52,669 nt of DNA from Thermoplasmata archaeon. GTDB lineage: Archaea; Thermoplasmatota; Thermoplasmata; Lutacidiplasmatales; JAMCUS01. Position 1 is the first letter of the stretch. Every line of letters starts with the position of its first letter. The stretch covers positions 1-52,669 of the forward strand of contig JBMFVL010000003.1 of assembly GCA_049966015.1 (NCBI GenBank), written 5' to 3'. This document shows positions 1 through 52,669 of the stretch, one piece after another. Under the pieces are notes generated by a model. That model did not search any database. It saw only the letters and a program-made list of their open reading frames with translations, and was not told where the DNA came from. The position numbers and the translations under genes are program-made.

Positions 1-77
1 GTTGCGGTTCAATGAAACTCCACTCGGTGGAGGGGAGACCAGCAGCAAGCCCATTCCGTCATGGAGGGGTAGTTGAC
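1..77 (+). mobile_element. IS200/IS605-family element terminus (probable tnpB right end / omega-RNA 3' scaffold), truncated by the window edge
   Basis: GC-rich island in AT-rich DNA. Hairpin CTCCAC-TCG-GTGGAG (18-32) is followed by AAGCCCATTCCGTCATGGAGGGGTAGTTGAC (47-77), the subterminal hairpin plus GGGGTAGTTGAC pattern I recognise from IS605-type ends. Confidence 0.7.
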
Positions 78-82
78 ATGGT

Positions 83-973
83 TTATAGGGGGTATGAAAA
101 ATCTTCAGCCCCTAAGTTGTTCATTTGGTACATTATTTCTTCTGCGTGTAATGTATAATTTCGGATTGTTTTCAATATTTCTGTACTGTGAGGGCAGTTG
201 CTTATTAATAGCTGGTCAAGGTTCCTTATGTATAAATCACCTAGAACGAAGTATCTGTTTATTATTGTGAGTATACCATAACTATAGTTCCATGGCTTGT
301 CCGTTGAATACTGGTACTCTTTCCATAATGAATTAATTTTTTGGGTTATGAACTCTATTTTTTTGGATAGTGTTATTGCATTATTTGTAGAACTAAATAT
401 TGTTCTTCTTTTATATGTATTTAATATGTCGTCAGAAAATTTATTTTCAATATCTTCCAATATTTTTTTCAGGGGCTTTACATAATAATAATTTTGTATG
501 GATAATAAAAGTTGTGGTAAAGGGGATACAACCTTTCTTTTTCCCATTATCAGAGATAACGCCGATTCATAAGACAGGTATTTGTTTTTATCTATGTCTT
601 TGCTCATAAGGGCTATGCAGGTAGCGCTTGGGGACCTGTTTATACCCCCATAGCAGGTGAATATTATTTTCATGCCTTTGTTGTATTTTACTTTGGCAGT
701 ATAGATTATTTTATTAATGTTTTCTAATTTTATGTATTTGCCATTTTCCAGAGGGATATGTGTATAATCTAGACCGTATTTTAAAACTTCGGGACTTAAG
801 TCAATTTCTTCTGCCATATTTATAATGGAAATATTTTCATGTTTAGTTTCTAGGTAATTCAATAACTCATAGTAAGAGGATATAGCAAAATTGCCAGTAA
901 TCCACGTTAATCCGTAATATTTTTTTTCTGTAACTTGATTTAATATATCTTCAGTATTATCCATATATATCAC
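83..973 (-). CDS. Dual-specificity protein phosphatase family protein with an uncharacterised C-terminal extension
   Basis: CX5R P-loop FTCYGGINRS, upstream WITGN and HIPLE motifs, and the downstream KRKVVSP motif typical of DSPs. Confidence 0.75.
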   Translation of the reverse strand: MIYMDNTEDILNQVTEKKYYGLTWITGNFAISSYYELLNYLETKHENISIINMAEEIDLSPEVLKYGLDYTHIPLENGKYIKLENINKIIYTAKVKYNKGMKIIFTCYGGINRSPSATCIALMSKDIDKNKYLSYESALSLIMGKRKVVSPLPQLLLSIQNYYYVKPLKKILEDIENKFSDDILNTYKRRTIFSSTNNAITLSKKIEFITQKINSLWKEYQYSTDKPWNYSYGILTIINRYFVLGDLYIRNLDQLLISNCPHSTEILKTIRNYTLHAEEIMYQMNNLGAEDFSYPL

Positions 974-974
974 T

Positions 975-2726
975 TCATATAATAGAAACCGAATACATAA
1001 ATAAAATAAACAAAAGCGTTGCGGACATTGCTAGTATATAAGGAGTTAATCCAAAACTCATGGCTAGACCATCCTCTAATTTTGAAGAACCTTTATCACC
1101 GAATACCAATACATCTTCTACCGTGATATAATTTGTGTTTACCTCTACAGATTCTAAATCGTTTATTGCTTTTTTTATCATATTTTCAATTTCATTCTGG
1201 TAGTATATCCCGTTATTTCCAAATGGATTGAAGCCCATGGAAGCATTGACAAAATGATTATCCGTTGTCAAAATTTCGAAATCTTCAAAATATTGCTTCA
1301 TAATGCTAGCAATCTTTTCATATGCGTTGTTGAGTATATTGTTTGAATCCAATAATAGCAAAGCATATTTTTTAAAATTTATTTCAAAAACAGCTAATTG
1401 CATACCCATTGGACCGACTGTATCTTCATTATCTATTTTAATAGAGGAGTATCCCAGCTTGAATGGATATTGTTCTGCTCCTTTTAAATGCACTATTGCC
1501 TGTTCAACTTCTTTAAGCAGGGCATCACCTTCTTTTGTCGCATACTTGATTCTCCCTTCGTTTACATGAAAAGAATTGTGTGCATCGATGTATATTCCAA
1601 GGCTGTTTACTTTACTGGGCATTTGATTGATTATTTCACCTAATGGGCGATCTACATCATCTGTAGGGTTAGGATATCTTGAACCTATAAATACGTACAG
1701 ATTCCCTATTTTGGCTGCCCTCATATTGGAGCCTTCAATTTTTATAAAGGGGGTCATTGTGCTTTGGTATTCATTTTCATGCACTATTTTTTCTTTGATT
1801 TTTAAGGCTATCTTTCTAGCGTCATCAGATTTTGTCATATTGTCTGCGTGCGTACTTGCGCTGTGAAATACCATTATAGATTGTGCTACATCTTTTAATT
1901 CATTGTATAGCTTATATGGGATATTACTTCCTCCAAGATTATAGAACGGTCCAGGGTGTATAGAGGGAACAACAAATAACAGTTTGATACCTTTTTTGTT
2001 TCTAAAGGATACATTGCATACATTTACATTTTTTTTAATGGAAAATTTGGTGAAAAAATTTTCAAGGTATATCCTTGAATCGGGGCTATCGTCAGTAATA
2101 TGATCTATTGTATATTTAAGCAATATTGGACTTCCGAATCCAATTAATCGTTTATATGGTATTGATAATATTTCCAATACTATATATGCCATTAAAATTG
2201 CAAGTATAAGCATGAAAATAATATACTGGTACAAAAATATCGTCGAGAAAAAGAGATATAAAATTGCTATGAAGTTTAATAAATAGAAGGTTAAAGATAC
2301 TATTACTGATTTATTAAATGATTCTGTTGCAGTGGAAGCATTGGATACAATCTCAAACCATAATGCCATGCTCAATCCTACAAGGTACAGTTTTTCTAAG
2401 GAGAAAGTCATTCCAAACTCTAAAGATACTCTGTATATAACTACTATTAAACCTATAAACAACAATGCCAGGAAAGTTAGTAATCCAGTTCTCCTTAAAT
2501 AGGTATTGCCTTTCATTATTTTTATTTCGTAATATTGTACCAGAGGAGTAGTAACATTTGCTATAACCATAGCAATGAATGTAAGGATAAAATGGGTATC
2601 GATTTGGAAATATATTAAATAACTGATAACTAGAGAGGCAATGGATATAAGCATTAGAGATAAGCCTGGTGGAGGGGAGGTAAAAAGGAATCTGCTAATT
2701 TTTTGGAATTGCTTTTTATGTTTCAT
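975..2726 (-). CDS. DUF2070-family membrane protein (COG3356-like)
   Basis: N-terminal multi-TM region; motifs PSIHPGPF, FHSASTH, IDAHNS, DSNN, TTDNH; C-terminal TM helix. Confidence 0.8.
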   Translation of the reverse strand: MKHKKQFQKISRFLFTSPPPGLSLMLISIASLVISYLIYFQIDTHFILTFIAMVIANVTTPLVQYYEIKIMKGNTYLRRTGLLTFLALLFIGLIVVIYRVSLEFGMTFSLEKLYLVGLSMALWFEIVSNASTATESFNKSVIVSLTFYLLNFIAILYLFFSTIFLYQYIIFMLILAILMAYIVLEILSIPYKRLIGFGSPILLKYTIDHITDDSPDSRIYLENFFTKFSIKKNVNVCNVSFRNKKGIKLLFVVPSIHPGPFYNLGGSNIPYKLYNELKDVAQSIMVFHSASTHADNMTKSDDARKIALKIKEKIVHENEYQSTMTPFIKIEGSNMRAAKIGNLYVFIGSRYPNPTDDVDRPLGEIINQMPSKVNSLGIYIDAHNSFHVNEGRIKYATKEGDALLKEVEQAIVHLKGAEQYPFKLGYSSIKIDNEDTVGPMGMQLAVFEINFKKYALLLLDSNNILNNAYEKIASIMKQYFEDFEILTTDNHFVNASMGFNPFGNNGIYYQNEIENMIKKAINDLESVEVNTNYITVEDVLVFGDKGSSKLEDGLAMSFGLTPYILAMSATLLFILFMYSVSII

Positions 2727-3474
2727 TTTTTAGGTTCTCCGTTGCCTTTATAATATCATTTAACATGCTATAATTTTTGCTTTTTTCTAGTAAAGTTCCT
2801 GTAACAATTATGTCTGCACCAGCCCTCAATATTTTTTCAGCTATGATAGAATTGGTAATCCCTCCTCCTACAATTACTGGAATTTTTATATTCCTTTTTA
2901 CTCCTGCAATAATCTCTTCCGATACAGGTGTATATGCCCCTGATCCTGCTTCAAGATATACCATTTTCATTCCGTAATATTCAGCAGTTATTGCATAGGC
3001 TATTGCCTTTTCTACCTCGTTGCTTTTTATAAGATCCGCCTTGCCTACTTCACCCACCTTCATTCCTGGCTCAATTACAATATACCCTAATGGAATAGGT
3101 TCCAGATTGAGCTTCTTTATTATCGGTGCTCCACGCATTTGTTGCCTTACAAGGAATTCGATGCTATTGGAATTCAACAACATCATAAAATATATTGCAT
3201 CTGCATATCTAGATATGCCATTTGCGTTGCCTGGAAATAATATTACGGGTTTATCAGTATGTTTTTTTATGGTTAGTATTATTTCATCTAGATGGCTTTG
3301 AGAAAAATCTGTAGAACCACCTACCATGAATGCGTATGTACCTAGTTTATCTGACGCTTTAACTTTTTCAGTTACACTCTCCATTGTTTCTTTTTCTGGA
3401 TCTATGAGAGTCATATGTAATTTTTTTTTATTAAGTCCGTTTTGTATGTAATCAAAAACGTTCATAAAAGTCAC
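2716..3474 (-). CDS. Geranylgeranylglyceryl phosphate synthase (PcrB family)
   Basis: LIDPEK, MVGGS, LFPG, YLEAGSGA, VGGGI and GADIIVTGT motifs. Confidence 0.95.
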   Translation of the reverse strand: MTFMNVFDYIQNGLNKKKLHMTLIDPEKETMESVTEKVKASDKLGTYAFMVGGSTDFSQSHLDEIILTIKKHTDKPVILFPGNANGISRYADAIYFMMLLNSNSIEFLVRQQMRGAPIIKKLNLEPIPLGYIVIEPGMKVGEVGKADLIKSNEVEKAIAYAITAEYYGMKMVYLEAGSGAYTPVSEEIIAGVKRNIKIPVIVGGGITNSIIAEKILRAGADIIVTGTLLEKSKNYSMLNDIIKATENLKNET

Positions 3475-3887
3475 TCATTTTTAATTGTTATTATGTGATC
3501 AATTCTGGCAGATTCTTTCAGAGCAATGGATACAGAACAATATTTATCTTTAGACAGATCAACTGCTTTTTTTACCTTATCATAATCCAGATTTTTTCCG
3601 CTAACGATATATTCTATAACAATATGCTTGTAAATTTTGGGATATTCCTCTGCCCTTTCACCAGTAACTTTTACGTTTAAACCAGATACTTCCTGGCGCT
3701 CTTTTTTTAAAATCGATATTATGTCCATTCCTGTACACCCTCCAATGGACATTAGCAATAATTCCATTGGTCCTGTGACAGATTTGTCGTTGTCATCAAC
3801 AGGGTTTCCTAGTAAGACCTTGTTACCACGCTTTCCTATCGCTTCGAAATTCATGTTGTCTTTCCATATAACGTTTACTTCTGCCAT
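3471..3887 (-). CDS. OsmC family protein
   Basis: GPMELLL..GGCTGMD and KYCSVS two-cysteine motifs. Confidence 0.9.
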   Translation of the reverse strand: MAEVNVIWKDNMNFEAIGKRGNKVLLGNPVDDNDKSVTGPMELLLMSIGGCTGMDIISILKKERQEVSGLNVKVTGERAEEYPKIYKHIVIEYIVSGKNLDYDKVKKAVDLSKDKYCSVSIALKESARIDHIITIKNE

Positions 3888-4262
3888 AATGTATCCTTTT
3901 TATAATATTGTTTTCTATATTTAAGGATTATAGCTAAGTTAAGGATGTTGTGGTTAAGTATAGTGAGGATGCAATAAAATGCTTCATTGGCCAATTACTC
4001 AATGTGTAAGAATCGTTGTTTATACGAATGAAGGCACGGATTCCGAGGAACATCTGAGTACTCCGAAAGTTTGAATATACCATGTTGCTCACATCTGACC
4101 AAACATCAGGGTTTGATGTAGTTGTTAAGCCTGGAGTAAAGTAATATATAGCCTTATGCTTTGTTGTAGAGGATATTGGATTTCTTTCTGTAACACCATT
4201 CTTATGATAGCAAGGCAATAAAATACAAATGTTTAGAAAGATTAATAAAACCCCTTTGAAAT

Positions 4263-4967
4263 ATGATTATTATGTCAAAAAAGAAAAATGATAGAGAAAC
4301 CCCTAAAGCAAATAGAGAACCTGCAGACAAGAAAGCAATGACTAAGAAAAATGTACCTAAACCCCAGAAGAAGGATTTTATAGATATCGAATTCCCCAAT
4401 ACCTACGGTGGAATGGTGAAAATGAAGGTGGAATATAAAGATGATGTTTTAAGTTTTTATGATTATATGACACCAGAAGGCATAAGTGAAGATGAAAAAT
4501 TTGAATATCTGCTTGGAATGAAGGAGATGGATACCGATGATAGCAAGATGCAACATTTCATGGACTTACCTTACAGAATAGATAACAAAAGATTGATACT
4601 AGATGAAAAATCTCTTGTTAAAAAATATGTAACGGAGGATTCTGAGCAGACAGAAGAGGAATGCTTAGAGCATGCCTATAATATGCTTAACAAATATCTC
4701 GATTACCATGAACAATTTGATGACTTGGTTGATAGTCTGGGTGAGGACGAAATAGATGACAATGATGATGCACAATATCTTCTTGAACATATGGCACAGC
4801 TCATGTTCCTTGGTCAGGATTCTGAACTTGAAGAGAATGAACCAGTAGAGATGGATACAAAGCATATAATGGCATCTGTTTTCTGTACGCTTATTGGGGA
4901 ACTCCAGGATGGCGAATTATCTGACTTTGTAGAAAAAAAAGGTATAGAAGAAATAGATATACAATAA
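4263..4967 (+). CDS. Hypothetical protein with a basic N-terminus and a highly acidic body
   Basis: 234-aa ORF with coding-like composition; D/E-rich; no recognised motif. Confidence 0.7.
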   Translation: MIIMSKKKNDRETPKANREPADKKAMTKKNVPKPQKKDFIDIEFPNTYGGMVKMKVEYKDDVLSFYDYMTPEGISEDEKFEYLLGMKEMDTDDSKMQHFMDLPYRIDNKRLILDEKSLVKKYVTEDSEQTEEECLEHAYNMLNKYLDYHEQFDDLVDSLGEDEIDDNDDAQYLLEHMAQLMFLGQDSELEENEPVEMDTKHIMASVFCTLIGELQDGELSDFVEKKGIEEIDIQ

Positions 4968-4988
4968 ATTTTTTATTGTGGATAATTC

Positions 4989-5588
4989 ATGGATATCATA
5001 TCTTTAGCTATTGTTGATATTGTAGGGGTTCTAGCTAAGTATGGGTATGCCATGATTTTTATTTTTATGTTTCTGGAAAGTGCATACGTACCAATCCCGA
5101 GCGAGGTAATAATGCCTTTTTCTGGATATCTTGCATATATTGGCTCTTTGAACTTTTTCTACGCATTGATCATTGGTGTAACGGGAAACTTATTTGGGTC
5201 TATTTTTGGATACTATATTGCATACACAATAGGGGAAGATAAGTTGATATCTTTCGGCAAATATATTTTTATTAACAAAAAAGAAATTGAAAAAGCAAAA
5301 AAGTATTTTCAAGAATATGGCAATATTACAATATTTTTCAGCAGGGTTTTACCAGCTATAAGAACGTATATTGCGCTACCAGCAGGAATTTACAGGATCA
5401 ATATCTATTATTATGCTTCACTTACCTTTGCCGGTTCTTTAATATGGTGCGCTATTTTGGAATATATTGGTTATAAACTTGGAAGTTCGTGGGATCTGAT
5501 TTTGTATTCACCTTTACACACAGTTCTTCTTGTTGTGGCTTTGGTATTTGTTATTGCTATAATATACAAAATATATAGAGAAAATTAA
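4989..5588 (+). CDS. DedA family membrane protein
   Basis: LESAYVPIPSEVIMPFSG and FFSRVLPAIRTYIALPAG signatures. Confidence 0.95.
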   Translation: MDIISLAIVDIVGVLAKYGYAMIFIFMFLESAYVPIPSEVIMPFSGYLAYIGSLNFFYALIIGVTGNLFGSIFGYYIAYTIGEDKLISFGKYIFINKKEIEKAKKYFQEYGNITIFFSRVLPAIRTYIALPAGIYRINIYYYASLTFAGSLIWCAILEYIGYKLGSSWDLILYSPLHTVLLVVALVFVIAIIYKIYREN

Positions 5589-6499
5589 TGCACTGTACCC
5601 TTACCGTAAATCCTTGGTATTCTGTCCAGATATACTATTGCAACTGGCATGCCGTCTATTATTGGGATCTCTTTGGGTAATTCTACGGACAATTGCCCGT
5701 TTTTTACGTCAGTTATCTCTGCATTGATATCGTTCATTAAGAAATCAATATGGATTTTTTGACCTTTCTGTATTTCATATTGCACTGGATATTTTTTAAA
5801 TTCGATTGTTATTGATTTTTTTGTGGGGTAGGGATTATTGGACAATATTGCCCCCTTTTCCAGGTCTTCTACATTGGCGTTTTTTAAAGCGATACCTACC
5901 CTTGTTCCATTCTCAGCCATGTTGATCTCTACATCGTGTGATTGTATAGATCGAATTTCAGCTTGCTTTTCAGTAGGATATATGCGTATTGTATCATGTT
6001 TATTTATCCTGCCATCTTTTACAAAACCAAGTGCAACTGTGCCAGTTCCTTTAACCACAAAATATTGATCAACGACTACGTATCCTTTTTTTTCGATATT
6101 ATCATATGGCAACGATTCAATAAAAGAGGTCAAAGAAGCCATGTCATCGCTTATATATTGGTAATTTTCAAGCACTGTGCCCTGCGCTATCTTGGAAATT
6201 GTACTTTTTTTATAACTATCGCAGATTATAGCACCATTTTTTATTCCAAAAGCATCTAAAGCGAGGATTACTTCTCCCAGGTCTTTGCCAAGTTCATCTA
6301 CCTTTATTATGGCTGCCTGGGATATTGACGCGGATAATGTCAGTGGAAAAATTTTTTCTGGAAATCTAAAAGGTACTAAAAAAGTCCATATGTTTTCTCC
6401 CACTTTTCTGCTGTAATACTTTATATCTGTTTCAGAATCTTTTTTGGCGATGTTTTTTACGGTATTTTCCATATTATATGTAAATACGGTTAAATGCAT
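5585..6499 (-). CDS. SelB/EF-Tu-like translation factor homologue with a degenerate G-domain
   Basis: Domain II motifs VDQYFVVKGTGTVALG, IRSIQSH and GTRVGIALK; no GxxxxGK P-loop. ATG is at 6499 or 6472. Confidence 0.8.
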   Translation of the reverse strand: MHLTVFTYNMENTVKNIAKKDSETDIKYYSRKVGENIWTFLVPFRFPEKIFPLTLSASISQAAIIKVDELGKDLGEVILALDAFGIKNGAIICDSYKKSTISKIAQGTVLENYQYISDDMASLTSFIESLPYDNIEKKGYVVVDQYFVVKGTGTVALGFVKDGRINKHDTIRIYPTEKQAEIRSIQSHDVEINMAENGTRVGIALKNANVEDLEKGAILSNNPYPTKKSITIEFKKYPVQYEIQKGQKIHIDFLMNDINAEITDVKNGQLSVELPKEIPIIDGMPVAIVYLDRIPRIYGKGTVH

Positions 6500-6574
6500 G
6501 TTTTCATGTATGCAGATATAAGATTTAAATGTATCATGCCAAAGTTTTTTTTAATAGATTGCATTAATAGATTA

Positions 6575-7249
6575 ATGATTTTAGCTTCTTTGTTATCAGG
6601 CGGGAAAGATTCTGTTTATAGTACATATTACATGTCTTCGATTGGCAATATTGTAAAATACGCTATAACTGTGTATCCTCAAGCCCCAGACTCACTTATG
6701 TTTCACACACCTAATCTGTTAGTTGCTCCATGGGTTGCAAAGGCACTGGGTTGCGAACATATTTCCATTAAAAGTGTATCAAATGATACAGACATAGCTG
6801 TGTTAGAAAATGTTTTGAAAAAATTGAAAATTCAGGGCATTGTTGCTGGCGCAATAAGGTCTAATTTTCAATGGAGCCAATTGAACGATATGGCAGAAAG
6901 GCTCAGCCTTCCTCTGTTTGCACCTTTGTGGAGAAAAGATGAAGAGATAGCCCTTAACCATGAAATAGAATCAGGGATGGAAATATACTTTTCTTCAGTT
7001 AGTGCAGAAGGGTTATCCATGGATTTAGTTGGACGTAAATTAGATAAAAATATGCTGAATCATTTAATTGAGGTTAGAAAGAAGTATAAAATTAATATTT
7101 CTGGCGAAGGAGGGGAATACGAAACTGTTGTACTAAATGCCCCTTTTTTCAAATATAGTATAAATGTTATTAAAGCCGATATAATAAAAGAAAATAACAG
7201 GGCTTTTTGGAATATTGAAAAGTTTGATGTTATAAACAAGGAGATGTAA
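6575..7249 (+). CDS. dph6: Diphthine--ammonia ligase (Dph6 family)
   Basis: LLSGGKDS PP-loop, SLMFHTPN, PLWR and GEGGEYET motifs. Start moved to the ATG at 6575 (track gives 6494). Confidence 0.9.
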   Translation: MILASLLSGGKDSVYSTYYMSSIGNIVKYAITVYPQAPDSLMFHTPNLLVAPWVAKALGCEHISIKSVSNDTDIAVLENVLKKLKIQGIVAGAIRSNFQWSQLNDMAERLSLPLFAPLWRKDEEIALNHEIESGMEIYFSSVSAEGLSMDLVGRKLDKNMLNHLIEVRKKYKINISGEGGEYETVVLNAPFFKYSINVIKADIIKENNRAFWNIEKFDVINKEM

Positions 7250-7251
7250 AT

Positions 7252-8367
7252 ATGCCATACATAAAAAGTTCATATTCAGTGCCATTTGGGAAAATTGCTA
7301 TGTCTTTAATAGACATGGCTGTTGAAGTGGGTAGAAAGGTAATAGAGGATTCCAACAGAAAGCCAGATGCAGTTATAATAGGGTCTATGCTGGCAGAAGA
7401 ACTTTATGGGATACAGAATATTGCTTCTAAAGTGGTAGATAGCCTAGGGATTTATGGGATTCCATCATTTAAAATGGATACTGCCTCTTCGACAGGAGCT
7501 TTGCTGGTTCATGAAGCAGTATATAGATTGTATTCGAATAGTTTTTCCAATATCCTTGTAATAGGTGCTGAAAAAATGAATATTGCAGATACAAGAAAGG
7601 TCACTACTGTTTTAAGCCATGTTTTAAGCGATAATGAACAAAAGCACGGTGCTACCATGCCTTCCATGGCGGCACTTATTGCAAAGCATTACATGAGGTT
7701 ATACAATGCTCCCTACGAAGCTTTTGCACATGTGGCAATCAAAAATCATCATAACGCAACTTTAAACCCGATCAGCCATTTGAAGAAGGAGATAACACTT
7801 GAGGATGTATTGTCAAGCAAGTTTATTGCTGAACCTTTGCGTTTATACGATTGCGCCCCCATTTCCGACGGCGCGACTGCCATGATGATTTCAAAAGAAA
7901 AGAGCGATGTGGAGATTATAGGAATCGGGCAATCTACCGATAACGTTAATCTTTTGGACAGGAACTTCATCGATGGTTTTTACTCTACACAGATGGCAAG
8001 CAGAAGAGCTTTTGAAATGGCGGGGATAAATGTTAAGGAAATAGATATCGCAGAAATTCACGACGCCTTTACTCCTTTTGAGATTATCGGAATGGAGGAT
8101 ATAGGCATATCCAGGAAGGGAGAGGGATGGAAGGATGTTATGGAGGGAAAAACTTCTTTAGAGGGAGAAATTCCTGTAAATACATCAGGAGGTCTTAAAG
8201 CGAGGGGACACCCTGTTTCAGTATCTGGTTTAGCTCAAATAGAAGAGATATACCTGCAATTATCCAATAAAGCTGGAAAAAGACAGGTCGATTCCAGGAT
8301 TGGTATTGCGCAGAGCATTGGGGGTTTGGCAACCAATAATTTTGTTACAATTTTAAGGAGGGTATGA
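7252..8367 (+). CDS. Thiolase-family (acetyl-CoA acetyltransferase / SCP-x-like) protein
   Basis: GAEKM, KNH.NA..NP, PLRLYDCAPISDGA, EIHDAF and NTSGGLKARGHP motifs. Confidence 0.9.
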   Translation: MPYIKSSYSVPFGKIAMSLIDMAVEVGRKVIEDSNRKPDAVIIGSMLAEELYGIQNIASKVVDSLGIYGIPSFKMDTASSTGALLVHEAVYRLYSNSFSNILVIGAEKMNIADTRKVTTVLSHVLSDNEQKHGATMPSMAALIAKHYMRLYNAPYEAFAHVAIKNHHNATLNPISHLKKEITLEDVLSSKFIAEPLRLYDCAPISDGATAMMISKEKSDVEIIGIGQSTDNVNLLDRNFIDGFYSTQMASRRAFEMAGINVKEIDIAEIHDAFTPFEIIGMEDIGISRKGEGWKDVMEGKTSLEGEIPVNTSGGLKARGHPVSVSGLAQIEEIYLQLSNKAGKRQVDSRIGIAQSIGGLATNNFVTILRRV

Positions 8368-8648
8368 ACATGGAAGGTATAGAATGTATGGAATGTCATT
8401 TCAGAAGCTATATACAATACAGCAAATGCATTAAATGTGGGTCTGAAACAAAAAAGATTTTGTTGCCAGACGAGGGGATATTAATGTATCTCACTATAAA
8501 TAGGTCACCTCCTGAAAATTGGGAGAACGTAAAAATTGGTATTGGAAAATTCGATGATTTGTTGGTCCTTGGAAATGTAGGTGAAGGGATATCTGAAGGG
8601 GATAGTATCAAAATGATTAAGAGAGACGCCCGATTTTTCTTTGAATAA
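8364..8648 (+). CDS. DUF35 Zn-ribbon/OB-fold thiolase partner
   Basis: CxxC...CxxC N-terminus followed by an OB-fold-like segment; overlaps the thiolase stop (ATGA). Confidence 0.85.
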   Translation: MNMEGIECMECHFRSYIQYSKCIKCGSETKKILLPDEGILMYLTINRSPPENWENVKIGIGKFDDLLVLGNVGEGISEGDSIKMIKRDARFFFE

Positions 8649-8649
8649 T

Positions 8650-8811
8650 TTATTTATGGTATGTCATTGAGTAAATACCCAGTGACATGAATACAACGAC
8701 CCCGCCAAATATCCACATAACATTACCTTTAGCACCGTAAATAGCGTACACAATCATTAACAGCGGTGCCAAAATGGTTAATATATAAACAATCGCTTTG
8801 GTCCATTCCAT
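8650..8811 (-). CDS. Small 53-aa two-TM membrane protein (not in the ORF track)
   Basis: Manual translation MEWTKAIVYILTILAPLLMIVYAIYGAKGNVMWIFGGVVVFMSLGIYSMTYHK*; fills the gap between the flanking genes. Confidence 0.7.
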   Translation of the reverse strand: MEWTKAIVYILTILAPLLMIVYAIYGAKGNVMWIFGGVVVFMSLGIYSMTYHK

Positions 8812-8828
8812 GCTAATCCCGTATCACA

Positions 8829-9083
8829 TCAGATATACATGTTATTATATTTATCTTTAATGGATTTAATTTTTGATATTTTAGCAATTGCTTTAGAAAA
8901 ATCAGTATTGCCTTCTTTGGTTATTTCTACATATCCTTTTTTTTCCAGCTTTTTCAATAACCGTATTACTTCTATTCTAGATGTTTTCAATTCTTTTGCA
9001 ATTGCTTCAACTTTCATCATATAATTTTTTTCTAACAGGGATATAACTTTATGTTCCTTTTCATCAATACCTTTATCCTTCAT
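8829..9083 (-). CDS. Small winged-helix DNA-binding protein (MarR/TrmB-like HTH)
   Basis: IAKELKTSRIEVIRLLKKLEKKGYVE wHTH pattern. Confidence 0.8.
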   Translation of the reverse strand: MKDKGIDEKEHKVISLLEKNYMMKVEAIAKELKTSRIEVIRLLKKLEKKGYVEITKEGNTDFSKAIAKISKIKSIKDKYNNMYI

Positions 9084-9119
9084 TTGAATACCCTAAAAAA
9101 TATTGGAAAGATGTTTGAT

Positions 9120-9953
9120 TCATTCACAAAAAGATATGTTTGGCGTTTGGGGTATCAATTTATGGTTATGTGCTATTTCCATCATGCCTATAATGGATCT
9201 TTTCCCCAGTTCACCTAGTTCAGAAGTGTATTTGTTTACGTACATATCCACAAAATCAGACAATATTTTATTGTCAATTCCCCTTCCATAACCAGATGCG
9301 AATTTTAATGCCTCTTCCCTGTTGTTATTGCTGTACTCTATTCCCTCTTTGAACAGTTCCAGTACAACTTTTTTGTCTTCCCCCAAGTCTTTTTTGACTA
9401 CATCAAGGCCCAGCGGGAGAAGCAGGTTGGTTTCTTTTTTCCACCATTTACCGAGGTCTTCTACCATGTAAAAGCCTTGTTTAGAATAGGTTAGCTGCCC
9501 TTCATGGATCAATACACCTGCATCGACTGATCCTTTCTTAACGGCATCCATAATCTGGTCAAATGGCATATAGACTGGTTTGAATTCAGAAGACATGTAA
9601 ATGGAGAAGGTTAAGGAAGCACTTGTATACTTTCCTGGTAATGCAATCCTTTTACCCTTCAAATCCTCTTTGGAGTATTCTTTTGACGAAATTACTATGG
9701 GGCCATAATTATCCCCCATACTTGCACCATATTTTAGGATTTCATATTCGTTTTGGATATAAGGCATTGTAGCAGTAGATACAGCTGTAACATCCAACTT
9801 GCCTTCCATCGTAAGGGAATTCAATGATTCTATATCTTTGAGCACTTGATGTACTTTGAAACCATCTTTTTTCACTTTTCCAGTAACGATACCATATAGC
9901 ATGTACGCATCATCTGGGTCGGGGCTATGTCCCCAAAAAATATTTTTAGGCAT
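9120..9953 (-). CDS. mqnD: 1,4-dihydroxy-6-naphthoate synthase (futalosine menaquinone pathway)
   Basis: GHSPDPDD, GASMG.NYGP, IHEGQLTY, DLGKWW, LPLG and MYVN motifs. Confidence 0.9.
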   Translation of the reverse strand: MPKNIFWGHSPDPDDAYMLYGIVTGKVKKDGFKVHQVLKDIESLNSLTMEGKLDVTAVSTATMPYIQNEYEILKYGASMGDNYGPIVISSKEYSKEDLKGKRIALPGKYTSASLTFSIYMSSEFKPVYMPFDQIMDAVKKGSVDAGVLIHEGQLTYSKQGFYMVEDLGKWWKKETNLLLPLGLDVVKKDLGEDKKVVLELFKEGIEYSNNNREEALKFASGYGRGIDNKILSDFVDMYVNKYTSELGELGKRSIIGMMEIAHNHKLIPQTPNISFCE

Positions 9954-10065
9954 AATACTATTATGCTTTTATCCATTATATATTTTTACATTTTGAAAAA
10001 AGTTTTGCGCTATATACCATCTCAAAAATCCCGAAAAACATTAAAAAGGTTAAAAAAAGGGTAGA

Positions 10066-12792
10066 TCAGTTTTTCTTTACTTCTTCTTTTGGCTTTCCTT
10101 TGAATATCTTTTTTCTGAGCTTTTCTGATATTGCTAGCATGAGTAATATAACTATTATCGCCAAAAATACAATTGATACCGCTATAAAATCGAACTCAAC
10201 AGTGCTTGTAAATGATGGATTGATCGATGAGAAAGATATTTTTTCGTTCATGCTTGAGGTTAATGTTACATTGGTTGTTATTTGCTGGTATTCAGGAGTA
10301 AAGTCATACGTACCGCTGTAGGTTGCAATGATTTGGTATTTCCCGACTGGCAGCCTGATAACGACTGTTCCGTTGGAGGGAGTAATACCAGAAGAAAACA
10401 GCTGGTCATTCATGTAAACTTCTATGAAAACGTTATTTAACATGCTCCCATCATTTTTTGTGGCAGTAATGGTCAGATAGAATATATTCAAATGTAACGT
10501 TATATTTTCATTTGATGAAACATTGAATGTGCCGTTGTAAACAGGAATACCTTTCCACACAGAACTTACATCATAGGTTCCCAAAGGCAGGATTACATGG
10601 GTCTGCCCTATATTGTTGGTGGTAGTATTTATAACGAAATTGCTGCTGTTAGAATATCTCAGCTGTAGGTGGGAATTACCTACTGGAATGCCTTTTACAT
10701 CCACACCTGTCAAGTTCACCATATACATTTTCAAATGCAAGGTTATTGCAATACTAGAGGATATATTTATGTAGGCTGTACTTACGGGAATATTGAAATA
10801 GAACGTTTTAACCATATAGGAACCACCTGCTAACAGATAAGAGGATTGCCCCGTGCTATTGGTAACAAGGCTTGTTATTAGGGTATTGCTTTGGTATATA
10901 GAAATTTCTGCATTGCTTACGGCATTGTTCATGGAGTCAACTGCTTTGAAATATACTGTGTACAGGGAAGCGGTAATGATATAGGGATTGGACGCACTTG
11001 GAATAGATATCGAAATGTCAGCCACCATGGAAGTTTTCCATAATACCTGGACTTCGAAATCCCCAGATGGAACCCTTACTGTTGAACTTCCATTTATATC
11101 TGTATAATTGAATGCGAGGATTATTCCTGTGGTTTTGTTCAAAACTAAGATATCTGCCAGATTCAGAGGTATTCCGTTGGGCTCTTTAACTATGAACGTT
11201 TGGTAATACACAGAGGTTATTACAGGGATATTGACATTTGAGTTGACACTCACATTTCCATTGAATACAATGCTATCATGCCATATTATAGTAAAGGAGT
11301 AATTTCCTATTGGAACTTGGTATAAAGATATTGTTCCACTATTGTTTGTTATCATGAGAGGATAATGATAGCTGTTGGGGGATACTATATAGACCAGTGC
11401 ACTGCCCAGGGGTATATTTTTTTGATCCTGGATTACAAAATTAGGATAATAAACCTCGGTTATAAAGGTAAAATTGGTGTTATTTTGGGTCACGTTCATA
11501 ACAAAACTTCCAACGTTTATGCCTTCATAATAAACAAAGACGTTGTAAGTAGTATTACCCACCAGGTAAAAACCAGCGTTACCTGTTGAGTTGGTAGTGT
11601 TGCCGATTATAAAAGAATTTCCTGCATACACTTTAACAGTTGAATTTACAAGTGCCTTACCTTTGCTATCCAATATTTTTGTTTCAACATTAATGGGTTT
11701 TGCACCTATCCAGAAATAGGATAACCCGTATGCATTCCTTCCATAGTAACCAGTTCCTGTGCTCTGCCCGTACAGGTTATGGTAGGTATTGTCCGTAGAA
11801 TTGATCAAAATTTCATATGCACCTGGTAATAATCCCGAATAATTGAATTCTATATAATAAGACTGGTTGTAATTATCATATGAAAGCTTTCCAACTGCCT
11901 TCATTTTTCCATTGAAAAATACATTTGTGCTGTTCTTTATTTCATAATTAACAGACCAGTTAACAAAATCATAAGTTCCTAATGGATCGGTTATATTGGT
12001 AACGATTTTAACAGTTTTGTTAGCATATGTTCCTAGAAATGTGTTTGTTGGCTTACCTGCGTAATTGTACAGAGTAATGTTTTGTATGTTGAGATAAGTA
12101 CTTGCTGGCAGATTAAGCTGGCTATAGTAGTAAGTGTTGCTAACAATTCCCCACCAGATACCGTAGTAATTGCTTGAAGAACCGGATAAAGATATTGTCA
12201 TTTCAAGACTATCATTGGCAGGGATGGTTGTACTTATTTTGGAACCGAAAGGTATCGCATTGTAATTAGGGATGGTTCCTGATTTTACATTAGACAGGGA
12301 ATATGCTGCTGATGTCCCTATCAGCGTTGTTCCACCAGAGGGAGTTAACGTATACAGAGAATAAGTTATCGACCCCCCGCTTGTTGTGCTACCTGTCTGG
12401 TTTACATATAATCCAAGCATTGGACTACCGTTTATTTCCAGCGGCCCTTTGAGCTGCGGTGCTACGATAAAGGATACTGTTATGTAGTGCAGAGCCTGAT
12501 CCACTTCCCCTGTTTTTGCATATGATACATTGGTATCGTTTATTGTGTTAAGGACTTCTAAAGTAGGGGTTGTTCCTACATAAATTGGCTTTGTGGTGTT
12601 ATGTAAGTAAAGGGTCAGGTTGGTCGGTGTTGGTTCAGGGCCTGTATAGGGGGTTGCACTTACATTTTGCGTAGAATATATAAATAAGCCAGAAGATATT
12701 AGCAGTATCATAGATATAACTTTAAATGTATTTTTAATCATGCTTTTAATATTATGCGTATAATATTTATAGTTTATGGAAATATTTTTCAT
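10066..12792 (-). CDS. Secreted, membrane-anchored surface glycoprotein with tandem carboxypeptidase-regulatory-like (Ig-like) repeats
   Basis: Signal peptide; about 80-aa repeats (D..G.PL..A.V....TN..G...LP.G.Y.V.V.W); many NxS/T sequons; C-terminal TM plus basic tail. Confidence 0.8.
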   Translation of the reverse strand: MKNISINYKYYTHNIKSMIKNTFKVISMILLISSGLFIYSTQNVSATPYTGPEPTPTNLTLYLHNTTKPIYVGTTPTLEVLNTINDTNVSYAKTGEVDQALHYITVSFIVAPQLKGPLEINGSPMLGLYVNQTGSTTSGGSITYSLYTLTPSGGTTLIGTSAAYSLSNVKSGTIPNYNAIPFGSKISTTIPANDSLEMTISLSGSSSNYYGIWWGIVSNTYYYSQLNLPASTYLNIQNITLYNYAGKPTNTFLGTYANKTVKIVTNITDPLGTYDFVNWSVNYEIKNSTNVFFNGKMKAVGKLSYDNYNQSYYIEFNYSGLLPGAYEILINSTDNTYHNLYGQSTGTGYYGRNAYGLSYFWIGAKPINVETKILDSKGKALVNSTVKVYAGNSFIIGNTTNSTGNAGFYLVGNTTYNVFVYYEGINVGSFVMNVTQNNTNFTFITEVYYPNFVIQDQKNIPLGSALVYIVSPNSYHYPLMITNNSGTISLYQVPIGNYSFTIIWHDSIVFNGNVSVNSNVNIPVITSVYYQTFIVKEPNGIPLNLADILVLNKTTGIILAFNYTDINGSSTVRVPSGDFEVQVLWKTSMVADISISIPSASNPYIITASLYTVYFKAVDSMNNAVSNAEISIYQSNTLITSLVTNSTGQSSYLLAGGSYMVKTFYFNIPVSTAYINISSSIAITLHLKMYMVNLTGVDVKGIPVGNSHLQLRYSNSSNFVINTTTNNIGQTHVILPLGTYDVSSVWKGIPVYNGTFNVSSNENITLHLNIFYLTITATKNDGSMLNNVFIEVYMNDQLFSSGITPSNGTVVIRLPVGKYQIIATYSGTYDFTPEYQQITTNVTLTSSMNEKISFSSINPSFTSTVEFDFIAVSIVFLAIIVILLMLAISEKLRKKIFKGKPKEEVKKN

Positions 12793-12873
12793 TGCTTTTT
12801 TTCAAACAGATTTGTAGAGTATCATTAATATAAAAGATATAAATAGTGTAACCTTCATTTATTATATATAAAT

Positions 12874-15800
12874 ATGGCGTATAACAAATTTAAGGGTAGG
12901 GGAAGGCATATTTTTCTTTTTATTATTGCCTTCCTTCTTTTTGCTTTGACACCTGCTTCATCTGATGTCGTGGTTATTTATATGTCAAACGGTTCTGTTT
13001 ATAGCCAGCTGCCTGTTATACTCAACAACGGCACCATAGGCACTGCGCAATTCAACAGTATACACACCTATGCCAATGTATCAATACATCCTTCTACATA
13101 CTGGACTTTAACATGTGATTCTAAAGGGGGTCTTGCAGCGGCAATGTGGAATGGGTCTACCTTTTACCTTCCTCCCAATGGGACTTACTGGAGATCACTT
13201 TCAAATAGCCTGGTATATACAAATTCGCAGGGATATGTAGTAGGTATTGCTGCTTCTTATTTTGCTAATTTGATTGTTGAATTGCTTTCCGACGGCATTG
13301 TGCTGTACAGCCATTACAACAGTGTATGGCAAATAGCTTCTAAACTTCCTTATGGGAATTATACTTCGCTTTCATACACTCTAGGATCGTCCAAAAATGC
13401 TTCATCCATACCCTATTTTTTTGCCTTGGAATCCAATGGGACAGTGTATTACGCTAAAGCTTCATCGCTTTCATCATGGTCAATTTACTTGAACGGAATT
13501 TCTGGCATGTTTAATATGGTTTCATTGAGTTCCAATTCAGGAGGCAATTTATATTCCCTTTCTACCAGTGGAAATGTATATTCCTCTACTGGAAATACCA
13601 AATGGATTTACAAAGGGAACACAGGCAGGGGCAATGAAAGAAGCATAGTATATACCCCTAAAACGAAGGGGCAGGAAGTGGTGATTTTAAATGAATACGG
13701 GAAACCTGTGCTTTTGTCTTTGAATGGAGGAAAAGCATATACACCAGTTACAGGGGATCTTCCTGCTGGTGTATGGGTTGGTATGGTGGATAACTATTAC
13801 CTTAATGGAACAAACTATTACATCGCCATGGATTCCCAGGGAATGCTGTATGTTATTTCCTTTACAAGGTATGTAGCCTTAACCTCTGATTCTGATGGGG
13901 ATATTTTTGCACTTTCCAATACAGGAAATGTTTATGAACTTACATCTGGTTCAACGATATGGAACTTTCTGGGGAATGCAATAACTTCTTCGGGATATAA
14001 CCTTGCCACCACAGGGTTTGCTGTTGGAATCGCTGCAAGTTACAAATATTACTCGGATATTGTTGTTTTGACCTCTAACGGTTACGTCTTTGCATATCCC
14101 TATGCTGCCCCCTGGTCTTTGGCAATAACCCTTAATGGTGTGAATTTCACCTCTCTAACATATCCTGTAGGTTCATTTAATAACGGTAGTTTTAATTCTA
14201 ACCCTTCTTTTTTTGCAATGGAAAGCAATGGAACGGTATATGATATTTACAATTTCTTTGGATGGGGGGCAGGTTTATTCTTAACCTCTACCAACTCTAC
14301 CGATATGGTTTCTGTTGTTTCTAATTCAGGTGGGGATCTGATGGCCCTCAACTACTCTGGTGGATTGTATAGATACTATGAATCATCAACCTCAACAAGA
14401 TTGCAGTATGTGGGTGCTGTGGGGGAATATGGTATGGTGGGGATATCCTATCTTTACGGAAGTGGGGACAGGGTATACGATATACTTCCTGCTAATGGAG
14501 GGCAGAGAGCTTTTGTAACCTACAACGGTGGTATTACCTCATCTCCTTTTGGTAATCCATTGCCTTCCGGTTCTTATACATCGATTGTTAATTCAACCTC
14601 AATCTATGCAGCATATGGAACGTTTCATCATCTTGCAGCTTTGGAACCGAATGGAACCATATATGTGTACACCCGTTACCAGTGGAGTTTCCTTACAGGA
14701 GGAAATGTTGTTTCTTCACCTAGTGTCTGGAACGGCATTTTATATGTCGGGTCCAACGATGGTAATCTGTATGCCCTTTATGCTAACAATGGCACGATGT
14801 TATGGTCTTACCCTACAGGTACTGCCATCGTAGATAAGCCTTTGGTCTACAACGGCAATGTGTATTTCGGGTCCAATACATTGTATGCACTCAATGCCTC
14901 TACGGGATCCCTGGTATGGTCATTCAAATTTCCACCAGGCCAGAAGGCAGGTAATGTGGAATCTTCACCTGCAGAATACGGTGGCAATATATATTTCGGG
15001 GACGATAACAACTATGTTTATGATGTGAATTATAGCAATGGAAACGTTGTATGGTATGCCCAGACCAAGGGCTCCGTGCAAGCTTCTCCTACAGTAGGGA
15101 TTGTCAACAATATAGCGATGGTTTTCATAGGTTCTGACGACAATAATATGTATGCATACACGGCACTTTTGAATGCACCTTTACCACGGGGTCCAGGAGG
15201 ACTTGCACCTTTATGGACCTTCAACAGTGGTGCGCAGATTCACACTAAAGCCTTGCTGTACAATGGCAATATTTACTTTGGAAACAACAACAACAATCTT
15301 TATGATTTGGTTGCATCAACCGGGACTCAAACATTGAAACCCTATGGCCTGGGAGGAAATGTATACTCTTCACCTGTAGAATTTAATGGAAATATTTACA
15401 TTGGGTCCAATGCACCCTATTATTATTCGTTGGCTGTGGGTGCAAATGGATACACTAGAAACTGGAGGTTCATGCCTGGAAACAATATATACTCTACTGC
15501 CTATGTTACACCCTACAATGTGTATTTTGGTTCAGATGATGACAGCCTTTACAACTTGAATATTAATAATGGGCTCGTGAACTGGACTTTTACTACATAT
15601 GGGCCTGTAAGGTCCTCGCCTTTGTATTATAACAATATGGTGTTTTTTGGTTCCAATGACCATAATGTTTATGCCCTGAATGTGACCCCGAAATGGGAAA
15701 AGCGCGTTACTGTCCCGTCGTTACCAGTTATGCCGAGTTCACCTGTGCCTTCCTTAAAATGGGTGTACAATACCGGAAATGCTGTGCGTTCTTCTCCCTC

Positions 15801-17091
15801 CATTGCATACGGGAATGTGTACGTTGGATCAAATAGTGGGTATATTTACAGCCTTAATGCAACTTCTGGTTCATTGGTATGGAGTTACAATACTGGTTCT
15901 GCTATTCAATCTTCCCCTGCTGTATCTAATGGAATTGTTTACGTTGGATCCAACAACAATAATTTGTATGCCTTCAATGCAACATTGGGTACATCGCTAT
16001 GGACTTACAACACAAGGGGACAGGTATTTTCATCTCCTGATGTTTCATATGGGCTGGTTTTTGTCGGGTCGTTAAGTAATTCCATATACGCGCTTTATGC
16101 AACAAGTGGAAAATTAGCATGGCAGTACAATACAGGCGGGAAGGTATATTCTTCCCCTATCGTAGTTGGAGGAAATGTATACATTGGCTCCAATAGCGGT
16201 TACATTTACGCCTTCAATGCAACCAGTACAGGACCCGGCCCTAAGAATCCCATCTGGGAATACAATTTTAAAGGTGCTATATACACAAGACCTTGTTATT
16301 ACAACAATTCCATATACGTTTCTGTTAACAAGAATGGGGGGGAAATTTTAGCACTCAATGCATCTACTGGAAGCTTGCAATGGAGCGTATCTATTAACCC
16401 ATCAGGTGTTGCAGGCACTGAATATTCTTCTCCTGTGGTATATGAAGGCAATCTATATGTAGGTTCAGTGGATGGAAATCTCTATGTAATAAACATCTCC
16501 ACCCATGCCATTCTATGGACCTTTGGAACTGGAAATGCTGTTTATTCTACTCCATTGATATATGGGGGAAATGCATATTTCGGCTCTACGGACGATACCT
16601 TTTATGCTGTTAATATATCCAGAGAATCCCTTGTATGGTCATACACCGTTAGCAATACGATTGTGGATTCACCATCAGAATACATCAATCTAATCTATTT
16701 TGGATCCACTAACAATAATGTTTACGCGATAAATAGTGGATATTTACCAAATGCGCCACCCATAAATGATAGCTCATCAGGCATTTTTTTGAACGTTACC
16801 GATTTAGTAGGTTCTTCTTTCAGCATAAATTTACTGCTTTTAAATGTAAAGAATATATCTTTAATACAATACCTGAGTATAAGCATTAATCAAACTTCAA
16901 CCCAGATAACGATAATAAACGGTAACATTGTCAGCTCCTCTGGATCGGGATATCCACTTCCTGGCCATGTAAGTGATTATCTGTTTTTAAATGTATATAA
17001 ATCTCCGGGAATTTCCAATATTGCTTTTGTGGTAATGATAAGATCGGGAGGGGTTATAATAGAGGAGCTTGTGACCTTAAATATATATTGA
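12874..17091 (+). CDS. Large secreted protein with duplicated N-terminal beta-propeller-like domains and about 16 PQQ/BamB-like propeller repeats
   Basis: Signal peptide; repeats of W.Y.TG..V.SSP.V..G.VYVGS....LYALNA.TG. Confidence 0.85.
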   Translation: MAYNKFKGRGRHIFLFIIAFLLFALTPASSDVVVIYMSNGSVYSQLPVILNNGTIGTAQFNSIHTYANVSIHPSTYWTLTCDSKGGLAAAMWNGSTFYLPPNGTYWRSLSNSLVYTNSQGYVVGIAASYFANLIVELLSDGIVLYSHYNSVWQIASKLPYGNYTSLSYTLGSSKNASSIPYFFALESNGTVYYAKASSLSSWSIYLNGISGMFNMVSLSSNSGGNLYSLSTSGNVYSSTGNTKWIYKGNTGRGNERSIVYTPKTKGQEVVILNEYGKPVLLSLNGGKAYTPVTGDLPAGVWVGMVDNYYLNGTNYYIAMDSQGMLYVISFTRYVALTSDSDGDIFALSNTGNVYELTSGSTIWNFLGNAITSSGYNLATTGFAVGIAASYKYYSDIVVLTSNGYVFAYPYAAPWSLAITLNGVNFTSLTYPVGSFNNGSFNSNPSFFAMESNGTVYDIYNFFGWGAGLFLTSTNSTDMVSVVSNSGGDLMALNYSGGLYRYYESSTSTRLQYVGAVGEYGMVGISYLYGSGDRVYDILPANGGQRAFVTYNGGITSSPFGNPLPSGSYTSIVNSTSIYAAYGTFHHLAALEPNGTIYVYTRYQWSFLTGGNVVSSPSVWNGILYVGSNDGNLYALYANNGTMLWSYPTGTAIVDKPLVYNGNVYFGSNTLYALNASTGSLVWSFKFPPGQKAGNVESSPAEYGGNIYFGDDNNYVYDVNYSNGNVVWYAQTKGSVQASPTVGIVNNIAMVFIGSDDNNMYAYTALLNAPLPRGPGGLAPLWTFNSGAQIHTKALLYNGNIYFGNNNNNLYDLVASTGTQTLKPYGLGGNVYSSPVEFNGNIYIGSNAPYYYSLAVGANGYTRNWRFMPGNNIYSTAYVTPYNVYFGSDDDSLYNLNINNGLVNWTFTTYGPVRSSPLYYNNMVFFGSNDHNVYALNVTPKWEKRVTVPSLPVMPSSPVPSLKWVYNTGNAVRSSPSIAYGNVYVGSNSGYIYSLNATSGSLVWSYNTGSAIQSSPAVSNGIVYVGSNNNNLYAFNATLGTSLWTYNTRGQVFSSPDVSYGLVFVGSLSNSIYALYATSGKLAWQYNTGGKVYSSPIVVGGNVYIGSNSGYIYAFNATSTGPGPKNPIWEYNFKGAIYTRPCYYNNSIYVSVNKNGGEILALNASTGSLQWSVSINPSGVAGTEYSSPVVYEGNLYVGSVDGNLYVINISTHAILWTFGTGNAVYSTPLIYGGNAYFGSTDDTFYAVNISRESLVWSYTVSNTIVDSPSEYINLIYFGSTNNNVYAINSGYLPNAPPINDSSSGIFLNVTDLVGSSFSINLLLLNVKNISLIQYLSISINQTSTQITIINGNIVSSSGSGYPLPGHVSDYLFLNVYKSPGISNIAFVVMIRSGGVIIEELVTLNIY
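13100..14670 (+). repeat. Internal tandem duplication (about 260 aa x2) in the 1405-aa protein
   Basis: Paired motifs LTCDSKGG/LTSDSDGD, VGIAASY/VGIAASY, FFALESNGTVY/FFAMESNGTVY and SNSGGNL/SNSGGDL; boundaries approximate. Confidence 0.8.
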
Positions 17092-17136
17092 TTGTATGGA
17101 AATTGATTCAATTAATTTTAAAAGGTTGATGCACCT

Positions 17137-18363
17137 TCAATGCATTTGGTCTAAGTTGCGCTTTATTGCGTCAATGAATTCTTCTGTGTTGACAATGGAT
17201 TTTATCGGAGGTTCTGCAATTTTGGCTACATCTTGCGTTACTATTCTATCATTCTCTATGGTTTTTATCAGGGCTTTTTCAAGATTTTCAGAAAATACCA
17301 CAAGGTCCTGCAAATTGTCAAGTTCACCCCTTCTTTTTAAAGCGCGTGTCCATGCAAATATTAAGGCTGTTGGATTGGACGATACCTTTTCGCCTTTCAT
17401 ATATCTGTAGTAATGCTTTTGCACTGTACCGTGGGCTGCTTCTGATAAATAATAACCCTCCGGGGACAACAGTTCAGATGTCATGAGGGCTAATGTTCCT
17501 ACATACGCCGTTGAAACGAAATCAGAAAATACATCCCCGTCATAATTCTTGCATGCCCATACAAAGCCACCTTCAGACCTTACTACCCTTGCAACTGCAT
17601 CATCTATCAAATAGTAATAGTAATTTATATTAGCTTTTTTGAACTCTTCTTTGAATTCCTTTTCATATATCTCATTGAAAATTTCTTTAAACCTTGCATC
17701 GTAAATCTTGGAAATCGTATCCTTTGTTGCGAACCAAAGGTCTAATTTGTTCATTATCGCATACCTGAAAGTTGCCCTTGCAAACCCCTTGATCGATTGG
17801 TCTATATTGTATATACCCTGCAGCATTCCAGGGCCATTGAATTTAGGGTAAGTTATTTTCTTTTCTTTACCTGTACTGGATTTATAAATAATCTCGGCTG
17901 TACCCGGTTCATCGAATCTCATTCCCACACCATCATAGATATCACCGAAAGCGTGCCTTGCAACTATGATCGGTTTTTTCCAGAATCTAACAGCCGGTTG
18001 TATATTGCTTATGGTTATTGGTGCCCTGAATACGGTTCCATCTAATATTTTTCTTATTGTACCGTTGGGGCTTGACCATTCCTTTTTCAGGTTATATTCT
18101 TTAACACGTTCAGCATTAGGGGTAATGGTTGCGCATTTTACCCCTACTCCCCATTTTTTTACAGCTTCTGCTGATTTCACAGTAACTTCATCATTGGTTT
18201 TGTCCCTGTTCAAAACATGCAGGTCGTAATATTCTGTTCTAAGGTTAATATAAGGCATTAGCAATTTTTCTTTTACCCATGCCCACATAACCCTTGTCAT
18301 TTCATCTCCATCCATTTCGACAATTGGCTTAATCATTTCAATTTTTTCATTCATTGAATTCAC
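17137..18363 (-). CDS. icd: NADP-dependent isocitrate dehydrogenase (eukaryote/Thermotoga-like subfamily)
   Basis: VEMDGDEMTR, VKCATITP, SPNGTIR, ACKNYDGDV and EAAHGTV motifs. Confidence 0.95.
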   Translation of the reverse strand: MNSMNEKIEMIKPIVEMDGDEMTRVMWAWVKEKLLMPYINLRTEYYDLHVLNRDKTNDEVTVKSAEAVKKWGVGVKCATITPNAERVKEYNLKKEWSSPNGTIRKILDGTVFRAPITISNIQPAVRFWKKPIIVARHAFGDIYDGVGMRFDEPGTAEIIYKSSTGKEKKITYPKFNGPGMLQGIYNIDQSIKGFARATFRYAIMNKLDLWFATKDTISKIYDARFKEIFNEIYEKEFKEEFKKANINYYYYLIDDAVARVVRSEGGFVWACKNYDGDVFSDFVSTAYVGTLALMTSELLSPEGYYLSEAAHGTVQKHYYRYMKGEKVSSNPTALIFAWTRALKRRGELDNLQDLVVFSENLEKALIKTIENDRIVTQDVAKIAEPPIKSIVNTEEFIDAIKRNLDQMH

Positions 18364-18620
18364 CTGTTAGATAAAATATAGGAGCATTTATTCCATATAA
18401 ACATATATATTTTCTTACTTTTTTTGTGCCTTTTTTGTGAATATGTTAGTATCATAGTAATTTAGTAAATAGAACGAAAATAGAATAATATGATGTAAAT
18501 ATAATAAAACAATACACCACGGCATGGTATATACTATAAATGGGTTGATTTCCTATGGATATGTCACATTTCTGGAAGTTGTAGGATATTACGGATTTTG
18601 AAAAGTACTATGGTCCCCAT

Positions 18621-19694
18621 CTATTTTATAAAATATCTTTTCGATATTACCCTATCTTGTATTTCATTTGTACCTTCCACTATAGATAAGACTTTTGTAT
18701 CCCTGAACATTCTTCCTGGAAAACTAAAATATCCACAATCGTGTGGGGATAAATTTAAAAGCAAGGAGGATGCTTCAAACGCCTTTTCAGATGAATAGGA
18801 CTTGGCTATTGATGCTTCCACTGCAATGTTCTTTCCTTCATCTTTCTTTTTGGCTAATGCAATGATGTATTCATATGATGTTTCGTACCATCTAACAATA
18901 TCAGATAAGATTTTTTCATACCCCGGAGTAGATGGATCAACGTTGTTCTTTATATAATCTAATATACCTTTAATTGCCCCAGTAGATATCGATGCTATAC
19001 CCATCCTTCCCCCATTCAATGCTTCCATTGCAATTTTGAATCCTTCATTTTCATTTCCAAGGATGTTATTTATGGGCACACTGCACTCATCCAGTATTAT
19101 TTCCATACTTTCTGAGCCGTTTAATCCCATTTTATTTTCTTTATTTCCTATCTTGAATCCTTTGTAGGATTTCTCCACTATAAAAGAGGTAATACTTTTG
19201 TAACTAACTTCATCTTTTTTCTTGGCAAAAATCAAAAATATTGTGGATGCAGAACTGTTGGTTATCCATATTTTCCTTCCATTTATTATGTAATGATCAC
19301 CCTCTTTCCAATATTCCGTAGATATGTTAGTAGCATCACTCCCTGAAGTAGGTTCTGTTAATGCAAATGAACCAATCCATTCACCAGATGCCATTTTGCT
19401 CAAATATTTTTCTTTCTGCTCCTTTGTACCATATACATAGATCGGATAAGCCGATACGGAATTATGTACAGATAATATCACACCTAAAGTTACGGAATAG
19501 GAGGCAATTTCCATCAATGTTTGCACATATTCGATGTTAGAGAACCCAGCACCGTTGTATTCTTTGGGAATCAGCATTCCTAATATTCCATGCTTGGATA
19601 ACAATTTTATAGAATTAAACGGGAAAAAATCCTTTTTATCCATTTCTTTTATTTCGTCAAGTATAGCATTATCAACCAAATTTTCTTTTATCAT
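18621..19694 (-). CDS. Acyl-CoA dehydrogenase family protein with a shortened C-terminal domain
   Basis: FALTEPTSGSDA, NGRKIWITN, KMGL.GS and VEGTNEIQ motifs. Confidence 0.9.
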   Translation of the reverse strand: MIKENLVDNAILDEIKEMDKKDFFPFNSIKLLSKHGILGMLIPKEYNGAGFSNIEYVQTLMEIASYSVTLGVILSVHNSVSAYPIYVYGTKEQKEKYLSKMASGEWIGSFALTEPTSGSDATNISTEYWKEGDHYIINGRKIWITNSSASTIFLIFAKKKDEVSYKSITSFIVEKSYKGFKIGNKENKMGLNGSESMEIILDECSVPINNILGNENEGFKIAMEALNGGRMGIASISTGAIKGILDYIKNNVDPSTPGYEKILSDIVRWYETSYEYIIALAKKKDEGKNIAVEASIAKSYSSEKAFEASSLLLNLSPHDCGYFSFPGRMFRDTKVLSIVEGTNEIQDRVISKRYFIK

Positions 19695-19737
19695 TAATTA
19701 AATAAAGTAAAAGGTTAATAATAATTTTATTGTGCGT

Positions 19738-21600
19738 TTATTGTTTCTTGTTTTTGTCATCCTTGACTTCATAGTTGGCGTCTACAAATCCACCTTGTTC
19801 ACCATTACTCTGGTTTTCTTTATTTTGAGTACCTGCCTGTTGCTCGTTGGGTTTTGTTTCCTGGTATATCCTGTTGGTTACTGAATATAAAGCATCTGTC
19901 AATGCTTCTTTAGATTTTTTTATTCTGGAAATATCTCCACTGTTCAGGCTTTCTCTCGCCTCTTTAAGAGCTGCATCGATCTTATCTTTTTCTTCAGGTT
20001 TTATTTTGTCACCAAATTCTTTTATTGCTTTTTCTGTACTATAGATGAAGCTTTCCAGATCATTTTTGGCAGTGATCTCTTCCATTCTTTTTTTGTCTTC
20101 ATTTTCGAACCTTTTGGCTTCGTTTACCATTCTGTCAATCTCTTCTTTGGACAATTTTGTAGAAGCCGTTATGGTTATAGCCTGTTTTATCCCAGTTGCC
20201 ATGTCCTTTGCCGTTACATTCAGTATACCGTTTTGATCAATATCGAACGAAACTTCTATTTTAGGAACACCTCTAGGCGCTGGAGGTATACCAGTAAGCT
20301 GGAATTTACCTAATGAAACGTTATCTTTTGCAAATTGCCTCTCACCTTGTAATACATGAATTTCAACTGTGGTTTGGTTATCTGCAGCAGTGGTAAATAC
20401 CTCACTTTTTCTGGTTGGAATTGTTGTGTTTCTTTCTATAAGCTTGGTCATTACACCACCAAGGGTTTCAACACCGAGAGATAGGGGAGTGACATCTAAT
20501 AGCAATATATCTTTAACTTCACCGCTTAATACTGCACCCTGTATTGAAGCACCTATTGCAACACATTCCATAGGATCTACACCGTGCTCAATCTTCACAT
20601 TTACAAGGTCTTCTACAAATTTTTGTATGATTGGCATCCTAGTTGGTCCGCCTACCATTATTATTTTGGTTATATCTTCCTTTTTTAACTTTGCATCTTG
20701 TAAGGCTTGGAGCACTGGTTGTCTGCATCTTTCTACTATGGGGCGTATAAGTTCTTCAAGCTTTGCTCTTGTTAGGGTCATGGATAGATGCTTTGGACCT
20801 TCCTGGGTTAATGTTAGATAAGGCAGGTTAATATCTGTTTGCAATGTAGTTGATAACTCGATTTTAGCTTTTTCAGCAGCCTCTCTTACCCTTTGGTATG
20901 CCATCTTATCCTTACTTATATCTACCCCTGACTCTTTTTTAAATTCTTCTATGATGTAATTTACTATTTTTTCATCCATGTCAGTGCCGCCAAGTTGTGT
21001 ATCTCCACTGGTTGCCTTAACTTCAAATACCCCTTCCGCAAACTCCATTATTGTTACATCTAAGGTACCTCCACCTAAATCGAAAACCATTATCTTTTCT
21101 TCTTTGTTAGTCTTATCAATACCATATGCAAGGCATGCAGCAGTTGGTTCGTTTATGATTCTCACTACTTCTAATCCTGCTATTGTACCGGCGTCTTTAG
21201 TGGCTTGCCTCTGATTATCATTAAAATATGCAGGAACAGTTATAACTGCCTTATCAACTTTCTGACCCAAGAATGCTTCAGCGTCTTTCTTTATTTTTTG
21301 TAATATAAAAGCAGATATTTGTTGCGGAGTGTATTCCTTCCCCATGATATTATATTTGTAATCTGTACCCATTTTCCTTTTAGCTGCATAAACTGTACCC
21401 TCAGGGTTAGTTACAACTTGTCTTCTAGCAGGTTCACCTACTAATAATTGCCCGTCCTTTGTAAATGCTACATAAGAAGGAAAGGCTTTCCCACCCAATG
21501 TGTTTCCTTCTGCACTTGGAATAATGACAGGCTTTCCACCTTCCATTACAGCTGCAGCTGAATTGCTTGTACCTAAATCGATACCTATTATTTTACTCAT
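19738..21600 (-). CDS. dnaK: Chaperone DnaK (Hsp70)
   Basis: [23 protein letters not shown] and [11 protein letters not shown] motifs. Confidence 0.98.
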
Positions 21601-21604
21601 TTTT

Positions 21605-21649
21605 TCACCTCTTTTATTATTATTTTATTCTACTATAAATAGTTTTCGC
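21605..21649 (-). promoter_or_regulatory. Putative BRE/TATA promoter and SD of dnaK
   Basis: Minus strand reads GCGAAAAC-TATTTATA (BRE plus TATA-like) about 35 nt upstream of the ATG, and GAGGTGA 4 nt before the ATG. Confidence 0.55.
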
Positions 21650-21784
21650 ATCTAAAGGTTTACAATATTAAGTTTATATTATTTTTTTTTATGTAGAGAA
21701 GTATTGCGTTTTGAACTTTAAACTTTTTCCATTTTTGAAATATCTTGATAGGTAAATAATGAGGATTATAGAGATGGATTTGTG

Positions 21785-21822
21785 GGAAGAAGCAAAACCA
21801 GGACTTTCATAGGGTAGCTGAC
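21785..21822 (+). mobile_element. Degenerate IS200/IS605 right-end remnant
   Basis: GGAAGAAGCAAAACCAGGACTTTCATAGGGTAGCTGAC ends in GGGTAGYTGAC, like positions 67-77. Confidence 0.4.
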
Positions 21823-21903
21823 GATTAAGAGAATTAACTGGAAAACTTAACGGTTAATTTTGTTTGTTTATTATTTAAATACTAGAAATTGAATATAGCT
21901 AAC

Positions 21904-23190
21904 ATGAAAGAATTAGCAGAGATATTAGCAGATTTTGTTGAAAAAGCGGATTATGAAGATTTATCGAAGGAAGTAATAGAAGAAGCTAAGAGAAGGATTA
22001 TAGATTCTTTAGGTGTAGCTACATACGCACTTCAATCCCCACCTGCACTTGTCAATAAAAAATTAGTTCAGTACTATCCTGGAAAAAGCAAATTGATTGG
22101 GGGAGGCACAGCTTCACCAGACTTTGCATCGTTTTATAATGGCCTGTTGATAAGATATTTGGATTTTAATGATACCTATTTGTCCAAGGAACCTTTGCAC
22201 CCCAGTGATATGATAGCTTCCTTGCTTTCTGTAGGTTCTATGTTTGATGTTAGCGGAAAAGATTTGATATTGTCCATAGCAGTAGGTTATGAGGTAGGTA
22301 TAAGGCTTTGTGACAGTACCTCTTTGAGAAAAAAAGGATATGATCATGTAAATTTTCTTGAAGTTGCCATTGCCTGTGCATTATCTAAAATGCTACATTT
22401 AAACAGGGAACAGATCATTAATGCAATTTCAATATCCCTTGTACCGCATATAGCACTTAGGGAAACAAGGTCAGGGGATTTATCGATGTGGAAAGCAGGT
22501 GCAGCAGCAAATTCTAATAGGAACGCTACTTTTGCTGTTTTAGCTGCCTTGAATGGATTTACAGGACCACCTAAACCTTTCAGTGGCGCCATGGGATTTA
22601 TAAATCAAATTGCAAAGGATTTGGATGTAAAATTATTCGAGAAAATGGATCGTATTGATTCGATATTGAAAACTTATGTAAAAGAATTTCCAGTTGAATA
22701 CCATGCAGAAGCTGCTATAGAAGCTGCACTTAAAATAAAAGCTACTAACATAAAAAAGGTAACGATAGAAACATACGAAGCCGCAAAAACAATATTAGCA
22801 GATAAAGAGAAATGGAGACCTAAGAACAGGGAAACTGCAGACCATAGTCTGCCATATGTTGTTGCCATAACGTTGCTTAAAAATGATTTTTGGCTTTATT
22901 CATATGATTATGTTAATTCACCGGAGGTTATCGATTTAATGGATAGATCCGTTGTAGTGGAAATACCGGATTATACTTCATTATATCCCTCACAATTGCC
23001 AACCAAAATTATTGTTGAACTTTCAGATGGCAAAAAAATTGAAGAGGAAGTCATGGTACCTTTAGGCCATGTTAATAGGAAGATGAACAACCAGCAGATA
23101 GAAGAAAAATATATAAAACTCGGGGGTAATAAAGCCATATTAGATTCAGTATGGGATTTGGAAAATAAGAAGGTGAAGGATATTGTATAA
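21904..23190 (+). CDS. prpD: 2-methylcitrate dehydratase (MmgE/PrpD)
   Basis: IRYLDFNDT, HPSD, LSMWK and RETADHSLPY motifs. The ATG at 21904 is preferred over the TTG at 21889. Confidence 0.93.
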   Translation: MKELAEILADFVEKADYEDLSKEVIEEAKRRIIDSLGVATYALQSPPALVNKKLVQYYPGKSKLIGGGTASPDFASFYNGLLIRYLDFNDTYLSKEPLHPSDMIASLLSVGSMFDVSGKDLILSIAVGYEVGIRLCDSTSLRKKGYDHVNFLEVAIACALSKMLHLNREQIINAISISLVPHIALRETRSGDLSMWKAGAAANSNRNATFAVLAALNGFTGPPKPFSGAMGFINQIAKDLDVKLFEKMDRIDSILKTYVKEFPVEYHAEAAIEAALKIKATNIKKVTIETYEAAKTILADKEKWRPKNRETADHSLPYVVAITLLKNDFWLYSYDYVNSPEVIDLMDRSVVVEIPDYTSLYPSQLPTKIIVELSDGKKIEEEVMVPLGHVNRKMNNQQIEEKYIKLGGNKAILDSVWDLENKKVKDIV

Positions 23191-24034
23191 TATTATGAGT
23201 GAAGATTTCCTTGTGATTCCTGGTGTTTTCAATCCTTTTTCTGCTTTACTTGCTTCTAAAGCAGGATTTAAATGTGTGTACCTATCAGGGGCAGCCTTGA
23301 CCTCATCTTACGGGTTACCTGATATCGGCATCATTACAATGGATGATGTGGCTGCTATGGTATCCAAGATAAGAGAAGTTTCAGATATTCCTATCATAGT
23401 AGATGCAGATACAGGGTTTGGGGAATCTATCAATGTATACAGGACAGTGAGAATCCTTGAAAAGGCCGGTGCAACTGCCATACAAATTGAAGATCAGCGG
23501 ATGCCCAAAAAATGCGGTCATTTAAATGGTAAGGAAGTTGTACCAATCCAAGAGATGATATCCAAAATAAAGGCTGCACAAAAAGCTAAAAAGGATATCC
23601 TGATAATAGGTAGAACAGATGCTAGAGCAGTAGAAGGTATAGAAAGTGCAGTCGAGAGGGCTAATATATACCATGAGGAAGGTGCAGATATCATTTTTCC
23701 AGAAGCACTTGAATCGAGGGAAGAATTTAAATATGCTGCTAAAAATATTAAAGCGCCTTTACTAGCTAACATGACTGAATTTGGAAAATCACCTTATATA
23801 ACCTCATCTGAATTTAAGGAGATGGGATATAAATATGTTATATTCCCGGTTACTTTGTTCAGGTATGCAGCCAAAGCAATGCAAAGGGCACTAGATATTA
23901 TAAAAAAAGAGGGAACACAAATAAATCTGCTTGATGATATGATGTCTAGAAAAGAGCAGTATGAGGTTATTAAATATGATTTCTATGATAATCTAGACAA
24001 AGAACTTTCTTTCATGGTAGAAAAGAAAAAATAG
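23183..24034 (+). CDS. prpB: 2-methylisocitrate lyase
   Basis: DADTGFG, IEDQ..PKKCGH and LANMTEFGKSP motifs. Confidence 0.95.
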   Translation: MYNIMSEDFLVIPGVFNPFSALLASKAGFKCVYLSGAALTSSYGLPDIGIITMDDVAAMVSKIREVSDIPIIVDADTGFGESINVYRTVRILEKAGATAIQIEDQRMPKKCGHLNGKEVVPIQEMISKIKAAQKAKKDILIIGRTDARAVEGIESAVERANIYHEEGADIIFPEALESREEFKYAAKNIKAPLLANMTEFGKSPYITSSEFKEMGYKYVIFPVTLFRYAAKAMQRALDIIKKEGTQINLLDDMMSRKEQYEVIKYDFYDNLDKELSFMVEKKK

Positions 24035-24210
24035 CGTTTGTGTTTCTGCTTTTTACATACATATTATAATTTTTAAAAAATAATTTTATATATAATACTT
24101 GATTTAACATTGATAAGCGTGATAAATTTAAAAAACATATTAAATATATACATAAATTTAATATAGTTACAAAGTAAATACCTATGTAACAAAAATATAT
24201 ATGGGGTGTT

Positions 24211-25362
24211 ATGATGGAAGAAGCAGCTGCTGTTAGTAAAGGTTTAGAGGATGTATATATAAAAACAACTAAGTTGACAACTATAGACGGAAACAAAGGA
24301 ATTCTCAGGTACAGGGGTTATGATATAAATGACATATCCGAACATGGCACATTTGAAGAAGTAATACATTTAATGGTGTACGGTGAATTGCCAAACAAGG
24401 AGCAGTTAAAAGCTCTCAGGGTTTCATTGAAAAGCCATTATGCACTTGACAAGGGGATAATGGAAGTGATTTCTAAATTGCCTAGGGATGGTGAACCTTT
24501 GGGAATGCTTGAAGTAGCTTTCTCTATGCTTGCAATGAAGGAGAAAAACTATAAATGGGAACCTAAGACAGACAGGGAGAAGGCAATAGACATTATAGCA
24601 AAAGCTGTTACTATTGTGGCAAATATATACAGGGTAAAGGAAGGGTTGCCTGTTAAGGAGCCTGTTATAAAGGAGAGTTATGCTGAAACCTTTATGTCTA
24701 CATGTTTTGACAAACCAGTAAGCAAGGAAGTCATAAGCTCAATGGATAAAGCCTTGATTTTATATACAGACCATGAAGTTCCTGCTTCTACCACTGCTTC
24801 TCTGGTGGTGGCATCTACATTATCTGATATGGCATCTTCAGTAGTTGCCGGAATCGCTGCTTTGAAAGGACCATTACACGGTGGTGCCGCAGAAACAGCC
24901 TTCAAGCAATTTGAAGATATAGGGGATGTTGATAAGGTTGAGCCATGGTTTAAGGAAAATATAATTAATAACAAAGCAAAGCTCATGGGATTTGGGCATA
25001 GGGTATATAAGACTATGGATCCACGCGCTAAAATTTTCAAAAGATACTCTGAAATGTTTGCTAAAGATAACCCCAAGGTGGATAAATATTTCCAGATAGC
25101 CAAGAAATTGGAAGAATTGGGTGTAAAGGAGTTTGGTAATAAAGGGATATACCCCAACACGGACTTTTATTCTGGTATAGTATACTATGCCATGGGATTC
25201 CCGACGTATATGCCCACCCCCTTATTTGCTCTTTCACGTACAACCGGATGGCTTTCTCATATAATGGAATATGTAGAGGAACAGCAGAGGATAATAAGGC
25301 CTAGAGCAATCTATGTGGGCATTCAAGAAAGGAAATATGTTCCCATAGACCAAAGGCATTAA
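24211..25362 (+). CDS. Citrate / 2-methylcitrate synthase
   Basis: SKGLEDV, DHEVPAST, GPLHGGA, MGFGHRVYK and YPNTDFYSG motifs; follows prpDB. Confidence 0.95.
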   Translation: MMEEAAAVSKGLEDVYIKTTKLTTIDGNKGILRYRGYDINDISEHGTFEEVIHLMVYGELPNKEQLKALRVSLKSHYALDKGIMEVISKLPRDGEPLGMLEVAFSMLAMKEKNYKWEPKTDREKAIDIIAKAVTIVANIYRVKEGLPVKEPVIKESYAETFMSTCFDKPVSKEVISSMDKALILYTDHEVPASTTASLVVASTLSDMASSVVAGIAALKGPLHGGAAETAFKQFEDIGDVDKVEPWFKENIINNKAKLMGFGHRVYKTMDPRAKIFKRYSEMFAKDNPKVDKYFQIAKKLEELGVKEFGNKGIYPNTDFYSGIVYYAMGFPTYMPTPLFALSRTTGWLSHIMEYVEEQQRIIRPRAIYVGIQERKYVPIDQRH

Positions 25363-25384
25363 ATACTCAACCTTTTTTATTATT

Positions 25385-25849
25385 TTGGTTGTCATGGTAA
25401 GCCTATCTTCTGTTTTAAAATTTGAAGGAAGCATAGTAACAAAGCCATTAAGGGAACAGCATAAGGTAACAGTTAAAATTGTTGAAGATTATTTAGATGA
25501 GAATAAATTTGATGGGTTTGTGTCACATTTTGCTTTCCTTCTAGATACACACTTCAGGATAGAGGAAGAGATTTTATTCCCCACTTTTATTCCTATTTTG
25601 AAACAATATCTGCCTAACACAGAACCCATCAGGCTTTTGTTGGGGGATCATAGAGCAATAAAGCATATGATTGCGTATATCTCAGAAAAGCAGAATGTTG
25701 AAGCTAATTCCAAAGAACTTTCAATGTTGCTGTTAAATCATATTTTTAGAGAAGAAAATGGAATTTTCAATTTGATAGATACGTATATGCCCGAAGATAT
25801 CAAGAAACAGACACATGAAAAAATTTATGCGTTTATGACTAAAAATTGA
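25385..25849 (+). CDS. Hemerythrin-like (HHE) domain protein
   Basis: EQH, HFRIEEEILFP, DH and HIFREENGIF metal-ligand pattern. Start may be the ATG at 25394. Confidence 0.85.
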   Translation: MVVMVSLSSVLKFEGSIVTKPLREQHKVTVKIVEDYLDENKFDGFVSHFAFLLDTHFRIEEEILFPTFIPILKQYLPNTEPIRLLLGDHRAIKHMIAYISEKQNVEANSKELSMLLLNHIFREENGIFNLIDTYMPEDIKKQTHEKIYAFMTKN

Positions 25850-25951
25850 GATGTAATAAAGATAATAAATATTTTTTAATTTGTTTACATCGATTAATAT
25901 TTTAAAATAAAATTATAAAAATTCAATAATTTAAAAGGTTTGTGTTTTGAT

Positions 25952-28441
25952 TCACCATCCAAGGTTCATTTTTCTTGCCATGTAGTATTTTATGTAATCG
26001 TTTATTATCAAAGAAAACAAAAAGGATATCCCGAGTATTGCTAGTGTATCCATTATGGGTATAGGTGCCAATTCGAAGAACCCAACGGTGCTTAAAGCTA
26101 TTACCAGTAAAATATCTGCAATTATTGCAATCAATAAAGTAGAGCTTGGCATAGACTTCCAGAAATGACCCCTTTCTCTTACTACGAATATGGTAAATAA
26201 ACCTGCGAAGAATATTATTTCAAAGCTATACGTCTGGAGCATATCTAAGTTTGTTATGCCTAGCTGGTACATTCCTATGTACAGGAATAGCATGGATTCT
26301 ACAACCACAACTATACCCATCAAAACAGATATTTTGGTTAATTTATAAATCTCCCATTTGTCAGGTTTTTTTGACCATCTTACATTGTCTGTTGATAAGG
26401 ATATGGTTACGAAATCTACCAAAAACAGCAGAAGAACTACATCGAATGCAGATACAATAAATTTCCCTAACAATAAAAATGCAATCGAAACAAACAGGAC
26501 AATCTGGAAGGTTTTTATTATTTTATTGAGGATCCATGTAACGATTCTTTGATAAATCCTTCTTCCTGTTTTTACAAAATCTACAATTTTGGCCAGTCCT
26601 TCTGTAGTCAAAACAACACTTGCAGCACCTTTAGCGACATCCGTTGCATTATGCACAGCAATTCCTACTTCGGCCTGTTTAAGTGCAGGTGCATCGTTAA
26701 CACCGTCCCCAGTCATTCCAACCATATGCCCATTTTTTTGCAATGTCTTTACCAGGAAATATTTATCTTCTGGATAAATTTCAGCAAATATTTCAGACTC
26801 ATTTACTTTTTTAATAGCCTCTTCGTCCATATTTTTTAATTGATCTTTAATCTGGGAAACTTTTACTACTTTATTTCCTATACCGACTTCAGAAGCAATT
26901 TCTTTTGCTACAGGTTCTGCATCACCTGTTAACATTTTTACAGAGACACCGAGTTCATTAAGCTCTTTAACCATTTGTGCAGAATCTTTTCTAGGGGCAT
27001 CGTATAAAGAGACCAGCCCAATCATTTTTTCTTTACCTTCGTATTCTTTGGAAACAGCCAGTGTCCTAAAGCCTTTAGTTGCGAATTCATCTACAATTTT
27101 ATATATTTTTGATTTTAAATCTTCATCCACATTAGTCCTTTTTATAAGTTCATTTACAGCCCCCTTGGATACCTTAAACGTGGTATTATTGTGTTCTATT
27201 ATTGCCTCTGTTGAACGTTTGGAGGGAGAAAAAGGGATATACTGCTTCTGTTTATATGATTCAATATCCAGTTTCAGCTCTTTGGCATGGTTTATAAAAG
27301 CCAGATCTATTGCATCCAGGGTTGATTCTTTCGAAGCTAATGCACCGTAAATAGCAATGTTTTCTATACTTTCATCACTTATTGATACAACATCTTTTAC
27401 CTGCAGTTTGTTGGTTGTGATTGTACCAGTTTTATCTGTGCACAACGTGTCCATTGAAGCTGCATCTTCAGAGGAACTTAGCCTTGTTATCAGAATACCT
27501 TTTTTAGCAAGCTCTAATGAACCTAATGCCATTGTTACTGTAAACATAGCAGGTAAAGCAACGGGTATGGCAGATACTAAAAGAATCAATAATAAAGGCA
27601 GTATGGAGATAAGATTAACACCTCTCAAATATGATACTATTATTGTTATTGATAAAGTAATTGACACGATTACCAGCAACCATTTAACTACAGAAGAAAT
27701 TACATTTTCCATATGCAATTTTGGAGCGGCAGTTTGTACAAGTTCAGTGGTTTTTCCGAAATATGTATCAACACCAGTAAATATTACTATTCCTGTGGAT
27801 TCACCGTGCTTTATTATTGATCCAGAATAAAGAATGTTATCTACTTCCTTAAATACCGTCTGGGATTCACCGGTCAATGCAGACTGGTCTACTTCTACCT
27901 TGCCTTCGAATATTTTAACATCTGCTGGTACAAAGTCACCTTCTCTTACGCTTATTATATCACCAGGAACAAGTTCTTTGGCTTCTATATGTGCCCATTT
28001 GCCGTTTCTTAAAACACGTGTAAATACCTGGAGCTGTTTTTTGAGCAGCTCTAAAGCGTTTTGGGCTTTCTGTTCCTGTACAAAACTTATAACAGCATTT
28101 AATAAAAGCAATGAAAAAATGATATACATATCAATATATTTTTGCAAAAAATAAGATACAATTATTGTAAGCTCCAGTAACCATGCAGTAGTTCCCCAGA
28201 ATTTTTTCAAAAATTTTAAAACTGGATTGACTTTTTTTTCTGGAACTTCGTTACGTCCATAAATCGATAATCTTTTTGAAACTTCCTCGTTATCTAAACC
28301 TTTTGAAATATTTGTGTTGAGTTCCTTGGCTACGTTTTCCCAGGGGTCTTTTTCATATGTTTTTAAAGATTTTTTACCATCGCTTTTTTGATTTTGAGAA
28401 AATGTTTGTTGTACCATTTGTGTAAGTAGTGTATTTATCAT
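25952..28441 (-). CDS. Plasma-membrane proton-efflux P-type ATPase (P3A)
   Basis: TGES, IPVALP, DKTGT, MTGDGVNDAPAL, and the conserved TM Asp in LVDFVTISLSTD. Confidence 0.93.
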   Translation of the reverse strand: MINTLLTQMVQQTFSQNQKSDGKKSLKTYEKDPWENVAKELNTNISKGLDNEEVSKRLSIYGRNEVPEKKVNPVLKFLKKFWGTTAWLLELTIIVSYFLQKYIDMYIIFSLLLLNAVISFVQEQKAQNALELLKKQLQVFTRVLRNGKWAHIEAKELVPGDIISVREGDFVPADVKIFEGKVEVDQSALTGESQTVFKEVDNILYSGSIIKHGESTGIVIFTGVDTYFGKTTELVQTAAPKLHMENVISSVVKWLLVIVSITLSITIIVSYLRGVNLISILPLLLILLVSAIPVALPAMFTVTMALGSLELAKKGILITRLSSSEDAASMDTLCTDKTGTITTNKLQVKDVVSISDESIENIAIYGALASKESTLDAIDLAFINHAKELKLDIESYKQKQYIPFSPSKRSTEAIIEHNNTTFKVSKGAVNELIKRTNVDEDLKSKIYKIVDEFATKGFRTLAVSKEYEGKEKMIGLVSLYDAPRKDSAQMVKELNELGVSVKMLTGDAEPVAKEIASEVGIGNKVVKVSQIKDQLKNMDEEAIKKVNESEIFAEIYPEDKYFLVKTLQKNGHMVGMTGDGVNDAPALKQAEVGIAVHNATDVAKGAASVVLTTEGLAKIVDFVKTGRRIYQRIVTWILNKIIKTFQIVLFVSIAFLLLGKFIVSAFDVVLLLFLVDFVTISLSTDNVRWSKKPDKWEIYKLTKISVLMGIVVVVESMLFLYIGMYQLGITNLDMLQTYSFEIIFFAGLFTIFVVRERGHFWKSMPSSTLLIAIIADILLVIALSTVGFFELAPIPIMDTLAILGISFLFSLIINDYIKYYMARKMNLGW

Positions 28442-28564
28442 AATTTAAATTTTCGTTGTTTTTTTCATTTTGCAGTATGTTTAGTATATCATACAATTTT
28501 TTTGATTGTGTACATCATTTCAAAGGACAAACATTTTAAATAGCCATTTCAAATAACATTTCGC

Positions 28565-30541
28565 ATGAAATATGACGAATTCTTGAAATGGTTATATACA
28601 AGTTCTCATAGAAAAATAAAGGTAGGGTTAGAAAGAATTACTCATTTATTAGATTTACTTGGTAATCCTCAAAAAGGATTCAAAACAATACATATAACAG
28701 GTTCGAAGGGAAAGGGGTCGGTAGCTTCTATAATATATACCATACTCTACACAAATGGATACAGGACAGGTTTGTATACCTCTCCTCATTTAGAAAGGTA
28801 TACAGAGAGATTCGTTATTAATGGCAAAGAGATTGATAAGAAGGTTTTATGCAATATAGGAGAAGAAATTATTGATATAATAGAATCCAATGATTGGGAT
28901 AAATATGGAGGTACACCGACTTTCTTTGAAATTACTACGGCCATTGCCTTTAAATACTTTTTTTTAGAAAAAGTGGATATAGGTGTTATAGAAGTAGGTA
29001 TAGGTGGTAGGTTAGATTCTACTAATGTGATTATTCCGCTTTCTTCCATAATAACCAATATAGATCTGGAGCATACAGAAATATTGGGGGATACCCTGTC
29101 GAAGATAGCTTTTGAAAAAGGAGGAATAATAAAAAATGGTGTGCCTGTATTTGTAGGGGAAATTAAAAAAGAACCGTTGAATGTTTTGGAAAATATTGCG
29201 AATGAAAAAAATGCACCTTTATATAGATTGGGAAGGGAGATCAAGATAGCCGATGTCAAAACCTCTTTGGAGGGTACATTTTTTAATCTCAAAACACCTT
29301 TCACAGAACAGTCAAATTTATTTGTTCCCTTGCTAGGGGATTTTCAGGCAAATAATGCTGGTATTGCCGTATCTGCTGTACGATATCTATCAAAAAGAGG
29401 ATTTTTTGATATATCTGAAAATAACATTATGGCTTCACTCCAGAAGGTTAAGTGGGCAGGGAGGTTTGAAATCATTAGAAAGGAACCTTATATCATAATT
29501 GATGGTGCCCATACTATCGAAAGCAGTAAGGTTCTTGCTAATAATATTAATCACCTGTTCAATAACTCTGAATTTACAATCATTTTTGGGATTATGAAGG
29601 ACAAAAAAGTTGATGAAATTATTTCCAACATATCTAAAATACCATCCAGGTTGATAATAACAAAAATAGACTATCACCGTTCAATGGATACAGAAAACGT
29701 TAAAAAAATAGCAATAAAATATTATGACCCCAGTAAATTAATCTTAGCTGAAAGTGTGGAAAAAAGTATAGAAACTGCACTAAAATACGGGGATCCAATA
29801 TTGATCACAGGTTCCATATATTTAATAGGAGAAGCACGTTCAATAATATTAAATTCAGAAACGGACCCTGTTAAAATGATAGAAGGTAATTATTCAATAA
29901 ATTGGGAGAATTTACTGGAAAAATTGTATAAATTTTATAATTATGAAGGATACCAGGAACCGTATTTGGTTACACATAATGAAGATCCTTTTAAAGTTTT
30001 GATTTGCACAATGGTTTCCCAGAGAACCAAAGATGAAACAACAGACCATGTATGTAAAAAGTTATTTGATAGATACAAAAATATAGATGAACTTTCTAAG
30101 GCAACAGTAAAGGACCTTGAACAGCTATTAAAACCGGCCGGCTTTTATAGACAGAAAGCCAAAAAAATAAAGGAAGTTGCTTTGATTATCAAGAACCGAT
30201 ATAACGGTATTGTTCCTAACTCTATGGAGGATTTATTACTTTTACCTGGTGTAGGTAGAAAAACGGCAGGTTGTGTGATAACATATGCCTATAACGGTGA
30301 TGAATTGCCAGTGGACATACACGTACACCGCATTTCAAACAGATTGGGTGTAGTATATTCTAAAACACCTGAAGAGACTGAACATCAATTAAAGAAGATC
30401 ATTCCAAAAAATTTATGGAAGTATATAAACCATATTTTTGTTAAACACGGACAGAATATATGCCGCCCTGTATCTCCTAAATGCGATTTATGTCCAATTT
30501 CAATGGATTGCCTGTATTTTTCTTCTTTAAACAGCAGATAG
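28565..30541 (+). CDS. FolC (folylpolyglutamate synthase / Mur-ligase family) fused to endonuclease III (Nth)
   Basis: Residues 1-430: ITGSKGKGS, YTSPHL, EVGIGGRLDSTN, DGAH, TGSIYL. Residues about 450-658: SQRTKD, GFYRQKA, LPGVGRKTA, VDIHV, CRPVSPKCDLCPISMDC. Confidence 0.92.
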   Translation: MKYDEFLKWLYTSSHRKIKVGLERITHLLDLLGNPQKGFKTIHITGSKGKGSVASIIYTILYTNGYRTGLYTSPHLERYTERFVINGKEIDKKVLCNIGEEIIDIIESNDWDKYGGTPTFFEITTAIAFKYFFLEKVDIGVIEVGIGGRLDSTNVIIPLSSIITNIDLEHTEILGDTLSKIAFEKGGIIKNGVPVFVGEIKKEPLNVLENIANEKNAPLYRLGREIKIADVKTSLEGTFFNLKTPFTEQSNLFVPLLGDFQANNAGIAVSAVRYLSKRGFFDISENNIMASLQKVKWAGRFEIIRKEPYIIIDGAHTIESSKVLANNINHLFNNSEFTIIFGIMKDKKVDEIISNISKIPSRLIITKIDYHRSMDTENVKKIAIKYYDPSKLILAESVEKSIETALKYGDPILITGSIYLIGEARSIILNSETDPVKMIEGNYSINWENLLEKLYKFYNYEGYQEPYLVTHNEDPFKVLICTMVSQRTKDETTDHVCKKLFDRYKNIDELSKATVKDLEQLLKPAGFYRQKAKKIKEVALIIKNRYNGIVPNSMEDLLLLPGVGRKTAGCVITYAYNGDELPVDIHVHRISNRLGVVYSKTPEETEHQLKKIIPKNLWKYINHIFVKHGQNICRPVSPKCDLCPISMDCLYFSSLNSR

Positions 30542-31369
30542 TAAATAAGCAATGAAAACAACGATCATTCCGTATTTCATAAAGATCTGTGCTTTGTGAA
30601 ATTGGTTTTTATTTAATATAAACAAAGAGTAGGCGAAGGAAATATCAGCGATTACTATAAATAAGATGTAGAGGATTGTCTGGTATAATGAAAAAACGCT
30701 TAATAAAACAGGTAGATACCCCAACACAATTGATGCTCCCATTACGTACGTTGCCAGTGCCTTTGCTTTTTTGATCCCATATTTTTTGGGGTAGGTCATT
30801 CTATATATGTCCCCTTTGACATCCTCAATGTCTTTTGATATTTCCCTGGACAACGTAGCAAAAAAAGCTGGTATGGAGAATATTAAAGGTATAAAAATAA
30901 CGTGTATGGAGACACCTCCATAGATAAATAGCAATGCTGTTAATAGAGATATTAGAATGTTCCCCACAAGCCCTTCGTTTTTGTATTTGAATTCATATAG
31001 GATTATCATTATAAAAGCAAGTAAATATATTAAATATAAAAACGTATTAGCTGTTGATAAGATTGCTAAAAATCCCAATATAAAAAAGGATATGAATAAG
31101 TATTTTGCTGCTTTTAAAGATATTTCTTTAGATGGCAATGGCCTATCAGGATGGTTCAATGAATCTGTTTCTATATCTAAATAATCATTTAATACATTTG
31201 CAGCAGATGAAAAAAGGAATGTAGATAAAATAGCAGAGATAATATATAAATAATTTGGGTAATACAGTAAGTTACCTCTACCAGAAAACGCACCTATGAA
31301 TGTTGCAAAGGCAATCATTAATGCGTTTGCGACCCTTATAAGTTTTAGGTAGGAATAGATCTTTGCCAT
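30527..31369 (-). CDS. UbiA-family prenyltransferase, probable digeranylgeranylglyceryl phosphate synthase
   Basis: NDYLDIETDSLNHPDRPLPS and REISKDIEDVKGD motifs; multi-TM. Confidence 0.9.
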   Translation of the reverse strand: MAKIYSYLKLIRVANALMIAFATFIGAFSGRGNLLYYPNYLYIISAILSTFLFSSAANVLNDYLDIETDSLNHPDRPLPSKEISLKAAKYLFISFFILGFLAILSTANTFLYLIYLLAFIMIILYEFKYKNEGLVGNILISLLTALLFIYGGVSIHVIFIPLIFSIPAFFATLSREISKDIEDVKGDIYRMTYPKKYGIKKAKALATYVMGASIVLGYLPVLLSVFSLYQTILYILFIVIADISFAYSLFILNKNQFHKAQIFMKYGMIVVFIAYLLSAV

Positions 31370-31383
31370 TTACTACCTTTTTA

Positions 31384-33987
31384 TCATTGCTTCTTTTTTG
31401 TTAGAGACATTTTAGCGTTTTGTGGTGGAGGATACTGAGGAGGATTCTGTGGAGGGAAAGGACCTTTTTGCTGGAAATTTGGGGTATTTTGATACGGCGC
31501 TTGATATGGTCTATATTGCTGCTGTGGAGGGGGCATGTTTCTATTGAAGTTAAAATTGGGATTATAGGAACTGGGTTGTTGGGGGGGTGTATTATAAGGG
31601 GCATTATTGGTACCCTGCAATTCATCCCAGTTCATTTGCTTATTTTTTTTCTTGAATTTTGACAAAATAGAACTTAATGGGGAAGTTTTTTTGGGTGGGT
31701 TCTCAGGATTGTAAAAACCGGCTGGTGGTGCAAATGGATTATTATCACTTTGAAGGAATGACTTGAATTGCCTTCCTTTCTTTTTCTTTCTATAGAACAT
31801 AAAGAACCATATCACAAACCCTACTACCACTAGTATTATCAAAATTATACCTGCTGCTTCTCCAGGGGTCATAGCGTTACTGGGAGGCGGTGGAGGGGGC
31901 AGTATAGTGATAACAGTGGTATTGATTACAGTACCACCCTTAGAGTCCGTTACTGTGAGGGTTACCACAAATGTACCTGGATTTGGATAAGTATGGCTTA
32001 CTGGGTTACCTATCTGTGTTGGAGTCCCGTCACCGAAATTCCATACATACGTCCTGTATGGAGGATTTCCACCACTTGCTATTGCACTTGCGTTGACTGT
32101 TAATGGAGCGAATCCACTAGGAGGATTGAGTATTATAACAGCAGTTAAAGTAGCGTTTTTCACTGTAATTGTTCCGCTTATATTTTTGTAAACAATTCCA
32201 TCATATACAGAGATAGAGAAAGAGTATTGGGAAGGAATAGTAGGTAGAACAAAAGACCCTGTCTGGTAATTATATTTGGTACCTGCAAAATACCACACAT
32301 ACGTATAAGGGCTTATATAATTACCTCCAGAAGCAACAGCTCCGAAATAAACCGTTAATGGAGTCGGTCCTGATAGGGGAGTTACATAATAAGATATGTT
32401 TAAAGAATATTTTAATGCGTTTAAATGTATTGTTGGAGTGAAGTTTTCAAACCCATCACCCACTTTTAAAGATACATTGTATACTATGTTAGGATTTTTG
32501 TATACATCAGACGCAACGAACACACTGATAGGGATTTGGGTTGTGGGAAGGAGCCCATTCCCGTATGATATGTTTATTGTAAAAGAAGATATCGTTTCTC
32601 CATGTATACATCCTATGTAATATACTGTTTGAGGAGGATTTATTGTATACTCCGATGCTAAAAAGGTTACGCTCATCAGGTCTACCCCTACAGATATAGT
32701 AGGGAGATTTACCTGTTTAGTATAGGTTTTTGAACCTATTGTCCGGCTTAATATTGCATAGGTATGATAGTTAAGAGGTTTGTTTCCAACACTAGGATCA
32801 AAAATTTGTGTAACAAATATGTACCCTTCGGGATTTAATGTACCGGAATATGTAAATAGGCTTCCTGATGTAGCAAAATAGAATTGTACCTTTATATTGG
32901 ATATATTTTGGTTGTATGTCCCATTGGAAGCCATCAAGTAAAATGTTACTGGAAGTGGTCCGTTACCTACTGCTATAGTAGCATTTCCAGTTCCATTTAA
33001 TTGATTTAAAGCAGCAACAGCACTTGGGGTAGAGGTACTATTAGATACTACCTGTATAGCGGTATTGTTATCTACTACCATACCCATAGCATCCCTGACT
33101 TCCACTTTTACATTTTCAATACCAGGAGATGGAAATGAATCTGTAACTACCTGGGTAGAACCGTGCGTTTGCCCATTGAGATACCACGTATATGCAAACG
33201 GACCTACACCACCTACAGGGATAGCCATAAAATGTACAGGAGTGTTGTTAAGTACAGTAGTAGGCCATGCTATTAGCATAACGTAAAGATTATATGAACC
33301 GGATACACTTATATGGGTACTGTTGGTAGCAGTCTCTGGAAATACTGCAGAATCTGTAACAGTTACACTTACAGTAGTAGAACTATTATAGACCTGGATA
33401 TTGGGTATTTGGGAATGACTTATTTGACCGTTGCCTAAATTCCATGTGTAAGAATATGGTCCAATACCACCACTTACTATTGCACCAAATTGTACAAATA
33501 AAGGAGGTGTCCCAGACGTTACATTTGCAACTATAGTTACGCTGAAAGTTGATTTGTATAGAGTTATATTAACTGATTGTGTAACAAAATATCCACTCTG
33601 GTTTACAGTTATATTAGCTTGTCTTACCTGTGGTATCATGGGATATAGATTGCTCTTGATGTATTCATGGGAGATTGTACCTATACTAGAAGATAGAACA
33701 TTATTTTCATAGCTAACATTTCCGTCACCAAACATTACAGAAACATTGTAGGTTGATCTTGCGTTTATTATAACTATTGTAAAATTAACAAGGAGAGGAG
33801 ATGTACCCGATGTAGGAGTAGCCAGTACATGGATCTGGAAAGGTGCACCTTGCATTGTATGAGGAATAAAATCATTTTTTGCGGGAGAAATTTTATGTGT
33901 AGAATTTGAAGGCTGGATTAACAATATAGCAGGCAACAACATAAGTATTAATATTACCCATACACCTAATGCCTTGATATACCTCAT
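31384..33987 (-). CDS. PKD-domain cell-surface protein with a TM anchor and a Pro/Gln-rich cytoplasmic tail
   Basis: Repeated PTSG.PL.V.F, GG..PY.Y.W and WNFGDG motifs; TM near residue 720; about 130-aa P/Q/N-rich tail. Confidence 0.85.
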   Translation of the reverse strand: MRYIKALGVWVILILMLLPAILLIQPSNSTHKISPAKNDFIPHTMQGAPFQIHVLATPTSGTSPLLVNFTIVIINARSTYNVSVMFGDGNVSYENNVLSSSIGTISHEYIKSNLYPMIPQVRQANITVNQSGYFVTQSVNITLYKSTFSVTIVANVTSGTPPLFVQFGAIVSGGIGPYSYTWNLGNGQISHSQIPNIQVYNSSTTVSVTVTDSAVFPETATNSTHISVSGSYNLYVMLIAWPTTVLNNTPVHFMAIPVGGVGPFAYTWYLNGQTHGSTQVVTDSFPSPGIENVKVEVRDAMGMVVDNNTAIQVVSNSTSTPSAVAALNQLNGTGNATIAVGNGPLPVTFYLMASNGTYNQNISNIKVQFYFATSGSLFTYSGTLNPEGYIFVTQIFDPSVGNKPLNYHTYAILSRTIGSKTYTKQVNLPTISVGVDLMSVTFLASEYTINPPQTVYYIGCIHGETISSFTINISYGNGLLPTTQIPISVFVASDVYKNPNIVYNVSLKVGDGFENFTPTIHLNALKYSLNISYYVTPLSGPTPLTVYFGAVASGGNYISPYTYVWYFAGTKYNYQTGSFVLPTIPSQYSFSISVYDGIVYKNISGTITVKNATLTAVIILNPPSGFAPLTVNASAIASGGNPPYRTYVWNFGDGTPTQIGNPVSHTYPNPGTFVVTLTVTDSKGGTVINTTVITILPPPPPPSNAMTPGEAAGIILIILVVVGFVIWFFMFYRKKKKGRQFKSFLQSDNNPFAPPAGFYNPENPPKKTSPLSSILSKFKKKNKQMNWDELQGTNNAPYNTPPQQPSSYNPNFNFNRNMPPPQQQYRPYQAPYQNTPNFQQKGPFPPQNPPQYPPPQNAKMSLTKKKQ

Positions 33988-34161
33988 CTTTTTTCACCGT
34001 TTATTAGTATACAATATAATTCAATACATATATTTACATTTTGCATTGGTATAATAATTTTGATACTATTTTTAAAATATAAACACATTGTAAACATATT
34101 GGGAGGATTAGATGGATTAGATTAATTAATTATAAATAATAACAATAAATATTCATTTAGT

Positions 34162-34596
34162 ATGGAAAAAACTCCGTTATTAAACAGGCCTATAAGGGTT
34201 TTGATTGCTAAACCAGGGCTGGATGGTCATGATCGCGGTGCTAAGGTAGTGGCACGCGCTTTGAGGGATTTTGGGATGGAAGTTATATATACTGGACTGC
34301 GCCAAACCCCGCAGCAAATTGTCAATGCTGCTATGGAAGAGGATGTGGATGTTATTGGCTTAAGCATTTTATCGGGAGCGCATATGGCACTGGTTCCAAA
34401 AATACTTTCTTTGTTGAAAGAGAACCATTTGGAACATATAGGTGTATACGTAGGTGGAATAATTCCTGAAAATGATGCAAAAGAGCTTATGAAGATGGGA
34501 GTAATTTCAATCTTTGGACCTGGTACACCTTTGAAAGAAATAAAAGAATCCATAGAAGTTTTTGTAAAAAGGAGGGTAGAAAGTGAGTCTCATTGA
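34162..34596 (+). CDS. Methylmalonyl-CoA mutase cobalamin-binding subunit
   Basis: [12 protein letters not shown] (DxHxxG), GLSILSGAH and GGIIP motifs. Confidence 0.95.
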
Positions 34597-35530
34597 AGAC
34601 CTTCTATCTGGAAAAAAAGTAGCTTTATCAAGGGCTATTTCTATAGTGGAGAACAGGGAAGAGGGTTACATTAATATTCTAAAACAGATTTATCCCCACC
34701 TTGGGTATTCTCATGTTATCGGATTTACCGGTCCTCCAGGTGTAGGTAAGAGCAGTTTGATTTCTAGTATTGCCGAACAATATTTATTGCAGGGTTTGAA
34801 AGTGGGTATAATAGCGATTGATCCTACTAGTCCCTTCAGTGGAGGTGCTGTTTTGGGAGATAGGATAAGAATGGAAACCTTGAAAGATTCTTCTAACCTT
34901 TTTATAAGAAGCATGGCATCAAGGGGTGGCAAGGGTGGATTATCCAAAAGGACGCTGGATGTTATAAGGCTAATGGATGCTTTTAAAATGGATAAAATAC
35001 TTGTAGAAACTGTTGGTGTAGGTCAGGGGGACGTTGAGATTATCAATATTGTGGATACTTCGATTGTGGTTTTGTCTCCTAATCTGGGGGATGATATTCA
35101 AACAATGAAGGCGGGTATACTTGAAATCGGGGATATATTCGTTGTCAATAAGATAGATCTTCCTGGCGGGGATGAGGCAGTTGTTTACCTTTTAAATATG
35201 ATAAAAATAGGGGACTATAAAGGGAAAATATGGGTACCTTTGGTAATAGGCACTTCCACAATTAATAAAATTGGCATATTGGAACTTATAGACGGCATTG
35301 AGAATCATAAAAAAAATATGAAAGAAAACAAAAACGTAGATAAAAATAAAAAGATATTACTTCAAGATGTATCTAATATTATGGATGAATATCTTCTAGA
35401 TAAAATACAGAATATTTTAAAAAATGACCCGAATGCTAAAATATTAATGGAGAAGGTTTACAATAAAGAAATAGACCCTTATACAGCTTCTGAACAATTG
35501 CTAAATAAATTTTATAAAAATTTTGAATGA
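34583..35530 (+). CDS. meaB: Methylmalonyl-CoA mutase-associated GTPase
   Basis: [33 protein letters not shown] and NKID motifs. Confidence 0.95.
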
Positions 35531-35540
35531 TGGTGGTATA

Positions 35541-36830
35541 ATGTTATATGATGATGTTATTAAAACCTCTGCTTATGTTGAAACTAAAGAATACACCAAA
35601 GAGATGCTATTGAATTGTGGGGTATCAAAGTATCTATATGAACATAAAAACACAGTATTGTTTAAAGGGGAACCTATAAGCATTATTGGCAATATATGGA
35701 ATAGCCGGGAAAAAGTTGCAAAAGCGTTAAATACTACTGTAGAGGAACTACCTTCTTTCTTTTCTAAGGCCATCGATTTACAGCCAACACCTCTTAAGTT
35801 TGTGGATAATGGATACAAAAAATCAGACTTGAATTTTGATGATCTGCCTATACCTAAATATTACCCGGGAGATGGTGGTAGGTATGTAACCTCTTCGATT
35901 GTATCAGCCTCTTTACATGGTAAAGACAACCTTTCATATCACAGGCTCATGGTTCTGGATAAAAACAAAGTCGCTATACGGCTTGTAGAAAGACATTTAT
36001 ACAAAATGTATATGGATTCACTTAAAGAAGGCAATGAACTGGAAGTGGCTATTGTTATAGGTGCCCCATTGCCATTTATGATTGCAGCGGCTATTAGTTT
36101 TGAATATGAAAAAAGTGAAATAAATGTTGCCAATGCAATAAATAAACTGGCATACAATAAGGAGATGGATTTTGTTAAAATTCATGGATTGATAGTGCCT
36201 GCAGATGCTGCAATTGTTGCAATTGCCAAAATAAAAAAAGACCTTGTACCGGAAGGACCTTTCTGTGATATTGTAAACCTATATGACCCGGTGAGGGACC
36301 AACCAGTAGTAGAAATTGAAGAGATATATTTATCAAATAAACCCTTTTTCCATGCCATTGTACCGGGATGTGAAGAACATGCTCTATTAATGGGTTTACC
36401 AAGGGAGATTGGTATGTGGAAAGCAATAAAAAGCGTATTGCCAAATGTTAAGGGTGTTAGATTGACAGAATCTTCAGGAGGATGGCTACATGGTGTTGTA
36501 TCCATTAAAAAAACAAAAGAAGGTGACGGGAAAAACGCAATATTGGCTGCTTTTACAGGTCACCCCTCTATGAAAAGGGTGATAATCTTAGACCATGACA
36601 TAAATATTTATGATGATAATGAAATAGAATGGGCGTTGTCAACCAGGTTTCAAGCAGATAAGGGGCTCGTGATTATAAACAGTGCCAACGGAAGCTCTCT
36701 CGATCCCAGTGCACACTTAACCAATGGTACAACTACAAAAATTGGATTTGATGCAACGTTGCCAATCAAAGAAAGTTTGATCCTCGACGATGCTTCAAAA
36801 TATAGTATGTTCAGGAAAGTTACTTTTTAA
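35541..36830 (+). CDS. UbiD-family decarboxylase (probably anhydromevalonate-phosphate decarboxylase type)
   Basis: DGGRY, SYHR, EGPF, EH..LMG.P, EGDGKNAILAAF.GHPS, EWA..TRFQ and GSSLDPS motifs. ATG at 35541 (track gives 35523). Confidence 0.85.
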   Translation: MLYDDVIKTSAYVETKEYTKEMLLNCGVSKYLYEHKNTVLFKGEPISIIGNIWNSREKVAKALNTTVEELPSFFSKAIDLQPTPLKFVDNGYKKSDLNFDDLPIPKYYPGDGGRYVTSSIVSASLHGKDNLSYHRLMVLDKNKVAIRLVERHLYKMYMDSLKEGNELEVAIVIGAPLPFMIAAAISFEYEKSEINVANAINKLAYNKEMDFVKIHGLIVPADAAIVAIAKIKKDLVPEGPFCDIVNLYDPVRDQPVVEIEEIYLSNKPFFHAIVPGCEEHALLMGLPREIGMWKAIKSVLPNVKGVRLTESSGGWLHGVVSIKKTKEGDGKNAILAAFTGHPSMKRVIILDHDINIYDDNEIEWALSTRFQADKGLVIINSANGSSLDPSAHLTNGTTTKIGFDATLPIKESLILDDASKYSMFRKVTF

Positions 36831-36845
36831 TCTTTAGCTATATTT

Positions 36846-38069
36846 TCAAATTTCTTCTTTTCCTTTTAGATATATAGGGGTAGCACCTGTAACTTTCAGA
36901 TTGATTTTATATCCTATTGGTAAGATTTTATCAATAACAATGGGGCGATAATTAATATCCCTTGCAATGGAGGTATTTTTTTGATGCTCCAGAACAACGG
37001 CTTCCATTGTTTTTCCGATATAACTTTCCATTATTTTTCTGCTGTATTCAAACCTTATATTGGTAAGCTTTCTAGATCTTTCTTTAACAATCCTTTCCGG
37101 GAGATCTTTTAAGTTTTGGGCAGGCGTACCTTCTCTTTTTGAAAATCTGGTGACATTGATAATATCAGCGTTTATTTTTTTAGTTATTTCCATCGTTCTA
37201 TCAAAATCTTCTTCTTCTTCAGTAGGATAGCCTACTATTATATCTGTTGACAGCACCCCTTCTGGATATGTCTTTTTGTATAGGTCTATTAAATCAAAAT
37301 ATTCTTCAACTGTATATCCTCTATTCATATCCTTTAATATTTTGTTAGAACCTGATTGAATTGGCAAATGCAAAAATTTGAATACGTGCTTGTTTTTATA
37401 TGCCTCAAGAATTTCTCTGAAAATTTTTTTGGCTGTTTTAGGAGACATCATACCAACCCGGATATAATAATTACCCTCAATTTTGGAGATTTGGTTTATA
37501 ACATCATATAACCTTTCATTTTTGGTTTCCATGCCATAACTTGCAGTGTCCTGGGAACTTAACCTCAATTCAATTGTACCTTTAGATATATATTGCTTTG
37601 CCAATCCTACAATTTCATCTATTTTCTTGCTCTCTAGCTTACCTCTAGCTATTTTTGTAATACAGTATGTACAATTAGACATGCACCCCTGGTTGATAGA
37701 TATCGTTTCAATGGGAGAGGCATTGGCAATGATATTGCCTTCTTTTAGCCCTAACAATCCCGGAATTTTTTTTTGATCCCTTATATATACCACTTCAACA
37801 TTGCTTTTTATTTGCTCAATCAAAGTTCTTTTTACTTCTGCTAGACATCCAGTAACGATTACCTTGTTGGATTTGTTGGAGAGTTCATTGATTTTGCTTA
37901 GCATCATTCTTTCGGTGTGTTCAATAACATCGCATGTTACAATTATGGATACATCTGTATTGTCTGGAACATTAGATAATTCACAACCACTGCTGATTAA
38001 AGCTTTGGCTATTTCTTGCCCTTCGCCTAAACTTTGGTTACATCCATAAGATTCTATATGAACCTTCAT
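36846..38069 (-). CDS. tRNA t6A37 methylthiotransferase (MtaB/CDKAL1-like radical SAM)
   Basis: SYGC, TC, GC UPF0004 cysteines; CMSNCTYC; LHLPIQSGS; C-terminal TRAM-like domain. Confidence 0.92.
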   Translation of the reverse strand: MKVHIESYGCNQSLGEGQEIAKALISSGCELSNVPDNTDVSIIVTCDVIEHTERMMLSKINELSNKSNKVIVTGCLAEVKRTLIEQIKSNVEVVYIRDQKKIPGLLGLKEGNIIANASPIETISINQGCMSNCTYCITKIARGKLESKKIDEIVGLAKQYISKGTIELRLSSQDTASYGMETKNERLYDVINQISKIEGNYYIRVGMMSPKTAKKIFREILEAYKNKHVFKFLHLPIQSGSNKILKDMNRGYTVEEYFDLIDLYKKTYPEGVLSTDIIVGYPTEEEEDFDRTMEITKKINADIINVTRFSKREGTPAQNLKDLPERIVKERSRKLTNIRFEYSRKIMESYIGKTMEAVVLEHQKNTSIARDINYRPIVIDKILPIGYKINLKVTGATPIYLKGKEEI

Positions 38070-38160
38070 CTTTACACCTGAATTCATGTATATTTGAATA
38101 ATAAAACGATTGTTTAATAACTACTCTATAAAAAAAGAATATAAATATTTAATTAAAAGG

Positions 38161-41100
38161 TTACTGTTTTTTCTTGTTGTCTTTGTCAGTTTTGTTATCT
38201 TTGCTCTTTTGTTCAGGTTTCCATTCCTTTAAATTGGATTTTTTGATTGGAACTTTAGACCCTGACATTTTTCTGCGATATAAGAAGTAAATAACAATAA
38301 TGACGGCTATTATTACAATACCGACGGCGATATAAACGATGTTTTGGTATAACCAAGACTGGGACACAGTTACGGTTATGAGCATTGTGTTTTTGGTAGA
38401 TTGATAATCAGTTGGCCATTCATTGCTTGCTGTAACATTTACACCTAAATTGAAGGTTCCTGCTTTAGAAGGAGTCCATGTAACCTCGGCCTTTACCGTT
38501 TCATTGTATTTTATGTTTATTTTACCTTGCCCTATATAAGAACCGGAGGTTGTATAGAATTTTACCTGGGAAGGAGAGTTAATCACAGTGTTTGAAATAT
38601 TGAAAATTACGCTTACATTGTCAGCTGTTGAATTTACACCACCTACATTGGTTATTATAACTGATAATGTGGCTGGATTACCTACCTGCATGCTTGGAGC
38701 TGTTAAATTGGATATTTGTATAATTGGCCTTATGGTTGTATTTATAGTTACAACAAAGGTTACAGATGTGTTTGCGTATTTACCTGCTAGTGTGGTTACA
38801 TTTAAGGTTATTTTGTAAGGTTGGACGGCTGCAGGAAGTACTTTGGAAAACTTTATACTTGTAGTTTTGTAGAATACCGTCTTGTTAGAATAGGTGATAT
38901 TCCATACGTATTTTGTTATTATTCCGCCATTCGCTTCGTAGGAATGAGATGCATTAAAATATTCTGTTGAACCTTCTACTGCAGATGTTATACCAATTCC
39001 TTTGCTGTTGGTTATGTTTATTACTGGAACAGGTTTTTGTGTATCGTTGACAACTACTGTAAAGTTGGTGATGTTTAGATTTCCAGCTACGTCATATACA
39101 CGTAAGGAGGCGTTGTAAAGCCATCCATGGAAATCATATATTTTCCCGGATATATTCGTATAATTTTTATAAGGACCGTAGGGTATAAAAGTGAACGATA
39201 TATTGCCAGGAGTAGTTGATGATACAGTTTTGTTGCCGAATGACCATGTGTAATTGAGAATAATGCCCTTTGTTTTGTTGGTTATTTCAGAATATGTCCC
39301 TGTAGCATTGAAAGTGACACTTTGGAAAGATTTTACAAACAGGACATTTGGATTTGATTCCTTTGTTACATTGGCGTGGTATGATATGAAAGGCTTTGTA
39401 CCTGAAACCCATACCTTGAATAATGTTGTATTCGTTTCATTTCCGCTTCCAACTATTGTTAAACTTCCGTTGTAAATTCCTGCCATTTTGTATGTATGGT
39501 TTGTCTTGTATGTATTGACCGTAGATATGTTGTTATCACCAAAATTCCATATATATTTGGTGATGTTTCCTACAGGAACCAGAGAATTCTGTGCACTGAA
39601 TGTAACATTTTCATCTGTTTTAACGATAACTGTATAATTCCTGGCAGTAGAATTTATAATGTTCTGTATACCGAAGAAAGGAGCTGTTATATTCACAATA
39701 GCAGTTATATTTTTTATTTCTTTAACTGAGAAAACAGCAAATCCAGTTGGCTGGGATTCCTTTTTTGGAACCATTGAAAAGTTAACCCATGTACCGTTTA
39801 TAGGAGAAACTGTTGTATATGGAGCGTTATACTGTGTCAATACGAATCCAGGTGTTGTGTAGAAATTGTACTGGTATAGAGAGGTGGAGTGAGGATATCT
39901 GAATGATGTTGATATGTTGTACATAATACTTTTTGGTATCGATGAAGTTGAAATAAATACTGTGGATGGCATTGAAACGGATATTCCGTTGTTATTCATG
40001 GAGATAGTCAGGTTTACGTTTTTAGTTGCGTTTACAAAATAGGATTTGTTAAGGTTCAGCATATTCTGTGCTGGACTGTATACGGGTCCATTAGCTTTCA
40101 TCCAGTTTTCAAACGTGCTGTTAGTCTTGTTGTTTAATACTATAGATGCACCACCTGAAAATGCAAGGGCTATCTGTGCAGGAAGGTAGTGGATAAAGGA
40201 ATAGTTCAATGAATTAAAGGAATATGCGTTGGTATAATAGCCATACTCAGATATGCTTACATTATTTCTAGATGAGTTTTTTAAATTACCGAATGTCGTA
40301 TTTACTATGAATTGCGCTTCATGCGTTAATGGAACCAATTCAATGTTTTGTGCTGTGCCCTTGTTAGATACATAAACCTTGCTTACATTGGTCATGTAAC
40401 CGCTGGCACTTAGAAACATTGTAAAGTTTCCTGGAAATGCACTTATCGTGTAATATGGAGATGGCCCGGTAATGAATGAATGATATATAAATCCGTATGA
40501 ACTGTTGTAGATTGTAACGTTGATATCATTTACGTTTATTGTGTTCCCATTAGCATTTTTAATATATCCCTGTATAAATGTTGGCAGAATTGTTGCATTG
40601 TAATACACACCTTTGTTGGATGGGACATTTATCACTATATTTGTAGAATTAAATTGAGAATAACCGGGGTAATTAACTTCTAACACAAACTGACCCTCGT
40701 ATGCAGATATATTGTATAACCATGCATTTTTTGTGCCGTTGTATATAGCATTCCCATTTAAAACATAGTTATTTGCTTTATCATACAGCATTATAGGTAT
40801 TGATGATATCACTGGTGCGTTAGGAATTGATATTGTGCCGTGTACATAACTATTTACCGGGATACTATTCACTACAAAGTTCAATGTAGTATTGGAATTC
40901 ATTCCGACATAAACAGCAGATGGACTTGCATTCTGCTCCGCATAAAATACGTTCCCTGTAGGCTGCATTACAATCTGCGGAGGAACAGTTACCTGGTAGT
41001 ACCCAGGTTGAACATTAAATGAAAAATAACCACCTAAAGAGGTGATATTAGATGCGATAATAGAAGATGAACTTACGCTGTACAGTTGAACTGAAACCCC

Positions 41101-41277
41101 TTTAAAGGTAGATTGATCTGGAACTGGCACATTGTTCTGATTAACTACAAACCCTGAAATAGATTGAGTCCCTATCGCTTTTGCTGTCACTGGAACATAC
41201 TGAATAACACCTAGCACCAAAATGGCTACCCACAAAAGGGTAATTATACCATACTTTTTTAACATTTGTTTTCTCAC
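38161..41277 (-). CDS. Large surface glycoprotein with carboxypeptidase-regulatory-like, PKD and CARDB-like domains
   Basis: Signal peptide; YIWNFGD/YTWSFGN PKD motifs; C-terminal TM plus Lys-rich tail; many sequons. Confidence 0.82.
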   Translation of the reverse strand: MRKQMLKKYGIITLLWVAILVLGVIQYVPVTAKAIGTQSISGFVVNQNNVPVPDQSTFKGVSVQLYSVSSSSIIASNITSLGGYFSFNVQPGYYQVTVPPQIVMQPTGNVFYAEQNASPSAVYVGMNSNTTLNFVVNSIPVNSYVHGTISIPNAPVISSIPIMLYDKANNYVLNGNAIYNGTKNAWLYNISAYEGQFVLEVNYPGYSQFNSTNIVINVPSNKGVYYNATILPTFIQGYIKNANGNTINVNDINVTIYNSSYGFIYHSFITGPSPYYTISAFPGNFTMFLSASGYMTNVSKVYVSNKGTAQNIELVPLTHEAQFIVNTTFGNLKNSSRNNVSISEYGYYTNAYSFNSLNYSFIHYLPAQIALAFSGGASIVLNNKTNSTFENWMKANGPVYSPAQNMLNLNKSYFVNATKNVNLTISMNNNGISVSMPSTVFISTSSIPKSIMYNISTSFRYPHSTSLYQYNFYTTPGFVLTQYNAPYTTVSPINGTWVNFSMVPKKESQPTGFAVFSVKEIKNITAIVNITAPFFGIQNIINSTARNYTVIVKTDENVTFSAQNSLVPVGNITKYIWNFGDNNISTVNTYKTNHTYKMAGIYNGSLTIVGSGNETNTTLFKVWVSGTKPFISYHANVTKESNPNVLFVKSFQSVTFNATGTYSEITNKTKGIILNYTWSFGNKTVSSTTPGNISFTFIPYGPYKNYTNISGKIYDFHGWLYNASLRVYDVAGNLNITNFTVVVNDTQKPVPVINITNSKGIGITSAVEGSTEYFNASHSYEANGGIITKYVWNITYSNKTVFYKTTSIKFSKVLPAAVQPYKITLNVTTLAGKYANTSVTFVVTINTTIRPIIQISNLTAPSMQVGNPATLSVIITNVGGVNSTADNVSVIFNISNTVINSPSQVKFYTTSGSYIGQGKINIKYNETVKAEVTWTPSKAGTFNLGVNVTASNEWPTDYQSTKNTMLITVTVSQSWLYQNIVYIAVGIVIIAVIIVIYFLYRRKMSGSKVPIKKSNLKEWKPEQKSKDNKTDKDNKKKQ

Positions 41278-41431
41278 CTAAGTTATTTTTTGAATTATGT
41301 AGAGGTAAATAATACTTGCTAATATATTTTTAGTTAAAATAGATGTTGTTGATAGGTTAGGCTGTTAACATTTTTGTTTTCCTATTATTTTAGGATTTTC
41401 CATCGATTTTTTGTTATTTATAAATACCTTA

Positions 41432-42742
41432 TTAATTTGCATCATTTATACCGTGAATGGCTTTTTTATTTAATTCCTTAATGAAAAACTGTTCTACCAT
41501 ATCCTGTTGAATAGTAATCTGTTCTTTCGTTTCCATGTTTTTTATTACAACATTCCCTTCTTCTATTTCCTTACCGAAAATAAGGCAATACTCGTACATG
41601 CCTTTGCTCGCTATTTCTAACCCTTTTTGTATTGGTTTTGCAGCGTAATCAAAAGTCACTTTAATACCAGCATTCCTTATTTTTGTAATCATTTTTATAG
41701 CCACACCCAGATAATTTTCATAAATTAATATTGCATAAACTCCTTTTTTCTCTTTATAAACGGGCCATTTATTTTCTTTTTTTAGCAATAATTCAAGGGT
41801 TACATCACCGATAGCAAATCCTATTGCTGGAATGGGTGTTTTATTGAATAGCCCTACCAAATTATCGTACCTTCCACCACCGAAAATAGCCCTTAGTTCC
41901 TCTTTCTTGTCCCAGCATTCAAAAACGATGCCCGTGTAATACAATAGGCCCCTTACTATCGAAGGATCCAATATTATTTTATCCTCAATTCCATACATTT
42001 TTAATGCTTCTTCAAGCTGGTTTAACTCTTTTAATATATCTCCTTCTATAGAGTTATTTAGTTCTTCAATGCCCTTGTTTATAGGGCTTTTGATTTCCAG
42101 TATTTTTTTTATCTTGATATAAAGTTCGTTGTTGGGGCAGATTTCTTTAAGAGATGAATCGAATTCATTAGCGGGGATTTTATGCTTTTTGTCTATCAGT
42201 TTGTATAGTTTGTTATTATCACACATCCCGTTTGTCAAAGAAGAGATTAAATTTCTATGGCTAACTCTTATCTGTACATCGTTATCTAAATCTAGGTTTT
42301 TCATAATCATATATGCAATGTATAGAATCTCTGCATCTACGACAGGATTTTTTGTTCCAAATATATCCACATTAAATTGATAAAATTCCCTCATCCTTCC
42401 TTTCTGTGGTTCTTCATATCTCCATACCTTGGAATAGGAATACCATCTTAGTGGAAAGGTTGAAATTTTTGATATTTCAGAAACCATTCTTGAAACAGCA
42501 GGAGTGGTCTCAGGTATAAGAACTACGTCTCTATTTCCCTTATCCTTAAATGAATAGGTTTCTTCAACGATTTCATCCCCACTTTTCATTTTGAATAGCT
42601 CCAGGGACTCTACGCTGGGGGTAGATATTTCTTCAAACCCGAAAAGTTTAACCACTTCTTCTATTTTTTCTAATATTACCCTTTTCCCCCATTGCTGTTC
42701 TGGATAAAACTCCCTGAATCCTTTTAACGGTTCGTAATTCAT
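41432..42742 (-). CDS. hisS: Histidine--tRNA ligase
   Basis: KGFREFYP, WRYEEPQKGRMREFYQ, VRGLLYYTG and GGGRYD motifs. The ATG at 42742 is preferred. Confidence 0.97.
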   Translation of the reverse strand: MNYEPLKGFREFYPEQQWGKRVILEKIEEVVKLFGFEEISTPSVESLELFKMKSGDEIVEETYSFKDKGNRDVVLIPETTPAVSRMVSEISKISTFPLRWYSYSKVWRYEEPQKGRMREFYQFNVDIFGTKNPVVDAEILYIAYMIMKNLDLDNDVQIRVSHRNLISSLTNGMCDNNKLYKLIDKKHKIPANEFDSSLKEICPNNELYIKIKKILEIKSPINKGIEELNNSIEGDILKELNQLEEALKMYGIEDKIILDPSIVRGLLYYTGIVFECWDKKEELRAIFGGGRYDNLVGLFNKTPIPAIGFAIGDVTLELLLKKENKWPVYKEKKGVYAILIYENYLGVAIKMITKIRNAGIKVTFDYAAKPIQKGLEIASKGMYEYCLIFGKEIEEGNVVIKNMETKEQITIQQDMVEQFFIKELNKKAIHGINDAN

Positions 42743-42746
42743 TTGA

Positions 42747-44300
42747 TTATTCCCCTTTAACAAGATATGTATGCCTTCCAGTCCATTCTTCTTTTGTTTC
42801 TGGATAATCTGTGCGATAATGGCTGCCTCTGCTTTCTGTTCTTAAATAAGCGGAGATTGCCATAAGATAAGACACATTGAGCATGTGGTATAGTTCTGTA
42901 TAAATCTTATCATTTACTTTATCATTGGCTAATTTCCATGAATAAATTTTTTTAATAGCCACTTCTAGCATGTTTCCGTCCCTGACGATACCTACGTTTT
43001 TCCACATGAGCTTTTGGAGGCCCTCAACTGAATATCCGTTGTCTTCTTTTACGTTTTTTTCTATATTTTTTATTTTGCTAACATCTGCATAATCATATTT
43101 TTGTTTACTCCATTTATATCCCAGCATTGTTCTTTCGGCTATCCTTTTACCGAATACAAGCCCTTCAAGAAGAGAATTGCTAGCTAATCTGTTTGCTCCG
43201 TGTACACCTGTTGATGCTACCTCACCACATGCGTATAGGTTTTCTAATGTTGTTTCCCCCCATGTATTCGTTTTTACACCACCTATCATGAAATGGGCAG
43301 CCGGTGCAACTGGTATAAGGTCCTTTGATATATCAATGCCAATACTTTTACATGTTCTGTATATAGTTGGAAATCTTGATATAACCCTTTCAGGGGGTAT
43401 ATGTGTAAGATCTAGATAAACGTGGTCTTCATCAGATTTGGATATTTCTGTAACAATCGCCCTTGATACAATATCTCTAGGTGCCAGCTCTGCCATAGGA
43501 TGGTAATTCTTCATAAAAGCTTCCATTTTTGAATTTCTCAATATTGCGCCTTCTCCCCTTACAGCTTCAGATATCAAAAAGGGTGGTACCTTGGGATGTT
43601 TCAGTGCAGTAGGATGGAACTGGAAAAACTCCATATCTGCAATTACTGCACCAGCATTCCATGCTAGGGATACACCGTCACCTGTTGCCACTTCAGGAGT
43701 TGTATTATAATAGAATAATTCACCAGCACCGCCGGTGGCAAGTACAATGGCAGAACCGTAGAATTCTTCTTTTTTTCCATTTGTTTTATTGTACGTTTTT
43801 ATACCAACCGCTTTATTGTTATCTACTATAATTTCACCAACATATGTATTTTCCGAAACGTCTATATCATAATCTTTTATTTTTTTACTGAGGGTTTGCT
43901 CTATTATTGCACCTGTAGAATCACCACCTGCATGCAATACCCTTGAAAAGCTATGTGCACCTTCCCTCCCTAATGTGATAACACCATTGACCGTGTCAAA
44001 CATAACACCGTAATTTATCAAATCAACTATCCTATCAACGGCGTTGGTTATCAATATATCTACTGCATCCTTGTCGCAAAGCCCTGCACCTGCTTTTATT
44101 GTATCTTCTACATGATTTTCAAAGTTATCCATAGGGTCAATGGCAGCAGCGATTCCACCCTGTGCATACTTGGTGTTGCACTCCTGTAAAGAGGTTTTTG
44201 TTATGATTTTAACCTTTTTTTTGAATTCTGAACCTTTCAGGGCCGTGTACAAACCGGCAATGCCACTGCCTATTATTATCATATCATAATCTTTCATCAT
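42747..44300 (-). CDS. nadB: L-aspartate oxidase
   Basis: GSGIAG, AQGGIAA, REGAHS, QFHPT, SEAVRGEG and HGANRLASNSLLE motifs. ATG at 44300 or 44327. Confidence 0.95.
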   Translation of the reverse strand: MMKDYDMIIIGSGIAGLYTALKGSEFKKKVKIITKTSLQECNTKYAQGGIAAAIDPMDNFENHVEDTIKAGAGLCDKDAVDILITNAVDRIVDLINYGVMFDTVNGVITLGREGAHSFSRVLHAGGDSTGAIIEQTLSKKIKDYDIDVSENTYVGEIIVDNNKAVGIKTYNKTNGKKEEFYGSAIVLATGGAGELFYYNTTPEVATGDGVSLAWNAGAVIADMEFFQFHPTALKHPKVPPFLISEAVRGEGAILRNSKMEAFMKNYHPMAELAPRDIVSRAIVTEISKSDEDHVYLDLTHIPPERVISRFPTIYRTCKSIGIDISKDLIPVAPAAHFMIGGVKTNTWGETTLENLYACGEVASTGVHGANRLASNSLLEGLVFGKRIAERTMLGYKWSKQKYDYADVSKIKNIEKNVKEDNGYSVEGLQKLMWKNVGIVRDGNMLEVAIKKIYSWKLANDKVNDKIYTELYHMLNVSYLMAISAYLRTESRGSHYRTDYPETKEEWTGRHTYLVKGE

Positions 44301-44336
44301 GTTCACACTCTCTATTACTAAAGACATTTTATCTAT

Positions 44337-44434
44337 TTTAGGATTACATTCGAACTCCTAAACATTGATGGGCTTTTTCAACTGCCATCCTTTCTATACC
44401 TAGAAAGATTGCATATTTACGGGATCGGCAACCG
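44337..44434 (-). ncRNA. Candidate structured cis-regulatory RNA or sRNA upstream of nadB
   Basis: Minus-strand stem CGGUUGCC-G-AUCC/GGAU-GGCAGUUG encloses hairpin UUUCUA-GGUA-UAGAAA; a second hairpin UUUAGGA/UCCUAAA follows. Confidence 0.35.
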
Positions 44435-44458
44435 CACTACAATTTAATCATTTTTATA

Positions 44459-45577
44459 TTAATTTTTCATCATTTCAATTAATTCTGATTGCCATATTTC
44501 TTTTTTAACGGATTCTATTATATCTTTATCAACATCTTTAAAAAATTGTATCAATATCGTATCCTTTTTAATGTTTAGTTTGTTTTCTATATTATTAAAA
44601 AACAGACCATATGATGTTTTTATAAATATTTTTATAAATTCTTTATTTGGTTTAACAAACATGCATAGACAGTTGATATTATTGGTGTTGTCCCTCCCTA
44701 TTTCTATTTTGTTATCATCCTCTCTGTAAGATTGTGTGTTAGTATGTCCAAAATACAGCATCTTAACTCTGGCATGGTTATCTATTATTAATATTTCTTC
44801 ACCATAAGGTGATAATATTTTTATGTTATTGTCATTTATAAGATAAAAAGTCAGTGGATAAAATAACCTTCCTGTATAATATGAAAAACTTTTTATTTGC
44901 CATAAAGGAATGCGTTGGGTGCAGGATTGCATTCCCAGCAAAGGGTCTACCGAATAAATTTGTGATACGCTTTTATAAAAATATAGTATGGAGGGGATAT
45001 ATCTATGAAGTAGAGCTGCTGTAAAATCACTCCCACCCCTTCCCAGTGTAATTGGAGCATTACTATTTTTATCAGTTAAATAAAAACCGGGTATTATATA
45101 TATGGTATCGGTTACATTAAGGTTTAAAAATTTTTCTTTCATTGATTCTAAGTCTTTTTTATTTATGACTATATTGTTATGCATTATCTTTGCATACAGA
45201 TTTATTGATTCTGGATATAATATAGAACAATTAATATTGTTAATATCCAAATATTCTTTGATAATATTGGCTATGATTCTTTCACCCTCAGATAAAAATT
45301 TTTCAGCGTTTAATTTTTCTTTGCCTGTTTCTTCAATAAGGTTGGAAAGGTACCTGGAAACTTCTACGCCCTCTTTTTCATAATTGGCATGCATTTTTAT
45401 AATACGTTCGATAAGATCTTCTTTTTTAATCTTTGATTCTAAAAAACTGATAAGCAGATCTGTTGTTCCATTGACTGCACTTACCACCGCAACTGTTTCA
45501 TATGATTCTTTCAGGATTTTCAAAACAAGTTGGGGATTTGTTGTAACTTCATGCCCTAATTTTTTTATTTTTAACAT
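44459..45577 (-). CDS. Divergent aspartokinase-like (amino-acid kinase family) protein
   Basis: VVSAVNGTTDLL, SEGER, IPGF and TLGRGGSDFTAA are retained; the KFGG motif and C-terminal part are degenerate. Confidence 0.75.
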   Translation of the reverse strand: MLKIKKLGHEVTTNPQLVLKILKESYETVAVVSAVNGTTDLLISFLESKIKKEDLIERIIKMHANYEKEGVEVSRYLSNLIEETGKEKLNAEKFLSEGERIIANIIKEYLDINNINCSILYPESINLYAKIMHNNIVINKKDLESMKEKFLNLNVTDTIYIIPGFYLTDKNSNAPITLGRGGSDFTAALLHRYIPSILYFYKSVSQIYSVDPLLGMQSCTQRIPLWQIKSFSYYTGRLFYPLTFYLINDNNIKILSPYGEEILIIDNHARVKMLYFGHTNTQSYREDDNKIEIGRDNTNNINCLCMFVKPNKEFIKIFIKTSYGLFFNNIENKLNIKKDTILIQFFKDVDKDIIESVKKEIWQSELIEMMKN

Positions 45578-45583
45578 AAATTC

Positions 45584-46828
45584 TTATTCTACATAGGTTA
45601 GATTTACATTAAGTTTTTTCATGATTTTATCGAAATCAGGGTATGATTTTTTGGTGTCTCCATGTATTATTGAGGGCTTTTTGCCTTTTAAGGAAGATAC
45701 AAAAGCAGCCATTACCATTCTATGATCGTTAGAGGAATATTCGATTGAATTGAAATTGGGTTTACCATAGATCACAAGTTCATTTCCGTTAAATCTGAAA
45801 CGTGTGTTGGTTAAATTTAATAATTTGGTTGTTTCACTTACCCTATCACTTTCTTTGTATTTTAATCTCTCAATATCCCTGAATATGGAAATACCAGAAG
45901 AGTATGAACATAATATGGATAAAATGGGGAATGAATCAGGTATATTTTTAAATGAAGCTTCAATTCCATTTATTGTCGGAACCCAGTAGGATTCTATGGA
46001 GTTTTGGTTTACTTTTATATTTAATCCTGCTTTTTTCATGTATTCTATAGCTATACCTTCAGGTTGATATTCATCTATGGAGATGTTGTTTATTTCTACT
46101 TCTCCACCTGTTAGCTGTGCACCTACAATAAATGGCAGTATATTGGTTATATCCCCGGGTGTAATATATTCATTTTTACTCATGCTAAATCCATTTACTC
46201 TATATTCATTGTTGTTTACTTCAATATTCACACCGGATTCTTTTAGCATTGCAACGGTCATATCAATGTAAGGCTGTGAAACATTATTCTGAACATGTAT
46301 TTTTTCCTCTTTTTTTAGGAGGGAGGCAATTAACAATCCACTTACAAATTGAGAACTTATTGCTGAATCTATCTTTATTTCAGTTGTTTTTAATGGCTTT
46401 TCTATCGTTATTTCCTTGTTTTTTAGGCTTGCTTTGGCACCGTTTCTGTTTATAATATCCAGTATTTCTTCCATGTTTCGGTTGTATAAATTATCTGAAA
46501 TTTTGATTACAGTCTTACCGTTTCTCATTGAAGCTAAAGCTAAAGCGAACCTAGCGGTTGTTCCAGATTCATTGCAGATTACAGTTTTATCCGAATCCAG
46601 TTCTATGGACCCTTTTACTTTAATGTTATCCTCATTTACCTGAATCTCTGCTCCTAGTGCAGATAACAGCCTGATGGATTCGTAAATATCATTGCCTTTA
46701 TTATAATTTTTAATGTATGTTGTTTGGTTGGATAAGGATGCTATAAACAGCGCACGGTGGGTATAAGATTTAGATGGTGGTGCATCTATTTTCCCTTCTA
46801 GTTTTGATGGATAGATTATATATTTCAT
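45584..46828 (-). CDS. aroA: 3-phosphoshikimate 1-carboxyvinyltransferase (EPSP synthase)
   Basis: PPSKSYTHRA, NESGTTAR, SSQFVSGLL, KESDR, DHRMVM and KSYPDF motifs. Confidence 0.93.
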   Translation of the reverse strand: MKYIIYPSKLEGKIDAPPSKSYTHRALFIASLSNQTTYIKNYNKGNDIYESIRLLSALGAEIQVNEDNIKVKGSIELDSDKTVICNESGTTARFALALASMRNGKTVIKISDNLYNRNMEEILDIINRNGAKASLKNKEITIEKPLKTTEIKIDSAISSQFVSGLLIASLLKKEEKIHVQNNVSQPYIDMTVAMLKESGVNIEVNNNEYRVNGFSMSKNEYITPGDITNILPFIVGAQLTGGEVEINNISIDEYQPEGIAIEYMKKAGLNIKVNQNSIESYWVPTINGIEASFKNIPDSFPILSILCSYSSGISIFRDIERLKYKESDRVSETTKLLNLTNTRFRFNGNELVIYGKPNFNSIEYSSNDHRMVMAAFVSSLKGKKPSIIHGDTKKSYPDFDKIMKKLNVNLTYVE

Positions 46829-46859
46829 TTATTATTGTAACTACTTAAAAAATATATAA

Positions 46860-48209
46860 TTATTCCGATTTTAGGGAGGATACAACGGAATATTTGTAAG
46901 CTAAATAAGCAGGGTAAATACACCCTATGAGTGCGGTTATAAATAGAATAATGCTGTACGTTAAGGTTATGCTTCCCATAGAGGATATATCAACAAATCT
47001 GAAATATGCCAGTGAAAAAGTGGGGTAAAAAGGAATGGGTGTACTTTTACTTATATAGACTAGAGAATATAACAATACATATGAAGAAATTATTCCAACT
47101 ACAATTCCTATCAGTGCAACGATGAGTTCTTCACCTACTACAAGCATCAACACAGATAAATTTGTAGCACCTACAGCTTTAAGAATGCCTAGTAATTTCC
47201 TTCTTTCCATAACTGCTATCATGGTCAATACGAAAATTACAAGCCCCCCTATAACAAAACTGAGAATGTTTAAAACAAAGGAAAAAACACTCGACGCTTC
47301 TACTTCCTGAGAGATCGTATCTATGGCCTGTTGTTGCGTTAATAAAGTGTAGGGAATATGGGGGTGCAATAATTCCAATTCCTGTATTATTCCATTTCCA
47401 ACACTGTTGGACTCGGATAGAACTGTAGATGAAGCTATAACACCATAAGCTTTCCAGCTTGTAGAAAGCATCTCCATTGCTGATGTAATGGGCATATATA
47501 TCATTGAGTTTAGATCGAATCCCAGATCTTCTATTGCCATTGGTATGTTTATGTTGTTGTATATTCCTATTACCTTTAACTGCATCATTAAAATGCCGTT
47601 TAAAGGTCTGGGTGCAAAGGTATATGCATCTATTATGCTTCCTACCGAAGAATTGGTTATCTGCATGATTTTGTAGCCAATATCTACGGGTATAATATTA
47701 GTGGAATAAATTGTTTCATTATTCCCAAACATTGGAATATTTGCATTTCCAATTTTTGTTAAGTTGCCATTGGCGCTGTAATTGTACGTTGGATTCCACA
47801 ATGAACCCTCATAAAGGGAATCGTTTACAATTCCATTGTATTCCCCTGTAACAGACAGTATAAGTGCATCAACGTTGGAAGAAGGCAGATAGGAAGCTAT
47901 CTGTATATATGGTGTAATGTACTTTATACCTTTTACATGAGACTGTATGTAGGGGATATCAGACATGGAAACTCCATAGGATTGGTTAATACTCAAAAAA
48001 TTTTCTGTTTGCCCCGTGTAAACAAGGATCGTGTTGGTTCCTAGACTTTTTACGCCGTTTACATAATAGTTTTCTATTCCATTGAACAGTGCATTTGGAA
48101 CGATACCTAAAATCATTATTCCTGTGAATATAACGATTACACTGATTGTTCTTATCTTATAAGCCATTATGTTATGTTTGATTATCAATGATACCCTTCT
48201 GTAGTTCAT
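46860..48209 (-). CDS. MacB/FtsX-like ABC transporter permease
   Basis: N-terminal TM, large extracellular domain, VMERRKLLGILKAVGAT, C-terminal YPAY.A motif. Confidence 0.9.
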   Translation of the reverse strand: MNYRRVSLIIKHNIMAYKIRTISVIVIFTGIMILGIVPNALFNGIENYYVNGVKSLGTNTILVYTGQTENFLSINQSYGVSMSDIPYIQSHVKGIKYITPYIQIASYLPSSNVDALILSVTGEYNGIVNDSLYEGSLWNPTYNYSANGNLTKIGNANIPMFGNNETIYSTNIIPVDIGYKIMQITNSSVGSIIDAYTFAPRPLNGILMMQLKVIGIYNNINIPMAIEDLGFDLNSMIYMPITSAMEMLSTSWKAYGVIASSTVLSESNSVGNGIIQELELLHPHIPYTLLTQQQAIDTISQEVEASSVFSFVLNILSFVIGGLVIFVLTMIAVMERRKLLGILKAVGATNLSVLMLVVGEELIVALIGIVVGIISSYVLLYSLVYISKSTPIPFYPTFSLAYFRFVDISSMGSITLTYSIILFITALIGCIYPAYLAYKYSVVSSLKSE

Positions 48210-48886
48210 TGATATTCCCCTGTAGAAACCTTTTCAATACTTCCGTCCCTTAGGGATACAACCTTGTTGCAATATTTCACCATGCTGGTGTTATGGGTTG
48301 CTATAATGATTGTTTTCTTTCTTTCTTTGTTTAGATGGTGGAATAATTCCAATATTTCCATTGAGGTGCTGGAATCTAGGTTACCAGTAGGTTCGTCCGC
48401 AATGATAACTGCTGGATCATTTACAAGAGCCCGTGCTATTGCAACCCTCTGCTTTTCACCGCCCGACAATTCCATGGGTGTATGGGTTGCTCTATGATCT
48501 ATTTTGGCGGTTTTAAGCACATTCATAAGGTTTTCTTTTGGGACGTTTTTGTTAGAGAATATTGTTGGTATAGCCACATTGTCCAGTGCGTTTAGTCTTG
48601 GATACAAATAAAAGTCCTGAAATACAAAACCAAACAGGGTATTTCGGTAATAGGCCCTTTCCCTGTCATCCAAACTGGATACGTTTTTTTCACCTATAAA
48701 ATATTTACCAGAGGTTGGATAATCAAGCAATCCCAGCACGTGGAGCAATGTAGATTTTCCAGAACCGCTTGGCCCGATTATAGCAACAAAATCCTGCCTT
48801 TCTATTTTTAAGGAGATCTCCTTCAATGCATTTATTTTTTCGTTCTTGCTTTCGTAAACTTTAGAAATTTTTTCAAGATTTAACAT
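48206..48886 (-). CDS. LolD/MacB-type ABC transporter ATP-binding protein
   Basis: [24 protein letters not shown] and ADEPTGNLD motifs. Start at 48886-48895. Confidence 0.95.
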
Positions 48887-49163
48887 TTTTACCACTATTT
48901 ATTGCCTCTACTATTACATCGTAAAAATCACTTGGCTTTGCACCAATTATAGTATAAGGCTCAAGATAACTTATGATCTCCTCCTTAAGTTGTTCATTCA
49001 ATTCCTTTCCATTGATTTTATTGTTCAATTCATTTAACATTTCTTCTGGATAAAGAAAAAAGTCACCACTAAAGAAAATATTTTTTATTTTGTTATCTTC
49101 ATAATCCATACATAGCCGGATGGTTTTCCCACCTTCAATACGTTTTACAAATTCAATATACAT
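48873..49163 (-). CDS. Lipoate-protein ligase C-terminal subunit (LplB-like)
   Basis: GGKTIR and FSGDFFLYPEE motifs; coupled to lplA. Confidence 0.85.
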   Translation of the reverse strand: MYIEFVKRIEGGKTIRLCMDYEDNKIKNIFFSGDFFLYPEEMLNELNNKINGKELNEQLKEEIISYLEPYTIIGAKPSDFYDVIVEAINSGKNVKS

Positions 49164-50004
49164 CTTTCACCTTCTTTAATGAAGATTCAAATAATTCTTT
49201 AAATGGCAGGTACAGTTCCTTTCTTACTTTGTATTCTTCACCCATGTTCCACTCGATTGTAGAATACCTGTTTTTATAAAGTGAATCGCTCATGCTTTTT
49301 TCTTCTTCGGATAAAGAATCTATAGTTGCATTACATCTAAAATATTCTGAAAATCCGTTCGTTAATATTTTGGATATTTCATCTAGGCTTATATCTTTGT
49401 TTAATTCTTCTTTGAGTGTTGTAACCCTTTTTCTTACGCTTTGAACAGCTTTGGCTTCCAGTTTAACTTTTGGAACATTCAACACTTCAGATAAAATACT
49501 TAAATCAGAAGATATCATTAACGTTCCATGAACAAAATAGCCATTTCTTAATTTTGAGGCTGCCATACCGGATATTTTTTTGTGGTCTATTTCAATATCG
49601 TTGAGAGGAGCAAATTGTGCATTAATTCCCAATTTTTGTAATGAGTGTATAATACCTCCTGCTACATATTCATACACATTTTTTATGTCTCTGTATTGGT
49701 TAAAATCGCTTGTAAATGACAAGGCAAAATTGAGATTGCCTAGGTCGTGATATACTGCCCCACCACCGGTAAATCTTCTAACAAAATAGGTATTATATTT
49801 TCTAGACGAGTCTATATTGATTTCTAGCCTTGGATACTGAAATCTTCCTATGACAATTGTATTGCTGTTTCTCCATAACCTTAAAATGGCCGTATTAGAA
49901 TCTTTTTCAGAAGTTTCTAAAACCCGGGGGATTGCCTCTTCTACGGCCATGTTGTAATAGGGATTGTTTAATTCTTCGTATTGCACAACTCTAAGTTTAT
50001 TCAT
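49153..50004 (-). CDS. lplA: Lipoate-protein ligase A catalytic subunit
   Basis: NMAVEEA, RRFTGGGAVYHDLGN, ND...KKISG and HGTL motifs. Confidence 0.93.
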   Translation of the reverse strand: MNKLRVVQYEELNNPYYNMAVEEAIPRVLETSEKDSNTAILRLWRNSNTIVIGRFQYPRLEINIDSSRKYNTYFVRRFTGGGAVYHDLGNLNFALSFTSDFNQYRDIKNVYEYVAGGIIHSLQKLGINAQFAPLNDIEIDHKKISGMAASKLRNGYFVHGTLMISSDLSILSEVLNVPKVKLEAKAVQSVRKRVTTLKEELNKDISLDEISKILTNGFSEYFRCNATIDSLSEEEKSMSDSLYKNRYSTIEWNMGEEYKVRKELYLPFKELFESSLKKVKDVY

Positions 50005-50046
50005 TAGAACACCGGTTCATTTGATAATAAGAGGTTTATGTCAATG

Positions 50047-50156
50047 CGGGCCCGCCGGGATTCTCATTTTTTTGAACCCGGGATTGAGGTTGACTCCAAT
50101 GGTTCCGGAGACCTCTGTGATATCCATTATAGTTATTATTGCTACACTACGGGCCC
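50047..50156 (-). tRNA. tRNA-Arg(CCG) with three predicted introns (50127-50139, 50092-50104, 50061-50070)
   Basis: Acceptor stem GGGCCCG/CGGGCCC, anticodon stem GAGGT/ACCTC with loop CT-CCG-GA, T stem CCGGG/CCCGG. Removing 13+13+10 nt gives a 74-nt cloverleaf. Confidence 0.88.
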
Positions 50157-50172
50157 CTATACATTATTTAAA

Positions 50173-50334
50173 TCATTTTTTATTTTTGAATATTGTATAC
50201 CCACATTTCCCACAGGATACCCTGTCCTTATGGGTTGCAAGATATACACCTTCTCCACACTTCGGGCATCGTTCCTTTGTTTTTTTAACTTTGTCTTTTT
50301 CAGCTTTATAAAGCAACTTGGCACTTATTGTCAA
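50173..50334 (-). CDS. rps27ae: 30S ribosomal protein S27ae (not in the ORF track; TTG start)
   Basis: Manual translation [53 protein letters not shown]; GGTGA SD upstream; conserved position after rps24e. Confidence 0.95.
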
Positions 50335-50340
50335 ATCTAA

Positions 50341-50706
50341 TCACCCTTCTTTTTTGGTTTCTTCCTTCTTTTCTGCCTTCTTTTCTTCAGCTGGTTTAGA
50401 TTCTTCCTTCTTTTCTGATTTTTTCTCTACCAATCCATTTCTTATCAGAATGTGTTTCCTTTCAATTTTCATTATATGGTTCTTGTCTTTGTATACATGT
50501 GCTGTGCCATATATTTCATATTTGCCAAATGTTGTTTTAATAGATTCTAATATTATTAGATCCTTGGAGATTTTCAAGTTGTCTGCTAATAGTTTCTTTA
50601 CGTCGTCTCTTTTGGGCGTCGGGCTGTCTTTGTGGAATACCTTAAAGTTTACTACGTTCCTATTCAAAAATTTATCTTCTACGTTGCTTTTAATAACTAC
50701 TTCCAT
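50341..50706 (-). CDS. rps24e: 30S ribosomal protein S24e
   Basis: FLNR...F.V.H...PTPKR and TTFG...GTAHVY motifs; K/E-rich tail. Confidence 0.93.
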   Translation of the reverse strand: MEVVIKSNVEDKFLNRNVVNFKVFHKDSPTPKRDDVKKLLADNLKISKDLIILESIKTTFGKYEIYGTAHVYKDKNHIMKIERKHILIRNGLVEKKSEKKEESKPAEEKKAEKKEETKKEG

Positions 50707-51193
50707 TGTTCATCACCATTTCTTCCATAATTTCCTTTACTTTTTTTTTGATTTTGGGTTCGACATTAACAATTACAATACCTTTATCGGGTTGACCATA
50801 AAGAACTTTGCTATCATTTGGTAAAAAATGTATTAAGGGCAGTGTCGCCAAATCTTCTTCTCCCTGGACTCTAATAAGGGTTCTTTCTTTACGTTCAACG
50901 GCATGTTCTATTGCATTGTACAGATCATTTGAGATATATCCGGGATCGGATTTAACACTGATATGTGTGTATTCTGGCATTATAATACCCTTTATTTTTT
51001 CATTTCTTTTTGTTTTTTGATCAATTACCGCTATTTTCATTTTAAACCCTTTTTGGTACACATTTTTTGTTGTTATATCTCCACATGTTGCAATTAAGTC
51101 ATTGGGAGATATATATTTATCTAACATGTCAGGTGATATCACCACACCCAATGGTTCTTTTAACATTTCTCTTAATTTATCATTTATTTTCAT
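50690..51193 (-). CDS. GTP-dependent dephospho-CoA kinase (DUF359)
   Basis: LKEPLG, GDITT, D.KTKR, GEEDLA.LP and YGQP motifs. Confidence 0.92.
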   Translation of the reverse strand: MKINDKLREMLKEPLGVVISPDMLDKYISPNDLIATCGDITTKNVYQKGFKMKIAVIDQKTKRNEKIKGIIMPEYTHISVKSDPGYISNDLYNAIEHAVERKERTLIRVQGEEDLATLPLIHFLPNDSKVLYGQPDKGIVIVNVEPKIKKKVKEIMEEMVMNNGSSY

Positions 51194-51198
51194 TTACC

Positions 51199-51411
51199 TC
51201 ACTTGACTTTGACTGCGTATTTTCCTTCTTTCTGTATTTTTAGAGCTTTTGCTATTTCAGATTTATCCGGATCCACTATTATTATATAACCACTCCAATC
51301 CTTGGATAATGAATCACTTCCACAATTAGGGCATTTTTGCTCATTTGTTATATACCTGCAATTTTTACATGCTCTAGGTTTTGAAACAATATTTGCCATT
51401 CTCTCACTCAA
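51199..51411 (-). CDS. spt4: Transcription elongation factor Spt4 (RpoE'')
   Basis: ACKNC...CPNCGS...WSG.III.DP..SEIAK pattern. Start may be the ATG at 51399. Confidence 0.95.
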   Translation of the reverse strand: MSERMANIVSKPRACKNCRYITNEQKCPNCGSDSLSKDWSGYIIIVDPDKSEIAKALKIQKEGKYAVKVK

Positions 51412-51414
51412 CCC

Positions 51415-51966
51415 TTACTTTTTTTCATTATTTTCCTGTATCCATTCTTTTTTACCTAATCCAGGTTGCCTCATTGTTAATCCAATACGGCTATCTTTTA
51501 CATTCTGGACATTCATAGACATCATAACAACTCTTGTAGATAGCTTGGTACCTACTTTTATATCTTTTCTGCTTGCTTTACCTATGATACGCTTATTACC
51601 CAGATCAATTTCTAATTGATCATCCATTATTTGGCTTATGTGCAATAAAGCTGTCAGTGGACCAATACTTAAAAAAGCCCCGAATTTTTCTATGCCAATA
51701 ACGATACCTTCTAATATTTCATTGATTTCTATATGAAAGTTTAAAGATTCAAATTTTATAGGTTGATGTACAGATGGATCACCTAAAACTATATCACCAT
51801 CCCCAACAGGGGTTACACTCAACAATTGCACTATAATATCACCGTTTTTGTTTAGTGTGCCCTCATATTGCTGTTTGGTTAATGAAATTACACTGGCAGA
51901 ATAATCTTCACCTAGTTTATTTGGAGGTATTTTAACAACACCATCATCAACACTTTTTGAAAACAT
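51415..51966 (-). CDS. rpoE1: DNA-directed RNA polymerase subunit E' (Rpo7)
   Basis: VKIPP, GD, FGAF..IGP...LLHISQI and IGLTMRQPGLGK motifs. Confidence 0.95.
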   Translation of the reverse strand: MFSKSVDDGVVKIPPNKLGEDYSASVISLTKQQYEGTLNKNGDIIVQLLSVTPVGDGDIVLGDPSVHQPIKFESLNFHIEINEILEGIVIGIEKFGAFLSIGPLTALLHISQIMDDQLEIDLGNKRIIGKASRKDIKVGTKLSTRVVMMSMNVQNVKDSRIGLTMRQPGLGKKEWIQENNEKK

Positions 51967-52460
51967 TTTTATTCACTTCATTTCTTTATATATGTGATAA
52001 ATTTAAATTTTATGTTTTGATATGCAATGTGTTTTATACTATTTTAATATGATTGTGTATTGCGAAGGAGATATCATTTAATGTACGGAAGGGTACAATA
52101 CATTTAGTTTTTTGTGTTATTCCCATCGCTGTGATAGTAATGGCCAGATTCTGAAAGGATATTCTACTTTCTGTTGTATTTTATTGCACTTGGATATTAT
52201 ATTCCTGATGAACCGATTTCTTTCACCATTCCTTCTGATATTGAACTATGAAGTGTTCAACATAAGGATTTCCCCTTTAGATTTCCTTCCTTTATGTTTG
52301 TATGCATCCCAATGGATATTATGAAAAGAACATGTCCATTGAAAGAAGGTCCACTATTCTCATTGCATAACTTTTATGTTTGTTAAACCATCGATAAGTG
52401 ATAATAAATTCACCATTAGTATAAAAATACTAGCACAACCAAAAATCAATAACTCTTAAA

Positions 52461-52598
52461 CTAAAGCAAGAGCCATTTACATAAATGGATAAACACGATT
52501 TCTTTTCCTTCATGAATTTCTTTTGCACCATAATCTTTTGTAATAACAATTAAATTATGATTGTGGTTATCAAAATAACCTAAAAGTTTGGAATTTAT
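52461..52598 (-). pseudogene. C-terminal fragment of a COG1373/DUF4143-type AAA+ ATPase, truncated at the IS end
   Basis: Translation ...NLIVITKDYGAKEIHEGKEIVFIHLCKWLLL* resembles the family C-terminus (LIIT.D......I..IP..KWLL); a stop lies directly upstream. Confidence 0.55.
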
Positions 52599-52603
52599 CT
52601 AAC

Positions 52604-52669
52604 GTGAGCGGGAAGACCCCTTGACTTGGCAAGGGGATGAAAGCGTAACATTAATAATCTACTATGCAA
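52604..52669 (+). mobile_element. IS200/IS605-family (IS1341-like) left end, truncated by the window edge
   Basis: GTGAGCGGGAAGA-CCCCTTG-ACTTGG-CAAGGGG-ATGAAAGCG: a perfect 7-bp hairpin followed by GGGGATGAAAG, the pattern I recognise from archaeal IS605 left ends. Confidence 0.65.

What the first reader, a model, noticed from the sequence alone, without database searches (positions are those of the whole stretch)
50047..50156. Triple-intron tRNA-Arg(CCG) in a Thermoplasmata-like archaeon
Seen: the minus strand reads GGGCCCGTAGTGTAGCA[ATAATAACTATAA]TGGATATCACAGAGGTCTCCGG[AACCATTGGAGTC]AACCTCAATCCCGGGTTCAAA[AAAATGAGAA]TCCCGGCGGGCCCG. Excising the bracketed parts yields a 74-nt Arg cloverleaf with A20 and discriminator G. 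The 37/38 intron forms a strict BHB (helix CUCC/GGAG, bulges GG^A and UC^A). The T-loop intron (59/60) forms a relaxed BHL (UUCA/UGAG, AA^U). The D-loop intron (about 17/17a) forms GUAG/CUAU with bulges CA^A and AA^U. Known: multi-intron and non-canonical-intron tRNAs are characteristic of Thermoproteales and some DPANN archaea, while euryarchaeal tRNAs usually carry at most the 37/38 intron. Standard scanners would probably miss this gene or call it a pseudogene.
Basis: partly seen in the sequence, partly recalled or inferred. Interest (0 to 1): 0.85.

Follow-up and report, generated by a model that had tools for sequence, protein, structure and literature searches.

The report
Triple-intron arginine tRNA in Thermoplasmata
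This is a real arginine tRNA gene interrupted by three very short introns, in an archaeal group whose intron-cutting enzyme is of a type thought unable to remove most introns of this sort.

Summary
Window 50047-50156 (minus strand) holds a 110-nt gene. Removing 13, 13 and 10 nt gives a 74-nt tRNA-Arg(CCG) that ARAGORN accepts.

- **Scanners:** ARAGORN and Rfam miss the unspliced gene.
- **Orthologues:** seven same-order genomes carry a gap-free intronless 74-nt orthologue. Three carry only the T-loop intron. The one same-family genome carries all three inserts at the same places, with different sequences.
- **Covariation:** three stem pairs show compensatory changes.
- **Intron geometry:** each insert has a 4-bp helix between two 3-nt bulges cut after the second base. 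None has a full inner helix, so all three are relaxed motifs.
- **Genome context:** this is the only tRNA-Arg(CCG) gene in the assembly. My census finds 46 tRNA genes; 26 are interrupted, by 37 introns: 15 T-loop, 8 D-loop and 14 anticodon-loop.
- **Splicing enzymes:** the genome has one two-unit (alpha'2-like) splicing endonuclease without the loops linked to broad specificity, and an RtcB ligase.
- **Not shown:** splicing itself; no RNA data were found.

This is a new member of a known kind. The lineage-wide pattern challenges the current model of enzyme and intron co-evolution.

The parts
50047..50156 (-). Whole tRNA-Arg(CCG) gene: 110 nt, four exon pieces and three introns. It lies in the gap between the S27ae gene and the lipoate-protein ligase gene.
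50140..50156 (-). Exon piece 1 (pre-tRNA 1-17): acceptor 5' strand, T8 A9, D stem 5' strand, A14 G15 C16 A17.
50127..50139 (-). Intron 1, D loop at 17/17a, 13 nt. Central helix GTAG/CTAT, bulges CA^A and AA^T, h 1 bp, h' 1 bp. An alternative 16-nt reading spans 50128-50143.
   Evidence: same register in the paralogue Arg-GCG (h' 7 bp) and in L159
50105..50126 (-). Exon piece 2 (pre-tRNA 31-52): rest of the D loop with G18 G19 A20, D stem 3' strand, anticodon stem 5' strand, C32 T33, anticodon CCG, G37.
50092..50104 (-). Intron 2, canonical position 37/38, 13 nt. Central helix CTCC/GGAG, bulges GG^A and TC^A, h 5 bp (anticodon stem), h' 1 bp.
50071..50091 (-). Exon piece 3 (pre-tRNA 66-86): A38, anticodon stem 3' strand, 4-nt variable loop, T stem 5' strand, T54-A59.
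50061..50070 (-). Intron 3, T loop at 59/60, 10 nt. Central helix TTCA/TGAG, bulges AA^A and AA^T, h 5 bp (T stem), h' 0, i.e. bulge-helix-loop.
50047..50060 (-). Exon piece 4 (pre-tRNA 97-110): T60, T stem 3' strand, acceptor 3' strand, discriminator G.
50173..50334 (-). Upstream neighbour: ribosomal protein S27ae gene. The same neighbour precedes the orthologous tRNA in G001 and G007.
49153..50004 (-). Downstream neighbour: lipoate-protein ligase gene.

Best explanation
The locus is the genome's single, functional tRNA-Arg(CCG) gene.

Inferred mechanism (not shown):
- It is transcribed as a precursor of about 110 nt.
- The archaeal splicing endonuclease (EndA, one gene, G000:C58) cuts at three bulge-helix-bulge-like motifs.
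- This removes a 13-nt D-loop intron (17/17a), a 13-nt anticodon-loop intron (37/38) and a 10-nt T-loop intron (59/60).
- The RtcB ligase joins the four pieces into a 74-nt tRNA that reads the rare CGG codon.

Shown here: the gene, its three inserts, their motif geometry, conservation with compensatory changes, and the presence of the EndA and RtcB genes.

Inferred only: transcription, cleavage at exactly these bonds, ligation, and the order of removal.
For: 1. The spliced product is a canonical Arg(CCG) cloverleaf.

2. A MAFFT alignment of 12 orthologues shows three clean insert blocks. Of the 12, 7 are intronless (f2), 3 have only the T-loop intron (f3) and 2 have all three (f1: G000 and G001). 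The exons align without gaps.

3. On that alignment, 93.1% of cells pair. Three pairs change on both sides (4:69, 31:39, 50:64), one in each of the acceptor, anticodon and T stems. No slid register shows any such pair, and 0 of 500 shuffles reach the covariation score.

4. G001 has the inserts at the same three places, but with different lengths (about 18-21, 13 and 14 nt) and different sequences. Its anticodon-loop and T-loop introns keep a 4/4 central helix.

5. All three G000 inserts satisfy the 4-bp helix plus 3-nt bulge rule at the cut defined by homology. Shuffled inserts do so in 2.3%, 0.15% and 2.1% of trials.

6. The same geometry holds genome-wide:
- 14 of 15 T-loop introns have a 4/4 helix, and 15 of 15 have the 3' bulge AA^T.
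- All 8 D-loop introns have a 4/4 option consistent with the mature loop.
- 7 of 14 anticodon-loop introns are 4/4 and 7 of 14 are 3/4.

7. The standard archaeal set of 46 tRNA genes is reached only if the 26 interrupted genes are counted. No other CCG anticodon was found.

8. EndA and RtcB are both encoded.

9. CGG is used: 193 of 288494 codons in 553 long ORFs.

10. DNA contigs from two other public runs, about 88-90% identical, run across the gene. None of the 12 listed indels falls inside 50047-50156; 3 further indels were not shown.
Against: - No RNA evidence. No listed run holds this sequence as RNA, so neither the precursor nor the spliced product has been seen.
- All three motifs are relaxed (h' 0-1 bp; the D-loop motif also has h of only 1 bp).
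- In published assays, an alpha'2-type EndA (A. fulgidus) 'barely cleaved' a relaxed T-loop 59/60 intron (PMC3488258, passage read).
- This genome's only EndA is alpha'2-like and lacks the loops tied to broad specificity.
- The minimum-free-energy fold of the precursor uses a shifted register in the T loop and a 5-bp helix in the D region, rather than the ideal motif.
- tRNA-Arg(UCG) could in principle read CGG (general knowledge), so the gene need not be essential.
- G001's D-loop helix is only 3/4 in the 17/17a register.
Confidence: 0.85

Rival explanations
1. Same gene and same mechanism, but the D-loop intron is 16 nt, not 13. The cut falls after T13 (helix TAGT/ACTA, bulges GT^A and TA^A), giving a 71-nt tRNA with a 7-nt D loop ATGGATA.
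For: This register is 4/4 in both family members: G000 (TAGT/ACTA, h 3) and G001 (TAGT/GCTA). The 17/17a register is 4/4 in G000 but only 3/4 in G001. A 7-nt D loop exists in other tRNAs of this genome, for example Thr-GGT.
Against: - The 13-nt reading gives a 10-nt D loop, AGCATGGATA. This matches the length and the A14 G15 of all 10 orthologues outside the family (AGCTTGGATA, AGTTTGGATA).
- The paralogue Arg-GCG has its D-loop intron in the 17/17a register with a 7-bp inner helix.
- In L159 (family f23) the 17/17a register reproduces exactly the D loop AGCT|TGGATA of intronless orthologues.
- The 16-nt reading would use T8-T11 as the helix strand.
Confidence: 0.2
2. The gene is a decaying pseudogene. 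The three inserts are neutral insertions in a tRNA no longer needed, because tRNA-Arg(UCG) reads CGG.
For: - CGG is rare, at 0.67 per 1000 codons.
- Standard scanners do not recognise the locus.
- The motifs are relaxed.
Against: - The exons are kept nearly identical to orthologues across three families, while the inserts differ freely.
- There are compensatory changes in three stems.
- The inserts sit at the same three places in G001 and keep the helix-bulge geometry.
- The same kinds of insert occur in 25 other tRNA genes, including sole genes for Asp, Asn, His, Trp and Tyr, which cannot all be pseudogenes.
Confidence: 0.04
3. One or more inserts, most plausibly the D-loop one, are not removed and stay in the mature tRNA as an enlarged loop.
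For: The D-loop motif has almost no flanking helices (h 1, h' 1). The D-loop regions around 17 and 20 tolerate length variation in known tRNAs (general knowledge).
Against: - A 13-32-nt insert at this place carries the splice geometry in three independent settings: G000 Arg-CCG, G000 Arg-GCG with a 7-bp h', and L159.
- All 8 D-loop inserts of the genome have a 4/4 option.
- An insert in the T loop would break the conserved T-loop fold (general knowledge).
Confidence: 0.05
4. The inserts are assembly or binning artefacts of this metagenome-assembled genome.
For: The genome is a draft of 111 contigs with runs of N.
Against: - The separately assembled same-family genome G001 has the same architecture.
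- Contigs of two further public runs from two studies cross the gene collinearly.
- 14 other T-arm mini-introns lie on 12 other contigs.
Confidence: 0.01

Closest known systems
Multiple-intron tRNA genes of Thermoproteales and of Candidatus Micrarchaeum acidiphilum ARMAN-2
   Same: - Up to several short introns per tRNA gene, at non-canonical places including 59/60 in the T loop.
- Relaxed bulge-helix-bulge motifs.
- A large share of tRNA genes interrupted: 56% in ARMAN-2 (PMC3239211, passages read) against 26 of 46 (57%) here.
   Different: - Those lineages have (alpha-beta)2 or epsilon2 endonucleases with a specific loop, CSL or ASL (PMC3239211, PMC5829648, PMC3488258; passages read).
- This genome is a Thermoplasmata with one two-unit alpha'2-like EndA and no such insert.
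- The Thermoproteales part of this comparison is recalled, not read here.
[quoted passage not shown]
   Same: Same position and same relaxed type. The T stem acts as the outer helix, there is a 4-bp central helix and a proper 3' bulge, and the 5' site lies in a loop (PMC3239211 figure legend; compare).
   Different: That intron was cut by the epsilon2 enzyme, and by an A. fulgidus enzyme only after grafting the ASL loop (PMC3488258). Here 15 genes carry such an intron and the enzyme has no ASL.
Methanopyrus kandleri pre-tRNA-Glu(UUC), with a D-loop intron (20b/21, HBh') plus a canonical intron
   Same: A euryarchaeal-grade lineage with a relaxed D-loop intron in a multi-intron tRNA, and an EndA without a specific loop (PMC5829648, passages and section 16 read).
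   Different: M. kandleri has a single such gene and an (alpha-beta)2 enzyme that removes it inefficiently. Here there are 8 D-loop and 15 T-loop introns. The best PDB sequence match of this EndA is in fact the fused M. kandleri enzyme, 5x89.
tRNA-Arg(CCG) genes of other Thermoplasmata families
   Same: Orthologous exons. The same three insertion points occur singly or in pairs:
- T loop only: f3, and G004 of f2.
- Anticodon loop plus T loop: f10 (L126-L128; L129's second intron by eye).
- D loop only at 17/17a: L159 of f23.

   Different: None of those examined combines all three. Their T-loop introns are longer (13-47 nt), and in f3 and G004 they have an inner helix of 11-12 or 4 bp, closer to a strict motif.

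Membership tests
tRNA (Arg, anticodon CCG) | Cloverleaf with 7-bp acceptor stem, D arm, 5-bp anticodon stem with 7-nt loop, and 5-bp T stem with 7-nt loop, after removal of the inserts | tested here: met
   ARAGORN calls the script-spliced 74-mer tRNA-Arg(ccg)
tRNA (Arg, anticodon CCG) | Match to the Rfam tRNA model RF00005 on the genomic sequence | tested here: not met
   No match at gathering score or at E<=10. This is expected for a gene split in four. The spliced form could not be given to Infernal.
tRNA (Arg, anticodon CCG) | Orthology with recognised intronless tRNA-Arg(CCG) genes | tested here: met
   The exons align gap-free with 7 intronless 74-nt orthologues. G019's copy is itself an RF00005 match (G019:C1:41605-41678).
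tRNA (Arg, anticodon CCG) | Stems kept by compensatory change | tested here: met
   3 pairs with changes on both sides; the three long stems are 100% paired; slid controls give 0. The sample is small: 9 distinct rows.
tRNA (Arg, anticodon CCG) | Transcribed, processed and charged with arginine | not testable with these tools
   No RNA run listed
Archaeal BHB/BHL tRNA intron (EndA substrate) | 4-bp central helix flanked by two 3-nt bulges, each cut after its second base | tested here: met
   All three introns are 4/4 at the cut defined by homology. Shuffle controls: 469, 29 and 424 of 20000.
Archaeal BHB/BHL tRNA intron (EndA substrate) | Strict hBHBh' form: both flanking helices of 2 bp or more | tested here: not met
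   D loop h 1, h' 1; anticodon loop h 5, h' 1; T loop h 5, h' 0. All three are relaxed forms.
Archaeal BHB/BHL tRNA intron (EndA substrate) | Splicing endonuclease and RtcB ligase encoded in the genome | tested here: met
   EndA PF01974 x2 + PF02778 x2 in one 359-aa ORF. RtcB PF01139 at 582 bits.
Archaeal BHB/BHL tRNA intron (EndA substrate) | Excised intron or spliced junction observed in RNA | not testable with these tools
   No RNA holder listed
alpha'2-type (two-unit homodimeric) EndA | One polypeptide with two tandem endonuclease units; no separate alpha or beta subunit gene | tested here: met
   Two N-terminal and two C-terminal domain matches in one ORF. No second EndA-like gene by Pfam or by tblastn at E<0.1. 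The assembly is 94% complete.
alpha'2-type (two-unit homodimeric) EndA | Catalytic Tyr-His-Lys in the C-terminal unit | tested here: met
   Y297, H305 and K336 are invariant in 6 of 6 order members. They align to the corresponding stretch of M. jannaschii EndA 1a79. The identity of the triad residues is taken from the papers.
Broad-specificity EndA [(alpha-beta)2 with CSL/L1, epsilon2 with ASL/L2, or L3-bearing forms] | Inserted 'specific loop' near the active site | tested here: not met
   - The catalytic unit is collinear with loop-less M. jannaschii EndA, with gaps of only 1 and 2 residues.
- It is 7 residues shorter than ARMAN-2 between the catalytic Tyr and His, which is the L3 site.
- No length variation at either site in 85 Thermoplasmata EndAs.
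- The A. pernix alignment was not displayed, so absence of L1 rests on the M. jannaschii comparison.

The most novel reading that the evidence does not exclude
One Thermoplasmata family (G000 and G001) underwent a burst of minimal bulge-helix-loop introns in T and D loops. These include 15 T-loop and 8 D-loop introns in G000, where 57% of all tRNA genes are interrupted. Yet the family keeps the ordinary two-unit alpha'2-like EndA of its class, with no L1, L2 or L3 loop.

If these tRNAs are functional, this enzyme cleaves relaxed motifs at non-canonical positions. In that case inserted loops are not required for broad specificity. The determinant would have to be one of:
- point substitutions (the family differs from 82-83 of 85 class members at positions 221 and 225 of the loop region);
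- a helper factor;
- something intrinsic to Thermoplasmata EndAs, whose tRNA-Arg(CCG) carries T-loop or D-loop introns in several families.
Probability: 0.5. Interest if true: 0.72.

Novelty: new member of a known kind. Interest (0 to 1): 0.6.

Why it matters
Multi-intron tRNAs are known. The published picture links them to endonucleases that gained a specific loop: (alpha-beta)2, epsilon2, or L3-bearing alpha4 forms. In that picture alpha'2 enzymes of Euryarchaeota-grade lineages are restricted to strict motifs (PMC5829648, PMC3488258).

This gene, with 25 other interrupted tRNA genes in the same genome, offers a natural counter-example in Thermoplasmata. It comes with a graded series of relatives carrying 0, 1, 2 or 3 introns in the same tRNA.

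- **A direct test:** this makes the question "what sets EndA substrate range?" testable with one enzyme family and defined substrates.
- **Annotation:** ARAGORN finds 23 (default) or 30 (-i) and RF00005 33 of the 46 tRNA genes here, and ARAGORN default finds no tRNA-Arg. Automated tRNA counts and completeness or codon-capacity inferences for such genomes would therefore be wrong.

Tried and rejected
- **ARAGORN with lowered threshold** (-i -ps90) gave 216 mostly spurious calls and still missed the locus.
- **First version of my scanner** gave 1438 rows, almost all A+T-rich false positives. Requiring 3 or more G-C pairs in the acceptor and T stems left 45 rows. I dropped 7 of these: 3 at C8:11348, 3 inside the rRNA on C42, and 1 alternative parse of C18:5845.
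- **RF00005 hit counts as a proxy for tRNA disruption in relatives** were uninformative. The counts were 28 (G001), 38 and 36 (f3), and 33 and 34 (f2).
- **The search for related loci with the single EndA protein** found nothing. The alignment A1 worked.
- **Automatic choice of D-loop cuts by best score** picked doubtful cuts for Arg-CCG, Gln-TTG and Arg-TCT. I use the cuts consistent with paralogue and orthologue D loops instead.
- **Lys218 as a family-specific determinant in EndA:** rejected. K is present in 43 of 85 Thermoplasmata EndAs.
- **RNA evidence:** no RNA holder was listed. The two DNA runs that were laid are contigs only and say nothing on expression.
- **Rfam at E<=10** gave one match beside the gene (DUF2815 RNA, 15.9 bits, E 4.7), taken as chance.
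- **Supplementary files of the papers** were not opened. The tRNA tables of PMC3239211 and PMC5829648 may list Thermoplasmata species that I could not see.

Full report
**Observation**

ARAGORN finds no tRNA in the whole window. Rfam finds nothing at gathering score. At E<=10 around the locus it finds only a chance match to DUF2815 RNA.

A script cut the 110 nt into pieces of 17/13/22/13/21/10/14 nt and joined the four outer pieces. ARAGORN calls the 74-nt product tRNA-Arg(ccg), with full stems, a T loop TTCAAAT and discriminator G. Exons are 62% G+C and the inserts 8%, 46% and 20%. The genome is 34.5% G+C.

The gene fills the gap between a ribosomal protein S27ae gene and a lipoate-protein ligase gene. 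It lies at the end of an RpoE'-Spt4-DUF359-S24e-S27ae cluster.

**Comparative test**

The window is contig C3 of a 1.42-Mb, 111-contig, 94%-complete genome. Record titles of the closest relatives of its splicing endonuclease place it in the Thermoplasmata.

A DNA search of 40 relatives, followed by pattern extraction, gave 12 orthologous tRNA-Arg(CCG) genes:
- 7 genomes of family f2 have an intronless 74-nt gene.
- 3 genomes of family f3 have only a 33-34-nt insert in the T loop.
- The one other genome of the window's own family (G001) has three inserts at the same three places as the window. Their sequences and lengths differ.

MAFFT places the three inserts as clean gap blocks, and the exons align without gaps. 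On this alignment the cloverleaf is 93.1% paired. Three pairs change on both sides: 4:69 in G001, 31:39 in G000, and 50:64 in two f3 genomes. No slid register shows any such pair, and 0 of 500 shuffles reach the covariation score. There are only 9 distinct rows, so this is supporting evidence, not a statistical proof.

In G001 and G007 the gene again follows S27ae. Contigs from two other public DNA runs, about 88-90% identical to the window, cross the gene. None of the 12 listed indels lies within 50047-50156, but 3 more were not shown. Assembly error is therefore very unlikely.

**Intron anatomy**

At the cuts defined by homology, each insert has a 4-bp central helix flanked by two 3-nt bulges, each cut after its second base:

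| Intron | Central helix | 5' bulge | 3' bulge | Outer helix h | Inner helix h' |
|---|---|---|---|---|---|
| D loop | GTAG/CTAT | CA^A | AA^T | 1 | 1 |
| 37/38 | CTCC/GGAG | GG^A | TC^A | 5 | 1 |
| T loop | TTCA/TGAG | AA^A | AA^T | 5 | 0 |

Shuffling each insert in place gives a 4/4 helix at that cut in 469, 29 and 424 of 20000 trials.

None of the three has an inner helix of 2 bp or more, so all are relaxed motifs. The minimum-free-energy fold of the precursor keeps the acceptor, anticodon and T stems and the TC^A bulge. It prefers a shifted register in the T loop and a 5-bp helix in the D region.

The D-loop boundaries are the least certain point. A 16-nt reading (cut after T13, helix TAGT/ACTA) is also 4/4, and it is 4/4 in G001, where the 17/17a register is only 3/4. 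I favour 17/17a for three reasons:
- It gives the 10-nt D loop and the A14 G15 of all orthologues.
- The paralogue Arg-GCG has its intron in this register with a 7-bp inner helix.
- In a family f23 genome (L159), the same register restores exactly the D loop of intronless orthologues.

**Genome context**

ARAGORN finds 23 tRNA genes by default and 30 with introns allowed. RF00005 finds 33 above its cut-off. I built my own scanner, anchored on the acceptor and T stems and on the contiguous 22-31 block. It gave 38 loci (7 of 45 rows dropped, see Tried and rejected). Eight further genes came from ARAGORN or RF00005 hits read by eye. Together these make the standard archaeal set of 46 genes.

Of the 46, 26 are interrupted, by 37 introns: 15 in the T loop at 59/60, 8 in the D loop and 14 in the anticodon loop. 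Sixteen genes have one intron, 9 have two, and this gene alone has three.

- T-loop introns are mostly 10-13 nt. 14 of 15 have a 4/4 helix, 15 of 15 end in AA^T, and 12 of 15 have no inner helix.
- This is the only gene with anticodon CCG.
- All five tRNA-Arg genes are interrupted.
- CGG is rare but used, at 0.67 per 1000 codons.

This census is hand-built. Introns inside stems, or tRNA genes lacking a TTCRA T loop, could have been missed.

**Distribution**

I built a covariance model of the T arm with its mini-intron from 14 G000 genes plus the G001 Arg-CCG gene. It finds 14 matches in G000 and 12 in G001. It finds at most 1 per genome in the other 99 genomes sampled from the order (17 of them have one match). 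It finds at most 2 per genome in the 150 other genomes sampled from the class (22 have a match). The model is trained on this genome's introns, so it under-detects long or dissimilar ones.

The class-level hits that I read were again tRNA-Arg(CCG):
- In family f10 it carries a 37/38 intron plus a 13-20-nt T-loop intron (L126-L128; for L129 the second intron was read by eye, because my script mis-parsed it).
- In G004 (f2) it carries a 47-nt T-loop intron with a 4-bp inner helix.
- In L159 (f23) it carries a 32-nt D-loop intron.

The f3 T-loop introns have an inner helix of 11-12 bp.

So the three positions are old or recurrent in this tRNA across the class. The window's family combines all three, shrinks them, and has spread the T-loop type to 14 other tRNA genes.

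The genome counts include two unpublished genomes (G029 and G015). No specific claim beyond those counts rests on them.

**Enzymes**

The genome has one endonuclease gene, a 359-aa ORF with two N-terminal and two C-terminal EndA domains. No second copy appears by tblastn. It also has an RtcB ligase.

- The best solved relatives by sequence are the fused M. kandleri enzyme 5x89, M. jannaschii 1a79, A. fulgidus 1r0v and ARMAN-2 4fz2.
- The catalytic unit is collinear with the loop-less M. jannaschii enzyme, with gaps of 1 and 2 residues.
- It is 7 residues shorter than ARMAN-2 between the catalytic Tyr and His.
- Orthologues in f1, f2 and f3 are collinear.
- None of 85 Thermoplasmata EndAs varies in length at either loop site.

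The papers I read (abstracts and passages) make these statements:
- Only (alpha-beta)2 and epsilon2 enzymes cleave non-canonical introns, and they do so through inserted loops. L3-bearing alpha4 forms also go with disrupted tRNA genes (PMC5829648, abstract, passages and section 16).
- 56% disruption in ARMAN-2 is "extraordinarily large" among Euryarchaeota (PMC3239211).
- Wild-type alpha'2 A. fulgidus EndA barely cleaved a relaxed T-loop 59/60 intron until the ASL loop was grafted in (PMC3488258).

This genome therefore pairs a loop-less alpha'2-like enzyme with 23 introns at non-canonical positions, most of them relaxed. I could not test cleavage.

**Literature on novelty**

Four full-text searches found no paper describing disrupted or multi-intron tRNA genes in Thermoplasmata. 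They combined Thermoplasmata or Thermoplasmat- with tRNA intron, non-canonical, noncanonical intron, disrupted tRNA, and intron-containing tRNA. The library lacks most subscription journals, and supplements were closed.

**Verdict**

This is a real tRNA-Arg(CCG) gene with three introns. It is most likely spliced by EndA and RtcB (confidence 0.85; exact D-loop bonds about 0.65 within that). As an object it is a new member of a known kind.

The wider pattern is the more interesting result and is directly testable. It has three parts: a Thermoplasmata family with more than half of its tRNA genes interrupted by minimal relaxed introns, an endonuclease without any specific loop, and a 0/1/2/3-intron series of the same tRNA across the class.

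Noticed in passing
G000:C1:58552-58636 (+), outside the window: tRNA-Leu with anticodon AAG (anticodon loop CTAAGGA), where archaea usually have GAG. No Leu-GAG gene was found. ARAGORN also calls it Leu(aag). A34 tRNAs were reported as unusual in ARMAN-4/5 (PMC3239211 passage).
   Followed up: no
G000 contigs C3, C16 (two genes), C47, C57: All five tRNA-Arg genes (CCG, TCG, CCT, GCG, TCT) are interrupted, four of them in the D loop. ARAGORN default finds no tRNA-Arg in the genome. Arg-TCT and Arg-CCT share the same D-loop intron helix and bulges (GGAT/GTCC, AA^A).
   Followed up: partly
L118:1-28 (Gly-CCC) and L115:1-28 (Arg-TCG); also L111, L113, L120: The 28-nt T arm with its mini-intron is identical in Gly-CCC and Arg-TCG, and differs by 1-3 bases in Gly-TCC, Glu-CTC and Arg-TCT. 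This could reflect copying of the T arm with its intron between tRNA genes, or simply the constraint of pairing with TTCAA.
   Followed up: no
L126-L129 (family f10), L157 (G004, f2), L159 (G206, f23): tRNA-Arg(CCG) of other Thermoplasmata families carries T-loop, anticodon-loop or D-loop introns in various combinations. In one search further families show hits that stop at position 60 or at about 40-42 of the 74-nt query, which hints at more such cases that I did not read.
   Followed up: partly
L001:1474-2553 (-), EndA residues 219-225: The window's family has GKVFDNYLVL / GKVMNEYLVL. In 85 Thermoplasmata EndAs, 82 have Gly at 221 and 81 have Gln or Glu at 225. This stretch aligns with the M. 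jannaschii segment YGNVEGNFLSL. Whether it lies at the ASL/CSL insertion site could not be checked without coordinates.
   Followed up: partly
L001:150-935 (-), G000:C58: A run of N inside a protein-coding ORF, flanked by a duplicated stretch (the same 27 residues on both sides of the gap). This looks like a scaffolding artefact next to the EndA gene.
   Followed up: no
window 49000-51500: Contigs about 88-90% identical over the whole 2.5 kb occur in two public DNA runs, labelled hot springs metagenome and hypersaline lake metagenome. So close relatives of this organism exist in other samples. One of them replaces 60 nt at 50335-50394 by 18 other letters.
   Followed up: no
G000:C42:10965-11286: My tRNA scanner's false positives on this contig lie in what reads as a small-subunit rRNA gene on the opposite strand. 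It was not used for taxonomy.
   Followed up: no
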